Positions 1 through 64,000 of a DNA stretch of 64,000 nucleotides are shown piece by piece (position 1 is the first letter of the stretch; each line of letters begins with the position of its first letter). A model generated the notes under the pieces. The model was not told the origin of the DNA, did no database searches, and saw nothing but the letters and a program-made list of their open reading frames with translations. The stretch is from Opitutia bacterium (GTDB lineage: Bacteria; Verrucomicrobiota; Verrucomicrobiia; Opitutales; T3Sed10-336). The stretch lies in contig JBJHCF010000023.1 of NCBI GenBank assembly GCA_050506795.1, forward strand, positions 17,898 to 81,897. Direction: 5' to 3'. Position numbers and translations under genes: made by a program.

Positions 1-2
1 GC

Positions 3-2099
3 GCTTACGCATCCGATCCTTCCGGGGCCATCATTCTGTCCGAGGGGGTTTTCCTTCGCTCCAACGTTGAAACGGCCTACGGGCCCGTCCGTGGCACTGA
101 CGGCGGGTTTTTCCGGTTCAATCCGCAACGCCGTCACTTGGAGCGTCACGCACAGTTGTCCATCCCCAACCCCTGGGGCACCGCGTTCGACGACTGGGGC
201 CAGCCCTTTTTTCTTCACACCTCCGGCCCGCCTTTGGAGTGGATGACACCGGGATCAATCCGGCCGCAATACGGTTCCGCCTCCCCCGGCAGCCGAAATC
301 TCATCGAACCGGCTCATCAGGTCCGGCCTCCTTCCGGCCTCGAGTTTCTCAGCAGCCGCCACTTTCCCGACGAGGTCCAGGGAGACATCATGCTCAATAA
401 CACCATCGGATTCCTCGGTACTAAACAGCACCAAATGATGGAAGATGAAACCGGCTATACCACGCGATTTCGCCAGGACCTCATGGACTCCAGCGACAGC
501 AACTTCCGTCCGGTCGATATGGAAATCGCTCCCGACGGCTCGCTCTACGTCGTCGATTGGCACAATCCGCTCATCGGGCACATGCAACACAACGCCCGGG
601 ATCCCAACCGCGATCACGCCCACGGCCGGATCTATCGGATCACCTACCCGGGCCGCCCGCTGCTCGACCCGCCGCCGATTCACGACGCGGATATCGAACA
701 GTTGCTCGACAACCTGAAGCTCCACGAGTACCGCGCCCGCGAACGCAGCCGCCGCGAATTGCGTGGACGAGACCCCGAGCAGGTTCTCGCGGCGCTGACC
801 CACTGGGTTGCGAATCTCGACGCAAACGACCCCAACCACGAGCACCACCTGCTTGAAGCTCTCTGGGTGACCTGGGGACTCAATCGCATCGATCAGCCGC
901 TGCTTCGGCGCGTTCTCGCATCCGATGACCACCGCGCCCGCGCCGCCGCCGTCCGGGTCCTTCGTTATGCCGGCCACCAGGTTTCCGATCAGGTTGAACT
1001 GCTCATGCAGGCGGCGACCGATTCGCACGGCCGCGTGCAGCTCGAAGCGATCGTCGCCGCATCCTGGCTGGATCGCGCCGATGGCCTCGCCGTTCTCGAA
1101 ACGGCCGCCCCGGTGACGCCCGAAAACGCACAGTCCGACTACGTCGAGGTTAGCACCGACGGCGGTCTCATTCATATCCGCCCTCCCGAGACCGCCGGCA
1201 ACATTACCGGCTTCACCATAACCCTGCCGGGCGAAAACCGCACCATCAATCTGGCCGAGATGGAAATCCACTCCAACGGCAGGGATGTAGCATCACAGGC
1301 CAACCTGTCGCAGTCTTCTGAATACAACCATGGGCAATTTCCGATCGACAACCTGGTCGATGGCAATCGGAACAATTTCTCCCACACCGCATTTGAGAAC
1401 GATCCGTGGATCCGGGCCACCTTCGATTCGCCGCTCACAATCGAGGAAATCCGAATCTGGAACCGCAGGGGCTACGAAGATCGGTTTGACGGCGCCCAGA
1501 TCGTTTTTATCGCCGGAGATGAGGAACGGGCTTCGGTTGAAGTCAACATCGGCGCCAACCGGGCGTTCGCGAACGACTCGTGGATCGACCCGGTCTACCG
1601 GACGGTGCTCGCTCGACTGAATGAGCAACCCACAGAGGAGGAAGAAGGCGCCGTCGCGGTTCCCGGCCACCTCGCCGCCGACGAGTTTTTGAGCGAACTT
1701 TACGTCACCGGGCAGGAAATCTATTCCAGGGCCGGACATTGCGCCACCTGCCACCAGCCGGACGGACGCGGCCTGCCCATGGCCGGGTTCCCACCGCTTG
1801 ACGGCACCCGCTGGGTCACTCAAAACGACGAACGCCTAATCAAACTCACCCTCAAAGGGATGCATGGGCCGATGGAAGTCAAAGGCGTGCACTACCCCGG
1901 CCAAGTTCCCATGACCGGTTTCGAAACTCTTCTCAACGACCACGAAATCGCCGCCGTACTCACCTACATTCGCAACGCGTTCGGCAATGAAGCCCCGCCC
2001 ATCTTCCCCGAACAGGTCGAACATGTCCGCGAAGCGACCCGGGATCACACCGGGTTCTACGCACCCGAAGAACTGCTCAGAATGCACCCGCACGAGTGA
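3..2099 (+). CDS. PVC-type haem-binding (CxxCH) membrane-bound dehydrogenase-like protein: beta-propeller, HEAT repeats, discoidin/F5-8-like insert, C-terminal cytochrome c; 5'-truncated by the window edge
   Basis: Frame is open from base 3 into ORF 138..2099. Motifs: FRPVDMEIAPDGSLYVVDWHN..HMQHNARDPNRDHAHGRIYR, HEAT-like RARAAAVRVLRY, discoidin-like NLVDGN..SHT..PW..IRIWNR, haem-c CATCH with a distal Met (VPMTGF). Confidence 0.85.
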   Translation, partial: AYASDPSGAIILSEGVFLRSNVETAYGPVRGTDGGFFRFNPQRRHLERHAQLSIPNPWGTAFDDWGQPFFLHTSGPPLEWMTPGSIRPQYGSASPGSRNLIEPAHQVRPPSGLEFLSSRHFPDEVQGDIMLNNTIGFLGTKQHQMMEDETGYTTRFRQDLMDSSDSNFRPVDMEIAPDGSLYVVDWHNPLIGHMQHNARDPNRDHAHGRIYRITYPGRPLLDPPPIHDADIEQLLDNLKLHEYRARERSRRELRGRDPEQVLAALTHWVANLDANDPNHEHHLLEALWVTWGLNRIDQPLLRRVLASDDHRARAAAVRVLRYAGHQVSDQVELLMQAATDSHGRVQLEAIVAASWLDRADGLAVLETAAPVTPENAQSDYVEVSTDGGLIHIRPPETAGNITGFTITLPGENRTINLAEMEIHSNGRDVASQANLSQSSEYNHGQFPIDNLVDGNRNNFSHTAFENDPWIRATFDSPLTIEEIRIWNRRGYEDRFDGAQIVFIAGDEERASVEVNIGANRAFANDSWIDPVYRTVLARLNEQPTEEEEGAVAVPGHLAADEFLSELYVTGQEIYSRAGHCATCHQPDGRGLPMAGFPPLDGTRWVTQNDERLIKLTLKGMHGPMEVKGVHYPGQVPMTGFETLLNDHEIAAVLTYIRNAFGNEAPPIFPEQVEHVREATRDHTGFYAPEELLRMHPHE

Positions 2100-2208
2100 T
2101 GCATTCCGCCGATTGACGGCACCGAGCCCGACCATCCGGATCTCGGTTTGCGTCGATGTTCGTTTTTTGTCTCGCTTTGCCGATGTACTCAAACTGATAG
2201 TCTAATTA

Positions 2209-2459
2209 GAATGGCACGGTTAAGGCCGTTGACCGAAGGAGCGTTGTCCAATTATGGTAAGTTTACCAAAAATCACGCCCGGTTTTAAAACTGTGAAGGT
2301 TCTCACACGGAGCCACGCCCTCGACGAGCTCAGGCCGGTGAGAGCTCACGGAGGTGGGTCCTGTAAAAACCTCCGTGACTTTGTGCCTCCGTGTGAGCCC
2401 AATCGCCGTTGTATTTTTTGCTTCATCAAACGATGAACCGCCTTAACCGAGTTACATTC
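2209..2459. mobile_element. IS4-like MITE, type B (REP-palindrome core), degenerate copy
   Basis: Ends GAATGGCAC--GGTTAAGGC and GCCTTAACCGAGTTACATTC form an imperfect inverted repeat; the interior is nearly identical to 56377..56637. Confidence 0.8.
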
Positions 2460-2510
2460 CGAAAAAGGCCTTGTATATCCTCAAATGCAAAACACCCAAA
2501 GGTATAGACT

Positions 2511-3440
2511 ATGAGATCATTCACACTCTTTCTCTGTGTTTTTCTTGTCGCGTTCCAGCTTTCTTCCAAGGCTGATCCTTCGTCGGATGCAAAAATCAAC
2601 GTCTTGATTGTCGATGGATTCAGCAACCACAACTGGCAACTGAACACGGCCCTTATAAAAGGGATACTCGAACCCACCAATCGATTCGACATCGACGTTT
2701 CCACCGCGCCTCCTCGAAGGGATTCTCCGGGCTGGGATGACTGGAGACCGAGATTCTCCGATTACGACGTCATTATACAGACGTGCAACGACATCGGTGG
2801 CGGTCCCTCCTGGCCCGAAGAGGTCCGGGACGACTTCGAGAAGTATGTCCGAGACGGCGGAGGCGTTTTTGTGTATCACTCCGGAAACAACGCCTTTCCC
2901 GATTGGGATGCCTACAACCGTATCATCGGATTGGGGTGGCGCTCCGTGCATCAGGGAATCGCGCTCGCGATCGATGACGACGAAAACATCGTGCGAATTC
3001 CCATTGGCGAGGGGCGCAATACCGGGCACGGTCCGCGCGTGGACGCGGTGATCACGCGGCTGGGGGACCACCCGATCTACGCCGGTCTTCCCCGGCAATG
3101 GAAAACGCCGGATATCGAGGTCTATTTTTATCCCCGCGGCCCGGCCGAGAACGTTGAGGTGCTTTCCTATACCCACGACGAACAAACGGATATGCGGTGG
3201 CCGATCGAGTGGACAGTGGCTTACGGGGAGGGCCGGGTTTACACGGCCACCTACGGCCATGTGTGGCATGATGACGTTCAACCCGAACGGATGCGTTGCG
3301 CGGGGGTGCAGACATTGATGGTCCGCGCCCTGATCTGGCTCGCCGGGCATGAGATCGACCTGCCGGTTCCGGATGATTTTCCAACCGCGAACACCGTTTC
3401 GGTCCGCGGCGAAATTCCGCTTTCCGGGGATGGGCATTGA
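2511..3440 (+). CDS. Secreted ThuA (trehalose-utilisation)-like domain protein
   Basis: Signal peptide; VLIVDGFSNHNW, YVRDGGGVFVYH and WTVAYGEGRVYTATYGH are typical ThuA/class I glutamine-amidotransferase-fold motifs. Confidence 0.8.
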   Translation: MRSFTLFLCVFLVAFQLSSKADPSSDAKINVLIVDGFSNHNWQLNTALIKGILEPTNRFDIDVSTAPPRRDSPGWDDWRPRFSDYDVIIQTCNDIGGGPSWPEEVRDDFEKYVRDGGGVFVYHSGNNAFPDWDAYNRIIGLGWRSVHQGIALAIDDDENIVRIPIGEGRNTGHGPRVDAVITRLGDHPIYAGLPRQWKTPDIEVYFYPRGPAENVEVLSYTHDEQTDMRWPIEWTVAYGEGRVYTATYGHVWHDDVQPERMRCAGVQTLMVRALIWLAGHEIDLPVPDDFPTANTVSVRGEIPLSGDGH

Positions 3441-3606
3441 CCGGCTCGCGATACTGCCGTGTTAGGTGAGTTGTTTTATGCCTCCCCTGAAACACAAGAC
3501 GACTGACCCTAAAAGGAACGGGCCTATTCGTTTCTCTCGGGGAAGATACACCGCGCTTTAATAGTCACCTTGAGTTTTTAAACGAATCGATGCAGCCTGA
3601 TCTTCA

Positions 3607-6330
3607 ATGGCAGGGCAATCCATCAGGCATTTCATCTACGCGGCGGCATTGGCCATCGGGCTGATGACCTCAACCCCCGCGGCCGCGGCCGAACCCGAGC
3701 CGGTCCGGATCGAAATCGAAGCCGCCATGATCGGACTGATGTTCGAGCCGAGGTCCTTCGCCGTAAAACCGGGGCAGGAAGTCGAACTGGTCCTTCGCAA
3801 CGCCTCCAACGGCATGGCCCACAATCTTCTGATCGTGCGACCGGACACGGTGGATGAAGTGGCCGCCATGGCGCTCGACCTCGGGGCTGACGGTCCGGAG
3901 GCGGAATGGGTGCCGGATACGGAAAACGTCCTGCACCACACCTCGGTTGTGCCGCCCGGCGAAGAGGAGACCCTCCGCTTTTTCGCTCCGGAAGTCGAAG
4001 GCACCTACCCCTTTGTCTGCACGATCCCCGGTCACGCGCAAACAATGCGCGGGACCATGCATGTCACCGAGGATGCGGAACCGGCGGTCACGGCATCCGA
4101 TTCCGCCCCCGCCGACCGCGGAAAACCGGACGAGGCCGTGCGTTATGAAAATATGGATACGGGCCCCTTTTACTCCGGGGTGATGGAAATTCCCGGGGGA
4201 AGCGTTCTGGACAAGGGATTGGCGATCCGCGTCGGGGAGGAGCGTCAGGCGACGATTCACTTCGATACCGACCTTCTGCGCATGAGCGCCGGCTGGACCG
4301 GGGACTTTCTCGAGTTTCACACGGAACACGATGCCGGCACCCGCAACGATCCGCCCCCGTCGGCGGCGGGAACGATTCGTTTCACCTCTTCGGCCACCAC
4401 CGGTTGGGTCGAAGGTACCGAGCGATTCCGCGACCCTCGTCCCCGTCCATTCGGGCCTATGCCCGAAGGGCACGGCCGCTACGAGGGACTTTACCTGCAC
4501 GGGCATCGGACCGTTCTCGCCTACACGGTCCAAAACACCACGATTTACGAATCCCCCTGGTTCAGGGAAACCGGCGAAACCGGAGCGTTTACGCGCGACC
4601 TGCTGATTGAGGAACACGACCGGGCGCTTTCGTTCCTGCTCTTTGACGGGGCGGAGTCCGGCATGACGGTGGAAAGCCACAACGGTTTGCGCATAGTTCG
4701 TGCGGAAGCCGACGACCGGCTGCTGATCGCGGCGCTGCGGCCCGATTCGGGAGCGGTATTGGAGGCGTCGAACGGCCGGGTGATCGTGCGTGTCGCGCCC
4801 AACGACAATCCCGTCACCCTGCGCCTCTGGATCTGGGAAGGTCAAACCGACGAGCTGGACGCCTTTATCAATCTGGCAACCCGCTATCCCGAACCGGACA
4901 ATCTTGGCGCGTTGAAAGACCCCGGTCCCGCCCGCTGGGGGGATCCGATCGTCACCACCGGCCACCGGGGACACGGTGACGGCCCTTATTTGATCGATTC
5001 GATCCGCGGGCCTCGCGAAAACCCCTACAATGCCGTCCTGCATTTTTCGGGGATCGACTTCACCGAAGACGGCCGGGCGGCGTTGACCACCATGCACGGC
5101 GACGTTTGGCTGGTGGATGGAATCGACGACGCGCTGGAGGAGATCACCTGGACCCGCTTCGCCACGGGATTGAACAATCCGTTCGGGCTTCGCGTGCTGG
5201 GTGACGAGATTTACGTCGCCACCGAAGACGAGCTCACCGTTCTGCGCGACCGCAACGGCGACGGCGAAGCTGATTTCTACGGAAATCTCCACAATTTGAT
5301 CGCACCGGGCGCGGGCGCCTGGCGACAGGCCTTCGGGCTGGAAATCGACGATGAAGGAGCCTTTTACTTCGCGCGGGGCCGCGGCCGCTGGGGTTCCCCA
5401 TACACCAACGGAATCATTCGTGTTTCGCCGGATGGCGACTCCATGGAAGTCATCGCCACCGGGTTCCGCCAACCGTGGGCGATCGGCCTGAGTCCTGACG
5501 GGAACGTCACGGTGTCCCAGCAGGAAGGCCCCTGGGTCCCCCAGACTCCCGTGCACATGATAGACACTGAATCGCGCCAAGGCGCCTTTTACGGATTTGA
5601 TCCCAACAACTTCCGCGCGGAAGACCCCTACCCCCGCGACCGCGGCTACGAACCTCCGATCGTTTGGCTGCCCCGGCACATCGACAACACCGGTTCAGGA
5701 CAGGTCTGGGTGGAGTCCGATGAGTGGGGTTTGCCAGCGGGAACCATGCTGCACCTTTCCGGCGCCTCCCGGGTGCTGCAGCTTTTTCACGAACAGGTCG
5801 ACGGAGACCGGCAGGGAGCCGTGGTTTCCCTTGGCCGTCTCAACATGTGGCGTCCGCGCATGGGACGCTTTCATCCCGGCGACGGCCAGCTCTACGTCAT
5901 CGGCCCCTTTCCCGAAGGCGCGCTGGAACGGGTTCGCCACACCGGCAGCCCGGCACACGTTCCCGTGGCCCTGCACGCGCATAAAAACGGGTTGCGGATA
6001 CGCTTCAATCACCCCGTCTCAGCGGCCGCCGCGGACCCGGCCAACTACCGGATTCGCCGCTGGAACTATGAATGGAGCCAGGCCTATGGCTCCGACTTCT
6101 TTTCCGTGGAAAACCCGGGCCAACGCGGGCAGGATCCGGTCGAAGTGACCACGGTGCTGCCGGTTGATTCGGATGAAAAGGGCCATCGCGAAATTTTCCT
6201 GGAGATCCCGGACATGCGTCCGGCCATGCAACTGCGCCTCAGCTATACGTTCGAAGCCGCCGACGGTACCTCGGTATCGGACGAAATCTATTCCACCATC
6301 CACGCTCTCCGTCCAGCCTGGCTCCCGTGA
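3607..6330 (+). CDS. Secreted azurin/plastocyanin-type blue-copper domain fused to a DUF6797-like and dehydrogenase-type beta-propeller region
   Basis: Signal peptide; type-1 copper ligands MAHNLLI and CTIPGHAQTM; FDTDLLRMSAGW and RFATGLNNPFGL..LRDRNGDGEAD propeller motifs. Confidence 0.75.
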   Translation: MAGQSIRHFIYAAALAIGLMTSTPAAAAEPEPVRIEIEAAMIGLMFEPRSFAVKPGQEVELVLRNASNGMAHNLLIVRPDTVDEVAAMALDLGADGPEAEWVPDTENVLHHTSVVPPGEEETLRFFAPEVEGTYPFVCTIPGHAQTMRGTMHVTEDAEPAVTASDSAPADRGKPDEAVRYENMDTGPFYSGVMEIPGGSVLDKGLAIRVGEERQATIHFDTDLLRMSAGWTGDFLEFHTEHDAGTRNDPPPSAAGTIRFTSSATTGWVEGTERFRDPRPRPFGPMPEGHGRYEGLYLHGHRTVLAYTVQNTTIYESPWFRETGETGAFTRDLLIEEHDRALSFLLFDGAESGMTVESHNGLRIVRAEADDRLLIAALRPDSGAVLEASNGRVIVRVAPNDNPVTLRLWIWEGQTDELDAFINLATRYPEPDNLGALKDPGPARWGDPIVTTGHRGHGDGPYLIDSIRGPRENPYNAVLHFSGIDFTEDGRAALTTMHGDVWLVDGIDDALEEITWTRFATGLNNPFGLRVLGDEIYVATEDELTVLRDRNGDGEADFYGNLHNLIAPGAGAWRQAFGLEIDDEGAFYFARGRGRWGSPYTNGIIRVSPDGDSMEVIATGFRQPWAIGLSPDGNVTVSQQEGPWVPQTPVHMIDTESRQGAFYGFDPNNFRAEDPYPRDRGYEPPIVWLPRHIDNTGSGQVWVESDEWGLPAGTMLHLSGASRVLQLFHEQVDGDRQGAVVSLGRLNMWRPRMGRFHPGDGQLYVIGPFPEGALERVRHTGSPAHVPVALHAHKNGLRIRFNHPVSAAAADPANYRIRRWNYEWSQAYGSDFFSVENPGQRGQDPVEVTTVLPVDSDEKGHREIFLEIPDMRPAMQLRLSYTFEAADGTSVSDEIYSTIHALRPAWLP

Positions 6331-6347
6331 GCACTCGATATTAGGGC

Positions 6348-6900
6348 GAATGGCACTCGGTTAAGGCGGTGGATCGAAGCAGCTTAGCTTAATCGCATCG
6401 GCCGTTTCCCTGGATGGCCATGCTCCCGCATGGCCGCCGGCTTGGGAGCGCGGGCATCCCGCCCGCACCGGCGGCGCGGGAGCCTGCACCTTACACGCTT
6501 CTGTTTTCGTCCCGGAGGGACGAGTGAGAATAGCCCGGCGTTTTAACGCCGGGTTTCTATTTGGAATTGAAATAGTCCCGAAGGGACGGCTGATTGGCGC
6601 TTTATCGCCGGGATCGCCCGAAAAATCGATTCAGTCGTCCCTTCGGGACTGGTCGCCGGGTCGTGAATCAACCCGGCGTTAAAACGCCGGGCTATTTCCA
6701 TATTGTCCCTTCGGGACAAGCTCGCCTTTCCTTCGCAAATTCGCCGATCGCCGCGTCCAATCTGCCGTATCGTTCGTCTGCTTGTCAGGGCGGAAATACG
6801 TGTAAGGTGCAGGCGGGAGCGCCGCCCTCCAGGAAGCAGAGGCGCGATTCCGATTTCGATTCGGTCTCTCAAACGATGAACCTGCTTAACCCTGCCATTC
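6348..6900. mobile_element. IS4-like MITE, type A, with perfect 10-bp target-site duplication; contains a nested MITE
   Basis: TIRs GAATGGCACTCGGTTAAGG ... CTTAACCCTGCCATTC; flanked by ATATTAGGGC at 6338-6347 and 6901-6910. Confidence 0.85.
6483..6813. mobile_element. Nested 331-bp MITE with 15-bp TIRs and 6-bp TSD, carrying REP-like palindromes
   Basis: CCTGCACCTTACACG (6483-6497) / CGTGTAAGGTGCAGG (6799-6813); CGGGAG duplicated at 6477-6482 and 6814-6819; the empty site is present in the copy at 55095-55272. The interior has GTCCC-N3-GGGAC and CCCGGCGTTTTAACGCCGGG hairpins. Confidence 0.85.
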
Positions 6901-7082
6901 ATATTAGGGCCGCAAGAGAATTCATAGAGTTACCAACGGTCGAAAAATAATTCCGCAATCTGATAGCATACATTCAACCCCCTGTTCCCGTGTGCGGGAA
7001 AGTCGTTTTGGCGTGCCAAGAGGTAGGATAGCAGGCATCTTTGGTGACCATCCTTCTCACGACAACAGTCCCGTTCCACACT

Positions 7083-9539
7083 ATGAAAAAGGCAGCAATT
7101 TCACTCGCAGCCTCCCTCCTGCTGGCGCACCTTTCACTCGGAGCAACCCCCGACGCCTCGAGGCTGATTATCCACGCCGGGCAACCATCGCACGAGATGA
7201 GCCCATTGATGTACGGGCTCTTCTTTGAAGACATCAATTTCGCCGCCGACGGCGGGCTCTACGCCGAGCTGATCTGGAATCGCTCGTTCGAGTTCACCGA
7301 CCGGCTTTTCAATTGGAGCAAGGTCGAGCGTAGCGGTTCCACCGTTGAAATCGAAGTCATGGATACCGAGCCGCTGAACCCAAATAATCCGCATTACCTC
7401 CGCGTTACCGTACCCGGGGAGACCGGAGCCGCGGGCATCGCCAACCCCGGCTTTGGCGGGATCGTGCTGGAACGGGGGAAGAATTACCAGTTCTCGGTCC
7501 ACGCCCGGGCGGCGAACGCCTATGATGGAAATCTTCTGGTTCGCCTGGAATCGGACGGCATTCTCCTTGGGGAGACCCGGATCGGCGAGATCACCTCCGG
7601 CTGGGAAAAATATGATGCAACCATTACCGCTCGCGGTGATTCAACAGAGGCCAGACTGGTCCTTCTCGTGGAAGGCCCCGGCGCTGTGGATCTCGACATG
7701 GTTTCGCTCTTTCCCGAACACACCTGGCGCAACCAGCCCAACGGACTCCGGGCGGACCTGGTGGAGACTCTCAACGCGATGGAACCGGCGTTTCTTCGCT
7801 TTCCGGGAGGCTGTATCGTCGAAGGAAGGACCCTGGAAAACGCCTATCGCTGGAAGGATACGATCGGAGATCCGGCCGAGAGGCGGCAAAATTGGAACCG
7901 GTGGGCCGACTGGAATCAACCGCCGCAATATTATCAGTCCTACGGACTGGGCTTTTTCGAGTATTTCCGGCTCGCCGCCGATCTTGGAGCGGAGCCGGTG
8001 CCCATCATTAATTGCGGAATGGCCTGTCAATACGAGAGCGGTCAGTTGGTTCCGCTCGATGAACTCGGACCGTGGATCCAGGATGCCCTCGATCTGATCG
8101 AGTTCGCCAATGGCCCGGCAGACAGCTACTGGGGAGCCAAGCGAGCGGAAATGGGACACCCGGAGCCGTTTGACATGAAATACATCGGTATCGGCAACGA
8201 GCAGTGGGGAGAAGAGTATTTCAGGCGTTACCAGCCGTTCTATGACGCGATCAGAGAGAAATATCCGGAAATCCAGATCATCTCCACCTCCGGCCCCTCA
8301 GCCGGCGGCCGTTGGTATGACCTCGCCTGGAATCGTTTCAACAACGGCCTCACCCCCGCCGATGTCGTGGATGAACACTTCTACATGAGCCCGACATGGT
8401 TTCTGCAGAACAACCACCGCTACGATTCCTTTGACCGCGATGGACCCGAGGTCTTTGTTGGCGAATACGCCGCCCATAATTCGGATCGCCGGAATGACCT
8501 TTGGGCGGCGCTCTCCGAGGCCGCCTTTTTGACCGGCCTTGAGCGGAACGGCGATATCGTCACCATGACCTCCTACGCCCCTCTGCTGGCAAAGATTGGT
8601 TCAACTCAATGGCAGCCGGACCTGATCTGGTTCGACAACACCCAGGTCTATGGATCTCCCTCTTATTACGTCCAGAAGCTCTTCAGTCTGCATAGAGGAA
8701 CCGGATACCTGGCGCACGACCTTCAGCTCGCCGAATCCGAGGATCGTGCTCCCGCGGGCCCGATCGGTCTCACCACCTGGCAAACCGACGCCGAGTTCCG
8801 AAACGTCACCGTCACCCGCAATGACGAAGTGCTTCTGTCGCCGGAGGAGTCCGACGACTGGAGAACCATCAACGGCGACTGGTCTTTCTCAAACGGCGTT
8901 CACCGTCAGAGGAACGCGTCCATCGCCGGCGCCACCCGAATCGCGGGGGATGCCGAGTGGGACAACTATACCGTGTCCCTCCAGGCGCGAAAGATCGGCG
9001 GCCAGGAGGGTTTCATTATTCAGTTCCGGGGGGATGAGACCGGACTCGGACTTCAGTGGAATCTCGGCGGATGGGGCAACTCGCGCCATGCGATCCAGGT
9101 AGCAGGAGAGGTGGTTACGGAAGTTCCAGGCCGTATTGAGCGCAACCGCTGGTATGACATCCGCGTGGAATTGGATGGAACCAGGGTTCGCTGCATTCTC
9201 GATGGAGAACTGGTTCATGAAATGGAAATCCCCGGACACGGATGGCCGCGCCTTTTTGCCTCAACGACAGTCGATGCAACGACCGACCGGATTGCTCTGA
9301 AAGTCGTCAATCCGACACCGACGGCAGAGCCGGTCGACATCGACCTCCGCGATGCCGACGGAATCTCTCGGACCGCCACAGTGACAACGCTCACCAGTGC
9401 CGGGCCCCGGGATGAAAATTCGCTGGAGAATCCTCGCAATGTCTCGCCTCGAACCACGATCATCGACAATGCGGCGCTGGAGTTCCGTCACACCTTCGAA
9501 CCCTACTCACTGACCGTGATCGTTCTGGAGAAGGACTAA
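7083..9539 (+). CDS. Alpha-L-arabinofuranosidase, GH51, secreted, with an inserted lectin-like (DUF1080/LamG-type) domain
   Basis: GLFFEDINFAADGGLYAEL, LRFPGGC, GIGNE (acid/base), VGEYA (nucleophile), SYAPL; start placed at MKKAA ahead of the signal peptide. Confidence 0.9.
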   Translation: MKKAAISLAASLLLAHLSLGATPDASRLIIHAGQPSHEMSPLMYGLFFEDINFAADGGLYAELIWNRSFEFTDRLFNWSKVERSGSTVEIEVMDTEPLNPNNPHYLRVTVPGETGAAGIANPGFGGIVLERGKNYQFSVHARAANAYDGNLLVRLESDGILLGETRIGEITSGWEKYDATITARGDSTEARLVLLVEGPGAVDLDMVSLFPEHTWRNQPNGLRADLVETLNAMEPAFLRFPGGCIVEGRTLENAYRWKDTIGDPAERRQNWNRWADWNQPPQYYQSYGLGFFEYFRLAADLGAEPVPIINCGMACQYESGQLVPLDELGPWIQDALDLIEFANGPADSYWGAKRAEMGHPEPFDMKYIGIGNEQWGEEYFRRYQPFYDAIREKYPEIQIISTSGPSAGGRWYDLAWNRFNNGLTPADVVDEHFYMSPTWFLQNNHRYDSFDRDGPEVFVGEYAAHNSDRRNDLWAALSEAAFLTGLERNGDIVTMTSYAPLLAKIGSTQWQPDLIWFDNTQVYGSPSYYVQKLFSLHRGTGYLAHDLQLAESEDRAPAGPIGLTTWQTDAEFRNVTVTRNDEVLLSPEESDDWRTINGDWSFSNGVHRQRNASIAGATRIAGDAEWDNYTVSLQARKIGGQEGFIIQFRGDETGLGLQWNLGGWGNSRHAIQVAGEVVTEVPGRIERNRWYDIRVELDGTRVRCILDGELVHEMEIPGHGWPRLFASTTVDATTDRIALKVVNPTPTAEPVDIDLRDADGISRTATVTTLTSAGPRDENSLENPRNVSPRTTIIDNAALEFRHTFEPYSLTVIVLEKD

Positions 9540-9543
9540 CGAG

Positions 9544-10103
9544 GAGTGCGGATCTCGTAGCGCCCTGCTTCAGCGGGGGAATTCCGGTGTCCGAACGGCA
9601 TGCAGGACCCGGGCCGGGGAGTCTAAAGCACGGAGCTACGGAGAGTGCGCATCTCGTAGCGCCCTGCTTCAGCGGGCGAATTCCGGTGTTCGAACGGCAT
9701 GCAGGACCCGGGCCGGGAAGTCTCCGGCTAAAGCACGGAGCTACGGAGAGTGCGGATCTCGTAGCGCCCTGCTTCAGCGGGCGAATTCCGGTGTTCGAAC
9801 GGCATGCAGGACCCGGGCCGGGGAGTCTCCGGCTAAAGCACGGAGCTACGGAGAGTGCGGATCTCGTAGCGCCCTGCTTCAGCGGGCGAATTCCGGTGTC
9901 CGAACGGCATGCAGGACCCGGGCCGGGGAGTCTCCGGCTAAAGCACGGAGCTACGGGGTGTGCGGATCTCGTAGCGCCCTGCTTCAGCGGGCGAATTCCG
10001 GTGTTCGAACGGCATGCAGGACCCGGGCCGGGAAGTCTCCGGCTAAAGCACGGAGCTACGGAGAGTGCGGATCTCGTAGCGCCCTGCTTCAGCGGGCGAA
10101 CCG
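9544..10103. repeat. Tandem array of 105-bp REP doublets (BIME/REPIN-like), 5 full units plus one arm
   Basis: CGTAGCGCCCTGCTTCAGCGGG starts at 9556, 9655, 9760, 9865, 9970 and 10075; in each full unit it is paired with the inverted arm (C)TAAAGCACGGAGCTACG; GTAG foot; lies between convergent genes. Confidence 0.9.
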
Positions 10104-10342
10104 CCGTGTCAGTACCCGATTTAAGATGCATTCTTAATGATCCATCCGGAATCTCCAGCCTGAGAACCTTGCTTACAAAACAAATATTTGGCCGTTTGTA
10201 GTACAGATGGGCACAGATCAAAATTTTCGCATTTATATCTGTGGTCATCTGAGCCATCTGTGGTCAAAAATTCCCTGACAGACCAAGGCCCGCATGACCG
10301 GGCAATATTCTTAACCGAACCCCATTTACTCTAGTCCCGCGA

Positions 10343-12355
10343 TTAGCGTTCGGACATCCGGATCACGGTCAACGAATGGGCGGGTGCATCATAGGTGAAT
10401 TCAGGCGCGACCTCGATGCTGTCCGTATGCGGAATCACCCGGTTCGGGTTTTCCAAATCGTTCACAGCCATCGGATCCCCGGTCAGCACCGTTCGGATCG
10501 CCAGGGGAAGGAAGTCACCCAATCCGCGCAGATCGACTTGTGTGGGAACAACCTCGGCTCCCGGATTGACCAGCTTGAGGATCAGATCTCCGGTGGAGGT
10601 GTCACGTACAGCCGAGCCGGCGAAACGCGTCGCTTCGGCAAGCTCGACGGAAACCAGTTCGGAGGGAAGGTAGACATCGCCGGCGTTGTTCCCAAACATC
10701 TTCTGAACGTAATAGTTAACCGTCGGAACGACCTGGGTGTCGGTGAAATAGATCAGGTTCGGGTTCCACTGGGTGTTTCCGATTTTACCCAGGAGCGGCG
10801 CGTAGCTGGCCATCCAGACGATGTCGCCGTTCCGCTCCAGCGCGGTCATGTAGGCGGCCTCCGCGAGGGCTGAACGCAATGTCGTCCGGCGGCCGGCGTC
10901 ATGGGCGGCGTATTCGCTGAGGAATACGCGGGATTTTTCACGGTCGTAAGCGTCGTATCGCTTCATGTTCTGCAAAAACCAGGAAGGCGACTGGTAATAG
11001 TGTTCGGCGATCATTTCGAGTCCGTGCTCATTGGCGAATTCCCAGCCGGCCTCAAAATCCGGTCCGTCCGGAAAGGGCCCGACATTGCCGATGATCGTGA
11101 TCTCCGGATACTTCTCTTTGACCGCGTCGTGAATCATTCTGAAGCGTTCGAAAAACTCCGGCGTCTGGGCGTCCTCGTTCCCCACCGCCAGGAATTCGAG
11201 GTTAAAAGGCTCCGGCCGTCCGGCCGCGGCGCGCTTGGCTCCCCACGTCGATGTTGCCGGACCGTTCGCCCATTCGATCAGGTCAAGGACGTCCTGAATG
11301 TAAGCGGGCATATCATCCAGGGGGATCGCCTGCTGGCCGATTCCCGCCATGTGTCCTGAGTTTTGACAGGAAACGCCCGCCGCGACGACCGGAACCGGCG
11401 CCGCACCGATATCCTCACAGAACTGAAAATACTCAAAGTAACCCAGGCCGACGCTCTGGTGATACCCCCAAATATTCGATTGTCCCCGCCGTTGCTCAAT
11501 CGGCCCGATCGTATCTTTCCAGCGATACATATTGCCGATGCCGTTGCCATGGGCCAGGCAACCGCCCGGGAATCGGACGAATCCCGGATTCAAGTCCGCC
11601 AGCGTCTGCCCGAGGTCCGCCCGCAAACCATTGGGGCGGTCGCGAAAGGTTCTTTCGGGGAACAACGAAATCACGTCCAACGCGACTCCGCCCCTGGCCT
11701 TAGCCAGAATCACCAATCGTCCGTTATCCTCAGTCGCGCTCGCGGTAATTGTGGCGGTCAGCTTTTGCCACTCCCCGCCCACCACTTCGGCGGACGCCTG
11801 ACCCAAAAGATCCCCGGCTTCGTTCTCCAAACGGACATCAAAAGGCATCGGTCTTCCATCGATCCCCGGCCCGCCCCAACGTTGATCCATGTAGAGCTGT
11901 TTTGCGAACATGGAAAACTCGTAGTTCTCACCCTCCTGAACCGAGATCCCGCCAAACCCCCGATTCATCAGCCCGACACCGGCGCCAACCTGATCGATGT
12001 TCAAAACGACATACTTCGGATTGTTCGGGTGCAGCGGCACGGCCGCATCGATCGCGGCCCCTCCCCTGCCTCCCCCGCGGGTCACCACCTCCCAGCCGGT
12101 GAAGGCGTTCCACTGAATGTTGGCGGTCTCCTCGAAATCGAACGAACGATTTCGCACCAACTCGGCGTAAAGCCCCCCGTCGGCGGCATGATTGAGGTCT
12201 TCGAAAAAGATTCCGAAAAGTTTCGGACTGATCGATTTCTCCGGACTGGCGGAATCCACTCTCATAATCATCTCCTCAGCGTGTAAAGGCGTCACTGCGA
12301 CCAAAAGTCCCGCGAAGCAGGATAATAAGGACAAAAATTTAGTAGTTGTATTCAT
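10343..12355 (-). CDS. Alpha-L-arabinofuranosidase, GH51, secreted
   Basis: Signal peptide; GIFFEDLNHAADGGLYAEL, RFPGGC, AVGNED, SEYAAH, SYAPL; paralogous to 7083..9539. Confidence 0.9.
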   Translation of the reverse strand: MNTTTKFLSLLSCFAGLLVAVTPLHAEEMIMRVDSASPEKSISPKLFGIFFEDLNHAADGGLYAELVRNRSFDFEETANIQWNAFTGWEVVTRGGGRGGAAIDAAVPLHPNNPKYVVLNIDQVGAGVGLMNRGFGGISVQEGENYEFSMFAKQLYMDQRWGGPGIDGRPMPFDVRLENEAGDLLGQASAEVVGGEWQKLTATITASATEDNGRLVILAKARGGVALDVISLFPERTFRDRPNGLRADLGQTLADLNPGFVRFPGGCLAHGNGIGNMYRWKDTIGPIEQRRGQSNIWGYHQSVGLGYFEYFQFCEDIGAAPVPVVAAGVSCQNSGHMAGIGQQAIPLDDMPAYIQDVLDLIEWANGPATSTWGAKRAAAGRPEPFNLEFLAVGNEDAQTPEFFERFRMIHDAVKEKYPEITIIGNVGPFPDGPDFEAGWEFANEHGLEMIAEHYYQSPSWFLQNMKRYDAYDREKSRVFLSEYAAHDAGRRTTLRSALAEAAYMTALERNGDIVWMASYAPLLGKIGNTQWNPNLIYFTDTQVVPTVNYYVQKMFGNNAGDVYLPSELVSVELAEATRFAGSAVRDTSTGDLILKLVNPGAEVVPTQVDLRGLGDFLPLAIRTVLTGDPMAVNDLENPNRVIPHTDSIEVAPEFTYDAPAHSLTVIRMSER

Positions 12356-12944
12356 TTTTTAATTACTAAAGGAATTTTCAAATTCTCCCCAGCTACGCCA
12401 TTCAAGTTCTGCAGGGACAATCTCCTCACGAGTATATTGGGTCCGTAGAATATGGCCACTCCCATCAAATTCTATTTGGTCAATTCCGTTTCCGCGGCGA
12501 ATAAAGAAGCCACAAGAACTCCTGGCGGTCAAAATGAACGCGACTCTCGCCCATTCTGTTTCATAACAAGATGAGTCGAATTATAGTATCTACTTCATTC
12601 CATCAGAGACTTAAATCACGGCACTATACATTCATCACATCGGTCTCCATATTGATTCCTTCACCGGCGAATTTAAAGACTTTCGGATCATCCCATTCAT
12701 GTGACAGTAACTTCTATTTCCACCAAAAGACTCCCTAAGGCCCACTGTTCATCGCCGTTTGAACCAGGCACCAGGAACACTCCTTCCACCCCCATTCGCC
12801 ATCGTCCACCGAGCCCGTGTCCTCATGACACTCTCCCATTTTCTTATGGCCTTCGCCGGACGGGGTGCTAGTCTGAAAGCCAGCCTTCCGTTTCCTCGGA
12901 CGAAGAGGGGGGCATCATTCATAACCACTATCGACGCCTTCGCC

Positions 12945-15038
12945 ATGGATCCATTTATACCACATCTCACCTTCGCTGCGACGGTCGCTTGCGTCGCGTT
13001 GTTTTGTACCACCGTCGTTCGAAGCGACTCTCCCGTCGCGGTGCCGAACCCGGTGATCTACGACCTGGCCGACAGCGGCGTCATGCATTACAACGGAGAA
13101 TACTACATTATCGGAAACTGGATCGCCGGACATATGCTCTCCTCGGAAGACCTGCTCGAATGGGGCAACCGGACCCACGTGTTTTCCATGGACAATGAAT
13201 GGGCGGTCGGGGCGGCGGGCCGGGACCGTGAAATCCACGCCTGCGACATCCACTATGTCGATGGCGTATTCCACCTCTATTGGTCGGTCAACCGGGCCGA
13301 CATCGTGCGCGCCATCGGTCACGCCACCAATACGGAGAGCCCCATGAGCTTCTACACCGAACCGGTCAGGGATCGTCCGTTCGCCGAAAAGATCGATCCT
13401 CATCTCTTTATCGACGACGACGGGACGCCCTATTTCTACACCACGAAATTCCCCCCCGGTCTGGGCAACGTCATCTACGGCCAGCGGATGGAGGATCCGT
13501 GGACTCTGGTCGGTGAGGATATCCGCCTGCTGACCCCCTCCCGCGGCACCTGGGAGACCCAGGACGCGGAAGTCAATGAAGCCCAATGGGTCATGAGGTA
13601 CCGGGATTGGTATTACATGCTCTACAATGCGAATCACACCCGCTTTCCCGGCTACGCCATCGGGGTTGCCGCCCAGAACGAAGGGCCGCTCGCTTTTCGA
13701 AACGCCCACAAATACCCGGAACCGGTGGTGGCGCAAATCGCCCGCAACGGGCACGAAATCACCCACACCGGACAACCCTCCGTCGTCCGCGGCCCCAATG
13801 GATTCGAGTGGTGGGTGGCCTACTTCGCCAGCTACGATGGAGGGCGGCGCTCGATTGGCATCGATCGCGTGCTCTTCTTCGACCGGCAGTTGCACGTCGA
13901 CGGGCCTACCAGCATCGCAACCGCAACCGAAAAAACCTACTCTCCGCCCCCCGCTCCCGCGACCCTGCGCGATCTCTTCAACCAGGGAACCTCCCTCGGC
14001 GACCACTGGAATATCGTGGCGGGTGATTGGGAGGTGCACGAAGGACAGGCCCGACAAACCGATGGAGGAGCCGACCTGGGCTTGGCCTTCGCGCGGAGCG
14101 CTCCGGCCCGAAACTACCTGGTCGAAGCCAATGTCAGGATCCACGACGACGCCTCCGGACCTGCCGGCCTGGTTGCCTATTATGAAGATCCCGAGAACTG
14201 GCTGGCGGTTGCTCTCGACCCCCAATCCGGCGGCTGGCGTTATGCCAAAAGGATTAACGGGGAAGATTTCTCCGAGACGTATCCCCTCCCCGACTCCTAC
14301 GACTTTCATGTTTACCGAAACCTTCGGGTGGAAAAAAATCACGACCAATTCCGGGTCTGGATCGACGAGCGCCCGGCTCCTGGCAACCCGGTTATCGGTG
14401 CTAAATTCAAAGGCGCCGGCCTGCCGGGAATGATGACCCGCCAGTCACGCTCTGATTTTGACGGATTCATCTACACCATCGGCTGGGATGAATACGACGA
14501 CCGGATCAACGGATGGGGAAGCGCCGCCGACGGTGAGGCCCCACAAGGATCCTGGGCCGTGGGAGCCGCGGGGATTACCGCCGACGGCGACGCCACGATC
14601 AACCGGATCTTCAAAGGCGATCTCCTTCACGAATACGAATTCATGACGCAGGTCACACTGGACACCTCTCGGGATGACAACGACGACACCCGTATGGGAA
14701 TTCTTGCTGTTTACGTCGATGCTGAAAACCACCTCGCCGCCACCATCGACGCGTCCAACAGTGAACTGGTCATTACTGGCTTGAAGGATGGGGAAAGCCT
14801 CGCCGAACAGCGGATATCGCTGCCCGAACCTAAATCAAGCTATAACCTCCGCGCCATCAAACGCGACGACGCCACCCGCATCTTCGTCGACGGAGTCCTT
14901 CAAGCAACAATCCCCGGCACCTGGGCTCCTTCTCAGGTCGGCCTGATAACGAAAAACGCCAAATCCTCCTTCAACGGCATCACCCACTTCAACCTCCGCC
15001 CCATCCACAAAAGCGAGATGCCTGATAATCTCCCCTGA
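12945..15038 (+). CDS. Family 43 glycosyl hydrolase with C-terminal beta-sandwich/lectin domains
   Basis: NPVIYDLAD, IDPHLFIDDDGTPYFY, VNEAQW..YYMLYNAN and TGQPSVVRGPNG are five-bladed-propeller motifs; start chosen at MDPF (ORF track starts at TTG 12759). Confidence 0.8.
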   Translation: MDPFIPHLTFAATVACVALFCTTVVRSDSPVAVPNPVIYDLADSGVMHYNGEYYIIGNWIAGHMLSSEDLLEWGNRTHVFSMDNEWAVGAAGRDREIHACDIHYVDGVFHLYWSVNRADIVRAIGHATNTESPMSFYTEPVRDRPFAEKIDPHLFIDDDGTPYFYTTKFPPGLGNVIYGQRMEDPWTLVGEDIRLLTPSRGTWETQDAEVNEAQWVMRYRDWYYMLYNANHTRFPGYAIGVAAQNEGPLAFRNAHKYPEPVVAQIARNGHEITHTGQPSVVRGPNGFEWWVAYFASYDGGRRSIGIDRVLFFDRQLHVDGPTSIATATEKTYSPPPAPATLRDLFNQGTSLGDHWNIVAGDWEVHEGQARQTDGGADLGLAFARSAPARNYLVEANVRIHDDASGPAGLVAYYEDPENWLAVALDPQSGGWRYAKRINGEDFSETYPLPDSYDFHVYRNLRVEKNHDQFRVWIDERPAPGNPVIGAKFKGAGLPGMMTRQSRSDFDGFIYTIGWDEYDDRINGWGSAADGEAPQGSWAVGAAGITADGDATINRIFKGDLLHEYEFMTQVTLDTSRDDNDDTRMGILAVYVDAENHLAATIDASNSELVITGLKDGESLAEQRISLPEPKSSYNLRAIKRDDATRIFVDGVLQATIPGTWAPSQVGLITKNAKSSFNGITHFNLRPIHKSEMPDNLP

Positions 15039-15073
15039 TGATAATCCACCAAGGGGGCTAAGAAGCATGGATC

Positions 15074-15250
15074 GCACTCGGTTAAGGCGGTGGATCAAAG
15101 GACCTTAGCCTAATCGCATCGGTCGTCCCCTGAAGGGCAATGCTCCCGCATAGCCGGGTTTGTCCCGGCAACAGGTGATGCCACGATCCCCTCGCAACGC
15201 CGGCCACCGGGGTCATACCTTACGGCGGCAACGCGGGAGCGCCGCCCTCC
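15074..15250. mobile_element. Partial type A IS4-like MITE
   Basis: GCACTCGGTTAAGGCGGTGGATC..TAATCGCATCGG..ATGCTCCCGCAT and GCGGGAGCGCCGCCCTCCA match segments of 6348..6900. Confidence 0.65.
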
Positions 15251-15269
15251 AATCCGAGAACACCCATTC

Positions 15270-15705
15270 GCATGGCATGCCATCCTACGTCACCGAGAGC
15301 GAGTTCCTCCCCGGCGACGGAGCAATTCAGCCGGTCCGCGACTCTGAACAATCGACCGTACTCACCTCAGCTCCCGACCCCGATGCGCGGACGTGGTCAG
15401 CCAGACCCATTCTCACCGCCCTCGCTTGGATCTGGCTGACCGGCATGCTGGTGACGGCATTGCCATTGATTTCCGGTTGTGCCGCGATTCGCCGCCTGCT
15501 CCGCCAGTCGGTGCGTATCGAGAACGATCGGGAGTTCGAGGCTCTCAACGCTCTGCAAGCAACCCTTGGGTTCAACGGCAGCCTACGCCTGTACCGCGGT
15601 CCGGAAGGCACCATGCCGATGACTTGCGGATTCGGTTTATGGCGAGCGCCCGCCACACTGATCCCCGCGGAATCGCGGAGCTGGAGCGACAATCGATTGC
15701 GGACG
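15270..15705 (+). pseudogene. BlaR1/MecR1 (peptidase M56) fragment
   Basis: LAWIWLTG..AIRRLLRQS..LRLYRGPEGTMPMTCG..LIPAESRSWSDNRLR matches the M56 segment that precedes HExxH; the motif is absent and the sequence diverges at ~15706. Confidence 0.65.
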
Positions 15706-15862
15706 GGTTTCCCTGCAGGAAGACTCTTAGCGTTTAGAAGGAGCCTCAGATTTCTATCGTCTGCTCCTCCGAGGACTTTTGGATTGCATCCAGAAAGCAT
15801 TTGTCATTTTATCAAGACTCGATCGGGAATCCGTTGCCCTTTCAGTAAACGAGCTGAATCAA

Positions 15863-18800
15863 ATGATCAGATTGCTACTCCTCTCAACCATCCTGTTAAT
15901 CGCCACACAAGGTTTCGTTTCGTCCGCGACTTCCGAATCCGATTCGAAAATTCTGTTTTTTGAGGATTTCGAGGCTGAGAACGCCCTCGACCGGTGGGCG
16001 ATGGAGTCGACCGGGCAGGGGCGCGTCCGCATTGCCGAAGACCCGAGGGACGCTTCCAACCGCGGCCTGGTCATGGACGACGCCGTGAACGACGCGGTTT
16101 TTTCTCAAAACATCGCGCGAACCACGCTGCCGATCGCCGGCTTCACGGACGTACAGCTATCCGCGGATCTCTATTCTTTTAATAATCATGTCCACACGGT
16201 GGAAGGGTTTGATGGCATTGTGCTTCGCGCCGGTGAAGTCGTTCTCCGGTACAGCACCACCTGGGAAGTCGAGCAATCTTTTTCCATAGACGTCGATGAG
16301 GAGTTGCTCACCGCCGCTGCGGTTGGCGACGGGCTCCTGACCATCGAACTGCACCAATACGGAAATTTTTCGGTACCGCAAAACGGATTGTTTTTTGACA
16401 ACATCAAAGTCACAGGCAACCAGGTCCGGTCCATTTTCGTTGTGTCACCTCTCGTGACGCTGAAATCCGAGCCGCTGGAACTGACCGTCCTGCTCGATCC
16501 GGTTCCCGACGAGGATGTGGAGCTGACCCTTCTTCGGCAGGGAAGTCTCCATGGAACGGCGACGTATCCGGCGGAGGCGGAAATGACGACGCTGACTTTC
16601 CCCAATTTCGACAATAATACCCTGGATGGAGACCGCTTCTACGAGCTTGCGGTCACGGACGGGCGCTTTTCTTCGTCGCCTTTCTACATACTCGTCCAGG
16701 ACGACACTCCGGCCGGCCTCAGCCTGGTTCTCCCCGAGTCGGTCGTGGAGGGAGAAACCGGCACCGGAACCGCAACCGTAAGCGCGAATCGGGAGTCGTC
16801 GCTCACCGTCGCCTTGGAGAGTTCCGATCCGTCGATCGCTTCCGTGCCACCAACCGTAACCCTCCCGGCCCACAGTTCCTCGGTGAACTTCCCGATTACC
16901 ACCCTTGAGGATCCGCGGGTGCTGGATGACCGAACGGTCACGATCACGGCGCGCGTCGGCGCCGATATTGTCGAACAGGAGATCTCGATCACGGAGGTCA
17001 ACACGCTGATGCCGGTCCTCAGTGGGCCGCAGGAACTGACTGAAGGGGACTCCGAAGTGGAGTTCACCTTTAGGCTGGACGGCATTTCCGACGAGGAGCT
17101 CACCCTTGTTTTTTCCGCCGATCCGAGTGAGGTATCGATTGATCCGGAGAGCGTCATTGTCGCGCCGGGAGAACGAGAAGGTTTGGTGCAGGTCAGCGTC
17201 GAAGATGATTCGATTCTGCAGGGAGACCGACCCTTCACCCTCACGGTAACAACGACCAAAACCGGGGAGACGAGCACTTTGGGGGGAACGATCCTCGACA
17301 ACAATATTGCCGGGTTTGCTTTCTCAATACCGGAAATGATCGAGGCGGACAAGAACCTGAATCTGACTGTCCTGGCGGTCAACATTGACGGCAGCGTCGT
17401 TCCGGCCTTTGCCGGCAGCGCCAGTGTTTTCCTCAAAAACCGCGACAGCGAAGAGGAGGCATTGCTGGTGGAGGACCTTGTTTTCGCAGGAGGTGAAGCA
17501 ACCACCAACCTAACCCTTCCGTTCTCCTCCCGGGGTGAAGTGCTAGTGGTCAGATCGCACGAAAATGAGGTCGAGACCACCTCGGTGCCGCTCTCCATTT
17601 TTGCGAATCTTGCCTTCGCGGCCAATGACATCGTTTACGACCCCGAGCGCGATCGCCTTTATACGGTGAGCGGTGGAACCGCGATTTCCGGGCATCGGCA
17701 CTCGCTGACGGTCATCGACCCGGATACCGCCGAGATCGGCGAGGCCTTGTTTATCGGCGGCGATCCGAGAAATCTGGTCATCACCGATAACCATGAATAC
17801 GTCTACGCCGGACTATTCGATTCTTTCGCCGTCCAGCGCGTAAATCTCGATTCCTTTACGACCGCGGAAAAATTCACACTGGACGCGACCGGCAGTTGGG
17901 CGGGCCGTTCCTATACTCCGGCAACGATTCTCACCGTCCCCGGTCGGGCCCGCGATTTTGTGGTCGGTCAAGACGCAGTCGGGTCCACCTACACCACAAC
18001 CCGGCTTTACCTTAACGGAGTGGTGCAGCCGCAAGATCGCCGGTCGAGGTTAATTGTCCCCGGCGGAGCGCCGGATGAGTTTTATGCCGTCGGATCCGAT
18101 TTGAAGCGTATGGGCATAATATCCGATGGCGTCGCAGTTCGTGAATCGAAACGAAACTTCATGTCCGGCACCCTTATTGCCGGCCAGAATGACCTCCTGT
18201 TTTCGGATCGTGGGATGGTCGTCGATGGACTGAAGCTGGAAACGATCGCCGAGTTGCGCTTTCCTCCCGAATGGACCAGTTCCTTTAGCAGTCCTCAGGT
18301 AGTGGCGTATCCCGATGTTGATCGCTCGCGGGTGTATTATGCCCACGGAAACCAGATCGTTGCCTACGATACCGGTGTTTTTCAGAGCATAGCGTCAAAA
18401 ACGATTCCGGAAATCGGAAACATTTCTCGTATTATCCGCTGGGGCGACGTCGGTCTCGCCGTGCTCACCAGCGAAGCACAAGTGGTTCTGTTTGATGCCG
18501 AGGACCTGGTACCGACCGGGCCGGCCACCGATCTTTCCGTAAGCATTACGGCCGCTCCCGACCCGGTGTTCCTTTCCGAATTGGTCGAATACACCGCGAC
18601 AATCGAAAACATCGGCGTCGAAATCGCCCGGGACACCCGGTTGCTCATCGAACTGAACGCAGGCCAACGCCTTGAGACTATTTCGGCCGGCACCTTCGGT
18701 TCCAGCAGTCACGGCCGGACGGTCACCATAGAAATCGGCGACATGGAACCCGGAAGCAGCCATCAGTTTTCCGTAACAGCCGAGGCGATCGAAGTTACGA

Positions 18801-20518
18801 CCCTTATCGGAACAGCGGGGGCTCTAACCCGTTCACTCGACACCAACTACGCCAACAACCGGGCCTCCGTCGTGCTAAACGTCGGTTTTGATTCGGAGCC
18901 CGAGTCCGTCAACGTTGTAAAGATTCCGATCAATGAGGTTTTGCTTGAACCAGTCAGCGGTGATTTGGTTGTTTCGGTTCAATCAAACGCGCATCCCGGA
19001 ATCGCGAACCATGTGTTGGCGATCGACCCAACCTCCGGCTTGATCACCCGCTCGATCCCTATTCCAGCCGAGCCTGGCCTCCTCGCGCTTTCCGACGACG
19101 GCAGCACCGTTTACGCCTTGAACAGAAACATCGGCTACCGGGTGGATCTCAATACCGGGGAAATTGTAGATACGATCACCTTCACGAGTTCGTTCGGAAG
19201 CGACATTCCGCGAAGCATCGTTGTTAAGACCGGCACTTTGGACACACTCGTGGTGGGCTTTGATCGCAGGGCCGGGCTGTTTGTTGATGGAAATCGGATA
19301 GCAGAAATGGCAAATAATTCCCCAGAGGTTGTCCCGTTGCCTGAGCCGAACCAGATTTTCGCGTTCAACAGCTCATCGACCGGATTCCAATCCTACCTGC
19401 TGGAAATCGATGAGAACAGTCTGTCGGTGGCCTCTACCGCCAGCCTCTTCAGTGGCTTCAGCACCCGAATCAAAAGTGACGATTATTTTGTCTATGGCAG
19501 CGACGGAAAAGGCGTGCGTGCGGATTTGATGACGCTCGACGGAACCTTTTCGTTCTCCGAAGCCTTCTCGGGGACGGTGGGCTCGTTAACCGCCTTCGCT
19601 CCCGACCGGGCTGGCCAACGAATCTATTACGCGCGCAACAAAGAGATCGCCTCCTTCGATACCGGGAGCTACCTGATGGTGCGGAAGGAGAGCTTCGATA
19701 ATTTACCAGCCAACATCACCTCTCTGGAACGCTGGGGAGATGACGGATTTGCCGCCCGGCTTCAGAACGACGAACTGGCGATAATTCGCACGAACCTCGT
19801 TTCACAAAAAGCATCGTCTATTGACCTCCTGGTCGATCTGCCGGACGGAAGCGAAGTGGGTGTACCGAACCTGAGAGTCAGCGGGAGTGCTTTCGGCGGC
19901 CAGGGTATAACAGGAGTCAGCGTTAATAGCCACGAGGCCACCACAACGAATGCTTACCTCCATTGGGAAGCCGTCGTGGGAGATCTGGCGGAAGGCGAAA
20001 ACATATTGACCATTACCGCCACCGATTCCAGCAACCCGCCGGCGACACGGACGATCACTCGCACCGTTTATTATAACCCGCACTTGGACAGTAACGGCGA
20101 TGGACTGGCGGACTCCTGGGTTGTCGAATATTTTGGAGACCTGGATTCCCCCCAGGCAAATCCATATCTGGATCTTTCGGGCGACGGACGGAACAATCTC
20201 ACCGCCTATTTGTTCGGCACCAATCCCTTCGAACCGGACGCTCCATACCTTGAGATCAGCCGGAACCCCGGCCCGAACGAAGAGCTCCGGTTCTATCTGG
20301 AGTTCATCCACCGCGCCTCTCCCGATTGGGATTTTGTCGTCTACAGTTCAGGGGATCTCGACAACTGGATAAATTTCGCCGGTGAAATCGAGCAGGTAGG
20401 AGAACCCGCCCCCATGGAAGGCACTACGAATTATGTCAGACGCACCTATCGTGTGACCCCGGAAAACGGAACCGGTATGGAATTCTTGCGGATTCAGGCT
20501 ATTAGACAGACGCATTGA
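15863..20518 (+). CDS. Large secreted multidomain surface protein (Ig/Calx-beta-like repeats, two beta-propellers, DUF11-like domain, C-terminal DxxGDG...FLRI domain)
   Basis: Signal peptide MIRLLLLS; ANDIVYDPERDRLY and RWGD(V/D)G(L/F)A repeated propellers; TDLSVSITAAPDPV..DTNYANN (DUF11-like); DSNGDGLADSW. Confidence 0.75.
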   Translation: MIRLLLLSTILLIATQGFVSSATSESDSKILFFEDFEAENALDRWAMESTGQGRVRIAEDPRDASNRGLVMDDAVNDAVFSQNIARTTLPIAGFTDVQLSADLYSFNNHVHTVEGFDGIVLRAGEVVLRYSTTWEVEQSFSIDVDEELLTAAAVGDGLLTIELHQYGNFSVPQNGLFFDNIKVTGNQVRSIFVVSPLVTLKSEPLELTVLLDPVPDEDVELTLLRQGSLHGTATYPAEAEMTTLTFPNFDNNTLDGDRFYELAVTDGRFSSSPFYILVQDDTPAGLSLVLPESVVEGETGTGTATVSANRESSLTVALESSDPSIASVPPTVTLPAHSSSVNFPITTLEDPRVLDDRTVTITARVGADIVEQEISITEVNTLMPVLSGPQELTEGDSEVEFTFRLDGISDEELTLVFSADPSEVSIDPESVIVAPGEREGLVQVSVEDDSILQGDRPFTLTVTTTKTGETSTLGGTILDNNIAGFAFSIPEMIEADKNLNLTVLAVNIDGSVVPAFAGSASVFLKNRDSEEEALLVEDLVFAGGEATTNLTLPFSSRGEVLVVRSHENEVETTSVPLSIFANLAFAANDIVYDPERDRLYTVSGGTAISGHRHSLTVIDPDTAEIGEALFIGGDPRNLVITDNHEYVYAGLFDSFAVQRVNLDSFTTAEKFTLDATGSWAGRSYTPATILTVPGRARDFVVGQDAVGSTYTTTRLYLNGVVQPQDRRSRLIVPGGAPDEFYAVGSDLKRMGIISDGVAVRESKRNFMSGTLIAGQNDLLFSDRGMVVDGLKLETIAELRFPPEWTSSFSSPQVVAYPDVDRSRVYYAHGNQIVAYDTGVFQSIASKTIPEIGNISRIIRWGDVGLAVLTSEAQVVLFDAEDLVPTGPATDLSVSITAAPDPVFLSELVEYTATIENIGVEIARDTRLLIELNAGQRLETISAGTFGSSSHGRTVTIEIGDMEPGSSHQFSVTAEAIEVTTLIGTAGALTRSLDTNYANNRASVVLNVGFDSEPESVNVVKIPINEVLLEPVSGDLVVSVQSNAHPGIANHVLAIDPTSGLITRSIPIPAEPGLLALSDDGSTVYALNRNIGYRVDLNTGEIVDTITFTSSFGSDIPRSIVVKTGTLDTLVVGFDRRAGLFVDGNRIAEMANNSPEVVPLPEPNQIFAFNSSSTGFQSYLLEIDENSLSVASTASLFSGFSTRIKSDDYFVYGSDGKGVRADLMTLDGTFSFSEAFSGTVGSLTAFAPDRAGQRIYYARNKEIASFDTGSYLMVRKESFDNLPANITSLERWGDDGFAARLQNDELAIIRTNLVSQKASSIDLLVDLPDGSEVGVPNLRVSGSAFGGQGITGVSVNSHEATTTNAYLHWEAVVGDLAEGENILTITATDSSNPPATRTITRTVYYNPHLDSNGDGLADSWVVEYFGDLDSPQANPYLDLSGDGRNNLTAYLFGTNPFEPDAPYLEISRNPGPNEELRFYLEFIHRASPDWDFVVYSSGDLDNWINFAGEIEQVGEPAPMEGTTNYVRRTYRVTPENGTGMEFLRIQAIRQTH

Positions 20519-20612
20519 TCGACTGAGGAATTCCCTGTTTTCGTGTTCGGGCCTCGTTTCTTTGTAAGTTCGTCGAAACTTATTGCACAACTCAGCAACT
20601 CCTGAAGTCAGG

Positions 20613-21515
20613 ATGAAACTCTCAATTGATCCCAAAGGTTTTCGTGTGCCGGCCTCCCGGGGAACGAGCAAACCACTCAACCTGGCGAAACAGCCGACCG
20701 GTATCGATAAGCTGTACCAGTCCGGGAAAAACTACCGGAAACTGTTGAAAGATTCCACTGAGGAATTACACGACCTTCAGCGGATCCTGTACGCCCACGG
20801 CCGATACGCGCTCCTGCTGGTTTTCCAGGGAATGGACACGGCGGGAAAAGACGGCGCCATTCGCCACGTGATGAGCGGCGTCAATCCGCAAGGTTGCCAG
20901 GTTCACAGCTTCAAGCAACCCAGTCAGGAGGAGTTGGCCCATGATTTCCTCTGGCGGACCACCAAAAGACTCCCCATGCGCGGCCATATCGGGATTTTCA
21001 ACCGCTCCTATTATGAGGAAGTATTGATTGTAAAAGCCGTTCCTCCGGTCCTGGCGGCCCAGCCCCTGCCGAAGGAATGCGTCGGACACAAACACTTTTG
21101 GCGTGACCGGTACCGCGACATCGTTCAGTTCGAAGACTACCTTCACCGGAACGGGACTCGCATCCTTAAATTTTTCCTCCACGTCTCCAAGGAGGAGCAG
21201 CGGAAGCGACTGCTCTCCCGCGCCAAGGATGCCGAGAAACACTGGAAAATCAGCCCGGCCGACCTGGAGAGCCGGGCGCAATGGGACGCGTTTCAAATGG
21301 TCTACGGCGAGTGCCTGCGACACACCTCCCATTCCGCGGCGCCCTGGTATGCCGTACCGGCCGACGACAAGCGCAACGCCCGATTGATCATCTCCCACAT
21401 TCTTATTGAAACCCTCCGTTCGCTTCCGATCGCCTACCCAAAACCCGACAAGGCGCAATTGGCAGAGGTCGAACGGGTGAGAAAGGTTCTCATCGCTGAG
21501 GGTAAAACTCAATGA
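20613..21515 (+). CDS. ppk2: Polyphosphate kinase 2 family (class III-like)
   Basis: Walker A QGMDTAGKDG, FKQPS.EELAHDFLWR, FNRSYYEEV, PWYAVPADDK. Confidence 0.92.
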   Translation: MKLSIDPKGFRVPASRGTSKPLNLAKQPTGIDKLYQSGKNYRKLLKDSTEELHDLQRILYAHGRYALLLVFQGMDTAGKDGAIRHVMSGVNPQGCQVHSFKQPSQEELAHDFLWRTTKRLPMRGHIGIFNRSYYEEVLIVKAVPPVLAAQPLPKECVGHKHFWRDRYRDIVQFEDYLHRNGTRILKFFLHVSKEEQRKRLLSRAKDAEKHWKISPADLESRAQWDAFQMVYGECLRHTSHSAAPWYAVPADDKRNARLIISHILIETLRSLPIAYPKPDKAQLAEVERVRKVLIAEGKTQ

Positions 21516-21674
21516 ACGATCTCGTAGATTTGGGTACGGAAAGCGTCGATTCATAAAGCCTTTCAGGTCGTTTGTTTAAATCTTGCCCAAACAAACACGT
21601 GACGGTTAGAGTCGGCAGCGCCGTAAGAAAGAGGTTAATATCAATAAAGCTATATGCAGGCGAGCAGGTGAAAA

Positions 21675-24050
21675 ATGAGAATGATGAATAAGAGATCCAC
21701 AACATACATCTGGTCTGCAGCCGCGGTGCTGCTGATATTGTCGTCGCTGGTGGCAGTATCGGAAGCCGAGGAGAACGGTTCGGGATCGAATGATAACATC
21801 AAGCCGTACGACGAGGTGGTTACCGACAAGTTCGAGACCAAACCGGGGCTGTTCTTCGCCCATACCGACGGTGAAAAGCTGCTTTACGAAATTCCGGCCC
21901 GGGAACTCGGTAAGGACATGTTGTGGATCACGCAGATTTCACAGACCCAGGCGGGGCATTCGTACGCGGGCATGCCGGTCCGCGACCGCACCGTTCGCTG
22001 GGAGCGGCGCGGCGACAACATCCTGCTGCGGGATGTGCGCTACACGATCCGTGCCGATGTCGATGATCCGATCGCAATTGCGGTCGAGCGCACCAGTGTC
22101 GCGCCAATTATCAAGGTCTTTCCCATCAAGGCCTGGGGCAAGGACAGGGCGCCGGTTATCGACGTGAGTGAGTTGTTTACGACGGAGGTGGCCGAATTCA
22201 GCGCCGCCAACCGGGTTGGAGGGAGTTCGATCGACAGCGGCCGGACATTCCTGGAACAAGTCAAATCGTTTCCCCGGAATATCGAAGTCAAGGTGCTGGC
22301 TACGTTCAATATGGATCGCGGTCAGGGAGGCGCTTCCAGCGGCATTACGGCGATCGTTCACCACAGCATGACCAAACTGCCGGAGAACCCGATGACGCCG
22401 CGGAGGTGGGACAGCCGAGTCGGCTATTTCAACGTCCGCTTCCAGGACTTCGGCGACTCCTCGAATCACGAACTTGAAGATATCCGCTATATCACCCGCT
22501 GGCGGCTGGAGAAGAAGGACCCGGACGCCGAGTTATCCGAACCGGTGCAACCGATCGTGTGGTACGTCGGACCGGCCGTGCCGAATAAATGGCGACCGTA
22601 TGTGCGGGCGGGGATTGAGATGTGGCAACCGGCTTTTGAAGCCGCCGGATTCAAGAACGCGATTATCGCAAAGGAACCGCCCGACCCGAGAGAGGACCCC
22701 GATTGGGACCCCGAAGACGCCCGCTACAGCACCATTCGCTGGCTCCCTTCCTCAACCGCCAACGCCTTCGGTCCGCATGTCAACGACCCTCGAACCGGTG
22801 AAATTCTCAACGCCGACGTCCGCATGTATCACAACGTGATGAAACTGGTCCGGGATTGGTATTTCGTCCAGGCATCGCCGAACGATGAAAGGGCACAGAA
22901 ACTGCCGATGCCCGACGATTTGATGGGCGAGCTGATCCAGTTCGTCGTGGCGCACGAAGTCGGCCATTCGATCGGCCTGCCTCACAACATGAAAGCGTCC
23001 AGCGCCTACTCGATCGAACAGCTTCGCGATCCGGAATGGACCGCCAAGTACGGGACCGCCCCGTCGATTATGGACTATGCCCGGTTCAATTACGTGGCCC
23101 AACCGGGGGACGGCGCCGCGCTGCTCCCCGCCGTCGGTCCCTACGATCACTTCGCGATCGAATGGGGCTACCGCCAGTTTCCCAAGGATGCCGACGACAA
23201 GGAAGAGTTGGAAAAGATTGTCGCCCGGCAGATCGACGAACCGATGTTTCGCTTCGGCAACGCATCGCCGGTCGAAGATCCGACCCGGCAAACCGAAGAC
23301 CTCGGCGACGATGCGGTCGAAGCCACCCGGCTCGGCCTGGCTAATCTTAAAAGGGTGAGCGGTTACCTGGTCGAGGCGACCAGCAACCCCGGACAAGACT
23401 ATTCGCTGCTGTCGAATATGTACGACCAGTTGCTCGGACAATGGTCGCGGGAAATGGCCCACGTGGCCAACGTCGTCGGTGGCGTCGAGGAGATCAACCT
23501 GTATTTTGGCGATGCCGACCGCCGATATCATCCGATCGGCTCGGACAAGCAGCGCGAAGCTGTCCAATTCCTGCTCGAGAATGCCTTGGCGACTCCCAGC
23601 GAAGCGTTTGTTTCCGAAGACATCCTGTTGCGCCTGGAAGCGGCCGGTTCTCCTGACCGGATGTTATCCAGACAGGCAAGTTTGCTGCGGTTGCTGCTGC
23701 ATCAAAACCGAATCAAGCGGATGGCGGAACTGGCCGAACGCAACGGCGACACCTATACGTCACATGAATTGTTTCGCGACATCACCGACGGGCTGTGGTC
23801 GGAGTTGAACGGTGATCAACCTTCTATCGACGTCTATCGGCGCAATTTGCAACGGACCCATGTCGGGTTCCTCGCGTCGCTGATCGAAAATCCCGCCGCG
23901 GACACCGACGCCCCGGCCCTGGCCCGACTCGAACTCGAGGTCATTCGGGATCAAGTGAACGAGCGGAACGGCTCCGCCGCCAACGAAATCACCGAAGCCC
24001 ACCTGCGGGACATCGCGGCCCGGATCGAACGGGCGTTGAACGGCGATTGA
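21675..24050 (+). CDS. Secreted zinc-dependent metalloprotease (EcxA-like, DUF5117/DUF4953)
   Basis: PRRWDSRVGYF, YITRWRLEKKD, DPRTGEILNAD, zinc motif AHEVGHSIGLPHN, Met-turn SIMDY. Confidence 0.9.
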   Translation: MRMMNKRSTTYIWSAAAVLLILSSLVAVSEAEENGSGSNDNIKPYDEVVTDKFETKPGLFFAHTDGEKLLYEIPARELGKDMLWITQISQTQAGHSYAGMPVRDRTVRWERRGDNILLRDVRYTIRADVDDPIAIAVERTSVAPIIKVFPIKAWGKDRAPVIDVSELFTTEVAEFSAANRVGGSSIDSGRTFLEQVKSFPRNIEVKVLATFNMDRGQGGASSGITAIVHHSMTKLPENPMTPRRWDSRVGYFNVRFQDFGDSSNHELEDIRYITRWRLEKKDPDAELSEPVQPIVWYVGPAVPNKWRPYVRAGIEMWQPAFEAAGFKNAIIAKEPPDPREDPDWDPEDARYSTIRWLPSSTANAFGPHVNDPRTGEILNADVRMYHNVMKLVRDWYFVQASPNDERAQKLPMPDDLMGELIQFVVAHEVGHSIGLPHNMKASSAYSIEQLRDPEWTAKYGTAPSIMDYARFNYVAQPGDGAALLPAVGPYDHFAIEWGYRQFPKDADDKEELEKIVARQIDEPMFRFGNASPVEDPTRQTEDLGDDAVEATRLGLANLKRVSGYLVEATSNPGQDYSLLSNMYDQLLGQWSREMAHVANVVGGVEEINLYFGDADRRYHPIGSDKQREAVQFLLENALATPSEAFVSEDILLRLEAAGSPDRMLSRQASLLRLLLHQNRIKRMAELAERNGDTYTSHELFRDITDGLWSELNGDQPSIDVYRRNLQRTHVGFLASLIENPAADTDAPALARLELEVIRDQVNERNGSAANEITEAHLRDIAARIERALNGD

Positions 24051-24130
24051 CACCCATCATTCGACCTAAAAGCAGCGGCCCCCCTTCCCCCGTAGCCGGG
24101 GCGGGTTGGGCGGCGGACTTCCGGGAAGGA

Positions 24131-24178
24131 CTCACACGGAGTCACGCCCTCGACAAGCTCAGGCCGGTTAGGGCTCAC
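24131..24178. repeat. Half copy of the MITE type B REP core
   Basis: CTCACACGGAGTCACGCCCTCGACAAGCTCAGGCCGGT matches the cores at ~2302, ~55296 and ~56481. Confidence 0.7.
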
Positions 24179-24267
24179 TCATGGATGGTGTCACAGACAT
24201 TCGTCTGTCTTTGCCGCCTCACACCAAAACTTTCTCTGACGCCTTCGAGTCCTCCTCCACACCCCAC

Positions 24268-24302
24268 TTGACAACCGACCAACCAGCTGGTCTATTACCA
24301 AA
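24268..24302 (+). promoter_or_regulatory. Putative TA promoter/operator
   Basis: TTGACA at 24268, palindrome ACCAGCTGGT just downstream, ATG follows without a Shine-Dalgarno sequence. Confidence 0.5.
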
Positions 24303-24584
24303 ATGAAGACCATTGGGATTTTTGAAGCGAAGACACAGTTTCCGCGACTCTGCACGGAGGTCGAAGAAACCCGCTCGCCGATTCTCGTAAAACGCCGCGG
24401 CCATCCGGTTGTCATCATCTCGCCCGTCCCTCCCGAATACGGCCAGTCGCGGCCGGATATCGTTTCCGACCTGGAAAGGTGGAACAAAGAGCACGGACGC
24501 CGAGAGCCACGCGCGGAATTTCCTGACGTGTGGAAGAAGCGCGTCAGCCGCGCGACGAGCCCTCTCACCGAACACGAGAAGTGA
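24303..24584 (+). CDS. Phd/YefM-family antitoxin
   Basis: MKTIGIFEAKTQFPRL..PILVKRRGHPVVII is a canonical Phd N-terminus; its stop overlaps the toxin start (GTGA). Confidence 0.85.
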   Translation: MKTIGIFEAKTQFPRLCTEVEETRSPILVKRRGHPVVIISPVPPEYGQSRPDIVSDLERWNKEHGRREPRAEFPDVWKKRVSRATSPLTEHEK

Positions 24585-24988
24585 CCGGATATCTCCTCGA
24601 CACATCCGTCTATTCCCAGCCGCTTCGACGAAAACCGGCGAAATCCGCGCTGCACCGATGGCGGGAAGTCGGCGATGGGCAGTGCGGTGTATCCATTATA
24701 TCAGTCGCCGAGGTCGAGTGGGGTCTGCACCTGGAAAACCATCCGGTGCGTTGGGAAAAATATCACCGCATCCTCGAAGGCCGCCTGCAGGTATTGGCCG
24801 CCGGGGACGAAGTCTGGAAAAAATTCTCGGAGATAAAGGCGCGTCAGCAACGAGCCGGCCATCCGGTTGCCGACCTGGACCTTCTGATCGCAGCCACCGC
24901 CATCGTGCACCGTTTAACCGTAGCGACCCTGGATCACTCCGACTTTTCCCGTATCCAAGGCGTAGCCTGGGAGGACTGGTGCGTCTGA
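24581..24988 (+). CDS. vapC: VapC/PIN-domain toxin
   Basis: YLLDTSV, SVAEVEWG, DLLIAATA..TVATLD.SDFSRI; GTG start coupled to the antitoxin stop. Confidence 0.88.
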   Translation: MTGYLLDTSVYSQPLRRKPAKSALHRWREVGDGQCGVSIISVAEVEWGLHLENHPVRWEKYHRILEGRLQVLAAGDEVWKKFSEIKARQQRAGHPVADLDLLIAATAIVHRLTVATLDHSDFSRIQGVAWEDWCV

Positions 24989-25113
24989 TTCGCTTGCGGA
25001 CTTCGTTCTGACAGTCCTGCATAAAGCGAATGACATCTTGACTCTCGACAACCACCGAGCAGCGGCATTGTCAGCAGGCAGGAATGTCCGCGTCACTGGT
25101 ACTGATCGCCGGG

Positions 25114-27441
25114 TCAGCGGCGGTTGGAATCGACGAGCTGGAATACTCGGCTTTCCACTCCCGCGGGCACATAGCGGTCTCCTTCGATTGTCGTACCCAT
25201 CGGATTGTAAATCGTGAAGAACACCCTGGCGGGCGGAAGGTTTCGGAATTCAAACCGGCCATCCGATCCGGTTACTTCGAAATGGGAATTCATTCGGGGA
25301 ACCGCGGAATCGGCGGACTCCCAGGAAACGCGAATTCCCTCCACCCCCCGTCCGGATTCTTTGGATACGATGCGTCCCCGGAAAGGCAGACCCTGGGTGA
25401 ACTGTATGGTCGCTCCAGTCGCCAACAGATCCACCGGAACCTTTTCCGGGACAAGTGCCGCCGATTCAGGGGTCACTTCAAACGATCCGATTGCCCTGGG
25501 CGAAACGGGGACATTCAAAATTCCATTGGCGTTCGTATGAAGCCAGGTCGAAACCGGGCGGCCCTGATCGGCGGGTCGCAAGCCGATCAGGACGCGCTGG
25601 TTGGAATACGGGCGTCCGTCGGGAGCGAGAACCCGAAGTGATCGATGCACGGGCTCGGGCAATTCCAGAACAAGATCGCGGACCGGCATGGTTCGGGTGA
25701 TGGAAGTGGATCCGGAAGCGGTCAACAACCCGGAATTCGCGCTAACATCAAGTCTCCGGCTCGAAAAAGGAATGGGCTCCGAGATGTGCCATTCGGCAAC
25801 GTCCCTGACCATGCTGTATCTGGACTTAATGTCAATTCGATCCCCGGATCGGCGGTCGATAGCGTGAATAAAATGAACGTCGGCCAGTTCACCCCGGTGG
25901 TCCAACACCTTGACGCGAAGCATGCCGGCAGGTTCAATGGGTATATCAACCAGGGTCGGATTCGACTCAACCGCATATCGCTGGTCCTTGTGGGCGATAA
26001 TTCCGCCCACAAGATTCCTGTTTCTCACTTCAAAAGTCGCTCCCTTGGGAAGCATGACGACCGCTTTTCCATCTTCGACATCGACATTCTGAAGCGTGTG
26101 CGATGACGAGCGTGGATCCTGCCAGGCAATACTTACTGCGCCGGCAGGCGGACTCCATCCTCGTGCGGGCTTCAGCGACAAGTGTACCTCCGCCTCAAGA
26201 GGCGGATGGATCTCGTCGTAGTCGATGACAAATTCGGTGATCGGATCGCTTAAAGGCGGCACTTCGATCCATATCCCAAAAAGGTGGATTGAAACTTTAT
26301 CAGGCCTCAGGCGATCCAGGGTCACTTCAACCCGATCGTCAACGATTTCAGGGCGCTGGACGAATCGGGTCACCGAATGGGCCTGTCTGTACTGGATACG
26401 CCCCACGTCCGAAACACCCGCCAGATTAACGATGCGCAGTTCGACGCGGTGTTCGATTGGAATCTCGACAGTGATTTCCCGGTCCGCCTCGGGATCGAGA
26501 TCGAAGACCACCGAGCGTCGTCCCTCCCACGAAGCCATCATGGTGTAGATGAATTCGTCACTGAGCCCATCGGCGATCACAACGCCGTTTCCGTCGCTTC
26601 GTTTCCCCGAGCTGTTCCATGACGGAAAAGTTCCGAATCGGGCGAACGCCGGCGTGTGCACGGCGCGGAGGAGGACATCCTCCATCGGGTCACCCGTGGC
26701 GGCATCCACGAAACGGACGCGGGCCGATCGTTCGTCCCGGAGCGCGACGGTCAACGGGCTCAGGTCCGGAGCCAAACGAATTCCTGCCATCCGTCGGGAC
26801 TGAAACCCTTCCCGGCTTACAATAATATTCGCCGGCATTTCGTGGGCGATATGAGTGAATCGAGCGGTTCCGTTTTCATCGCTCAAAGCAGTCATTACGA
26901 TGGAACTCTCAGGCCTCCTGATCTCCACCTTCGCGCCGGCGATCGGGACGCCGTCCTCGTCAGTGCATCGAACCTCCATATCGAATCCCCGATCCATTCG
27001 AACCACGAGGTTTGCCGCGGACTGGTTTTCCTGTATCACGGTTACGGCGGGCGCGTAACCCTCTTTCCTGACGGTGATTTGCAGCGCACCCTCAAGGATA
27101 TCGGTCTCAAAACGTCCATCCTTGCCGGTGGTGCCCTCAGCGCTGGCGGGCGTCTGGCCGGAGCTTACTCGAACCGCCCATGAAGCGCCTCCAATCGCCT
27201 CGCCCGCGGCATCGGTCACCACACCGGCAACCCGCCGCTCGCCGCGCTCGTCTCCAAGCGCCGCGGACCGGTCGGGATGGGCGAGTTCCCTCATTCTTTC
27301 AATCGCTTCTTCCGATGATGGGTGCGGAATCAGTGCAACGATCGCCGGCGCGAGAAGCAAAACGGCGAGTGCTGCAATCGTCAGGAAACGGGCGCCGGCA
27401 AACCGCCGGGACGCGGGTAACTGGGGGGATCGGCTCTTCAT
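25114..27441 (-). CDS. Membrane-anchored protein with repeated carboxypeptidase-regulatory-like (beta-sandwich) domains
   Basis: N-terminal TM; repeated GVVTDAAGEAIGGA, TDEDGVPIAGAKV, GRIVSKESGRGVEG..GSDGRFEFRNLP; start placed at MKSRS. Confidence 0.7.
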   Translation of the reverse strand: MKSRSPQLPASRRFAGARFLTIAALAVLLLAPAIVALIPHPSSEEAIERMRELAHPDRSAALGDERGERRVAGVVTDAAGEAIGGASWAVRVSSGQTPASAEGTTGKDGRFETDILEGALQITVRKEGYAPAVTVIQENQSAANLVVRMDRGFDMEVRCTDEDGVPIAGAKVEIRRPESSIVMTALSDENGTARFTHIAHEMPANIIVSREGFQSRRMAGIRLAPDLSPLTVALRDERSARVRFVDAATGDPMEDVLLRAVHTPAFARFGTFPSWNSSGKRSDGNGVVIADGLSDEFIYTMMASWEGRRSVVFDLDPEADREITVEIPIEHRVELRIVNLAGVSDVGRIQYRQAHSVTRFVQRPEIVDDRVEVTLDRLRPDKVSIHLFGIWIEVPPLSDPITEFVIDYDEIHPPLEAEVHLSLKPARGWSPPAGAVSIAWQDPRSSSHTLQNVDVEDGKAVVMLPKGATFEVRNRNLVGGIIAHKDQRYAVESNPTLVDIPIEPAGMLRVKVLDHRGELADVHFIHAIDRRSGDRIDIKSRYSMVRDVAEWHISEPIPFSSRRLDVSANSGLLTASGSTSITRTMPVRDLVLELPEPVHRSLRVLAPDGRPYSNQRVLIGLRPADQGRPVSTWLHTNANGILNVPVSPRAIGSFEVTPESAALVPEKVPVDLLATGATIQFTQGLPFRGRIVSKESGRGVEGIRVSWESADSAVPRMNSHFEVTGSDGRFEFRNLPPARVFFTIYNPMGTTIEGDRYVPAGVESRVFQLVDSNRR

Positions 27442-27801
27442 GGGCGGAGAAAAGTTTTCCGGAACCCCGCGGCGAGAGCAAGCCAAATTCCATTGATCGA
27501 GAACCCGGCGACCGGCCGTTTTGTGCCTTGACCCAACCATGGGGCATGATGACTTTACATCGGACACGCGAAAAATTTGCCACCGCTTTCGCTCAGACCG
27601 ACTTTTCTTCATCCTTTTCGTGTGGTTCGTGTGTTTCGTGGGTCAAACCATTCCTAAGGCGGGCGGAGCGAAGGGAACGGGTCACCACCTTCGTCTGGCA
27701 CGATTACGGCCGTGCGGGAGCATGGCCCTCCAGGAAGCCTCTTTCGGCAAAGGCCGGACACCTACGCATCGGACAATGTCCTTAACCGAACGCCGATCCT
27801 C

Positions 27802-28179
27802 CTACTCTCCACCCTCCCCTTCGAATCCGGTGGATCCGTGCAAAGTGGCAGGTCCGGAGCCAACCACCCTCGACCCGGGAGGAAGAGCCTCAAGAATGTT
27901 CGCAGTCGGGGTGCCGTCCGGCCGTCGCAGGCGCCCGCCCTCGCTGGCTAGATCGCTAACCGGCATAACATTACCACCCGGAAGTATCCGCTGGTGGGCC
28001 TCGCTGGATTGATCGCTACTAACCCGCATTACATTACCGCCCATAAAGACGATGTATCCTCCGGACGTCCCGAATGTCCCGCGGTCATCCCAGGTCCCGT
28101 CTTCCCTCAATCCGCGGGTCCATGCTATCGGAGTCGTTGATGGCAACAGCGCGGTTTTGGATATGTTTTCCGGGTTCAT
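27802..28179 (-). pseudogene. In-frame internal-deletion derivative of the 30281..31204 gene (prepilin-like C-terminal domain only)
   Basis: MNPENISKTAL is joined directly to PSTTPIAWTRGLREDGTWD; same RBS and same C-terminus (LHGSTG.xGEGGE) as 30281..31204. Confidence 0.7.
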
Positions 28180-28197
28180 CTGCAAAACTCCTTCTGA

Positions 28198-28947
28198 TTA
28201 TTCGGTTGGTGGGCCTCTCCCCCTTGTCCCGTCAGGGATCGGGGGGTCCGGGGCGCCATAGATGGACTGCTCGGGCGTGAGGCGCTCGAGGATGTTCGTC
28301 GGAAGCGTTTCTTCGTCGAAGGAGCTCCAAATTTGATCGGGCTCCAGGTTCCTTCGCCACTGGACATGACCTCCCAGGTAGACGAGGTGGCCACCCTGGT
28401 CGCCATAAACCCCGTTTTCGCGGTCCCAACGTCCGTCCTCTCGCAGGCCCCGTGTAAAGCCAATGGGTGTGGTGCGTGGCATCGATAGTGTCAGACCGCC
28501 GACCAGCTGGTAGGAGATTCCGGAATTCAAAAATTCCGGATTGATTTGAATGCCGTCGTTTTCCCTGACCATGACGCGATCGGAATTCCGGGGGCGACTT
28601 ACTCCGGGATGTTGATCGAAGGCCGAGTAGTAAATATACCAATTATCAAATCCACTGATCTCCCGAGCCAGGGCCGCGGCAAATCGATGGACGTTGGTAG
28701 TCTCGCCGTCCGCGGGCACACCGTCAGGCCCAAGATTGGTCTCCGGGAGACGTCCCTCCCGTTCCATCGCGTAGATCAAAGCCGCCTGGCCGATCTGGCG
28801 AATATTACTGGAGTCAATCGTCCGTCTGTTGCCTCCATTGCGAACCTGGCTGACATTGGTAATCAGAATGGCCGCGAGAATGACGGTGAGCACGGCGGCG
28901 ACGATCCAGGTAAAGGGCGGTACCATTTGCCGTTTGGGTGGTTGCAT
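28198..28947 (-). CDS. Prepilin/pseudopilin-like (DUF1559-type) protein
   Basis: Pilin-like N-helix PFTWIVAAVLTVILAAILI, SNIRQIGQAALIYA..GRLP, C-terminal GGHLVYLGGHV. Confidence 0.65.
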   Translation of the reverse strand: MQPPKRQMVPPFTWIVAAVLTVILAAILITNVSQVRNGGNRRTIDSSNIRQIGQAALIYAMEREGRLPETNLGPDGVPADGETTNVHRFAAALAREISGFDNWYIYYSAFDQHPGVSRPRNSDRVMVRENDGIQINPEFLNSGISYQLVGGLTLSMPRTTPIGFTRGLREDGRWDRENGVYGDQGGHLVYLGGHVQWRRNLEPDQIWSSFDEETLPTNILERLTPEQSIYGAPDPPIPDGTRGRGPPTE

Positions 28948-29129
28948 TGCGCTCCTTGGTTTCCGATTCAGGCTGCTGACTTCTGATCTCCGGCTTGGCC
29001 CGGATGGCTGCGACCTGGTGAGGGTGGGTTTTTCTGCGGCAACACGTTAGTCGTCGACTGTGTTCGGACGAATATTGCCGGTAAAGGGTTGGGATGGAAA
29101 GAAAAAAGGCGAGCAGAGTCACGACCTCG

Positions 29130-29300
29130 ACGAACTCCACCGCTCCAAAACTCCCGCACTCCACGGCTCCTTGCGACAGCGGTTCGCCCGCTTAAGCAGG
29201 GCGCTACGAAAGATCCCTCACAACCAGCAACGATGAACCGCCGCCAACGTTCCCCTCGTCCCTCGCCCCAATCCGCGCCCATCTGTGAAATGCTACGCCA
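29130..29300. repeat. Cluster of REP-like fragments (CTCCA 8-mers, a single arm of the 105-bp REP, ATCTGTG-type remnant)
   Basis: GCGGTTCGCCCGCTTAAGCAGGGCGCTACG (~29179-29208) is the reverse complement of the terminal arm of the 9544..10103 array, with one mismatch. Confidence 0.6.
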
Positions 29301-29433
29301 TCCACGCTCTGCTTCGTCTGTGTTTGCCTTCCTCGCAGATTTGAACGTTACAACCCGATGAACATCGTTTACAGCTTATAGCCTCCAGCCAATGCACATT
29401 CTCAACTTTGAAAGCCACATACCGTCGAAGCCG

Positions 29434-30249
29434 ATGCGCGCATTTCGTTCCGTTTCCGCCCGAACACGCTTGGCCGGGATCGCCACCTGTGTCGGTTTGC
29501 TTGCAACCGCCGGATGCCAGTCCACGCCAGCCTCGCAGGATACCGAAGCTAACACGTTCCGGACCGATGAGCCTTCCGCACCCGCCGAAACGGCTGCGCC
29601 CAACCCGGAGCGAACGCCGGCCGAGGGTTTTTACTACCGGGCGGTCAAAGTCGACGATCGCTGGATCGCGATCACCTTTGACGACGGCCCCGACCCGGAA
29701 CAGACTCCGTTACTGCTCGATATTCTCAACGAGAGGAGTATTCGCGCAACCTTCTTCGTGGTCGGCCGGAACGTGACCGACAACCGCCACCTCCTGGAGC
29801 GAATGGTCGCCGAGGGTCACGAAATCGGCAATCACTCCTGGGATCACCCTTATTTGGACGCAATCGATACCGATTCGGTAGACGAACAGCTCGAACGCAC
29901 GAGTTCCGCAATCCAGACGGTAACCGGCCTGGTTCCCACATTGATGCGTCCTCCCTACGGCGCCACGAACCCGACGTTGAATCAACGGATCAACGTAGAG
30001 CATGGCATGAAGGTGATTCTCTGGTCGATAGACTCCTTCGACTGGAGGCCCTCGAACCCCGAACGGATACAGCAGGCGATTCTCTCGGAAGCGCACCCCG
30101 GCGGCATCATCCTCGCACACGACACTCAAACGGCCACGATCGAAGCGATGCCTGACACACTCGATACCCTCACGGCACGGGGTTACCGATTCGTTACCGT
30201 CTCGGAACTGATCGAACTCGGACGACAAGCCTCGGCGCCTCCCGAATAA
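29434..30249 (+). CDS. Polysaccharide deacetylase (CE4/NodB), probable lipoprotein
   Basis: TFDDGP, HEIGNHSWDHP, RPPYG, DSFDW, ILAHD; lipobox-like LATAGC. Confidence 0.92.
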   Translation: MRAFRSVSARTRLAGIATCVGLLATAGCQSTPASQDTEANTFRTDEPSAPAETAAPNPERTPAEGFYYRAVKVDDRWIAITFDDGPDPEQTPLLLDILNERSIRATFFVVGRNVTDNRHLLERMVAEGHEIGNHSWDHPYLDAIDTDSVDEQLERTSSAIQTVTGLVPTLMRPPYGATNPTLNQRINVEHGMKVILWSIDSFDWRPSNPERIQQAILSEAHPGGIILAHDTQTATIEAMPDTLDTLTARGYRFVTVSELIELGRQASAPPE

Positions 30250-30280
30250 CGCCAAAGGCGAGCGAGGTTGACGTGACGTT

Positions 30281-31204
30281 CTATTCTCCTCCCTCGCCCG
30301 GAGAACCTGTTGATCCGTGCAAAGTGACTTGGCCGGAGCCAACGACCCTCGCCTCGGGGGGAAGAGCTTCCAGGATGTTCGCCGTCGGGGTGCCGTCAGG
30401 CCGCGTCAGGCGCCCGCCATCCCTGCCCAAATCACTGGCGTAAATGACACTGCCACTGAGGAAGACTATATGCCCTCCGGACGAACCATGCGCCCCGCTT
30501 TCATCCCAGGTTCCATCTTCCCTCAATCCCCGGGTCCACGCAATCGGAGTCGTCGAAGGCATATCAATGCTCAGGTTTGTCGCGAAGTCGATGGCCACGT
30601 TATTCTGGGCGGCGAACTGCGGATCCAGGCCTTGCCTGCTTTCGTCCAAAACCGTAGTCAAGCTGTCTTCCCGCCCCGACTCGGTATCCCCACCGGTAAC
30701 CCACATCGAAGCATCGTTTAGGCCGGCCGAAGCCAACAACCGGGCCACATCGTGGATCGTTTCCACGTCGTTTCCTCCCGGCAACAGGCCGTCATTGTCA
30801 TTGGCAAAGATCAGCGAAGCCTGGCCAACCTGCCGCAGGTTGCTCGCACCGACCCGCAAACTCTCGAAGCGCCTATCTTCGGCTTCGGTATCGCCCCCTT
30901 GCCTCGCCCTTCCGGTGCCAAGGGACACGAAGTACTCCTCTCCGTCCTTGCGGAGCATCAACCGCCGCTCGTTCGGATGGAACTCCACGATCTCGTAACC
31001 GGCAAACACTTCCCCCACGTCCGCCCAGGCGCTCCCTTCCTCCGCTCTGAGCGAAAAGAGAGGGCTCCCGCCAAGGTCGACAATTCCACGAAACTCCAAA
31101 TCGTCGGCCCTGGTCGATCCGGAGACCGAATGCGCCGCCAGGGGCAGCAGGAGAATTAACACCAGCGTCATCAACGCCGTCTTCGAAATACATTCCGGGC
31201 TCAT
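30281..31204 (-). CDS. Secreted protein with a GspC-like N-terminal part and a prepilin-type (DUF1559-like) C-terminal domain
   Basis: Signal peptide; FRGIVDLGGSPLFSL..W..VGE; SNLRQVGQASLIFANDNDGLLP; TPIAWTRGLREDGTWD; GGHIVFLSGSV. Confidence 0.6.
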   Translation of the reverse strand: MSPECISKTALMTLVLILLLPLAAHSVSGSTRADDLEFRGIVDLGGSPLFSLRAEEGSAWADVGEVFAGYEIVEFHPNERRLMLRKDGEEYFVSLGTGRARQGGDTEAEDRRFESLRVGASNLRQVGQASLIFANDNDGLLPGGNDVETIHDVARLLASAGLNDASMWVTGGDTESGREDSLTTVLDESRQGLDPQFAAQNNVAIDFATNLSIDMPSTTPIAWTRGLREDGTWDESGAHGSSGGHIVFLSGSVIYASDLGRDGGRLTRPDGTPTANILEALPPEARVVGSGQVTLHGSTGSPGEGGE

Positions 31205-31394
31205 CTGAAAAACTCCTTTCTTCTATTCGACCATTCCCACTGTCGCCGTACCGGATCTTCCAATCGCAGGTAAATCAGCACCAAGGATTTTAAATCGGCA
31301 TTAAACATTGACACTTCAATCGCTGTCCTATTACAGCAGGACAGTGAGCCTGTCAAGAGATTCCAGAATTTTTTTCGGCCCGATGAGGCGGGAG

Positions 31395-31493
31395 CTATTC
31401 GGCCGGCTTACCTGTGCCCCGTGTTCCGTCGGGGATCGGCGGGTCGGGGCGCCATGTCAAGGGCGGTACCAAATGCCTTTTAGGTGGTTGCAT
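31395..31493 (-). pseudogene. Internal-deletion remnant (32 aa) of the 28198..28947 gene
   Basis: MQPPKRHLVPPLTW is fused to RPDPPIPDGTRG; about 55 nt upstream are nearly identical to those upstream of 28947. Confidence 0.75.
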
Positions 31494-31573
31494 CGTGCTC
31501 CTTGGTTTCCGATTCAGGCTGCTGGCTTCTGATCTCCGGCTTGGCACTCGGATGGTTGCGACCCAGCCTCCGC

Positions 31574-33850
31574 TTAGTCTGAATCTACTGTCTCCGAGCA
31601 TCCGGGAAAAGCGAAACGATGCACCTGTTTGCTCCGAGAAACCAACCATAGTTCAGAGCCGCCGCGCGTGGTGAAGGCCTCCCAGTTGCCGCTATTGAAT
31701 TCATCGCCCGGCAAGGGGAATTTCCGCACCATTCGCCCCTCCAGATCGAAGAGCCAGAGGTGGGACTCCGCTTGCGTGACGAAATTTCGACCATTGTACC
31801 AAAAGTTTGAATGGCTGTTCCCAATCGAAATCGTATTGGTGCGGACTGGATCCCCATTCGCCCGGTAAAGGTTGATCTGCCACTCCCCTGTATTCGTTCG
31901 GTCATCACGCGTCGCCAACACGAAGGATCCGTCCGGCGCCACCGCCCCGTTCCCCCACCCGATCAGCCAGTTCCCATCCGGGCGGCGTTCGATGATCCGT
32001 TTCACGGTCATTTCCGGGTCGCGCAAATGGGCACTCCTAAAGCCCACCTCAAGCAACCCTCCCGACGGTAAGGCAAACCGGCCGCTACCCCCCAGGTTTA
32101 CGGTGCCGTCCGGCATCGCTGCCAGGCTCAAAGACGTCGGGCTTTCCGGCAGGTCGGGGGAGTGGGTTTCGATCCAGTTTCCGTTGTCGTCATAAACCTG
32201 AACCAACCGGCTACGCGCCTCGAGCGCATACAGCCAGCCGTTATTGTCCACGTCGATCGCCTCCACGCGACCCATGCGAATCTCCCCCGGAACCGGACCC
32301 AAGACATGCTCCGGCACCCCGTCCGCCGAAAGGCGAATCAGCGCGTCCGCCTCGCCTGCCACGACAGTTCCGCTCGGTCCCACTTTGATCCCGGACCTTG
32401 GGTCAAAACTCCTCCCATCCGGGAATGCCGGAATAAACTCGCCCAGAACCTCCCCTTCCGCATTCATTCTGACCACGGGGGGGGTTCCGTTAAAATCATG
32501 GACGAAAATCTCCCCTGCGGGACCCACACTGATACCCACCGGGTAATTGGGTCGCCTTCCCCAGACCTCTTCAAGATCGATGGTTCGAAGATAGGTTCCT
32601 TCGGGGTCGAAGAACTTGACGTCGCGCCCGACGTTGCTCAAGAGAGCGACAGAGCCGTCGGCCGTTACCGCGATGTCGCTCGGCGAGAAAAGAGCGCCCG
32701 GATTACGACTATCGTTGTCGGTAATTCGCCACCGCGCGCGCCCGTCTCGATCGAAGCGGGCCAATTCGTTCGTGGAACTGTATTGCGCCTGCAATCTCGC
32801 CAGGACCAGAAAGCCGCCGTCGCGTGACCCGGCAATGCGCTCCATCGCGGGACTGTCGAACCCTTGGAGGGCGGTTATTCCTCCGTTGGCGACGTTCACC
32901 CGCCACGCGACCGCCCGCTCGCCCACTCCATAATTGGAATGGACGACGACCCAATCGTCACCGCTCAACCAGACCACCCGCGCTCGCCGCAGCCCGCCGG
33001 TTGACGGAAGATCGAGCGGAATCTCAGTAACCAACCGCCCATTCCCCTCGACAAGGACGAAAGTAGCGTCGCCACGCAAAAACCCGATTCGATCACGGTC
33101 GTCGAGGTCAAAATCAACCACGCCGAAAACCGGCGAGGGGTGCCCGACTTCATCAGCGAACGAGAATGTACCAAGGTGCTCCAGTTCGCCCTTCGGAACA
33201 TCCGACAATTCCGGCAATAGCGCCTCGGTGTCTTCGCCAATCGTATCGCGACGAAGGGAGACTTCGTGAACCGATTTCTCGCGAATTTCACCGGTGGATA
33301 ACGTGTAGTTCCACCACCATTCCCGCCTGTCACTTTCATCTGGATCAGCAACTCGCACCACCAGGCGTTCATTCGGGCCATCCACAATCAACCCCTTCCC
33401 CACCGGGCCCGGCAACGCATGCAGGTATCTGCTCGGTTCCCGTTTGATTATCTCGTGCAGAACGAGCGTTCCCGTTCGGTCGATGACCACCACCCGAAAA
33501 TCTCCCACCCCCGCCCGATAGCCTTCTCCCGACATGCCATAGAGGCCAAAGCTGTAGGCGTAGCCGGCCGCGAATCCGTCGTCCGTCACCGCCGCTTCAT
33601 ACAACGTGAATGGCAAGGTGGCGGTCCACAGAACTTCCCCCTCTTCAGTCAGTCTGTAGGATGCTTCGCCACGCCCGTACCGGTCAGACGGGTTTACGTC
33701 GATACGATAACGCCCATCTGGAGAATGATAGGTGGCGGGATTCAGAACCGGCTCGGAAGCCATACGCGCAAACGCGTTCCCGCCAGTCATTCCGCAAAAA
33801 CTGGTCAGAAACAGCCCCAGAGCCGCCACCGCAATCATCCTTGATTTCAT
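31574..33850 (-). CDS. Secreted NHL/beta-propeller repeat protein
   Basis: Signal peptide; LFSPSDIAVTADGSV, YPVGISVGPAGEIFV and VEAIDVDNNGWLYAL are NHL-like blades. Confidence 0.65.
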   Translation of the reverse strand: MKSRMIAVAALGLFLTSFCGMTGGNAFARMASEPVLNPATYHSPDGRYRIDVNPSDRYGRGEASYRLTEEGEVLWTATLPFTLYEAAVTDDGFAAGYAYSFGLYGMSGEGYRAGVGDFRVVVIDRTGTLVLHEIIKREPSRYLHALPGPVGKGLIVDGPNERLVVRVADPDESDRREWWWNYTLSTGEIREKSVHEVSLRRDTIGEDTEALLPELSDVPKGELEHLGTFSFADEVGHPSPVFGVVDFDLDDRDRIGFLRGDATFVLVEGNGRLVTEIPLDLPSTGGLRRARVVWLSGDDWVVVHSNYGVGERAVAWRVNVANGGITALQGFDSPAMERIAGSRDGGFLVLARLQAQYSSTNELARFDRDGRARWRITDNDSRNPGALFSPSDIAVTADGSVALLSNVGRDVKFFDPEGTYLRTIDLEEVWGRRPNYPVGISVGPAGEIFVHDFNGTPPVVRMNAEGEVLGEFIPAFPDGRSFDPRSGIKVGPSGTVVAGEADALIRLSADGVPEHVLGPVPGEIRMGRVEAIDVDNNGWLYALEARSRLVQVYDDNGNWIETHSPDLPESPTSLSLAAMPDGTVNLGGSGRFALPSGGLLEVGFRSAHLRDPEMTVKRIIERRPDGNWLIGWGNGAVAPDGSFVLATRDDRTNTGEWQINLYRANGDPVRTNTISIGNSHSNFWYNGRNFVTQAESHLWLFDLEGRMVRKFPLPGDEFNSGNWEAFTTRGGSELWLVSRSKQVHRFAFPGCSETVDSD

Positions 33851-34099
33851 CGTACCGTGATCTAAAAGTTTGTCCAAAACCAATAATTACATCAATCCCT
33901 TTTCATGGCCGAATCGAAATCCCCTCTGCCAAGAGCAAGACCTTACGTCACCCCGGTTGCGCGATGCCAGGGCACTTTTCGGGCCTTATCCGCGCAGTGC
34001 GCCGCCGACGGCGCTGGTGTTCCTATACCGAAAATGGTGTCGTCGATTTTCGAATTCGATTCGCGTTTATATCTCAGATAACCAGGAATACCGTTCACC

Positions 34100-34528
34100 A
34101 TGACCCTGAAAGGAAAATGTATCGCATTCTCATTGGCGTCGGCCGCGTTCGGCATCGGCGTTGTTGTTCTGTTTGCACCGATCTATACCGGGTTGGTCGA
34201 GACACTGATCACGTCGAGGGGAGCCATTCGCTTTGATTTCCTCGCGCTCCTCAATCTCCTCGCACTGCTTTCCCTGGCGCTTTTGCTGACGGCGCTGGCG
34301 TATTTCAACTCGGTGCCGGCCTCGATGTCCCGTTACTGTGCCGTTGCGTCGGCAGCCCTTTGGTTTATCGCGATTTCCGCGACCGTGGGAATCGGAACGA
34401 TCAGTTCGATTGAAAAGCTGGATCGCAGGCGGACAATACAACTCGTGGACGGCGCCAATTATTATCGAAAAAGGAAACGGCCTTCCTCCACAACGTCCTC
34501 GGCCTCCTCGTCGCGCGTCAGTTCGTAG
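34100..34528 (+). CDS. Small hypothetical membrane protein (possibly truncated)
   Basis: Three hydrophobic segments; the 3' end overlaps the convergent gene by 67 bp. Confidence 0.35.
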   Translation: MTLKGKCIAFSLASAAFGIGVVVLFAPIYTGLVETLITSRGAIRFDFLALLNLLALLSLALLLTALAYFNSVPASMSRYCAVASAALWFIAISATVGIGTISSIEKLDRRRTIQLVDGANYYRKRKRPSSTTSSASSSRVSS

Positions 34529-37500
34529 CTGCCTTCGTTTGCGGATTCGAAAGTGAGATGAATTTTTTCCATCCACGCCGCCCCGGAATCACCCTCAGTG
34601 AATAACACCAGATCCAGTATCGAATCTGTCGCATCAATGATCTCGTAGCGATAACTGCCTTCCTCCCCCAACTCGGCTATAGTCACCTCATTCTCTTCAC
34701 CAAAGGCCAGAATGTATTCAAACCCGTCCTCGGTTATTGTTAAAATCAATTCGACGCCCGGGGCAAGGTCACCCGCTTCCAGACGAAACGCCGTCACATC
34801 ATCCCTGGCGTGATGGAACCAGCGCACCCATCTGTCAGGGACCTGTTCTCCGTTCTCTTCCCGGTAGCTGCTGAACCATTGCCGGGCCGGAAAGGCCGGG
34901 GAATCCTCGTAAAAATAGAACCACCCGATCTCGTGCACGTAGGCAAAGGGGTGGATTGATTCGTTCATGTAGTGCCACTGCTGCTGACTGTGCCGCCAGA
35001 ACCAGCCGCCGCCCGACCAATAGAGCCACCCATGCTGGTTGTGGAACAGCCAACCTTGATTCTCTTCCATATCGAAACCGGAAGCGAAGGCGAACTCGCC
35101 AAACCACGGTGAAACAAGCCGATGCCCGCCAATCACAGTGCCCGCGGCTTCGAGGTCAAAAAATGAAGCGATTCTTTCCTCCGGGGATTCAGGTGGGACG
35201 ACCTCGTCACCGGAGGTTTGCCCAAGGACCGGGCGAAACCCGCGGTTGTTATTTCGGCTTCCCGGACCGATGCCGCCTCGCTGCGAAACCCGCGTGGCGA
35301 GGGTGCTGCTGTTCCAAGCGCCGCCCCGCTGCACCCGGTCGATGCCCGAAGAAGGACCATGCGGATCACCTTGGCCCGGCGGCACGGTGTAATAGGTGGA
35401 GCTGAACCAGTCGTTGCACCACTCCCAAACGTTTCCGGTCATGTCGTGCAAACCGTAGCCGTAGGCCGGGAAGGAGCCCACGGGCGAGGTGTACGGGAAC
35501 GTTCCATCGTTGTAAACGGGATGATAGGTTAAATCGGCGTAGGGACTCAGTTCGTAGGTGTAGGCACCTCCGGCCGCCCGATAGTTGGCATTGTTGTGCG
35601 ATATCGTGTCCCCCCACGGGAAACGCTGTCCACTCAGGCCACCCCGAGCCGCCTTTTCCCACTCCGCCTCCGTCGGCAACCGGTAACCGTTGGACGCGTA
35701 GTCAATCACGGGCGTAGTGTTACCCGTCTTCATCACCGCACCGTTCACCCGGTACACCGGTTCGAGCCCATCCATTTCGCTCCACGCATTCAGCCATTTC
35801 GCCGCGTCGAACCAGTCGACCGAGTGCACCGGATGGTCCGGACCCTTGCCGCCACCAACAGGAAGATCCGTATAGCCATGATTCGCCGCCCACGAGCGCA
35901 CCTCATCCCACTGGGCCTTCGTCACCTGAGTCCGGCCCATGTAGAATGCCGACACATTCACCGTATGCACCGGAAGCTCGCTACTCGAACCTTCCCCGAA
36001 ATGATCCCCCATCTCAAAAGTACCCGCCGGGATGAGGGCGAAACCTTCGAGGGCGGGGCCGCCGGAAACACCGGCGCCATTCGCCTCAATGGTGGCCTCA
36101 TCGCTTATGGCGTCAGATTCCACCGCGATCGTTCCACCATAAACCTGTTCCGCCGCCGGACTGAAGGTCACTGTCACCTCACGCCTCTCCCAGATCGCGA
36201 CTGTCCCTGCGGTCCAGTCCGCGCTGAAGCCATTTGGTAAATCGATGCCGGTCACCGTGAGAGGACCGTTGCCCGTGTTGGTGATCGTCAGGATCCGAGC
36301 GGAAATCTGGCCCACCGTGACGTCGCCAAAGGAGAGATCGCCGGAAAGCTCCAGAACCGGGGTGGGGGCTCGGTCCGCAGACGTGACCGGCCGAAATCCA
36401 GAGGCGTTGTTGCGATCGTTCGATTCGATGCTGAAGCGGCTCGAGACCCGCAGGAAAAGGGCACTGCTGGGCCAACTGCCGCCTCGCAGCACCCGGAGCG
36501 AGCCCGAAGAGGGTCCGCGAGGATCGACCTCCGGTGAAACGCTGTAGTAGGTGTCGCTATACCTGTCGTGGCACCACTCAAAAACGTTTCCAGCCATGTC
36601 GTACAACCCATAGCCGTTGACCACAAAGGAGCCCACCGGCGAGGTATACGGTAAACCTCCACCGACGTAGGACGGATGATAGGTTGCAGAGGTGTAGGGG
36701 CTCACATCGTAGGTGAAGGCACTTCCGTTCGCCCGATAGTTGGCATTATCGTGCGAAATCGTGTCGCCCCATGGAAAACGCCGTTCCTTCAGACCGCCCC
36801 GCGCCGCCTTTTCCCACTCCGCCTCCGTCGGCAAACGATAGCCGTTGGCCGAGAATTGAGCCGTGGGCACATAGTTTTCCGACCTCATCACCGCACCGTT
36901 CACTCGGTACACCGGTGCGAGCCCATCCTTCTCGCTCCAGGCATTGAGCCACTTCACAGCGTCGAGCCAGCTCACCCTTTGCACCGGATGATCCGGACCT
37001 ATCCCGCCACCACCTGGAATGCCGGTATAGCCGTTATCCACCGCCCACACGCGCACCGCGTCCCACTGGGCCTTCGTCACCGGAGTCCGGCCCATGTAGA
37101 ATGCCGACACATCCACCGTGTGCACGGGAAGCTCGTTACTCGAACCTTCCTCGAAATGATCCCCCATTTCAAAGCTTCCCGCTGGAATGAGCACGAAGCC
37201 CTCGAGGGCAGGGTCGCCGGCAACGCCCGCGCCGGTTGCCTCGATGGTGGCCTCGCCGCTGGTGGCGTCCGAGTCCACCGCGAACGTTCCGTCATAAACC
37301 TGTTCCGCCACCGGGCTGAAGGTCACCGTCACTTCCCGGCTCCCCCCGGACGCGATCGTCCCTCCGCTCCAGTCCCCGCTGAAGCCGTCCGGGTAGCCGA
37401 TTCCGGCAACCGTCAGTGGCTGGTTACCTGCATTGGCGAGCCTCAACAGCCGTGTTGTGCTATACCCGACCGTCACCTCGCCAAAGTCGAGATTGCCGGA

Positions 37501-38826
37501 AAGGACGATTTCTCGTGACGCGACCACTCCCGTCCCGCTGACCGGATGCGTGTTCGCCCCTTTCGTCGCGTCCGACTCAACCGTGATCGTTCCGCCATAA
37601 ACCTGTTCCGTCGCCGGGCTGAACGTCACCGTGACCTCCAGGGCGCTCTGGGCGTCGATCGTGCCGCCCGTCCAGTCGCTGTCGAAACCGTTCGGATAGT
37701 CGGTAGCGGTCACTGTCAGTGGCTCGTCACCTGCATTGGTGATCCTCAACAGCCGCGTTGTGCTCTGTCCAATCTCCACCATGCCAAAGTCGAGATTCCC
37801 GAAAAGGTCGAGGACGCGGGCGGGTGATGTGGAGTCGACTAAACCGCGGACCGGGCGAAACCCAGTGGTGTTGCCGCGGGAGTCAGGATGGTTGCCGGGG
37901 CGGCTCGACACCCGCGCGTAAATGGCTCCGTGGTTCCAATCGCCGCCCCGGATCACTCGGCCCGAGCCCGAAGAAGGGCCGCGCGGGTCGACACTCGGCG
38001 ACTCGCTGTAGTAAGTGGAGCTGGGCCAGTCGTTGCACCACTCAGAAACGTTACCGGCCATGTCGTACAATTCGAAACCGTTGGGCGCGAAGGAGCCGAC
38101 CGGTGAGGTGTACGGCGTCGTTCCGTCATTGTAGGACGGATGAAACATCAAAGTGGTGTTGGGGCTCACGTCGTAGCTGAAACCACTTCCGTGTGGCCGA
38201 TAGTTGGCATCATCTTGAGAGATCGTGTCCCCCCAAGGAAAACGCTGTCCGCTCAGGTCGCCCCGCGCCGCCTTTTCCCACTCCGCCTCCGTCGGCAAAC
38301 GATAACCGTTGGCCGAGTAGTCGATCACGGGCGTGGCGCTTCCCGTCCTCATCACTGTGCCGTTCACCCGGTACACCGGTTCGAGCCCGTCCTTCTCGCT
38401 CCACGCGTTTAGCCACTTCACCGCGTCGAACCAGTTCACCGAATGAACCGGATGATCCGGACCCTTGCCGCCACCGTCCGGGAGGTCGGTATAACCACTA
38501 TCCATCGCCCACGAACGCAACGCATCCCACTGGGCCTTCGTCACTTGAAACTGGCCCATGATAAAATCGGACACGTACACCGTATGCACCGGAAGCTCGC
38601 TACTCCATCCATCCTCGAAATGATCCCCCATCTCAAAGCTTCCCGCCGGAATGAGGACGAAGCCCTCGGGCGCGGGCGCCACCAACGTCGCCGTCACCTC
38701 CACCCGGGCCTGCGGATAGAGCTCGGCGGTGAGGGAGGCGCCCGATACGAACAGGACGAATCCCGCCATACAAACCGAAACGAACGCGAATGCTGATCGA
38801 AAGCGAAGGGAGAGGAGTTGAATCAT
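34462..38826 (-). CDS. Secreted protein with three FGE-sulfatase (SUMF1/CLec-fold) domains, three Ig-like (choice-of-anchor D/ASH-type) domains and a Trp-rich C-terminal domain
   Basis: LIPAGxFEMG, GYRLPTEAEWEKAARG, DMxGNVxEWC and RGGxW...GFRP each occur three times; LDFGxVxxG..RLLRITNAGxxPLTV repeats; no FGE catalytic Cys pair. Confidence 0.88.
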   Translation of the reverse strand: MIQLLSLRFRSAFAFVSVCMAGFVLFVSGASLTAELYPQARVEVTATLVAPAPEGFVLIPAGSFEMGDHFEDGWSSELPVHTVYVSDFIMGQFQVTKAQWDALRSWAMDSGYTDLPDGGGKGPDHPVHSVNWFDAVKWLNAWSEKDGLEPVYRVNGTVMRTGSATPVIDYSANGYRLPTEAEWEKAARGDLSGQRFPWGDTISQDDANYRPHGSGFSYDVSPNTTLMFHPSYNDGTTPYTSPVGSFAPNGFELYDMAGNVSEWCNDWPSSTYYSESPSVDPRGPSSGSGRVIRGGDWNHGAIYARVSSRPGNHPDSRGNTTGFRPVRGLVDSTSPARVLDLFGNLDFGMVEIGQSTTRLLRITNAGDEPLTVTATDYPNGFDSDWTGGTIDAQSALEVTVTFSPATEQVYGGTITVESDATKGANTHPVSGTGVVASREIVLSGNLDFGEVTVGYSTTRLLRLANAGNQPLTVAGIGYPDGFSGDWSGGTIASGGSREVTVTFSPVAEQVYDGTFAVDSDATSGEATIEATGAGVAGDPALEGFVLIPAGSFEMGDHFEEGSSNELPVHTVDVSAFYMGRTPVTKAQWDAVRVWAVDNGYTGIPGGGGIGPDHPVQRVSWLDAVKWLNAWSEKDGLAPVYRVNGAVMRSENYVPTAQFSANGYRLPTEAEWEKAARGGLKERRFPWGDTISHDNANYRANGSAFTYDVSPYTSATYHPSYVGGGLPYTSPVGSFVVNGYGLYDMAGNVFEWCHDRYSDTYYSVSPEVDPRGPSSGSLRVLRGGSWPSSALFLRVSSRFSIESNDRNNASGFRPVTSADRAPTPVLELSGDLSFGDVTVGQISARILTITNTGNGPLTVTGIDLPNGFSADWTAGTVAIWERREVTVTFSPAAEQVYGGTIAVESDAISDEATIEANGAGVSGGPALEGFALIPAGTFEMGDHFGEGSSSELPVHTVNVSAFYMGRTQVTKAQWDEVRSWAANHGYTDLPVGGGKGPDHPVHSVDWFDAAKWLNAWSEMDGLEPVYRVNGAVMKTGNTTPVIDYASNGYRLPTEAEWEKAARGGLSGQRFPWGDTISHNNANYRAAGGAYTYELSPYADLTYHPVYNDGTFPYTSPVGSFPAYGYGLHDMTGNVWEWCNDWFSSTYYTVPPGQGDPHGPSSGIDRVQRGGAWNSSTLATRVSQRGGIGPGSRNNNRGFRPVLGQTSGDEVVPPESPEERIASFFDLEAAGTVIGGHRLVSPWFGEFAFASGFDMEENQGWLFHNQHGWLYWSGGGWFWRHSQQQWHYMNESIHPFAYVHEIGWFYFYEDSPAFPARQWFSSYREENGEQVPDRWVRWFHHARDDVTAFRLEAGDLAPGVELILTITEDGFEYILAFGEENEVTIAELGEEGSYRYEIIDATDSILDLVLFTEGDSGAAWMEKIHLTFESANEGSYELTRDEEAEDVVEEGRFLFR

Positions 38827-39328
38827 GACTGGATTGGTTCGAGAAAGCACGACCTAAATGGCACGGAACGCACTCGGGGGAATCCGTTCCAGCAGGTATG
38901 ACGGAAGCAGCCGGCCCCCGCCGAAGGTGATTTCCTTGTAGGCGATTCTCTGATGTTGGACAAGGAAAAACGTTAAGGACATTTCACGGCGCGTTCCGCT
39001 CCCGTGACGGTAATATTCTCTTGCCGGTCGTCATCTTGGCCTTACGACCTGGTTGGACAAAATCAAACGAGTCGTTTACCCCGAAAACAATTCAAACCAG
39101 CAAGGATTCCCCGTTGAAGGAGGTGCTTACGCCTGACCCCTTTCGCTTTTCTTTGCAGCGGAACGATATCGAGAAAAAATTCGTCTTGAAGGTTCTTCAC
39201 CAAAACCTCACCGAATACATTTCTTAAGCCGGCCTACTATCCTGAGCCGTGACGGTGGGATCAGGGCTTTACCCTTGCCCGGCCCCGGGCCGGAAGGAAG
39301 ATCGAGTTGATCCAATCCAAACACTGTC

Positions 39329-40795
39329 ATGTCTGAACAATCATCGTCTCCCCGGGTTTCCTTTTATAAAGGCCGTGAAATTCCTCTCGAGCTGCACAAG
39401 GTGCGGATCGTTCAGAAACTCCATCTCCGCCCGGTGGAACGGCGTCTTGAGGCGATCGGCGAAGCGGGGTACAATACCTTTCTTCTCACCACCCGCGACA
39501 TTTTCCTCGATATGTTGACTGACAGCGGGACCAATGCGATGAGCGATCAACAGCTCGGGTCGATGATGGTGGCCGACGATGCCTATGCCGGCTCCGCCAG
39601 TTTCACGCGGATGCAGCAGGCGATCTCCGATGTCTTCGGCATGCGGCACGTCCTCCCGGTGCATCAGGGACGCGCTGCGGAGAACATTATTTCTCAAACT
39701 TTTGTGAAAGAGGGTGACGTGGTTCCGATGAACTACCACTTCACCACCACCAAGGCGCACATCGATGTGAACCGGGGCAAGATCCTCGAGATTTTCACCG
39801 ACGAGGCGCTGAAAATAAAGAGCGACTGTCCATTCAAGGGAAACCTCGACCTCGATAAACTGCGCGCCACCATTGCTGAGTACGGAGTCGACCGCATCTC
39901 CTATGTGCGAATGGAAGCCTCCACCAACCTTATCGGCGGCCAACCGTTCTCGATGGAGAACATGCGAGAGGTGCGCCGCATTACCGCCGAACACGATATT
40001 CTGCTGGTGCTCGATGTCAGCCTGGTCGGTGAAAATGCGTGGTTCATAAAACAACGTGAACCGGGTTTCGCCGATACGCCGATTCGGGAAATTCTCCGCG
40101 AGATGGCGAGCCTTTGCGACGTGATGTATTTCTCCAGCCGGAAGGTCAGTTCCACCCGGGGCGGCGCCATCGCCACCAACCGGATCGATCTGTTCAATAA
40201 AATGAAGGATCTGGTTCCCCTCTACGAGGGGTTCCTAACCTACGGAGGCATGTCGGTACGGGAAATCGAAGCGATGGCGGTCGGCCTTTACGAGACCACC
40301 GACGAAACCGTCATAGGCCAATCGCCGTCGTTTATTCGTCACCTCGTGGAAGAACTTGATGCCGCCGGAGTTCCAGTCATTACTCCTCCCGGCGGTCTCG
40401 GGTGTCACGTTGACGCCAAAGGGTTTCTGCCTCACGTGCCCCAGGCCGAATACCCGGCGGGAGCTTTGGCGGCCGCGTTTTTCATCGCTTCTGGCGTGCG
40501 CGGAATGGAGCGTGGCACGATTTCCAGTGTCCGTGACGAAAACGGAGAAGACATCCTCGCCGACATGGAACTTCTTCGGCTGGCCATGCCGCGACGGGTC
40601 TTCACGCTCTCTCAGATCAGCTATGTTTCCGACCGGCTTCAATGGCTCCACGACAACCGATCCCTCATTGGCGGTCTTCAGTTCGTGGACGAGCCGAAGG
40701 TTCTTCGCTTCTTTCTGGGACGCCTGGAACCGATCGGCGACTGGCCTGAACGCCTGGCGGAGAAATTCCGCTCCGATTTCGGAGAGAGCCTGTGA
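39329..40795 (+). CDS. tnaA: Tryptophanase / tyrosine phenol-lyase family PLP beta-eliminating lyase
   Basis: GYNTFLL..DMLTDSGT, HQGRAAE, NLIGGQPFSM, PLP lysine SSRK, YEGFLTYGGM, ELLRLAMPRRV, LRFF; substrate (Trp vs Tyr) not resolved. Confidence 0.8.
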   Translation: MSEQSSSPRVSFYKGREIPLELHKVRIVQKLHLRPVERRLEAIGEAGYNTFLLTTRDIFLDMLTDSGTNAMSDQQLGSMMVADDAYAGSASFTRMQQAISDVFGMRHVLPVHQGRAAENIISQTFVKEGDVVPMNYHFTTTKAHIDVNRGKILEIFTDEALKIKSDCPFKGNLDLDKLRATIAEYGVDRISYVRMEASTNLIGGQPFSMENMREVRRITAEHDILLVLDVSLVGENAWFIKQREPGFADTPIREILREMASLCDVMYFSSRKVSSTRGGAIATNRIDLFNKMKDLVPLYEGFLTYGGMSVREIEAMAVGLYETTDETVIGQSPSFIRHLVEELDAAGVPVITPPGGLGCHVDAKGFLPHVPQAEYPAGALAAAFFIASGVRGMERGTISSVRDENGEDILADMELLRLAMPRRVFTLSQISYVSDRLQWLHDNRSLIGGLQFVDEPKVLRFFLGRLEPIGDWPERLAEKFRSDFGESL

Positions 40796-40858
40796 TTCAG
40801 GTGTTGACCGGGTAGGAACCAAATCACGTCGAGGCACCTCCCTTTCGATGTTATTGCC

Positions 40859-42766
40859 TCAAGGTATCAGGCTGATGGCATGGTCGAGGGCTTCTTGAGC
40901 GACGGCATCGTGGGGCCGTTTCTGCAGGGCTTCCTCGAAAGAGGCGCGGGCCCCTTCGAAGTTCCCCATTTCCATCTGAATGCGGCCGCGTGTCATGCGG
41001 CTGGAGTAGCTGGCGCCAATCTGCTCTTCCTGGCGATCGATCCAACCCAGGGCTTCCTCAAATTCACCGTGTCCCTCATACAAGGCAACGATGTCCCCAA
41101 ACAGAGTGGAACTCCACCCTTCCTGTTCCGCCAGATGCAGCAGTTCCTTTTCCGCTGCTTCAAAATCATCGGATAACCGAAGAATTTCCGCCTTCCACCT
41201 TCTTCGGTAGGTGGAGGGATCTTGGTCCGCTTCACGTTCGATGACTTCCCGGGCTTCCGATAGTTGATCCTGTTCGATCAGAAGATGAAGATACTTTCCC
41301 AGCCAATAGTCGCTCCCCATTCCCGTAGCGAAAATTCGCGCGTAGACCGCACCCAATTCTTCCGTTCGCTCGAGTTCCCACATGGCCTCAACCTTATCGA
41401 GCCAAAGGTCGTTGTGTTCGGGGAATTGAGCCAGGTAATGTTTCGCTTTGTCAATCGTCTCCTCGTAGTTCCCCTTCATGAAATGCGAATGGACGATATT
41501 GCCGGCGGCATAGTGGTTCTCCGGGTCCATCTCGACGGCCACTCGAAAATAAGCCAGGGCGGTGTCGAAGTCGTCGCGCATGAAATAATAAAGCCCGATT
41601 TTATTAAGAATCTGGCACTTGGCCACCCGGCGAGCGGCGGAAAAGGTTTCGGTCGTGGAAAGCACGGCTTCCGTAATCAACTCCATGCTCTCCAGAATCG
41701 CGTCGGGATTCCAGCGCTCGTCGATCAGGTTTCCTTCGATCCAGGTATTGATCATCCAAATTCGTCCGTCTCGCTTGATGATGCGATAATGATCGTGTAT
41801 CGAATCGGTCCCGACCGGTATCCGAAGTTTAAGCTCGCGAATCGTAGTTCCCTCCGGGGCGGCGGTATTGCGATTCAACAGAACTTCTTGATCCTCCAGA
41901 ACCATATCCTGTACGTAAAGCAATCCCTCAATGATGGCGTCCATTCTTGAGATTGGCTCTGCCAAATCGAGACGCAGTACCTGAAGCTGCGCCCCATAAA
42001 TGGAACGGGCGGTGAAGGCGGCGGCCGGGAATTCCTCCGCCAAGGCCTCCGAATAAATCCACTCCGGACGGTCGAAAACCAGGCGAAACCCGTCGTCGGG
42101 GCGTTCCACCGCTTCCTCGATCAAATCGCCGGTAGTCGTGAATATTTTTTCCGGATCGATCAATTCCATCCCGGTCAGAAAGGCGCGATGCGCGCGATAG
42201 ACTTCGTCCGCGTCATCAGGATTGCCAAAAGCCACGACCTGAAGCATCAGACCATTGTGGCTTCCGTACCAGTAGTCATAGTGAAAATAGGTCCCACCTG
42301 ACCTGGCCCGCGCATTCATGGTTTCACCGGCAATCCCCATCGCTTCCATCTGTTCCACCGGCCCGAAGCTCGCGCCTTGTCCGAGGCTGGAGAGGTTGGA
42401 CCGGACGACTTCTCCCAGAACGGTTGTATAAAAACCTTCCTCTATGCCAACAATCTCCGGCACGACCATAATCCAGATTTCCGGGCTGGCGCGTCTGATA
42501 ATAAACTGGGCGTCGGTATCGAAATGCGTCGGGTCCATGGTCACCCAGGGATGCTCTGGCCGCTCGAAACGCAGGTTATAGTCTTCGAGTATGACTGACG
42601 ACCCATCGGTTGCGGGCGCCAACAGAGCGAAACCTGCGACCGACAGACACAGGAAACCGACAAGAGCTTTGCGAACTATTTGGCTGTAAAGAATCAAGCC
42701 GAGGAAGAAGCAGAAACCGGCCGCAAACTGACCGGTGGCTCCGGGGAGGATTTCAACAATGGGCAT
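40859..42766 (-). CDS. Exported tetratricopeptide-repeat protein
   Basis: N-terminal hydrophobic segments; ALAYFRVAVEMDPEN and GNFEGARASFEEALQKRP are TPR motifs. Confidence 0.75.
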   Translation of the reverse strand: MPIVEILPGATGQFAAGFCFFLGLILYSQIVRKALVGFLCLSVAGFALLAPATDGSSVILEDYNLRFERPEHPWVTMDPTHFDTDAQFIIRRASPEIWIMVVPEIVGIEEGFYTTVLGEVVRSNLSSLGQGASFGPVEQMEAMGIAGETMNARARSGGTYFHYDYWYGSHNGLMLQVVAFGNPDDADEVYRAHRAFLTGMELIDPEKIFTTTGDLIEEAVERPDDGFRLVFDRPEWIYSEALAEEFPAAAFTARSIYGAQLQVLRLDLAEPISRMDAIIEGLLYVQDMVLEDQEVLLNRNTAAPEGTTIRELKLRIPVGTDSIHDHYRIIKRDGRIWMINTWIEGNLIDERWNPDAILESMELITEAVLSTTETFSAARRVAKCQILNKIGLYYFMRDDFDTALAYFRVAVEMDPENHYAAGNIVHSHFMKGNYEETIDKAKHYLAQFPEHNDLWLDKVEAMWELERTEELGAVYARIFATGMGSDYWLGKYLHLLIEQDQLSEAREVIEREADQDPSTYRRRWKAEILRLSDDFEAAEKELLHLAEQEGWSSTLFGDIVALYEGHGEFEEALGWIDRQEEQIGASYSSRMTRGRIQMEMGNFEGARASFEEALQKRPHDAVAQEALDHAISLIP

Positions 42767-42924
42767 GGTTTAGTTAGGTAGGTCGTTTGATTCGAAAGAA
42801 GAGAAGGGCGTCCTGATCCGTTTTTTGCAGTATTTCCCCGTCACGGAATGCGATCAACCTCAAAACCGATTCAATTCTGCGCGCCGCCTCCATGCCTTTT
42901 TTTTGAATTTGATTTCGCCAAGTA

Positions 42925-42936
42925 CTACAAGTGTAG
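42925..42936. promoter_or_regulatory. BlaI/MecI/CopY operator (TACA-N2-TGTA)
   Basis: CTACAAGTGTAG lies just over 30 bp upstream of a BlaI-family start codon. Confidence 0.7.
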
Positions 42937-42968
42937 CAAGCGCGGTATTGAACGTTGCAATTACTCCC

Positions 42969-43135
42969 ATGAAAGGCATCAAAATATCGGACTCCGAATG
43001 GGAAGTCATGAACTTGGTCTGGAAGGAGCCGGGGGTTTCCTCCGGCCGGGTTGTCGAAGTTCTTTCCGCACAGAAGGAGTGGCGTTCGCGCACCGTAAGG
43101 ACGTTGCTCGTACCCCTGGTGAAGAAAGGCGCAAC
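42969..43135 (+). pseudogene. Truncated BlaI/MecI/CopY repressor
   Basis: MKGIKISDSEWEVMNLVW..EWRSRTVRTLLVPLVKKGA; similarity then stops at a duplicated GGCGCAACCAAGGACGTC. Confidence 0.8.
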
Positions 43136-43238
43136 CAAGGACGTCACGTCTGGCGCAACCAAGGACGTCTTGACCTTTGACAAAATAACTGAGATGGCCG
43201 AATCCAAACGCCCTCTGTCAAGAGTCAATGACGTCTTC
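43128..43238. repeat. 18-bp direct repeat plus an imperfect inverted repeat (REP-like)
   Basis: GGCGCAACCAAGGACGTC twice; GACGTCTTGACCTTTGACA ... TGTCAAGAGTCAATGACGTC; a related hairpin at ~25030-25088. Confidence 0.6.
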
Positions 43239-43466
43239 CAGTTACTCCCAAAGGAGACTCAACCAATGGGGTCATTGGCCGATACATGCTACACTTGGGA
43301 ACCAGCCCCTGTCGGCCTGACCCCTTCCGAAATGCCCGAAAGTTTTCTGGTGCAAGCGCCAGTCCTACAGGGAAGAATAGATCGTCCGCCGCGGAGAAAA
43401 GTAGATTACGCCTTCAGCGAAAAAGAAGCGGACAGGTCGTGCACTTTACTTATACGTGATGGGGTG

Positions 43467-44520
43467 TTATGGGGCGATTTCTTCAACGACCAATCGGAGA
43501 AAGAGGGCGTCGTGATCCTTTGCGGCGACTGCGGCAGTGCGCATTCCGTCGGCGTCGGGCGTGGAGAGAGTGACCTCGGCGGCGTCCCAGTCGATCAGGT
43601 TTGTGCTGACTTCCACGGCGTAGTTAAGGCCGGATTGATCGCCGAAGAAGCTCATGCTCAAATGGCCTGCGGCGAACACGGCTTGAGGCATGTGTGCTCT
43701 CAAATTCTCCCGGGGATCAAGGTTCAGGGCGTAAGCCATCAGCAGGCCCACGCCATCGCCGTTTAAATCTGTCGCCGGGCCGGTGTAGGCGGCTGACAAA
43801 ACCTGTGCATTGACGAGCCAATCAGTGAAGGGGCGGGCTTGGCCGAGATTCAGCGCCGGATATCCTTTCCAGGTTGGCGAGGTGAAGCTTGCGGCCGCCC
43901 CGTCAAAGTAAAATATCGAAAACGCGGATGCGGTGTCGGCGAATACTCCGGATGCCATGGAAGGTGCGTTACCTTGGAAGACGGCGCGTTCGAGGTTTGA
44001 GCAGCCGCTAAAGGCCGCGTAGCCGATAGAGGCGACGCCGTCGGGGATCACCACGCTGGTGAGGTTCGTGGAGTCTTGGAAGGCTCCATGATCGCCCTCG
44101 GTGTGTAGATGATCTCCGGCTCCAATAATGGTGACGCTGTCGGGGATCGTGTAGGAGCTATCGGTTTTTCCCTGCGGATATCGAAGGAGGATTGTTTGGC
44201 TGACGTCAAACAAGACCCCCGCCACGCTGCTGAAGCGGGAATTGGCCGGATCGACATTAATGCTGGTAAGGTTCGTGCAGCCGTCAAAGGCGTGGCTTCC
44301 GATGGAGGTGACGCTGTTGGGAATCTCCAAGGTGTTGAGATTCGTGGCGTCTTCGAAGGCCCACTTTTCGATGGAGGTGACGCTGTCGGGGATTGTATAG
44401 AAGGCATCGGTTTTTCCCGGTGGATATTGAAGGAGGACTGTTTGGTTGCCGTTAAACCACAAGCCCGACACGCTACTGAAGTGGGAACTGCCCGGATCGA
44501 CATCAATGTTGGTGAAGCCT
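43467..44520 (-). pseudogene. BspA-type leucine-rich-repeat surface protein, N-terminally truncated
   Basis: TIPDSVTSIEKWAF..NL and EIPNSVTSIGSHAFDGCTNLTSI repeats; no signal peptide; the ORF 5' part is translated REP DNA. Confidence 0.7.
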
Positions 44521-44559
44521 GGTTCCGATTCCGGGGATCGGGTGGTTTGTCGGCCGGTT

Positions 44560-44775
44560 GGAGACGCCGTCTGAAGAGCGGCGCTACGGTTGAGCGACCG
44601 CAGGGAGCGGACATGGAAGCTATTGTGGAGGCTAAGCCTCGGATCCGGATTTATAACCACGAAGGACTCGAAGGACACGAAGGACACGAAGGAGGATGTT
44701 ATGGCGGGCAGGATGCCCGCGTTCCCAGTCACCTCGCCCCTCGTCCCACGTCCCACGCCCCTCTCCCCACGCCCC
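44560..44775. repeat. Cluster of REP-like fragments
   Basis: CGCCGTCTGAAGAGCGGCGCTAC, (C/A)CGAAGGAC tandem, GCGGGCAGGATGCCCGC, CCCTCGCCCC/CCCACG heptamers. Confidence 0.55.
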
Positions 44776-45540
44776 TCAAGGCCCGCCGCCGAGGTACAGG
44801 GCCTGCAGGGCGGGGGCGTTTTTCAGGTCTTCGGAGGTGCCCTCCAGGGCCACTTTACCGTTTTCCATCACCAGGCCGCGGTCGGCGACGGCCAACGCCT
44901 GCTTTGCGTTTTGCTCGACCAGCAGGATCGTCAGGCCTTCCTTCTCCCGGATCTCTCGGACGATGCGAAAGACCTCCTTGACCAGCAGCGGAGAGAGGCC
45001 CATCGACGGCTCGTCGAGGAGCAGCATCTTCGGCCGCGCCATCAGCCCGCGTCCGATCACCAGCATCTGCTGCTCGCCGCCCGACAAATAGCCGGCCTTC
45101 AGATTCAGCCGCTCGACCAGCCGCGGAAAATAGCCGAGGACCCGATCGATGTCCTCGCGGATCGCCCGCATGTCCCGGCGGCTGAAGGCGCCCATTTTCA
45201 AGTTCTCCTCGACGGTCAGATCGGGAAAGACGAAGCGCCCTTCCATGACGTGCATCGCACCGAGGCGCACCATCTGACGGGCCGGGGCGCCGGTCACGTC
45301 GCGACCGCCCAGTCGCACGCTCCCCTCGGAGATCGCTCCCCGCTCGGACTTCAGCATGCCCGAGATCGATTTCAGCAGGGTCGATTTTCCCGCGCCGTTG
45401 GCTCCGAGGATCGCGACAAACTCGCCTTCCCGGACCGCAAGCCCGACCCCATGGAGCACCCGCACCACCTGGTTGTAGGCGACGTGCAGGTTCTCGATCT
45501 CCAGGAAAGGGACCGGCGGCCGGTCGGAGTCGGACCTCAT
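44776..45540 (-). CDS. livF: HAAT-family ABC transporter ATP-binding protein (LivF-like)
   Basis: GANGAGKST, LSGGEQQML, LLDEPSMGLSP, LLVEQN. Confidence 0.88.
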   Translation of the reverse strand: MRSDSDRPPVPFLEIENLHVAYNQVVRVLHGVGLAVREGEFVAILGANGAGKSTLLKSISGMLKSERGAISEGSVRLGGRDVTGAPARQMVRLGAMHVMEGRFVFPDLTVEENLKMGAFSRRDMRAIREDIDRVLGYFPRLVERLNLKAGYLSGGEQQMLVIGRGLMARPKMLLLDEPSMGLSPLLVKEVFRIVREIREKEGLTILLVEQNAKQALAVADRGLVMENGKVALEGTSEDLKNAPALQALYLGGGP

Positions 45541-46685
45541 CAGCGCTCCAGAGTATTGTCCCAAATCTTGACCCACTCCCCCTCCTGCACCTGGTAAATC
45601 GGCACGTTCATGCTCGGGCGGTGGTCATCCTCGAAAAAGCTTACCGGCGGGATCAGGCCGCCCGGCGAGAAGTCCCGCAAGGTGTAAAACATTTGCCGAA
45701 GGTTTTCCCCGGTGATCTCCAGGTCCTCGTCAATCGCGCGACCGATCACCTCGGCGGCAAGCAGCGCCTGGGCCCATCCGCGGATGTAGTGGGTATCCGG
45801 TGACGAATAGTTCGCGGCCATAATAGCCTCCATCGCCGATGCGCTCTCATCCCCGTAGGAAACACTCCCATAGAGCGCCAGGTGCCCTTCCGCATCCTCG
45901 CCGGCATTGCGAATAAACGCCTCATCCCCGGCGTAGATGTTCCCGATCAACACGCCATCGCTTCCCTGCCGGGCGAGGTCGCGGGCGAGCACACTCATCG
46001 CGGCATTCGTGTTGCCCATCCAGATGTGCGTGGCGCCGGCGTTCCGGAACGCCAGGCTTTGCTGGACCGCGTCGGTGGGCGTGTAGCCGATATCCTCCTC
46101 GGCCACGATCGGCACGCCGAGCCGCTCGGCCTCCGCCTTGATCGCCGGAATGGGCGCGATGCCGAAGCCTCCCGGATTGCGGGCCAGCCCGAGGCGCCCC
46201 TCCTGCTCGGCCACGTACTGCACGGCGCTTTGGGCCGCCGTCGAATAATCGGCGTTGGTGATAAAAAAGTAGGGAGCGTGCTCGGCATCGACGAACTCCT
46301 CCGCGTACGAGGTCGGCATGTAGATCACCTGCGCGCGGGTCGAGAGCGGCAGGACCGCGGCGCTGTCCGGCGTGCCGAACCCGTGAATCAGCGGCACTCG
46401 GTTGTCATCGGCCAACTGCCGGAAGGCGCGGATCGTCCGCGGAATGTCGTAGCTGGCGTCGATCTCGATCACCCGGACCTGGCGCCCGCGCACACCCCCG
46501 TTGGCATTGATCCACCTCCAGGCGTCGCGAACGCCATCCGCCAACGGCACGCCGACATCGGAGGTCGCGCCGGTGCGATTTGAAATCTGCCCGACACGGA
46601 TCGTGTCGTCATCGTCGCGCGGCGCGCAAGCGGTCAACGCCAGCAGCACAACACCAAGAAACAAGGGAAGGACCGGGTTTTTCAT
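45540..46685 (-). CDS. HAAT-family ABC substrate-binding lipoprotein (LivK-like)
   Basis: Lipobox LTAC; IRVGQISNRTGATS..INANGGVRGR; coupled to livF (TGATG). Confidence 0.85.
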   Translation of the reverse strand: MKNPVLPLFLGVVLLALTACAPRDDDDTIRVGQISNRTGATSDVGVPLADGVRDAWRWINANGGVRGRQVRVIEIDASYDIPRTIRAFRQLADDNRVPLIHGFGTPDSAAVLPLSTRAQVIYMPTSYAEEFVDAEHAPYFFITNADYSTAAQSAVQYVAEQEGRLGLARNPGGFGIAPIPAIKAEAERLGVPIVAEEDIGYTPTDAVQQSLAFRNAGATHIWMGNTNAAMSVLARDLARQGSDGVLIGNIYAGDEAFIRNAGEDAEGHLALYGSVSYGDESASAMEAIMAANYSSPDTHYIRGWAQALLAAEVIGRAIDEDLEITGENLRQMFYTLRDFSPGGLIPPVSFFEDDHRPSMNVPIYQVQEGEWVKIWDNTLER

Positions 46686-46707
46686 AAACCTATGACTTGT
46701 TTAAAAA

Positions 46708-47736
46708 TCAGGACTTTCGAAAGCGCAGGATAATATCCAATTTACCAAAAACGAAATTCGTGAGCTTTCTCCAGCTTCGCGCCATTCCGTGCGGCTCGTA
46801 AAGGAGAAAAACAACGATCAGCAAGCCGAATATGCCCTGTCGCACCGGCGCCATCTGCCCGGTCTCCAGTCCCAGCCGCAACGCCAGCCCATCCAGAATC
46901 TCGGGGGTCATTACGATGAAGACCGCCCCCAGAATCGCCCCGGCGAGCGTGCCCAGCCCACCGATGATCACCAGCGCCAGCAGTTGGATCGAAACGAACA
47001 AGCTGAAAGCCTGGATAGCCACGAACTCCAGGTACCACGCCATCAGCGCCCCGGCAACGCCGGCGTAAAAGGTGGAAACGGCGAAGGCGGTGAGCTTGGT
47101 GCGGAAAAGACCGATGCCCATAATCTCCGCCGCGCGCGGGTTTTCGCGCACCGCCGCGAAAGCCCGTCCCATGCGCGTGCGAAGGATATTCGCGTAGGCG
47201 ATCGCGCCGATCGTCGCAAACGCCAGCACCAACAGGTAATACCGGCTGCCTTCCTGCAGGTCGATCCCCAACAACACCGGCCGCTCCACGAACCGTCCAT
47301 CCTCCCCGCCGGTCAACCAGCGCGCCTGCTCGAAGAACCAGAAAAGGATGATCTGCGCCGAAAAACTCGCCATCACCAGGTACACGCCTTTCAAACGCAA
47401 CGAGGGCAGCCCGAACAACAGACCGACAACCGCCGCGATCCCTCCCGCGAGCAGGATCGACGGCATCACCGGCAAGCCGAGATTCTGATTCAGGTACGCC
47501 GCGGAAAAAGCGCCCACCCCCATGAACGCCGCATGGGCAATCGAGATCAACCCCGCGTTCCCGGTCAACAGATTCAGGCCCATTCCCGCCAGGGCGTAAA
47601 TGGTGATAATCGTCAGCAACGCCAACTGCGACCCGGTCATAAACTGCGAAGCGACCGCCGCTCCCAGAACCAGAGCGACCGCCCCATAAAGGTTGCCCTT
47701 GCGCACCAGTCGGCCTTGTTCGGAATCAAAACTCAT
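46708..47736 (-). CDS. livM: HAAT-family ABC permease (LivM-like)
   Basis: GLNLLTGNAGLISIAHAAFMGVGA, LRLKGVYL, AVRENPRAA, IIGGLGTLAG; start at MSFD. Confidence 0.88.
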   Translation of the reverse strand: MSFDSEQGRLVRKGNLYGAVALVLGAAVASQFMTGSQLALLTIITIYALAGMGLNLLTGNAGLISIAHAAFMGVGAFSAAYLNQNLGLPVMPSILLAGGIAAVVGLLFGLPSLRLKGVYLVMASFSAQIILFWFFEQARWLTGGEDGRFVERPVLLGIDLQEGSRYYLLVLAFATIGAIAYANILRTRMGRAFAAVRENPRAAEIMGIGLFRTKLTAFAVSTFYAGVAGALMAWYLEFVAIQAFSLFVSIQLLALVIIGGLGTLAGAILGAVFIVMTPEILDGLALRLGLETGQMAPVRQGIFGLLIVVFLLYEPHGMARSWRKLTNFVFGKLDIILRFRKS

Positions 47737-48623
47737 CACAATTTGTCGATCTCCTTTCGTCCGAAAAGTCCGGTCGGACGTATCCACAGTATCAGGATCA
47801 GGACAAAAAACGGCGCCACCGGCCCGAGCCCGCTCAGACCGGTCAGGTTCCGCAGGTAGCCGCCCGAGAGGTTTTCGAGGACCCCGATGATCACGCCGCT
47901 GATCGTCGCGCCGATGATACTGTCCAGTCCGCCGAGAATCACCGCCGGAAACACCCGCACCCCGTAAGCGCTCAGGTCGGGGGTCAGCCCCGAAATATTC
48001 GCCGCCAGGATGCCGCCGACTCCCGATACAATCGCCGAGATCACCCAGGCCAGAGCAAAGACGCGGACGAGTGGCACCCCGAGGCTCTCCGCGGCCTTTT
48101 GGGAACTCGACACCGCGCGCATCACCAATCCCCAACGGGTATATTGAAAAAACACTCCGAATAAAACCATGAAGGTCAGGCTCAAGAAAAACGCATAGAG
48201 ATAAACCTGGCTGACCGTCACCACCCCCAGATCGAGCCCCTCCCGCGGAAAGACCGTCGGAAACGGCCGGTTCGTCGCCCCCCAGACCAGCAGCACCACC
48301 GACCGCAAAACGATCCCGATGCCGATCGTCGCCATCACGATGCTCATGACCGGCGCCCCCATCATCCGTCTCAGCACGAGCTTTTCGATCGCCAGGGCCA
48401 AAAGCGTCATAAAAACCAGGGTCGTAAAAAACCCGGCCAGGAAGGGCATTCCGGTCGTCACGATCACCTCGAGGCAAATATAGGCGCCGATCATCAGCAG
48501 TTCCCCCTGCGCGAAATTGACCACCTCCGTCGCCTTGTAAATCAGAACAAACCCCAGCGCGATCATCGAGTAAATCGACCCGACGACGATGCCGTTGATC
48601 AAAAGTCCAAGAAAATAATCCAT
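47736..48623 (-). CDS. livH: HAAT-family ABC permease (LivH-like)
   Basis: NGIVVGSIYSMIALGFVLIYKATEVVNFAQG, FPAVILGGLDS. Confidence 0.9.
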   Translation of the reverse strand: MDYFLGLLINGIVVGSIYSMIALGFVLIYKATEVVNFAQGELLMIGAYICLEVIVTTGMPFLAGFFTTLVFMTLLALAIEKLVLRRMMGAPVMSIVMATIGIGIVLRSVVLLVWGATNRPFPTVFPREGLDLGVVTVSQVYLYAFFLSLTFMVLFGVFFQYTRWGLVMRAVSSSQKAAESLGVPLVRVFALAWVISAIVSGVGGILAANISGLTPDLSAYGVRVFPAVILGGLDSIIGATISGVIIGVLENLSGGYLRNLTGLSGLGPVAPFFVLILILWIRPTGLFGRKEIDKL

Positions 48624-48628
48624 TAGTG

Positions 48629-48779
48629 AATTTTCGATTTTGGATTGCGGATTTTGGATTGTCCAGTGGCTCGCTTCGCGAGCAGTGGATTTGTTTTACC
48701 CTGGAAAAGTCCTCTCTTCTCGCATTCTGCGCGAAGCGCCGGACTCCAATCCAAAATCGCAAATCCAAAATCCAAAATC
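48629..48779. repeat. Heptamer-armed palindromic element (GATTTTG/CAAAATC)
   Basis: GATTTTGGATTGCGGATTTTGGATT ... AATCCAAAATCGCAAATCCAAAATCCAAAATC; inverted relative at 52988..53145. Confidence 0.75.
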
Positions 48780-49563
48780 ATGCGTCCTCCTCCTCCCCCA
48801 GGTAGGCCTTTCGGACCGCCGGATCGTTCATGACCTCCTCCGGCGTTCCCTCCGCGATCGTTCTCCCGAAATCGAGCACCGAAACGACATCCGAAATACG
48901 CCGCACCACACCGACATCATGCTCGATCATCACCACCGTGATGTTCTTCTCCCGGTTCAGCTTCCGAACCACCTGCGCCAGCTCCGCCTTCTCGCTGTCA
49001 TTCATGCCGGCCATCGGCTCGTCCAGAAGCAGCAGCTTCGGCCGCGAGACCATCGCCCGCGCCAGCTCCACCCGTTTCTGAGCGCCGTAGGGAAGATCCC
49101 CGACCGGCTGCTCCCCCAACTCCCCGATACCGAGCAGCTCGATCGCCTCGACCGCCTCGTCGCGCAACCGGCGCTCCTCCTCCCGGCAACCGAACCGCGT
49201 CCAGTACAGCGCGCCGCGCACGATCCCGCTCTTCAGCCGATGATGTCCGCCGGCCATCACGTTGTCCAAAACGCTCTCCTCCCGGAACAAGGCAATGTTT
49301 TGAAACGTGCGCGCGATCCCGAGAACCGGCCGCTCGTGCGGACGGCGCCGCAAAAGGTCCTTCCCGTCGAACCGGATCGCCCCCCGCGGACGATACACCC
49401 CGGAGATGCAATTCAGCACCGTCGATTTCCCCGCTCCGTTCGGACCGATGATCGAGTGTATCCGTCCGGCAGCGACACCGATGCTCACCGCCTGCAGGGC
49501 CTTGATCCCGCCAAAGCTCAAGGACAACTCGGCCAATTCGAGAATCGGGACATCGGAAGGCAT
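48778..49563 (-). CDS. livG: HAAT-family ABC ATP-binding protein (LivG-like)
   Basis: FGGIKAL, GPNGAGKST, ARTFQN, LPYGAQKRVELARA, IEHD, VRKAYLG. Confidence 0.9.
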   Translation of the reverse strand: MPSDVPILELAELSLSFGGIKALQAVSIGVAAGRIHSIIGPNGAGKSTVLNCISGVYRPRGAIRFDGKDLLRRRPHERPVLGIARTFQNIALFREESVLDNVMAGGHHRLKSGIVRGALYWTRFGCREEERRLRDEAVEAIELLGIGELGEQPVGDLPYGAQKRVELARAMVSRPKLLLLDEPMAGMNDSEKAELAQVVRKLNREKNITVVMIEHDVGVVRRISDVVSVLDFGRTIAEGTPEEVMNDPAVRKAYLGEEEDA

Positions 49564-49825
49564 GGTCGGTTTCGGATTTCTGATCGGAGGATCCAGCAGT
49601 ATCAGCCCGAAAAGTCAGCGGCATGTTCGCTGAGAGGGCAACGCCAAAATCCAAGCCATGCGGGAAATGCAACCTTCAATCGGCGATGCCGACACACCCC
49701 CTCATAACGGGTCACTGGACTGAGGCCGGACGAGTATTCAAGGGTCCAAAAACCTCTCCCGCCGAAGCCGGACTGGAAGCCGCAGGTACGGGGACAAACG
49801 CACAGGAAAAAGATTCAGCCCAACC

Positions 49826-49862
49826 TTGACGCACTAATATAGTGTACACTATCTTAGTGTAA
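49826..49862 (+). promoter_or_regulatory. TA promoter with two tandem palindromic operators; probably leaderless
   Basis: TTGACG-18 nt-TATCTT-7 nt-ATG; CACTA-ATA-TAGTG and ACACTA-TCT-TAGTGT overlap the promoter. Confidence 0.65.
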
Positions 49863-50087
49863 ATGAAAAACATTACCTTGAGCGCAGATGAGGAAGCCAT
49901 CGAAAGAGCCCGCCAGGTGGCAAGGAACCGAAAAACAACTTTGAACGGTCTTTTCCGGAATTGGCTGGAGCAGCTCGGCGAGGGCGAACTCCGGGCACAA
50001 GCCTTCCACCAACAAATGAATCGGCTGGAGGGACGAATCCGGGTGGGCCGCCGGAAATTCACGAGAGAGGAGATGAATGAGCGCTGA
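49863..50087 (+). CDS. Ribbon-helix-helix antitoxin (DUF6364-like)
   Basis: MKNITLSADEEAIERARQVA..TTLNGLFR..KFTREEMNER; overlaps the PIN gene. Confidence 0.8.
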   Translation: MKNITLSADEEAIERARQVARNRKTTLNGLFRNWLEQLGEGELRAQAFHQQMNRLEGRIRVGRRKFTREEMNER

Positions 50088-50502
50088 ATACTTTCTCGAT
50101 ACGAATGTATTGATTTACTCCTTCGATGAGAACGCGCCGGCGAAGCGGGAAACCGCCCGGGAGCTGATTGCCACGGCCCTGAGACGGAGCAGCGGCTTTA
50201 TCAGCTGGCAGGTCGTGCAGGAGTTTTTGAACGTCGCCCTGCACAAGTGGGAAAAACCCATGAACGCCGCGGATGCAAATGATTATCTCAGCGGGACATT
50301 GGAGCCACTTTGCGCGGTATTCCCATCACCAACCTTGTGGCGCGCCGCGCTCTCGCTTCAAGCTCAGAGCCAATACCGTTTTTACGACAGCTTGATCGTG
50401 GCTTCCGCACTGCAGTGTGGTGCCAAAGTCCTCTACAGCGAAGACCTGCAAGCAGGTCGCTGGTTCGGTGATTTGGAAATAAAGGATCCGTTCTCGCTCT
50501 AA
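50077..50502 (+). CDS. PIN-domain toxin
   Basis: FLDTNVLIY, SWQVVQEF, FYDSLIVASAL..LYSEDLQ. Confidence 0.88.
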   Translation: MSAEYFLDTNVLIYSFDENAPAKRETARELIATALRRSSGFISWQVVQEFLNVALHKWEKPMNAADANDYLSGTLEPLCAVFPSPTLWRAALSLQAQSQYRFYDSLIVASALQCGAKVLYSEDLQAGRWFGDLEIKDPFSL

Positions 50503-51698
50503 TCCAGGATCCGGCCGACGGGTGAGGCGGCGGGTTCGGATTCGGGAGTGTCGGGCTGGAGGCCGTCGACGTGGCGCGAGTAACGGAACACCTTGCCTTC
50601 GTAATTGCGGATCTCGACTTCGTCGTCGCTGATCTTGCGCACGTATTCCGGATTGATCGGCACCTTGCCGCCGCCGCCGGGGGCGTCGATGACGAACTGG
50701 GGCACGGCGTAACCCGTGGTATGACCGCGCAGGTTTTCGATGATTTCGAGGCCTTTCATCACGTCGGCGCGCAGGTGGGCGCTGCCGGTGATGAGGTCGC
50801 ACTGGTAAAGATAGTAGGGCCGCACCCGCATCATGAGGAGCCGGTGGACGAGTTCCTTCATGGTGTCGACGTCGTCATTGACCCCCTTGAGGAGCACCGA
50901 TTGGTTGCCCAGCGGCACGCCGGCCAGGGCGAGGCGATCACAGGCGTCCCGCACCTCCTGGGTGCATTCCTTCGGGTGGTTGGCGTGGATGCTCATCCAG
51001 ATGGGTTCGTGCTTGCGGAAGATTTCGGTGAGCTCCGGAGTGATGCGCTGGGGCAGGAAAATGGGAATGCGCGAGCCGATGCGGATGAACTCCACGTGTT
51101 CGATGGCGCGGAGGCGGCCCAGCAGGTAGTCGAGTTTGCGGTCGGCCAGCAGCAGAGGGTCGCCGCCGCTCAGGAGGACGTCGCGAATCTCCGGGTGGCT
51201 TTCGATGTACCGGATGCCCTGTTCGAATTCGGGATGAAAGTCGTAGCCCTGGCTGTTGCTCACCAGGCGGCTGCGGGTGCAGTAGCGGCAGTAGGCGGCG
51301 CAGCGGTCGGTCACCAGGAAAAGCACCCGGTCCGGATAACGGTGCACCAGACCGGGAACGGGCATTTTACCGTCCTCCCCGCAAGGGTCGCTCATCTCTT
51401 CCGGAGCGACATGCATCTCCTCCACCCGGGGAATCACCTGCCGGCGGATGGGACAGTCCTCGTCCTTGAAATCGATCAGGTTGAAAAAGTAAGGCGTGAT
51501 GGCCAGGGCCAGCTTCTTGTTGGCGAAAGCACAACCCTGCTTCTCGGCCGGGCTCAGAGGGAAAAACTTCTCAATCTCTTCCTCGGTGGTGATCCGGTTT
51601 TTCAGTTGCCAGCCCCAATTCCGCCAGTCTTCGGCCGGCACGTGCTGCCACAAACCCTGTCCCCGGTACCATTCTCGTCGTCCTTTTTTTGAACTCAT
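50499..51698 (-). CDS. kamA: KamA-family radical SAM protein (lysine 2,3-aminomutase-like)
   Basis: HRYPDRVLF, CAAYCRYC, LLSGGDPL, NQSVLLKGVND, RPYYLYQCD, PLP lysine APGGGGK. Confidence 0.85.
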   Translation of the reverse strand: MSSKKGRREWYRGQGLWQHVPAEDWRNWGWQLKNRITTEEEIEKFFPLSPAEKQGCAFANKKLALAITPYFFNLIDFKDEDCPIRRQVIPRVEEMHVAPEEMSDPCGEDGKMPVPGLVHRYPDRVLFLVTDRCAAYCRYCTRSRLVSNSQGYDFHPEFEQGIRYIESHPEIRDVLLSGGDPLLLADRKLDYLLGRLRAIEHVEFIRIGSRIPIFLPQRITPELTEIFRKHEPIWMSIHANHPKECTQEVRDACDRLALAGVPLGNQSVLLKGVNDDVDTMKELVHRLLMMRVRPYYLYQCDLITGSAHLRADVMKGLEIIENLRGHTTGYAVPQFVIDAPGGGGKVPINPEYVRKISDDEVEIRNYEGKVFRYSRHVDGLQPDTPESEPAASPVGRILD

Positions 51699-51817
51699 TA
51701 TAGGCCGGTAACTAACCGGGATTCCGCGGTGTGTCAAACGCAGGCAAAAATCATCCGGAATCCAAATCGGCAAACTCGTTATTTACACCCGTTGCGATTC
51801 CTGTTTGATCTTTAGAT

Positions 51818-52984
51818 ATGACGATCATCAGAAAAGGGGTACTGGCGCTGGAAGACGGAAGCGTGTTCCGAGGTCTTGCTTTTGGCGGAGAAGGCACTGT
51901 AACCGGAGAGGCGGTTTTTAATACCAGCATGACCGGCTACCAGGAAATCCTGACCGATCCCTCCTACTTCGGCCAGATCATCACCATGACCGCGCCGCAG
52001 ATCGGAAATTACGGGATCAGTCCCGAAGACGACGAAAGCAGCGGCCCCAAAGCGGTCGGATTCGTGGTGCGCGAACTGAGCCCGGTGGCCAGCAATTGGC
52101 GGAGTCGTCAGAGCCTCGACGAATACCTCAAGATCAACAACATCCCCGGCCTGCAGGAGGTCGACACCCGCGCCATCACCAAGAAATTGCGCGTGGCGGG
52201 GGCCATGAAAGCCTGCGTCAGCACGCACGATATCAGTGACGAAGAAGCCGTCAAACTGGCGCGGGACTGGTCCGGCCTGGTAGGTATGGACTACGTCAAA
52301 GAAGTCACCTGCCGCAGCCCCTTCGAGTGGGATTCGGAGGGCAAGGACAGCGCGCCGTTCACGGTTGAAGGCACGCACCTGAACCGGGGGGAGCCGGAAT
52401 CGACCTTCTATCGAGTCGCCGCCTTTGATTTGGGCGCGAAGTACTCGATCTACCGGAAGTTGCGCAACCACGGTTTCGAAGTCCACGTCCTGCCCGCGGA
52501 TACGCCGCCGGAAAAAGTGCGTGAACTGAAGCCGGACGGCCTTTTCCTTTCCAACGGCCCCGGCGATCCCGCCGCCATCGACTACATCCACCGAAACGTG
52601 GCTTCGTTGCTGGAAGAGTACCCGACGTTTGGAATCTGTCTCGGCCATCAGGTCATCGCCCACGCCATGGGTGCGAAGACCTTCAAGCTGAAATTCGGTC
52701 ACCGGGGAGGCAACCAACCGGTCAAGAACCTCGAAACCGGCCGGGTCGCCATCACCGCCCAGAACCACGGTTTCGCCGTCGACGCCAAGAGCGTGGAAAA
52801 CCGCGGCGGCACCGTGACCGAGATCAACCTCAACGACCAAACCGTGGAAGGGCTGCGACACAACGAGTTGCCGGTTTTCACCGTCCAGTACCACCCGGAG
52901 GCCGCCCCCGGGCCCAACGACTCCGATCCGCTTTTCGTTGATTTCTACCGTTTGATCACCAAGCGGAAAGAAGGGAAGATCTGA
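51818..52984 (+). CDS. carA: Carbamoyl-phosphate synthase small subunit
   Basis: FNTSMTGYQEILTDPSY, LSNGPGDP, GICLGHQ, FGHRGGNQP, QYHPEAAPGP. Confidence 0.97.
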   Translation: MTIIRKGVLALEDGSVFRGLAFGGEGTVTGEAVFNTSMTGYQEILTDPSYFGQIITMTAPQIGNYGISPEDDESSGPKAVGFVVRELSPVASNWRSRQSLDEYLKINNIPGLQEVDTRAITKKLRVAGAMKACVSTHDISDEEAVKLARDWSGLVGMDYVKEVTCRSPFEWDSEGKDSAPFTVEGTHLNRGEPESTFYRVAAFDLGAKYSIYRKLRNHGFEVHVLPADTPPEKVRELKPDGLFLSNGPGDPAAIDYIHRNVASLLEEYPTFGICLGHQVIAHAMGAKTFKLKFGHRGGNQPVKNLETGRVAITAQNHGFAVDAKSVENRGGTVTEINLNDQTVEGLRHNELPVFTVQYHPEAAPGPNDSDPLFVDFYRLITKRKEGKI

Positions 52985-52987
52985 AGC

Positions 52988-53145
52988 AATTTGGATTTTG
53001 GATCGCGGATTTTGGATTTGAGTCCAGCGCTTTCGCGCTTTGGGGATCGACCGCGCGAAGGTAAACGGTTCCACGGCGCCACACCCTCTGTGCGTGCAAC
53101 CAGTCGATCCGCAATCCAGAATCCTCAATCCGAAATCCAAAATTC
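52988..53145. repeat. Heptamer-armed palindromic element
   Basis: GGATTTTGGATCGCGGATTTTGGATT ... AATCCAGAATCCTCAATCCGAAATCCAAAAT. Confidence 0.75.
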
Positions 53146-53148
53146 AAT

Positions 53149-54042
53149 ATGACCCTTCTTCTCGACATGGATGACCGGGCCTGGATCTGGCTGGGGAATC
53201 TTTGTTACGCGGCGGCTTTCGCCTTTGCCCTGGTTTCGGTCGTTCGATCAAAACAACACTCCCGGCTGCTGCTCTTCCTGCTGGTGGTTGCGGGCTTCAT
53301 GCTGCAATCCACCGGACTTTACCTGCGCGGCCTGGAAACGCGGAGCTGCCCCCTGGGCAATCCGTTTGAGATTCTGCAGTTCGTGACCTGGTCACTGGTG
53401 GTAATTTACCTCGCGGTCGGCCCCGCCTTTCGCATGAGCCTGCTGGGGTTCTTCTCCTCCGGACTGGCGGCCGGCCTGGGGATCCTTTCCCTGCTGGTTT
53501 CCGACTGGGACGCTGTCCGGCGCGTCGGCCTGTTCGGCGACAATGTCTGGATCGAGACCCATGCGGCGCTCGCCATTTTCAGCTACGGAGCCTTCGGAAT
53601 CCTGGCCCTGACTTCAATCATGTACCTGCTTCAGAACTACAGCCTGAAGCATAAAAAGCTGGCCGGGATTTTTAACTTCCTGCCCTCGCTGTACCAATTG
53701 GAGCAAATGAATCTGCGCCTGCTGGTGCTCGGCGTAGCTATCCTGAGCACCTCCCTGGCAATCGGGTCCATCCACTGGTTGGGGGATGCCGAGAGGCTCC
53801 ATTCGCTCAAACTCCCGTTCACCACCGCGGTCTGGCTTGCCTACGTCACCGTCCTCGCCCTGCGCCTGCGGGAAACGCTGATATCACGTCCCCTCGCCTG
53901 GACCTGTATCGCGCTCTACTTCCTCGCCCTGCTTTCCATTCCGCCGGTTGACGCCGGCCGCAAACCGCTGGAACCGGAATCCGTCAATGCGGCGCCGGCG
54001 ACCTCCGCGGACGCCACTCTCCCCGCCGCCCAAGATCGATGA
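53149..54042 (+). CDS. Cytochrome c assembly (CcsA/HemX-like) membrane protein
   Basis: Multiple TM segments, RSCPLGNPFE, WIETHAAL, LPSLYQLEQM; coupled to hemA. Confidence 0.8.
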   Translation: MTLLLDMDDRAWIWLGNLCYAAAFAFALVSVVRSKQHSRLLLFLLVVAGFMLQSTGLYLRGLETRSCPLGNPFEILQFVTWSLVVIYLAVGPAFRMSLLGFFSSGLAAGLGILSLLVSDWDAVRRVGLFGDNVWIETHAALAIFSYGAFGILALTSIMYLLQNYSLKHKKLAGIFNFLPSLYQLEQMNLRLLVLGVAILSTSLAIGSIHWLGDAERLHSLKLPFTTAVWLAYVTVLALRLRETLISRPLAWTCIALYFLALLSIPPVDAGRKPLEPESVNAAPATSADATLPAAQDR

Positions 54043-55091
54043 CCGGTCCGCTGCACATGCTCGGGGCCAGTCACCGCACCGCCCCGATCGAGATACGGGA
54101 AAAGCTCGCCGTTCCGGCGGAACGCACCTCGGAAGTGTACGAAGGATTGCGACGAATTGACAACCTGAGCGAGTTCGCCGTCATCAACACCTGCAATCGC
54201 GTGGAAGTCTACCTCGTCACGGCGGACCCCCAGGCGCGCCAACGAATCGAGTCGTTTTTTCGTGATTTCCACGGATTGCCGGCGGATACCCTATCCGGCC
54301 ACACCGTCTGGCGCGAAAATGTCGGCGCGGTCCGTCACCTCTTCGAAGTGGCCAGCGGTATTGATTCCCTGGTGGTGGGCGAAGCGGAAATCCTGGGCCA
54401 GGTCAAGGAATCCTACGCGCGGGCGCGCGAACACGCCTCCCTCGGGCCGATCCTGAATCGTATTTTCCAAAAAAGTTTCCAGACAGCCAAGTGGACCCGG
54501 ACCCACACCGCCATCGGACGCGGTCAGGTCAGCGTCGGGACGGTGGCGGTGGATCTGGCACGCAAGATTTTCGGCGACCTGCGCCGCTGCCGAATCCTGG
54601 TGCTGGGCGCCGGAGAAATCGCCGAACGCACCCTGATCAACCTGAAAAACCGGGGCGCGCGCAACATTGCGGTCAGCAATCGCACCTTTGAACGCGCCGG
54701 GGACCTCGCGCGCAAACTCGAAGGCGTCGCCCTGCCTTTTGAACAGATTCACTCCGCCCTCGGCGACTACGATATTGTCATCGGCTCCACCGCCGCGACG
54801 ACCCCCCTTTTCGGCAAGCGGGAGGTCGAAACCCTCATGGCGAACCGCCCCCTGCGTCCCCTCTTTCTGATCGACCTGGCGGTGCCGCGTGATTTCGACG
54901 GCTCGCTGACCGAACTCGACAGCGTCTTCCTCTACAACATCGACGACCTGTCGGAACTCGCGCAAGCCAATCGCACCGCCAGAGAAGCCGAAATCGACCA
55001 CTGCCGCGAAGTCATTGACGCCAAAGCCCGCCACCTCTGGAAACACCTGCGCCTGCCCGCCCCAACCCGGGACCAACCAACCCTGGGCTAG
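54039..55091 (+). CDS. hemA: Glutamyl-tRNA reductase
   Basis: GASHRTAPIEIREK, TCNRVE, GIDSLVVGEAEILGQVK, LGAGE, IDLAVPRD. Confidence 0.96.
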   Translation: MTGPLHMLGASHRTAPIEIREKLAVPAERTSEVYEGLRRIDNLSEFAVINTCNRVEVYLVTADPQARQRIESFFRDFHGLPADTLSGHTVWRENVGAVRHLFEVASGIDSLVVGEAEILGQVKESYARAREHASLGPILNRIFQKSFQTAKWTRTHTAIGRGQVSVGTVAVDLARKIFGDLRRCRILVLGAGEIAERTLINLKNRGARNIAVSNRTFERAGDLARKLEGVALPFEQIHSALGDYDIVIGSTAATTPLFGKREVETLMANRPLRPLFLIDLAVPRDFDGSLTELDSVFLYNIDDLSELAQANRTAREAEIDHCREVIDAKARHLWKHLRLPAPTRDQPTLG

Positions 55092-55094
55092 CCC

Positions 55095-55473
55095 GAATGG
55101 CACTCGATTAAGCAGGTTCATCGTTTGAGAAACCGAAACGAAATTGGAATTGCGCCTCCGCTTCCTGATAGGGCGCCGCTCCCGCGCCGCCGGCGCGGGC
55201 AGAATTGCCCGTGCTCCCAAACCGGCGGCCATGCGGGAGCATGGCCCTCCAGGGGAACAGCCGATGCGATTAAAGCAGTGCTTAACGGTGAAGGTTCTCA
55301 CACGGAGCCACGCCCTCAGCGAGCTCAGGCCGGTGAGAGCTCACGGAGGTCGGTCCTGTAAAAATCTCCGTGACTTTGTGCCTCCGTGTGAGCCCAATTT
55401 CCGCTGTATTAAAGGATTCGTTACACCATAACAAAGCAGATTTAGGCCTAACCGAATCGCATCGGCTATTTCC
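55095..55473. mobile_element. Chimaeric IS4-like MITE: type A body (reverse orientation, no nested insert) plus type B REP core
   Basis: 55095-55272 is closely similar to the reverse complement of ~6389-6900 minus 6483-6819; ~55286-55410 matches the core of 2209..2459 and 56377..56637. Confidence 0.8.
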
Positions 55474-56263
55474 CTCGAAGGTCCTGACCCCGCATTGCCA
55501 GGGCCTGCCGGACCATGAGCGGGTTGTCGGATATAATTCCATCCACTCCCAAATCCAATAACTTCAAGGCCGTATCCAGTTCGTTGATCGTGTAGATCCA
55601 CACCTTAAACCCGCGCGCATGGGCTTCGCCGACCGATTCCCGAGTAACCTGCCCGTTCCAGCCGACCACGGTGGCGCCCGCTTTTTCAATGCGGTCGAGA
55701 AAGGGGGCGTTGAGAAAACGCTCACTGTACCAATAACGCTTCCCGTCCGGTCGACGCGGCGGACCCAGGGCGCCGAGTGAAACGTTTGCGGCCAGGTCGC
55801 GACAATCCGCCAGGAACTTCCAATCGAATGCCTGGATCACGACCCGGTCCAGGCTCCCGCATCGGTCAAGCAGATCGATCAAGGTCCTGGCGTCCCCGTC
55901 CTTGCGCTCAATCAGCACACCAGCTTTTTTCCGTATCTCATTGAGCGCCTGTTGCAGGGTCGGAATGCGAACACCGGCGAATTGCGGCGAAAACCAGCTT
56001 CCCGCATCCAGCCGGCAAAGCTCGTCCACCGTTCTGGAATGAACCGTCACTCGCTTCGACCCCCACCGCCTGGCGGCGTCTGTGGTTCGATCGAGGGTGC
56101 GGTCGTGAATGACGACGGGCACGCCGTCACTGCTATGACGATAATCCAACTCCACCAGGTCGGACTCCGCCAGACACGCCGCCTGGAAGGCCGGAATGGT
56201 GTTTTCCGGCGCCGTGAGGCTGTAGCCCCGATGGGCGATGACGAGTGGACGTTCTTCGTTCAT
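55466..56263 (-). CDS. Glycerophosphodiester phosphodiesterase family protein
   Basis: VIAHRG..APENTIPAF, VELD, IHDRTLDRTT, WIYTINE, GVDGIISDNP. Confidence 0.92.
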   Translation of the reverse strand: MNEERPLVIAHRGYSLTAPENTIPAFQAACLAESDLVELDYRHSSDGVPVVIHDRTLDRTTDAARRWGSKRVTVHSRTVDELCRLDAGSWFSPQFAGVRIPTLQQALNEIRKKAGVLIERKDGDARTLIDLLDRCGSLDRVVIQAFDWKFLADCRDLAANVSLGALGPPRRPDGKRYWYSERFLNAPFLDRIEKAGATVVGWNGQVTRESVGEAHARGFKVWIYTINELDTALKLLDLGVDGIISDNPLMVRQALAMRGQDLRGK

Positions 56264-56376
56264 GGATCAGTTTTTAACTCAAACCCCGTAAAGCCTTCTG
56301 GATTAAACCCGCACCCCTCGCCATATTTTTCTGTTGTGCGCATCGTCTAAAAGCCGGTTTGTCAGTCCTCTAACCC

Positions 56377-56637
56377 GAATGGCACTCAGTTAAGGTCGTT
56401 GATTGAAGGAGCGTTGTCCAACTGTGGTAAGTTTACCAAAAATCACGCCCGGTTTTATGCGGTGCTGAACTGTGGAGGTTCTCACACGGAGCCACGCCCT
56501 CGACGAGCTCAGGCCGGTGAGAGCTCACGGAGGTGGGTCCTAAAAAAATCTCCGTGACTTTGTGCCTCCGTGTGAGCCCAATTTCCGCTGTATTTTTGCT
56601 TCACCAAATGATGAACCGCCTTAACCGAGTGGCATTC
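56377..56637. mobile_element. IS4-like MITE, type B
   Basis: GAATGGCACTCAGTTAAGG ... CCTTAACCGAGTGGCATTC; flanks CTCTAACCC / CCCTAACCC (9 bp, one mismatch). Confidence 0.85.
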
Positions 56638-56769
56638 CCCTAACCCCTCCAAACACCATCGAGAGTTCTTACTGTAAGAAATGTTACCTCCGGCTTTAGA
56701 GCGATAAACCGGTGTTTACGGTGATTCTTTTGGGATAGGTAGTAAGCTGTTCTCAAGCGTACTCGCCCA

Positions 56770-58377
56770 ATGAAGAATTTCGTCTTAACACTGTTCGCCA
56801 TCATGATCCTGGGCGCCTTCTCACCGGCCCTGGAAGCACAACGCGGTTCCCGGTCGGCGGAAGTGACCCGTTCGGGCGACACCTGGACGGCGAGCGTCAG
56901 CGGCAGCCCGGTTTACACTGGCAGCGACATGATTCACGCCATCCAGGCGGGGATCGACAACCTGACCTCCGGCCGGACGCACCAGGAAACCGTCAACATC
57001 AGAGACTCCGGGTCGACCGGCGTTCACCACTGGGACGGCGGTGTCAAGGTCATCGACATGCGCAGCTACACGGTTCTCGATTTCCACGGAAACACGATCA
57101 ATGTGAATGATACCGAGGACAACCTGATCGTTCCCATCCGGGCTCGGGAAGCCGATCACATCGAAATCCGCAATATGCGCATCACCGGCAACCCTCGCTA
57201 CGGCATGTGGTTTTTCGGGTGCGAGAACGTCCTGCTTTCCAACATTGAGTTGAATATTCCCGAAACCCAGAACTCCAACGGCCCGGGACTGGGAGTGCGC
57301 TTCGAGGCGCGCGGCGGGCAGACCTCCGGTCGCTGGAACCGCAACGTGGAGATCGACCATATTGTCGTGGAGGGCTCCAAAGGGCACGGCGTGGAATTCT
57401 GGGGAACCGACGGCCTCACCATCGGCACCGTGGTCACCCGGAATACCGGGGGCGCCGGGCTCCTGATCAACAACAACCGCAACGTGCACGTCGGCCTGGT
57501 CGACGCCTACCGCGCCAACCACGGCGGCGGTTACGCCGGTTTTCGCACCGCCAACAACGCCGGACCCAATATCGTGGTGGATAAGGTGATCGCCGTCGAA
57601 TGCGGTCGCGGGGTCTTCACCGTCTCGGGTAGTCGCGGCATCACCATTCACGAAGTCGATATCATCGGCTCCACCAGCCATGGCATGCTGATCGAGGACA
57701 CCCAGGATTTTGTGGTCAACGGCGGGATCATTCGAGGTACCGGATCGGAAGGGGTCCGCATCACCTCCCGCTCCAGCACCCAACATCACGCCACGCAAAA
57801 CGTCACGGTGCGCAACCTCCGCGTTTCTGACTGTCCCTGGGGCATCCGGGAAACGCTGCCGCGCACCAATAGCAACTTCATTTTCAACAACGACCTTCGC
57901 GGAAACGACAATTGCCTCGCCTACGACGGTCCAGACACCCAAGCGGCAGCCAATTTCTGCGGTATACGCGCGGTCCGGACCGACGATCTTTACCTCGCCT
58001 GGCTGCACCGCCGGTTCATGGACGGTTCCGAGCCGGAAGCCGATCCATCCCATGACCACAACGGTCTGGGCGTTCCCAACCTGATGCGTTACGCCCTGGA
58101 TATCGACCATGACGACGACCTTCAATCCCGCCTTCCCCAAACCGAATTCGTGGGCGGACATCTGGCTCTGCGTTTCTTCCGCAGCGCCATCAAGGAGGAC
58201 ATCGCCTACATCGTGGAAGCATCTTCCAACTTGAATGACTGGGACGAAGTCCTCTACGACTCACGCATCCACACGCAACCCAACAACGCCGGCGCCTATA
58301 TGCGTATAGAAGACCCGCAATCCGCCGCAAACAACGGAGCCCGTTTTATCCGCCTGCGCGTGGAACAAATCGACTGA
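56770..58377 (+). CDS. Secreted right-handed parallel beta-helix protein (pectin-lyase fold) with a C-terminal DxNG...FIRL domain
   Basis: Signal peptide; periodic G/N-rich beta-helix turns (HIEIRNMRITG..YGMWF, QNVTVRNLRV). Confidence 0.75.
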   Translation: MKNFVLTLFAIMILGAFSPALEAQRGSRSAEVTRSGDTWTASVSGSPVYTGSDMIHAIQAGIDNLTSGRTHQETVNIRDSGSTGVHHWDGGVKVIDMRSYTVLDFHGNTINVNDTEDNLIVPIRAREADHIEIRNMRITGNPRYGMWFFGCENVLLSNIELNIPETQNSNGPGLGVRFEARGGQTSGRWNRNVEIDHIVVEGSKGHGVEFWGTDGLTIGTVVTRNTGGAGLLINNNRNVHVGLVDAYRANHGGGYAGFRTANNAGPNIVVDKVIAVECGRGVFTVSGSRGITIHEVDIIGSTSHGMLIEDTQDFVVNGGIIRGTGSEGVRITSRSSTQHHATQNVTVRNLRVSDCPWGIRETLPRTNSNFIFNNDLRGNDNCLAYDGPDTQAAANFCGIRAVRTDDLYLAWLHRRFMDGSEPEADPSHDHNGLGVPNLMRYALDIDHDDDLQSRLPQTEFVGGHLALRFFRSAIKEDIAYIVEASSNLNDWDEVLYDSRIHTQPNNAGAYMRIEDPQSAANNGARFIRLRVEQID

Positions 58378-58694
58378 TCCCCGCAACCCGGCTATTACAT
58401 CGCCACCGACATGGACTTCTCCCCACCTGCTCTCAACGTACAAACCGTGCCTCGCTACCAGAGCCGGGATTAATTTCGTCCCCACATCAAATGGCGAAGG
58501 ACCCATTTGGGAGGTAGTACATTTAAACGATTAAGCCTGACCCGTTCCGGTTGCTCTTGCCGTGGTGCCAAACGGGAATAGCCCGTGATTCGAACGAACC
58601 CAGATGACCACTTAATCTGAGTCGGGTTCGATCAACGCGGGCATGAACACAGGATTGAGTCTCACACCCGCACCGGTTGCGTCGCGCCGGGAGT

Positions 58695-59558
58695 TTAATC
58701 CCGCAGCCGTTCCACCGACCATTCCGCCGCGGCGCGCAGGCGCACATCGGAAGATTCGGACAGTGGCCCCAAGTCAGCAAGATCGTTTTCGTCACCGAGT
58801 TTGCCGATCGCTGCAATGGCGGCCATGCGAAGGAAAACGGTCTGATCGGAATCGTAGCCAAGGCCGCGCGCGATCACAAGGATCCCGGGGTGATCCAGCT
58901 CCGCTCCCACTTGAAGGGCGGCGGCGCGGTTCGCCGGGGTCTGGCCGAGATCGACTGCGATCGCATTGGCCCGCTCAGCGACACTCAGGAAATCGACCGC
59001 ACCGTAGTCCCCGGCGAGATTCTTCAACGCAAGCACCGCGGTGCCCGAGAAGGTCGCCTCGGTCGAATCGGTGACCTCAAGGTAAAAATCGACGAGCCCT
59101 TCCCGCTCCTGCGGACTCGCTTTCGGATACCACGTCCGTAACAACTGGAGGCAATAATCCCGCCAGCCGTTGTCCATGGTCTCGTCATTAAAATGCCCGA
59201 TCAACAGATCGCCCAATCCCGGTGGAGGCGTTTCCTGATTGATCAACGCAATCACCAGGTCGTTCTTAATTGCATTGAGCGCTGTGGCAGGCAGGGGATC
59301 GTCTTCCGGGCGCACCCCGAGAAACCGAATGGCGGTCTCGATCTCCTGGGCGGAAAGGTTCCCGCTCAACCGCCGTACGGTCCGGTAGCGAACGTGATAG
59401 CCGGTATCCTCGCCATCCCCAGCGATTATCTCGATCGGGGTCGGAGAGCTTGCCTGACCTGCTTCCACCTCGATTGTTGTCAAAACCGCGAAAAGAAACA
59501 GGATCGATAAAAACGGAACGCATAATTTCCGCTTGGTAGTAAGGGATGTCAACTTCAT
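58695..59558 (-). CDS. Secreted HEAT-repeat protein
   Basis: Signal peptide; LRMAAIAAIGKLG..DVRLRAAA. Confidence 0.65.
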   Translation of the reverse strand: MKLTSLTTKRKLCVPFLSILFLFAVLTTIEVEAGQASSPTPIEIIAGDGEDTGYHVRYRTVRRLSGNLSAQEIETAIRFLGVRPEDDPLPATALNAIKNDLVIALINQETPPPGLGDLLIGHFNDETMDNGWRDYCLQLLRTWYPKASPQEREGLVDFYLEVTDSTEATFSGTAVLALKNLAGDYGAVDFLSVAERANAIAVDLGQTPANRAAALQVGAELDHPGILVIARGLGYDSDQTVFLRMAAIAAIGKLGDENDLADLGPLSESSDVRLRAAAEWSVERLRD

Positions 59559-59741
59559 GGCAGGTAGTTTTCGGGTTTGGATCGCGACCGAAAGAATACC
59601 CCTTTGAATGAACACTCCTCAAGCAAAAAATACATTGCGTTTTCTCCGGAATCTTCAAAAGATGACGTAATCCTGAAATCAGCCACTCGCGATCCCTTGA
59701 ACCGCTGATTTACCGATGAATCGATCAGTTTGTACTGCCTG

Positions 59742-61151
59742 ATGCACGCGTTATTTCGCCCCGTCGATATCGCCCCGCTGGTATTCTTTCGGATCGTGTT
59801 CGGTTTGGTCATGTTCTGGGAGGTGGGACGCTATTTCGGGCGGGGTTGGATCGCTTCAAAGTTTATCGAACCCGAGTTTTTCTTTACGTATTACGGATTC
59901 GACTGGGTAAGCCCGCTGCCGGGCTCCGGAATGTACCTGGTCTTCGCCCTCCTGGGGATCTTTTCGGTTCTGATTGTCCTGGGGCTATTTTACAAGGCGG
60001 CGATAACGGGCTTCTTCGTTTGCTTCACCTACGTCTTCCTGATCGACCAAACGAACTATCTCAACCACTTCTACCTCGTCATTCTGCTGAGTTTCCTGAT
60101 GATCTTTCTCCCTGCCAACCGGGCGTTTTCCGACGATCTGTATCTCTGGCCGAGGATGCGGACGGAAACCGTTCCGGCCTGGACGTTGTGGCTGTTGCGA
60201 GGCCAGCTCGCTATCGTGTATTTCTTTGCGGCAGTGGCAAAGGTCAACGGCGACTGGCTGATCCGCGGCGAACCGATTCGCACCTGGATGCAGCGCCGGA
60301 ACGAGTTGCCGGTCTTCGGACAGTACCTGGCCGATGAACCGATCGTCTATGCAATCGCTTGGGGCGGATTTCTCTTCGATCTTTTGATCGTGCCGCTGTT
60401 GTTATGGCGAAAAACGCGTATCCTCGGTTTTTCGGCGGCTCTTGCGTTTCATCTGACCAACTATTACCTCTTCAATATCGGCATTTTCCCCTGGCTGATG
60501 ATTGCCGCGACGACATTATTCTTCAATCCGTCCTGGCACCGGCAGCTGTTGGAGCGACTGCTGGGCGCCTTCGTAACGTCGGAAAAGTCAACGCTTCGCT
60601 CCCGTAAAAAATCCGGAAAACAAGCCCGCGAAGACCGTCGGACGGATTTGCAAGATCAGGCCGCCTTCTGCTCATCTCGGCAGCGGTATGTTGTCACTGG
60701 GTTGCTCGCCGCTTACATGTCCATCCAGGTTATACTCCCTCTGCGCCACCACCTTTATCCAAATCCCGTGGCCTGGAGTGAGGACGGACACATGTTTTCG
60801 TGGCGCATGCTGTTGCGGACAAAGTCCGCCCATGGAGAGTTTTTTGTTCGCGCGTACGATCCACGTGAGGATGCCTGGGATGAATTCTTTGTGAGAGGTT
60901 TAAATCTGACCGAAAGGCAGGAACGCAAGATGTGGACACGCCCCGACATGATCCTCCAGTACGCCCATCACTTGGCAGAAGAGAAGGAAGCGCAAGGATA
61001 TCGCCAGGTGGACCTCCGGGCTTTCGTCAACGTCTCCCTCAACGCCCGCCCCCGCCAGCCTTCTGTCGATCCCGATATCAACCTCGCGGATTATTCGCGC
61101 ACACTGCGCCCTACCTCATGGCTCCTTCCGTTGGGAGAACCGGCGCCATAA
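59742..61151 (+). CDS. HTTM-domain / vitamin K-dependent gamma-carboxylase-like membrane protein
   Basis: LVFFRIVFG, YLNHFYL, YFFAAVAKVNGDWL, IGIFP, WSEDGHMFSWRMLL, PDMILQYAHHL, VSLNARP. Confidence 0.9.
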   Translation: MHALFRPVDIAPLVFFRIVFGLVMFWEVGRYFGRGWIASKFIEPEFFFTYYGFDWVSPLPGSGMYLVFALLGIFSVLIVLGLFYKAAITGFFVCFTYVFLIDQTNYLNHFYLVILLSFLMIFLPANRAFSDDLYLWPRMRTETVPAWTLWLLRGQLAIVYFFAAVAKVNGDWLIRGEPIRTWMQRRNELPVFGQYLADEPIVYAIAWGGFLFDLLIVPLLLWRKTRILGFSAALAFHLTNYYLFNIGIFPWLMIAATTLFFNPSWHRQLLERLLGAFVTSEKSTLRSRKKSGKQAREDRRTDLQDQAAFCSSRQRYVVTGLLAAYMSIQVILPLRHHLYPNPVAWSEDGHMFSWRMLLRTKSAHGEFFVRAYDPREDAWDEFFVRGLNLTERQERKMWTRPDMILQYAHHLAEEKEAQGYRQVDLRAFVNVSLNARPRQPSVDPDINLADYSRTLRPTSWLLPLGEPAP

Positions 61152-61295
61152 CCCCCCCAGCGTCTCGCAGCCGCCTTCGAGTGTTCGCGCAACTACCTCC
61201 CCCGTCTCCCATTTCAAATAGATCCAGAGCCTAGGCCGAATTCATCGGCATCGGTGATTCCATCGATTGATAACATGGTAGATAATTTGCCGGCT

Positions 61296-61396
61296 GGAGC
61301 GCACCAGAACATTATGTCAAGTCCCGCCCCTTCCGAACGCTCCGCGAGTGGCAGGAAGGAAAAGGCGGGATTGGACATAATGTCGTTGTGCGTCGG
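61296..61396. other. Pair of inverted dif-like (Xer-type) recombination sites; probable element boundary
   Basis: GGAGCGCACCA-GAACA-TTATGTCAAGT (61296-61322) and, inverted, ATTGGACATAA-TGTCG-TTGTGCGTCGG (61370-61396); compare E. coli dif GGTGCGCATAA-TGTATA-TTATGTTAAAT. Confidence 0.6.
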
Positions 61397-61604
61397 AAGC
61401 AGGCTCTTAAAAACCAAGGGCGGGGCCGGGGGAGGGGGTGACGGGAGGGGCGGCCGATTGGAACCGAAGAGAGCGACGGCGTCCCGCGCTTGCGGGATGC
61501 TTTGAGGGAGCCTAGGCGACCGGTAGCAGATGCCGTGACGGAGCGCCGATGTAAAGACAAGGTTTGGAGAAAGTTTCCACTTACAGCAAAGAATCGACGA
61601 TGGT

Positions 61605-62447
61605 TCATTCAACGTATGCGACTTCGGTCTCAACGCCCTTAATCTTCTCAGACACAAGCAATTCTCTGACTTTGGGCGAAATAAGGATTATTCGTTCCGG
61701 GCGTAACAGTCCTCTTCGCATGCCGACGAACTGACGTGTGCAAATGATTTCGGTATCGCCGCAAGATCCAGACTTAATTGTCACCTCCGAAAGGAGGTTA
61801 AGTCCAATCAAATCACCACACTGACAACGGAATTTACCTTCCTCATCTTCATCAAAGGGATCAAGGCCAACGCGTGTTGGAGCGACGACTTCCGCATTGG
61901 CATTGGATACAAGCAATTGAAACCAGTTTTGGGATTCCGCACTTGATGAAGGGTTTGCGCGAACAGGACGCAACTCAGCACCATTGATGCCATGTCGAAC
62001 AAATAGCTCACGCAACCGCCGAGATACCACAATCTCACCGGCAATGGTCCGGCTGACATCTTTGCTTTTTGGTATTTGCTTTTCGGGTAAGTAAAGCGGC
62101 GTGACCTGTCTTGCTCCCGCTCCGCAATGGGAACACGCCACTGATTCATCGTATTTAGTTCCCAACTCCTCGCCAGCAGGCTCAAATACAGAAGTAACTT
62201 TAAAATGGAAAAGTTTCGCAGCGGCAATTTCCGCCTTTGTGAAACGCCGCCGAATCCGGCAAGCGGTGAAAAGAGTCCTTCCCTCACGCCTGAGTCGTTT
62301 GTCCATAAGTCCAATCTCGGCAAACCTTGCTGAGGTAGTATCAAGTTCAACTTTTCGGACACTTCCACCAAGCGACACGCCTTCATCTAAAGCGAGGAAG
62401 CGCTTCGCGTGTTCTTCTGGTATCCTTAACTCTGCAACTTCCTTCAT
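61605..62447 (-). CDS. Putative immunity protein with two Cys knuckles (CSHCG, CQCG)
   Basis: Starts 6 bp after the toxin stop; lower GC; double CxxCG-like motifs. Confidence 0.6.
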   Translation of the reverse strand: MKEVAELRIPEEHAKRFLALDEGVSLGGSVRKVELDTTSARFAEIGLMDKRLRREGRTLFTACRIRRRFTKAEIAAAKLFHFKVTSVFEPAGEELGTKYDESVACSHCGAGARQVTPLYLPEKQIPKSKDVSRTIAGEIVVSRRLRELFVRHGINGAELRPVRANPSSSAESQNWFQLLVSNANAEVVAPTRVGLDPFDEDEEGKFRCQCGDLIGLNLLSEVTIKSGSCGDTEIICTRQFVGMRRGLLRPERIILISPKVRELLVSEKIKGVETEVAYVE

Positions 62448-62453
62448 CAGGAC

Positions 62454-62936
62454 TTATCCTCCAGGCAACGGATACTTATCGTAAACTTGTCGCATAATTT
62501 CTTGTAGACGTTCGGGAGAAGGTTTCTGAGAGCCATAGGGATGTAATCGTCGAAACTCATTTGCAATCTGCTGATGATACGCTCCGTCAAGAGGAACTAG
62601 AGGACCTTTGGCATCGCCCCCAAGATATTTGGGTGTGACGTGGTGTTGTTCGATCCTGCCTGCTTTATTTGGATACTGCCTTTGCGCGGATCTGACAAGA
62701 TCATCTGTATTCCTTGCGGCAACAGTGTATTCCGACGCGGTGTCGTAGTTCAACCAGCCGTTTATCCGGCATTGTTCGCGGGCTGACGGGCCGTTTTCCC
62801 CGGCGTTTTCAACGGCCCCGGAAAAAATTTCATCCGGCGCGGTTTTCCAGCTGACGGCCTCCGCGTCCGCGCTCGCGAAGAGCGAACCGAGGAAGGCGGC
62901 GAGGGTCAGCAGGAAAAATTTGAAGGAACACAACAT
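62454..62936 (-). CDS. Small secreted polymorphic toxin with an HNH-like nuclease C-terminus
   Basis: Signal peptide (..ADAEA), shared leader to VAAR, then EQHHVTPKYLGG..LDGAYHQQI. Confidence 0.65.
   Translation of the reverse strand: MLCSFKFFLLTLAAFLGSLFASADAEAVSWKTAPDEIFSGAVENAGENGPSAREQCRINGWLNYDTASEYTVAARNTDDLVRSAQRQYPNKAGRIEQHHVTPKYLGGDAKGPLVPLDGAYHQQIANEFRRLHPYGSQKPSPERLQEIMRQVYDKYPLPGG
62711..62777. repeat. 67-nt exact direct repeat (copy 1) at the leader/toxin junction
   Basis: Identical to 63440..63506; part of a ~210-bp imperfect repeat. Confidence 0.95.
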
Positions 62937-62940
62937 ACCA

Positions 62941-63177
62941 CTAGAACGCCCTCCAGCTTTCAGGTGTAATTCCCCAATTTTCCGAGGCTGATGATTCAGC
63001 TAAAGATTTACTTTCATACCAATCATCGTAAACAGCTTCAGCATCAAGCGATTCATGCAAATAAATGAAGAATCCGCCCGTATCATCAGGATCGTATTCA
63101 AGCACTGCCCAAGCAATTCCTTCTTGTCGAAAACACTCTGGGATTTCGGCATAAAACTTTAAGGTAGCATTGCTCAT
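62941..63177 (-). CDS. Putative immunity protein (78 aa, acidic/aromatic)
   Basis: ATGA overlap with the toxin stop; low GC; GFFIYL..YDDWYES..AE...ENWGI..W. Confidence 0.65.
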   Translation of the reverse strand: MSNATLKFYAEIPECFRQEGIAWAVLEYDPDDTGGFFIYLHESLDAEAVYDDWYESKSLAESSASENWGITPESWRAF

Positions 63178-63665
63178 GGGTCGATAAGTGGAACGTGCAA
63201 ATTCCTCAGAGGTTTTCCAGTGCTCGGATTAATTCGCTCGAAATGGACATGAGGTTGACCACCCATACCGCGACCAGTTAGGTCTGATGTTGTCATTCGA
63301 AACTGTCGAGTTCCATCCGCAGATCGAAACACTCCAGGGGCAATTTCTCGATACCCCGGCCCAAGATGGCGCTCTGCTGAAGTCAACGCTTGGTCAACCG
63401 TCCTAGCACGTCCAGTTGCATTAACGGCCTGAGGTGGTGTCCTTGCGGCAACAGTGTATTCCGACGCGGTGTCGTAGTTCAACCAGCCGTTTATCCGGCA
63501 TTGTTCACGGGTTGCGAGGCCGTTTTCCCCGACGTCTTCGAGGGTCCCGGAAAAAAATTCATCCGGCGCGGTTTTCCAGCCGAAGGCCTCGGCTTCCGGG
63601 CTCGCGAAGAGCGAGCCGAGGAAGGCGGCGAGGATCAACAGTAACAGCCGGAGCGGTCCTTTCAT
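63174..63665 (-). CDS. Small secreted polymorphic toxin with a putative RNase-type C-terminus
   Basis: Signal peptide (..PEAEA), shared leader to VAAR, then LGPGYREIAPGVFRSADGTRQFRM..DL....PHVHFE, resembling CdiA/Rhs toxin tips. Confidence 0.65.
   Translation of the reverse strand: MKGPLRLLLLILAAFLGSLFASPEAEAFGWKTAPDEFFSGTLEDVGENGLATREQCRINGWLNYDTASEYTVAARTPPQAVNATGRARTVDQALTSAERHLGPGYREIAPGVFRSADGTRQFRMTTSDLTGRGMGGQPHVHFERINPSTGKPLRNLHVPLIDP
63440..63506. repeat. 67-nt exact direct repeat (copy 2)
   Basis: Identical to 62711..62777; encodes EQCRINGWLNYDTASEYTVAAR on the minus strand. Confidence 0.95.
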
Positions 63666-63767
63666 CGCCGGGACGTTGGCAGATAAACAGGGCCGGGGCA
63701 ATCTCGCATTGCCCGGATTGAGTGCGGCTTACGGGAAGAGCGGCTAAAGAAAGAAGAGGCGACGCGC

Positions 63768-64000
63768 TCAGGCGTTTTCTTCGTCCTCGGCGTCGTCGAG
63801 CTCGGCTTTCAGTTCCTCGAGGGTGGTGTTTTCGAGGCGGGCGGGATGGGTGGCGGCGTGGATTTCCTTGAGCTTGCGGATGGAGACTTGGGTGTAGATC
63901 TGCGTGGTGCTCAATTCGGCGTGGCCGAGCAGTTGCTGGATGAATCGGATGTCGGCCCCGTTTTCGTGCATGAGCGTGGCGCAGGTGTGCCGAAGGAGGT
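63768..64000 (-). CDS. XerC-like tyrosine recombinase, C-terminal part (5' end outside the window)
   Basis: [44 protein letters not shown] and catalytic Y motifs. Confidence 0.92.

Follow-up and report, generated by a model that had tools for sequence, protein, structure and literature searches.

The window analysed here is a 64,000 nucleotide stretch of DNA from an Opitutia bacterium, and between positions 61605 and 64000 it carries four coupled genes on the minus strand, T1-I1-T2-I2, which lie downstream of the 3′ end of a xerC-like gene (Table 1). The array is compact. T1 and I1 overlap by 4 nt, I1 and T2 are 4 nt apart and T2 and I2 are 6 nt apart, with a gap of 102 nt between xerC and T1, which confirms the gene order and tight coupling described in the initial annotation. 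The further description of an unrelated small gene after each tip holds for I1 and not for I2, which at 280 aa is not small. Since the contig ends at the window edge, nothing to the right of the window can be read in the assembly, and no other contig of the assembly continues the array past that edge.

Table 1. Features of the array and its surroundings (positions in the window).
Feature	Positions	Strand	Description
xerC-like tyrosine recombinase, 3′ end	63768-64000	-	Last 76 codons; gene cut by contig end; NCBIfam PRK01287, E 3e-26; near-identical to the L002 xerC behind a primase-ATPase
T1, 163 aa	63174-63665	-	Signal-peptide-like segment (27 aa), linker (48 aa) and toxin tip (88 aa)
Putative Sec-type signal peptide of T1	63585-63665	-	Predicted from sequence; hydrophobic window 2.75
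Junction site 1, GTT GCC GCA AGG ACA CCA	63435-63452	-	Candidate in-frame exchange site; contig breakpoints at 63435 and 63450-63451
I1, 78 aa acidic protein	62941-63177	-	Candidate immunity gene for the T1 tip, by position and 4-nt overlap; no family
T2, 160 aa	62454-62936	-	Signal-peptide-like segment, same linker as T1 and His-rich HNH-like tip (85 aa)
Junction site 2, GTT GCC GCA AGG AAT ACA	62706-62723	-	Same word as site 1
I2, 280 aa Cys-motif protein	61605-62447	-	Candidate immunity gene, Imm11 / double-CXXCG (SitI6-like) type
Array end, conserved non-coding	61283-61545	.	90-93% identical stretches in L001; related copies on C18, C29, C16 and C35 of the same genome
93-bp imperfect inverted repeat	61300-61392	.	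z -4.0; candidate attachment site of the element

T1 and T2 have 205 nt in common at 90.2% identity, a stretch that closes with 67 identical bases, and the two genes become unlike immediately after the codons for VAAR; the first nine codons of T2 are not homologous to T1. The shared leader with abrupt divergence is therefore as first described, and so is the fall in GC at the junction, with GC3 at 0.73 in both leaders, 0.35 and 0.34 in the tips of T1 and T2, respectively, and 0.34-0.43 for tips and partner genes overall. None of T1, I1, T2 or I2 had a match in Pfam or NCBIfam at E up to 1, and no Rfam family was found at gathering level.

Both tips recur on longer proteins. Of 177 longer candidates, 27 carry the T1 tip, with identities reaching 86%; most of these are Rhs or HINT proteins, and in the closest of them the match starts at the same residue. 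For the T2 tip, one of 49 candidates has it, a 1745-aa Rhs protein whose C-terminus shows 66% identity. The T1 tip was modelled with a pLDDT of 91, and its best fold match, of middling score, is the CdiA-CT in PDB 5T86 (Foldseek E 0.053, probability 0.96; Z 6.4, rmsd 3.1, 73 residues aligned); given this match and two invariant His residues, the model points to an RNase-type tip. Atlas leads for the T2 tip fall in HNH-clan families, all below 0.9, and no meaningful structural similarity was found for the model of full-length T2 (pLDDT 66). A search of solved structures by sequence gave no match to either tip. I1 and I2 are candidate immunity genes on the basis of their position, and I2 scored 0.89-0.90 in Atlas against Imm11 / double-CXXCG clusters, which is weak by the tool's own recognition value.

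Searching with the leader as query identified 19 proteins among 32 candidates, and a leader profile identified 84. The union contains 92 leader-bearing proteins, of which 84 could be split at a junction and eight could not; P0117, a FLYWCH protein, was dropped as a false match. Relatives known only as protein sequences include VATN, VAAN and VAAE variants at the junction. Clustering of the 77 leader-bearing tips of at least 40 aa gave 65 clusters, and the median length of the proteins is 177 aa. Known toxin families scored above cut-off in 2/18 and 9/69 of the leader-bearing relatives scanned. The families seen in relatives are HNH, LHH, AHH, WHH, Ntox24, barnase-type RNase, DUF2380, URI2 and TNT, so that the leader is followed by varied nuclease-type tips and not by one constant C-terminus. 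Two hallmarks of polymorphic toxins, a conserved N-terminus with many tips and tips shared with other carriers (27 proteins for T1 and one for T2), are both found. Because both tips occur on Rhs proteins and the 77 relatives carry 65 tip clusters, we regard them, on homology, as genuine polymorphic-toxin tips, in agreement with the toxin-immunity layout first proposed.

The junction itself is conserved as DNA. We compared 25 cassettes from eight Verrucomicrobiota genomes, two of which contributed 15 of the 25, and found that the junction of leader and tip carries a 15-18-bp word, (xTT)GCCGCARRG-ANNNNA, whose in-frame translation is VAAR, LAAK or similar. GCC is present in 25/25, GCA in 23/25, a fourth codon ending in G in 24/25 and the preceding xTT in 21/25, and two of the 25 cassettes deviate from the word. 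The signature continues into the tip, where base 1 (+12) is A in 23/25 (p 1e-12) and base 6 (+17) is likewise A in 23/25, against a background of 0.23 (binomial p 6e-13). At +17 lies the third base of a codon, which across unrelated tips specifies eight different amino acids. As silent positions are invariant in unrelated tips, protein selection is ruled out as the source of the junction signature.

Nineteen of the 25 cassettes had been found from a protein motif or profile; five of the other six came first from the DNA-word scan and were recovered by a hydrophobicity filter. The 19 protein-found cassettes alone give A at +12 in 18/19 and at +17 in 17/19. As controls, GCCGCA encodes 1 of 31 Ala-Ala pairs inside tips, GCA and AGG account for only 8% of the Ala and 6% of the Arg codons, respectively, in the source genome, and silent divergence elsewhere in family C leaders is 0.37-0.80. 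A relaxed form of the word occurs exactly twice in the window, at the two junctions, compared with 0.13 occurrences expected. The word is asymmetric, with no common inverted partner (best 4-6 of 8), and the four middle bases of ANNNNA are variable. VAAR therefore looks less like a trafficking motif than like a translated DNA site.

Several observations place the word at the point where sequences are joined. Word-bearing arrays in related genomes contain up to eight cassettes. A 17-base pattern derived from the word matched 14 times, in 11 of 401 genomes, whereas the reversed control matched three times; the 14 comprise six known cassettes, two new signal-peptide cassettes and six background matches. 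The core also stands in frame at the tip start of four of eight long Rhs-type frames and of two partial frames, all six with A at tip base 6, and was absent from the other four long Rhs frames, two proteobacterial carriers and seven other Rhs-like frames of the source genome. The same tip was found on different leader families, with the match beginning at residue 1 or 2 (84%, 76% and 56%). One metagenome contig from another run matches the T1 tip up to 63450 and is then unlike for 305 letters, and another matches the leader down to 63435 and is then unlike, so that both keep the word; these contigs were matched at 88% likeness, and such joints can come from other organisms. I1 is linked to the start of the T2 leader in two runs, and leader depth in run X1 is several times tip depth.

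Scans of metagenome and viral contigs with the leader found none, a second metagenome leader scan found one weak locus without a cassette, and a family C leader profile had no hit in the 401 genomes. Viral contigs gave 61 word matches, of which 11 had a frame the size of a tip; none of these 11 was a cassette, and the matches were taken as chance. A word-like stretch at L036:2226 was considered as a hybrid attachment site, a reading that was dropped because its homologue in L051 does not have the word.

By homology, the array is carried on an XRE / primase-ATPase / XerC-like integrative element, as had been suggested. In L002 a primase-ATPase gene is followed by xerC and then by the same leader, and pN between the L002 xerC and the xerC end in the window is 0.02. 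Related elements contain XRE, a primase of ~1030 aa and one xerC, and the same element type also occurs on proteobacterial plasmids, embedded in large toxin loci. The initial annotation had suggested looking for a primase and a second recombinase: in relatives the primase does lie upstream of the recombinase, and no second recombinase was found in the related elements examined. The element primase was not found in the source assembly. Conserved array-end sequence lies behind Rhs-partner pairs in three of the four array-end contigs of the source genome (C18, C29, C16 and C35). The 93-bp inverted repeat within it shows two-sided changes in 4 of 15 pairs across five copies, with the structure drawn from the same sequences; its arms, as we take them, resemble dif, and it may be the attachment site of the element. 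For the T1 leader, assessed for an attC-like hairpin, z is -1.3.

The explanation that we favour, with a confidence only a little above even, is that these are Rhs-type toxin-immunity cassettes on an element, and that modules running from site to site are exchanged at the 15-18-bp in-frame word. The cassettes would be drawn from the Rhs-type polymorphic toxin pool, and the mobile unit would extend from word to word, taking in the site, the tip, the immunity gene and the next leader. Short-site recombination at the word could then join any tip to any leader or Rhs end with the frame intact; the joined products are seen, and the reaction is what they suggest. The leaders would be unrelated short signal peptides followed by an unstructured linker; they may maintain translation along the whole array and probably direct the tip through Sec out of the cytoplasm.

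The most likely enzyme for such an exchange would be the element's own XerC-like tyrosine recombinase, a proposal that we hold to be about evenly balanced. Element-type xerC was found at 14 places in 10 of the 401 genomes of the class, followed by two word-type cassettes, nine Rhs-core or DPxG-type cassettes without the word and three other cargoes; most copies thus carry cassettes without the word, which counts against a role for XerC. So does the presence of the word in three assemblies with no intact element XerC (G266, G072 and G803), although some word-bearing assemblies that lack XerC share array-end sequences with element loci. The spacer of a classical tyrosine recombinase site must match between partners, and the variable middle bases of ANNNNA are therefore a poor fit to such a spacer.

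A more far-reaching version, which we regard as possible and on the whole doubtful, is that this is an integron- or shufflon-like machine, in which a mobile tyrosine recombinase acting at the 15-18-bp in-frame site moves tip-immunity cassettes between mini-toxins that have a signal peptide but no carrier and complete Rhs proteins, giving products of 140-200 aa that are exported and act with no uptake domain. Integrons and Xer-type ssDNA integrating elements, such as CTX phage, have a cassette array behind a tyrosine recombinase and a hairpin with dif-like arms at the element end. Here, no clear attC-like hairpin was seen with each cassette, and the recombinase, in contrast to that of integrons, scores as PRK01287 XerC-like and not as IntI: a full-length relative exceeds the PRK01287 cut-off of 371 with 437 bits, whereas its 119 bits on the integron model lie below the cut-off of 265. 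The R64 shufflon (Rci/sfx) is similar in having a tyrosine recombinase beside an asymmetric site with one conserved arm, and in swapping C-terminal segments (10.1101/2024.10.25.620183). Its segments are described as inverting and its core as fully conserved (10.1101/2024.10.25.620183), whereas the middle bases are variable here, exchange is a candidate only, and all cassette sites are co-oriented, shufflon-type opposed sites being absent.

Tip exchange might instead need no dedicated enzyme. C-terminal displacement is the standard account of tip change in Rhs proteins (PMC8125069), and the orphans here could be shuffled in this way by host homologous or microhomology recombination, with the word as a homogenised common patch of the kind proposed for VENN-coding DNA. 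The 205 nt common to T1 and T2 would be enough for RecA, word-bearing genomes can be without the element XerC, and there is a precedent in the orphan modules that run from VENN to VENN, for which recombination has been proposed (Poole 2011, PMC3150448). However, unrelated leaders and Rhs ends share only 9-15 bp, and the gapped pattern, with two fixed A residues around four free bases, looks like protein recognition. We therefore consider host recombination alone to be an unlikely explanation.

The leaders were also assessed as protein. Those of word-bearing cassettes are 34 to ~110 aa long and belong to mutually unalignable families. All families have a hydrophobic N-terminus, and at least five unrelated ones contain a signal-like segment; that of T1 and T2, judged by sequence, has a basic start, a hydrophobic core and AEA. 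The family A leader is conserved over 75 aa, with open frames and in-frame indels. Because the frames are open, the indels are in-frame and every family has a signal-like segment, translation of the leaders and probably their export by Sec appear to be under selection. Leader pN/pS is ~0.5-1.0, compared with 0.10 for a close xerC pair; the xerC control from distant elements gave 0.50 in an ungapped comparison, so that only the close pair is a clean control. The mature leader was modelled with a pLDDT of 45-61 (31-sequence alignment), giving no confident fold, and the xerC-proximal leaders contain a second DNA word, AAAACCGCG, which is read in three different frames across elements. The leader matches no Pfam or NCBIfam family, consistent with its having gone unrecognised in the initial annotation. 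For a cytoplasm-acting tip with a leader of 14-48 residues, export may have the alternative role of protecting the producer.

These properties bear on the original proposal that the leader is a protein trafficking domain, that VAAR is its delimiter or a cleavage site and that T1 and T2 are minimal Sec-exported weapons. Conservation of the family A leader over its length with in-frame indels, the hydrophobic N-terminus in every family and the identity of the tips as toxin domains would all be expected of it. It does not account for the invariance of silent sites, which protein selection cannot explain, nor for a junction that is fixed in DNA and common both to unalignable leaders, down to 34 aa, and to long Rhs genes. 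A trafficking domain is further made unlikely by the weak protein selection, the low pLDDT and the second word in three frames; a signal peptide with a loose linker fits better. We accordingly rate the proposal as improbable and no longer read VAAR as a trafficking delimiter. The accompanying statement that no large carrier exists was too strong, as the same leader is fused to longer Rhs/HINT proteins (P0086) and many arrays stand behind Rhs genes. Downstream cassettes do keep their own start and hydrophobic N-terminus, as described, but independent translation is not unique to them: a Salmonella orphan Rhs-CT is reported to be translated from an internal start of its own (PMC7043789).

That the arrays are mainly immunity stores or addiction modules, with the leader as translated element DNA that couples the genes and clears the tip from the cytoplasm, and with mini-toxins that never reach another cell, is in our view very unlikely, since a signal-like segment in at least five unrelated leader families is more than coupling needs, even though no uptake domain fits a 14-residue mature leader, protein selection is weak, the genes are tightly coupled and Salmonella orphan Rhs pairs act as type II TA modules (PMC7043789). 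It can nonetheless hold together with site-to-site exchange of cassettes, the reading preferred here.

The array works like CDI or Rhs orphan arrays yet belongs to neither; what is new is the carrier-free signal-peptide leader on every cassette, together with the in-frame DNA site. In common with those orphans it has tip-immunity arrays, abrupt divergence after a short motif, a common tip pool and motif-to-motif modules (PMC3150448). CDI and Rhs orphans are described as generally without translation signals and as keeping pieces of the carrier gene (PMC3150448), whereas here each cassette has its own start and a signal-like leader unrelated to any carrier, and part of the fixed DNA pattern lies within the tip. 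The CDI traits VENN, haemagglutinin carrier and cdiB were not found in the cassettes, only the T1 tip fold resembling CdiA-CT (Z 6.4). T1 and T2 have no YD-repeat core or DPxG before the tip, features that are present in other cassettes of the same element type.

MafB of Neisseria is comparable in architecture, with a signal peptide, a conserved N-terminal part ending in a short motif before the variable tip, an immunity gene and orphan cassettes (Jamet and Nassif 2015, PMC4436062). The present cassettes differ in lacking DUF1020 (no Pfam match after the signal peptide at E up to 1) and mafA, and in having a leader of 34-110 aa, of no Pfam family, on all cassettes. The hydrophobic segments of T1 and T2 do not end in Cys, so that the lipobox of the lipoprotein signal in myxobacterial SitA is missing. 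The rAID arrays of Bacteroidales share a tyrosine recombinase, a co-oriented low-GC conflict array and conserved DNA motifs between units (PMC12247911). They consist of orphan immunity genes with intergenic motifs (PMC12247911), whereas here toxin tips are kept and alternate with partner genes along the array, and the motif lies in coding sequence, inside the reading frame. Zhang 2012 (PMC3482391) describes XerC/D genes next to poly-immunity loci and includes Sec-exported toxins among its lists. A search of largely open-access literature found no description of the element, the leaders or the word; such loci may appear in Additional File 1 of PMC3482391.

As markers, the word and short leaders define exact boundaries for dozens of unannotated Verrucomicrobiota tips and immunity genes. 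If the proposed exchange is true, an in-frame asymmetric site and its recombinase would also make a useful tool for domain swapping. Tip switching is usually credited to homologous recombination, and the switch motif is interpreted at the protein level. In these cassettes the switch point has a DNA signature for which protein selection gives no explanation, and it lies near a candidate enzyme, which suggests a dedicated route for warhead swapping in these bacteria.

A single genome (G405; loci L022-L025) contains the primase-xerC element five times, in near-identical copies of which two lie in tandem. Each copy changes to its own tip at one common base, immediately before a DPTG motif, and the junction word, the in-frame DNA word otherwise read as VAAR or similar, is absent at this switch. 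Elsewhere, one leader-bearing relative (P0077) is a leader-tip protein whose end consists of part of the XerC C-terminus, and we regard this as a sign of within-element rearrangement.

At three loci (L028, L030 and L031), the same xerC type carries cargo other than toxins, among it long low-GC genes, which presumably resemble defence genes. At two others (L052:3300-5400 and L001:8400-9900), decayed element remnants comprising a xerC fragment and the end motif are located behind Rhs-partner pairs, and toxin-antitoxin genes, which we take to be PIN- and YafQ-like, have been inserted into them.

In the window, a TTTAGCCGCT / TTTAGCTGCT word lies 3' of the xerC stop codon (63666-63767); most elements carry it at this position, and it frequently forms an inverted repeat extending into the leader start. 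A 63-bp array-end sequence is shared by three genomes (L036:8188-8250, L020 and L072) at 97-98% identity to one another, and is also found without a recombinase nearby. Locus L036 additionally carries two long inverted repeats between the XRE gene and the cassette array (2240-2770).

Further features of the window.
Feature	Position	Remark
Host membrane-protein gene	59730-61151	Converges on element end
Short repeated non-coding unit	55282-55600 and 56399-56557	Noticed as repeated translations

An NCBIfam search with the host membrane-protein gene returned no match; we assume that its product resembles HTTM / gamma-carboxylase-like proteins. The short repeat unit flanks a glycerophosphodiesterase-like gene and also occurs on another contig of the source genome (C18).

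Finally, in the downstream cassettes of L023:2100-7700 the signal-like leader is joined straight onto the final residues of the Rhs core. These fusions are a second route to carrier-free toxins.
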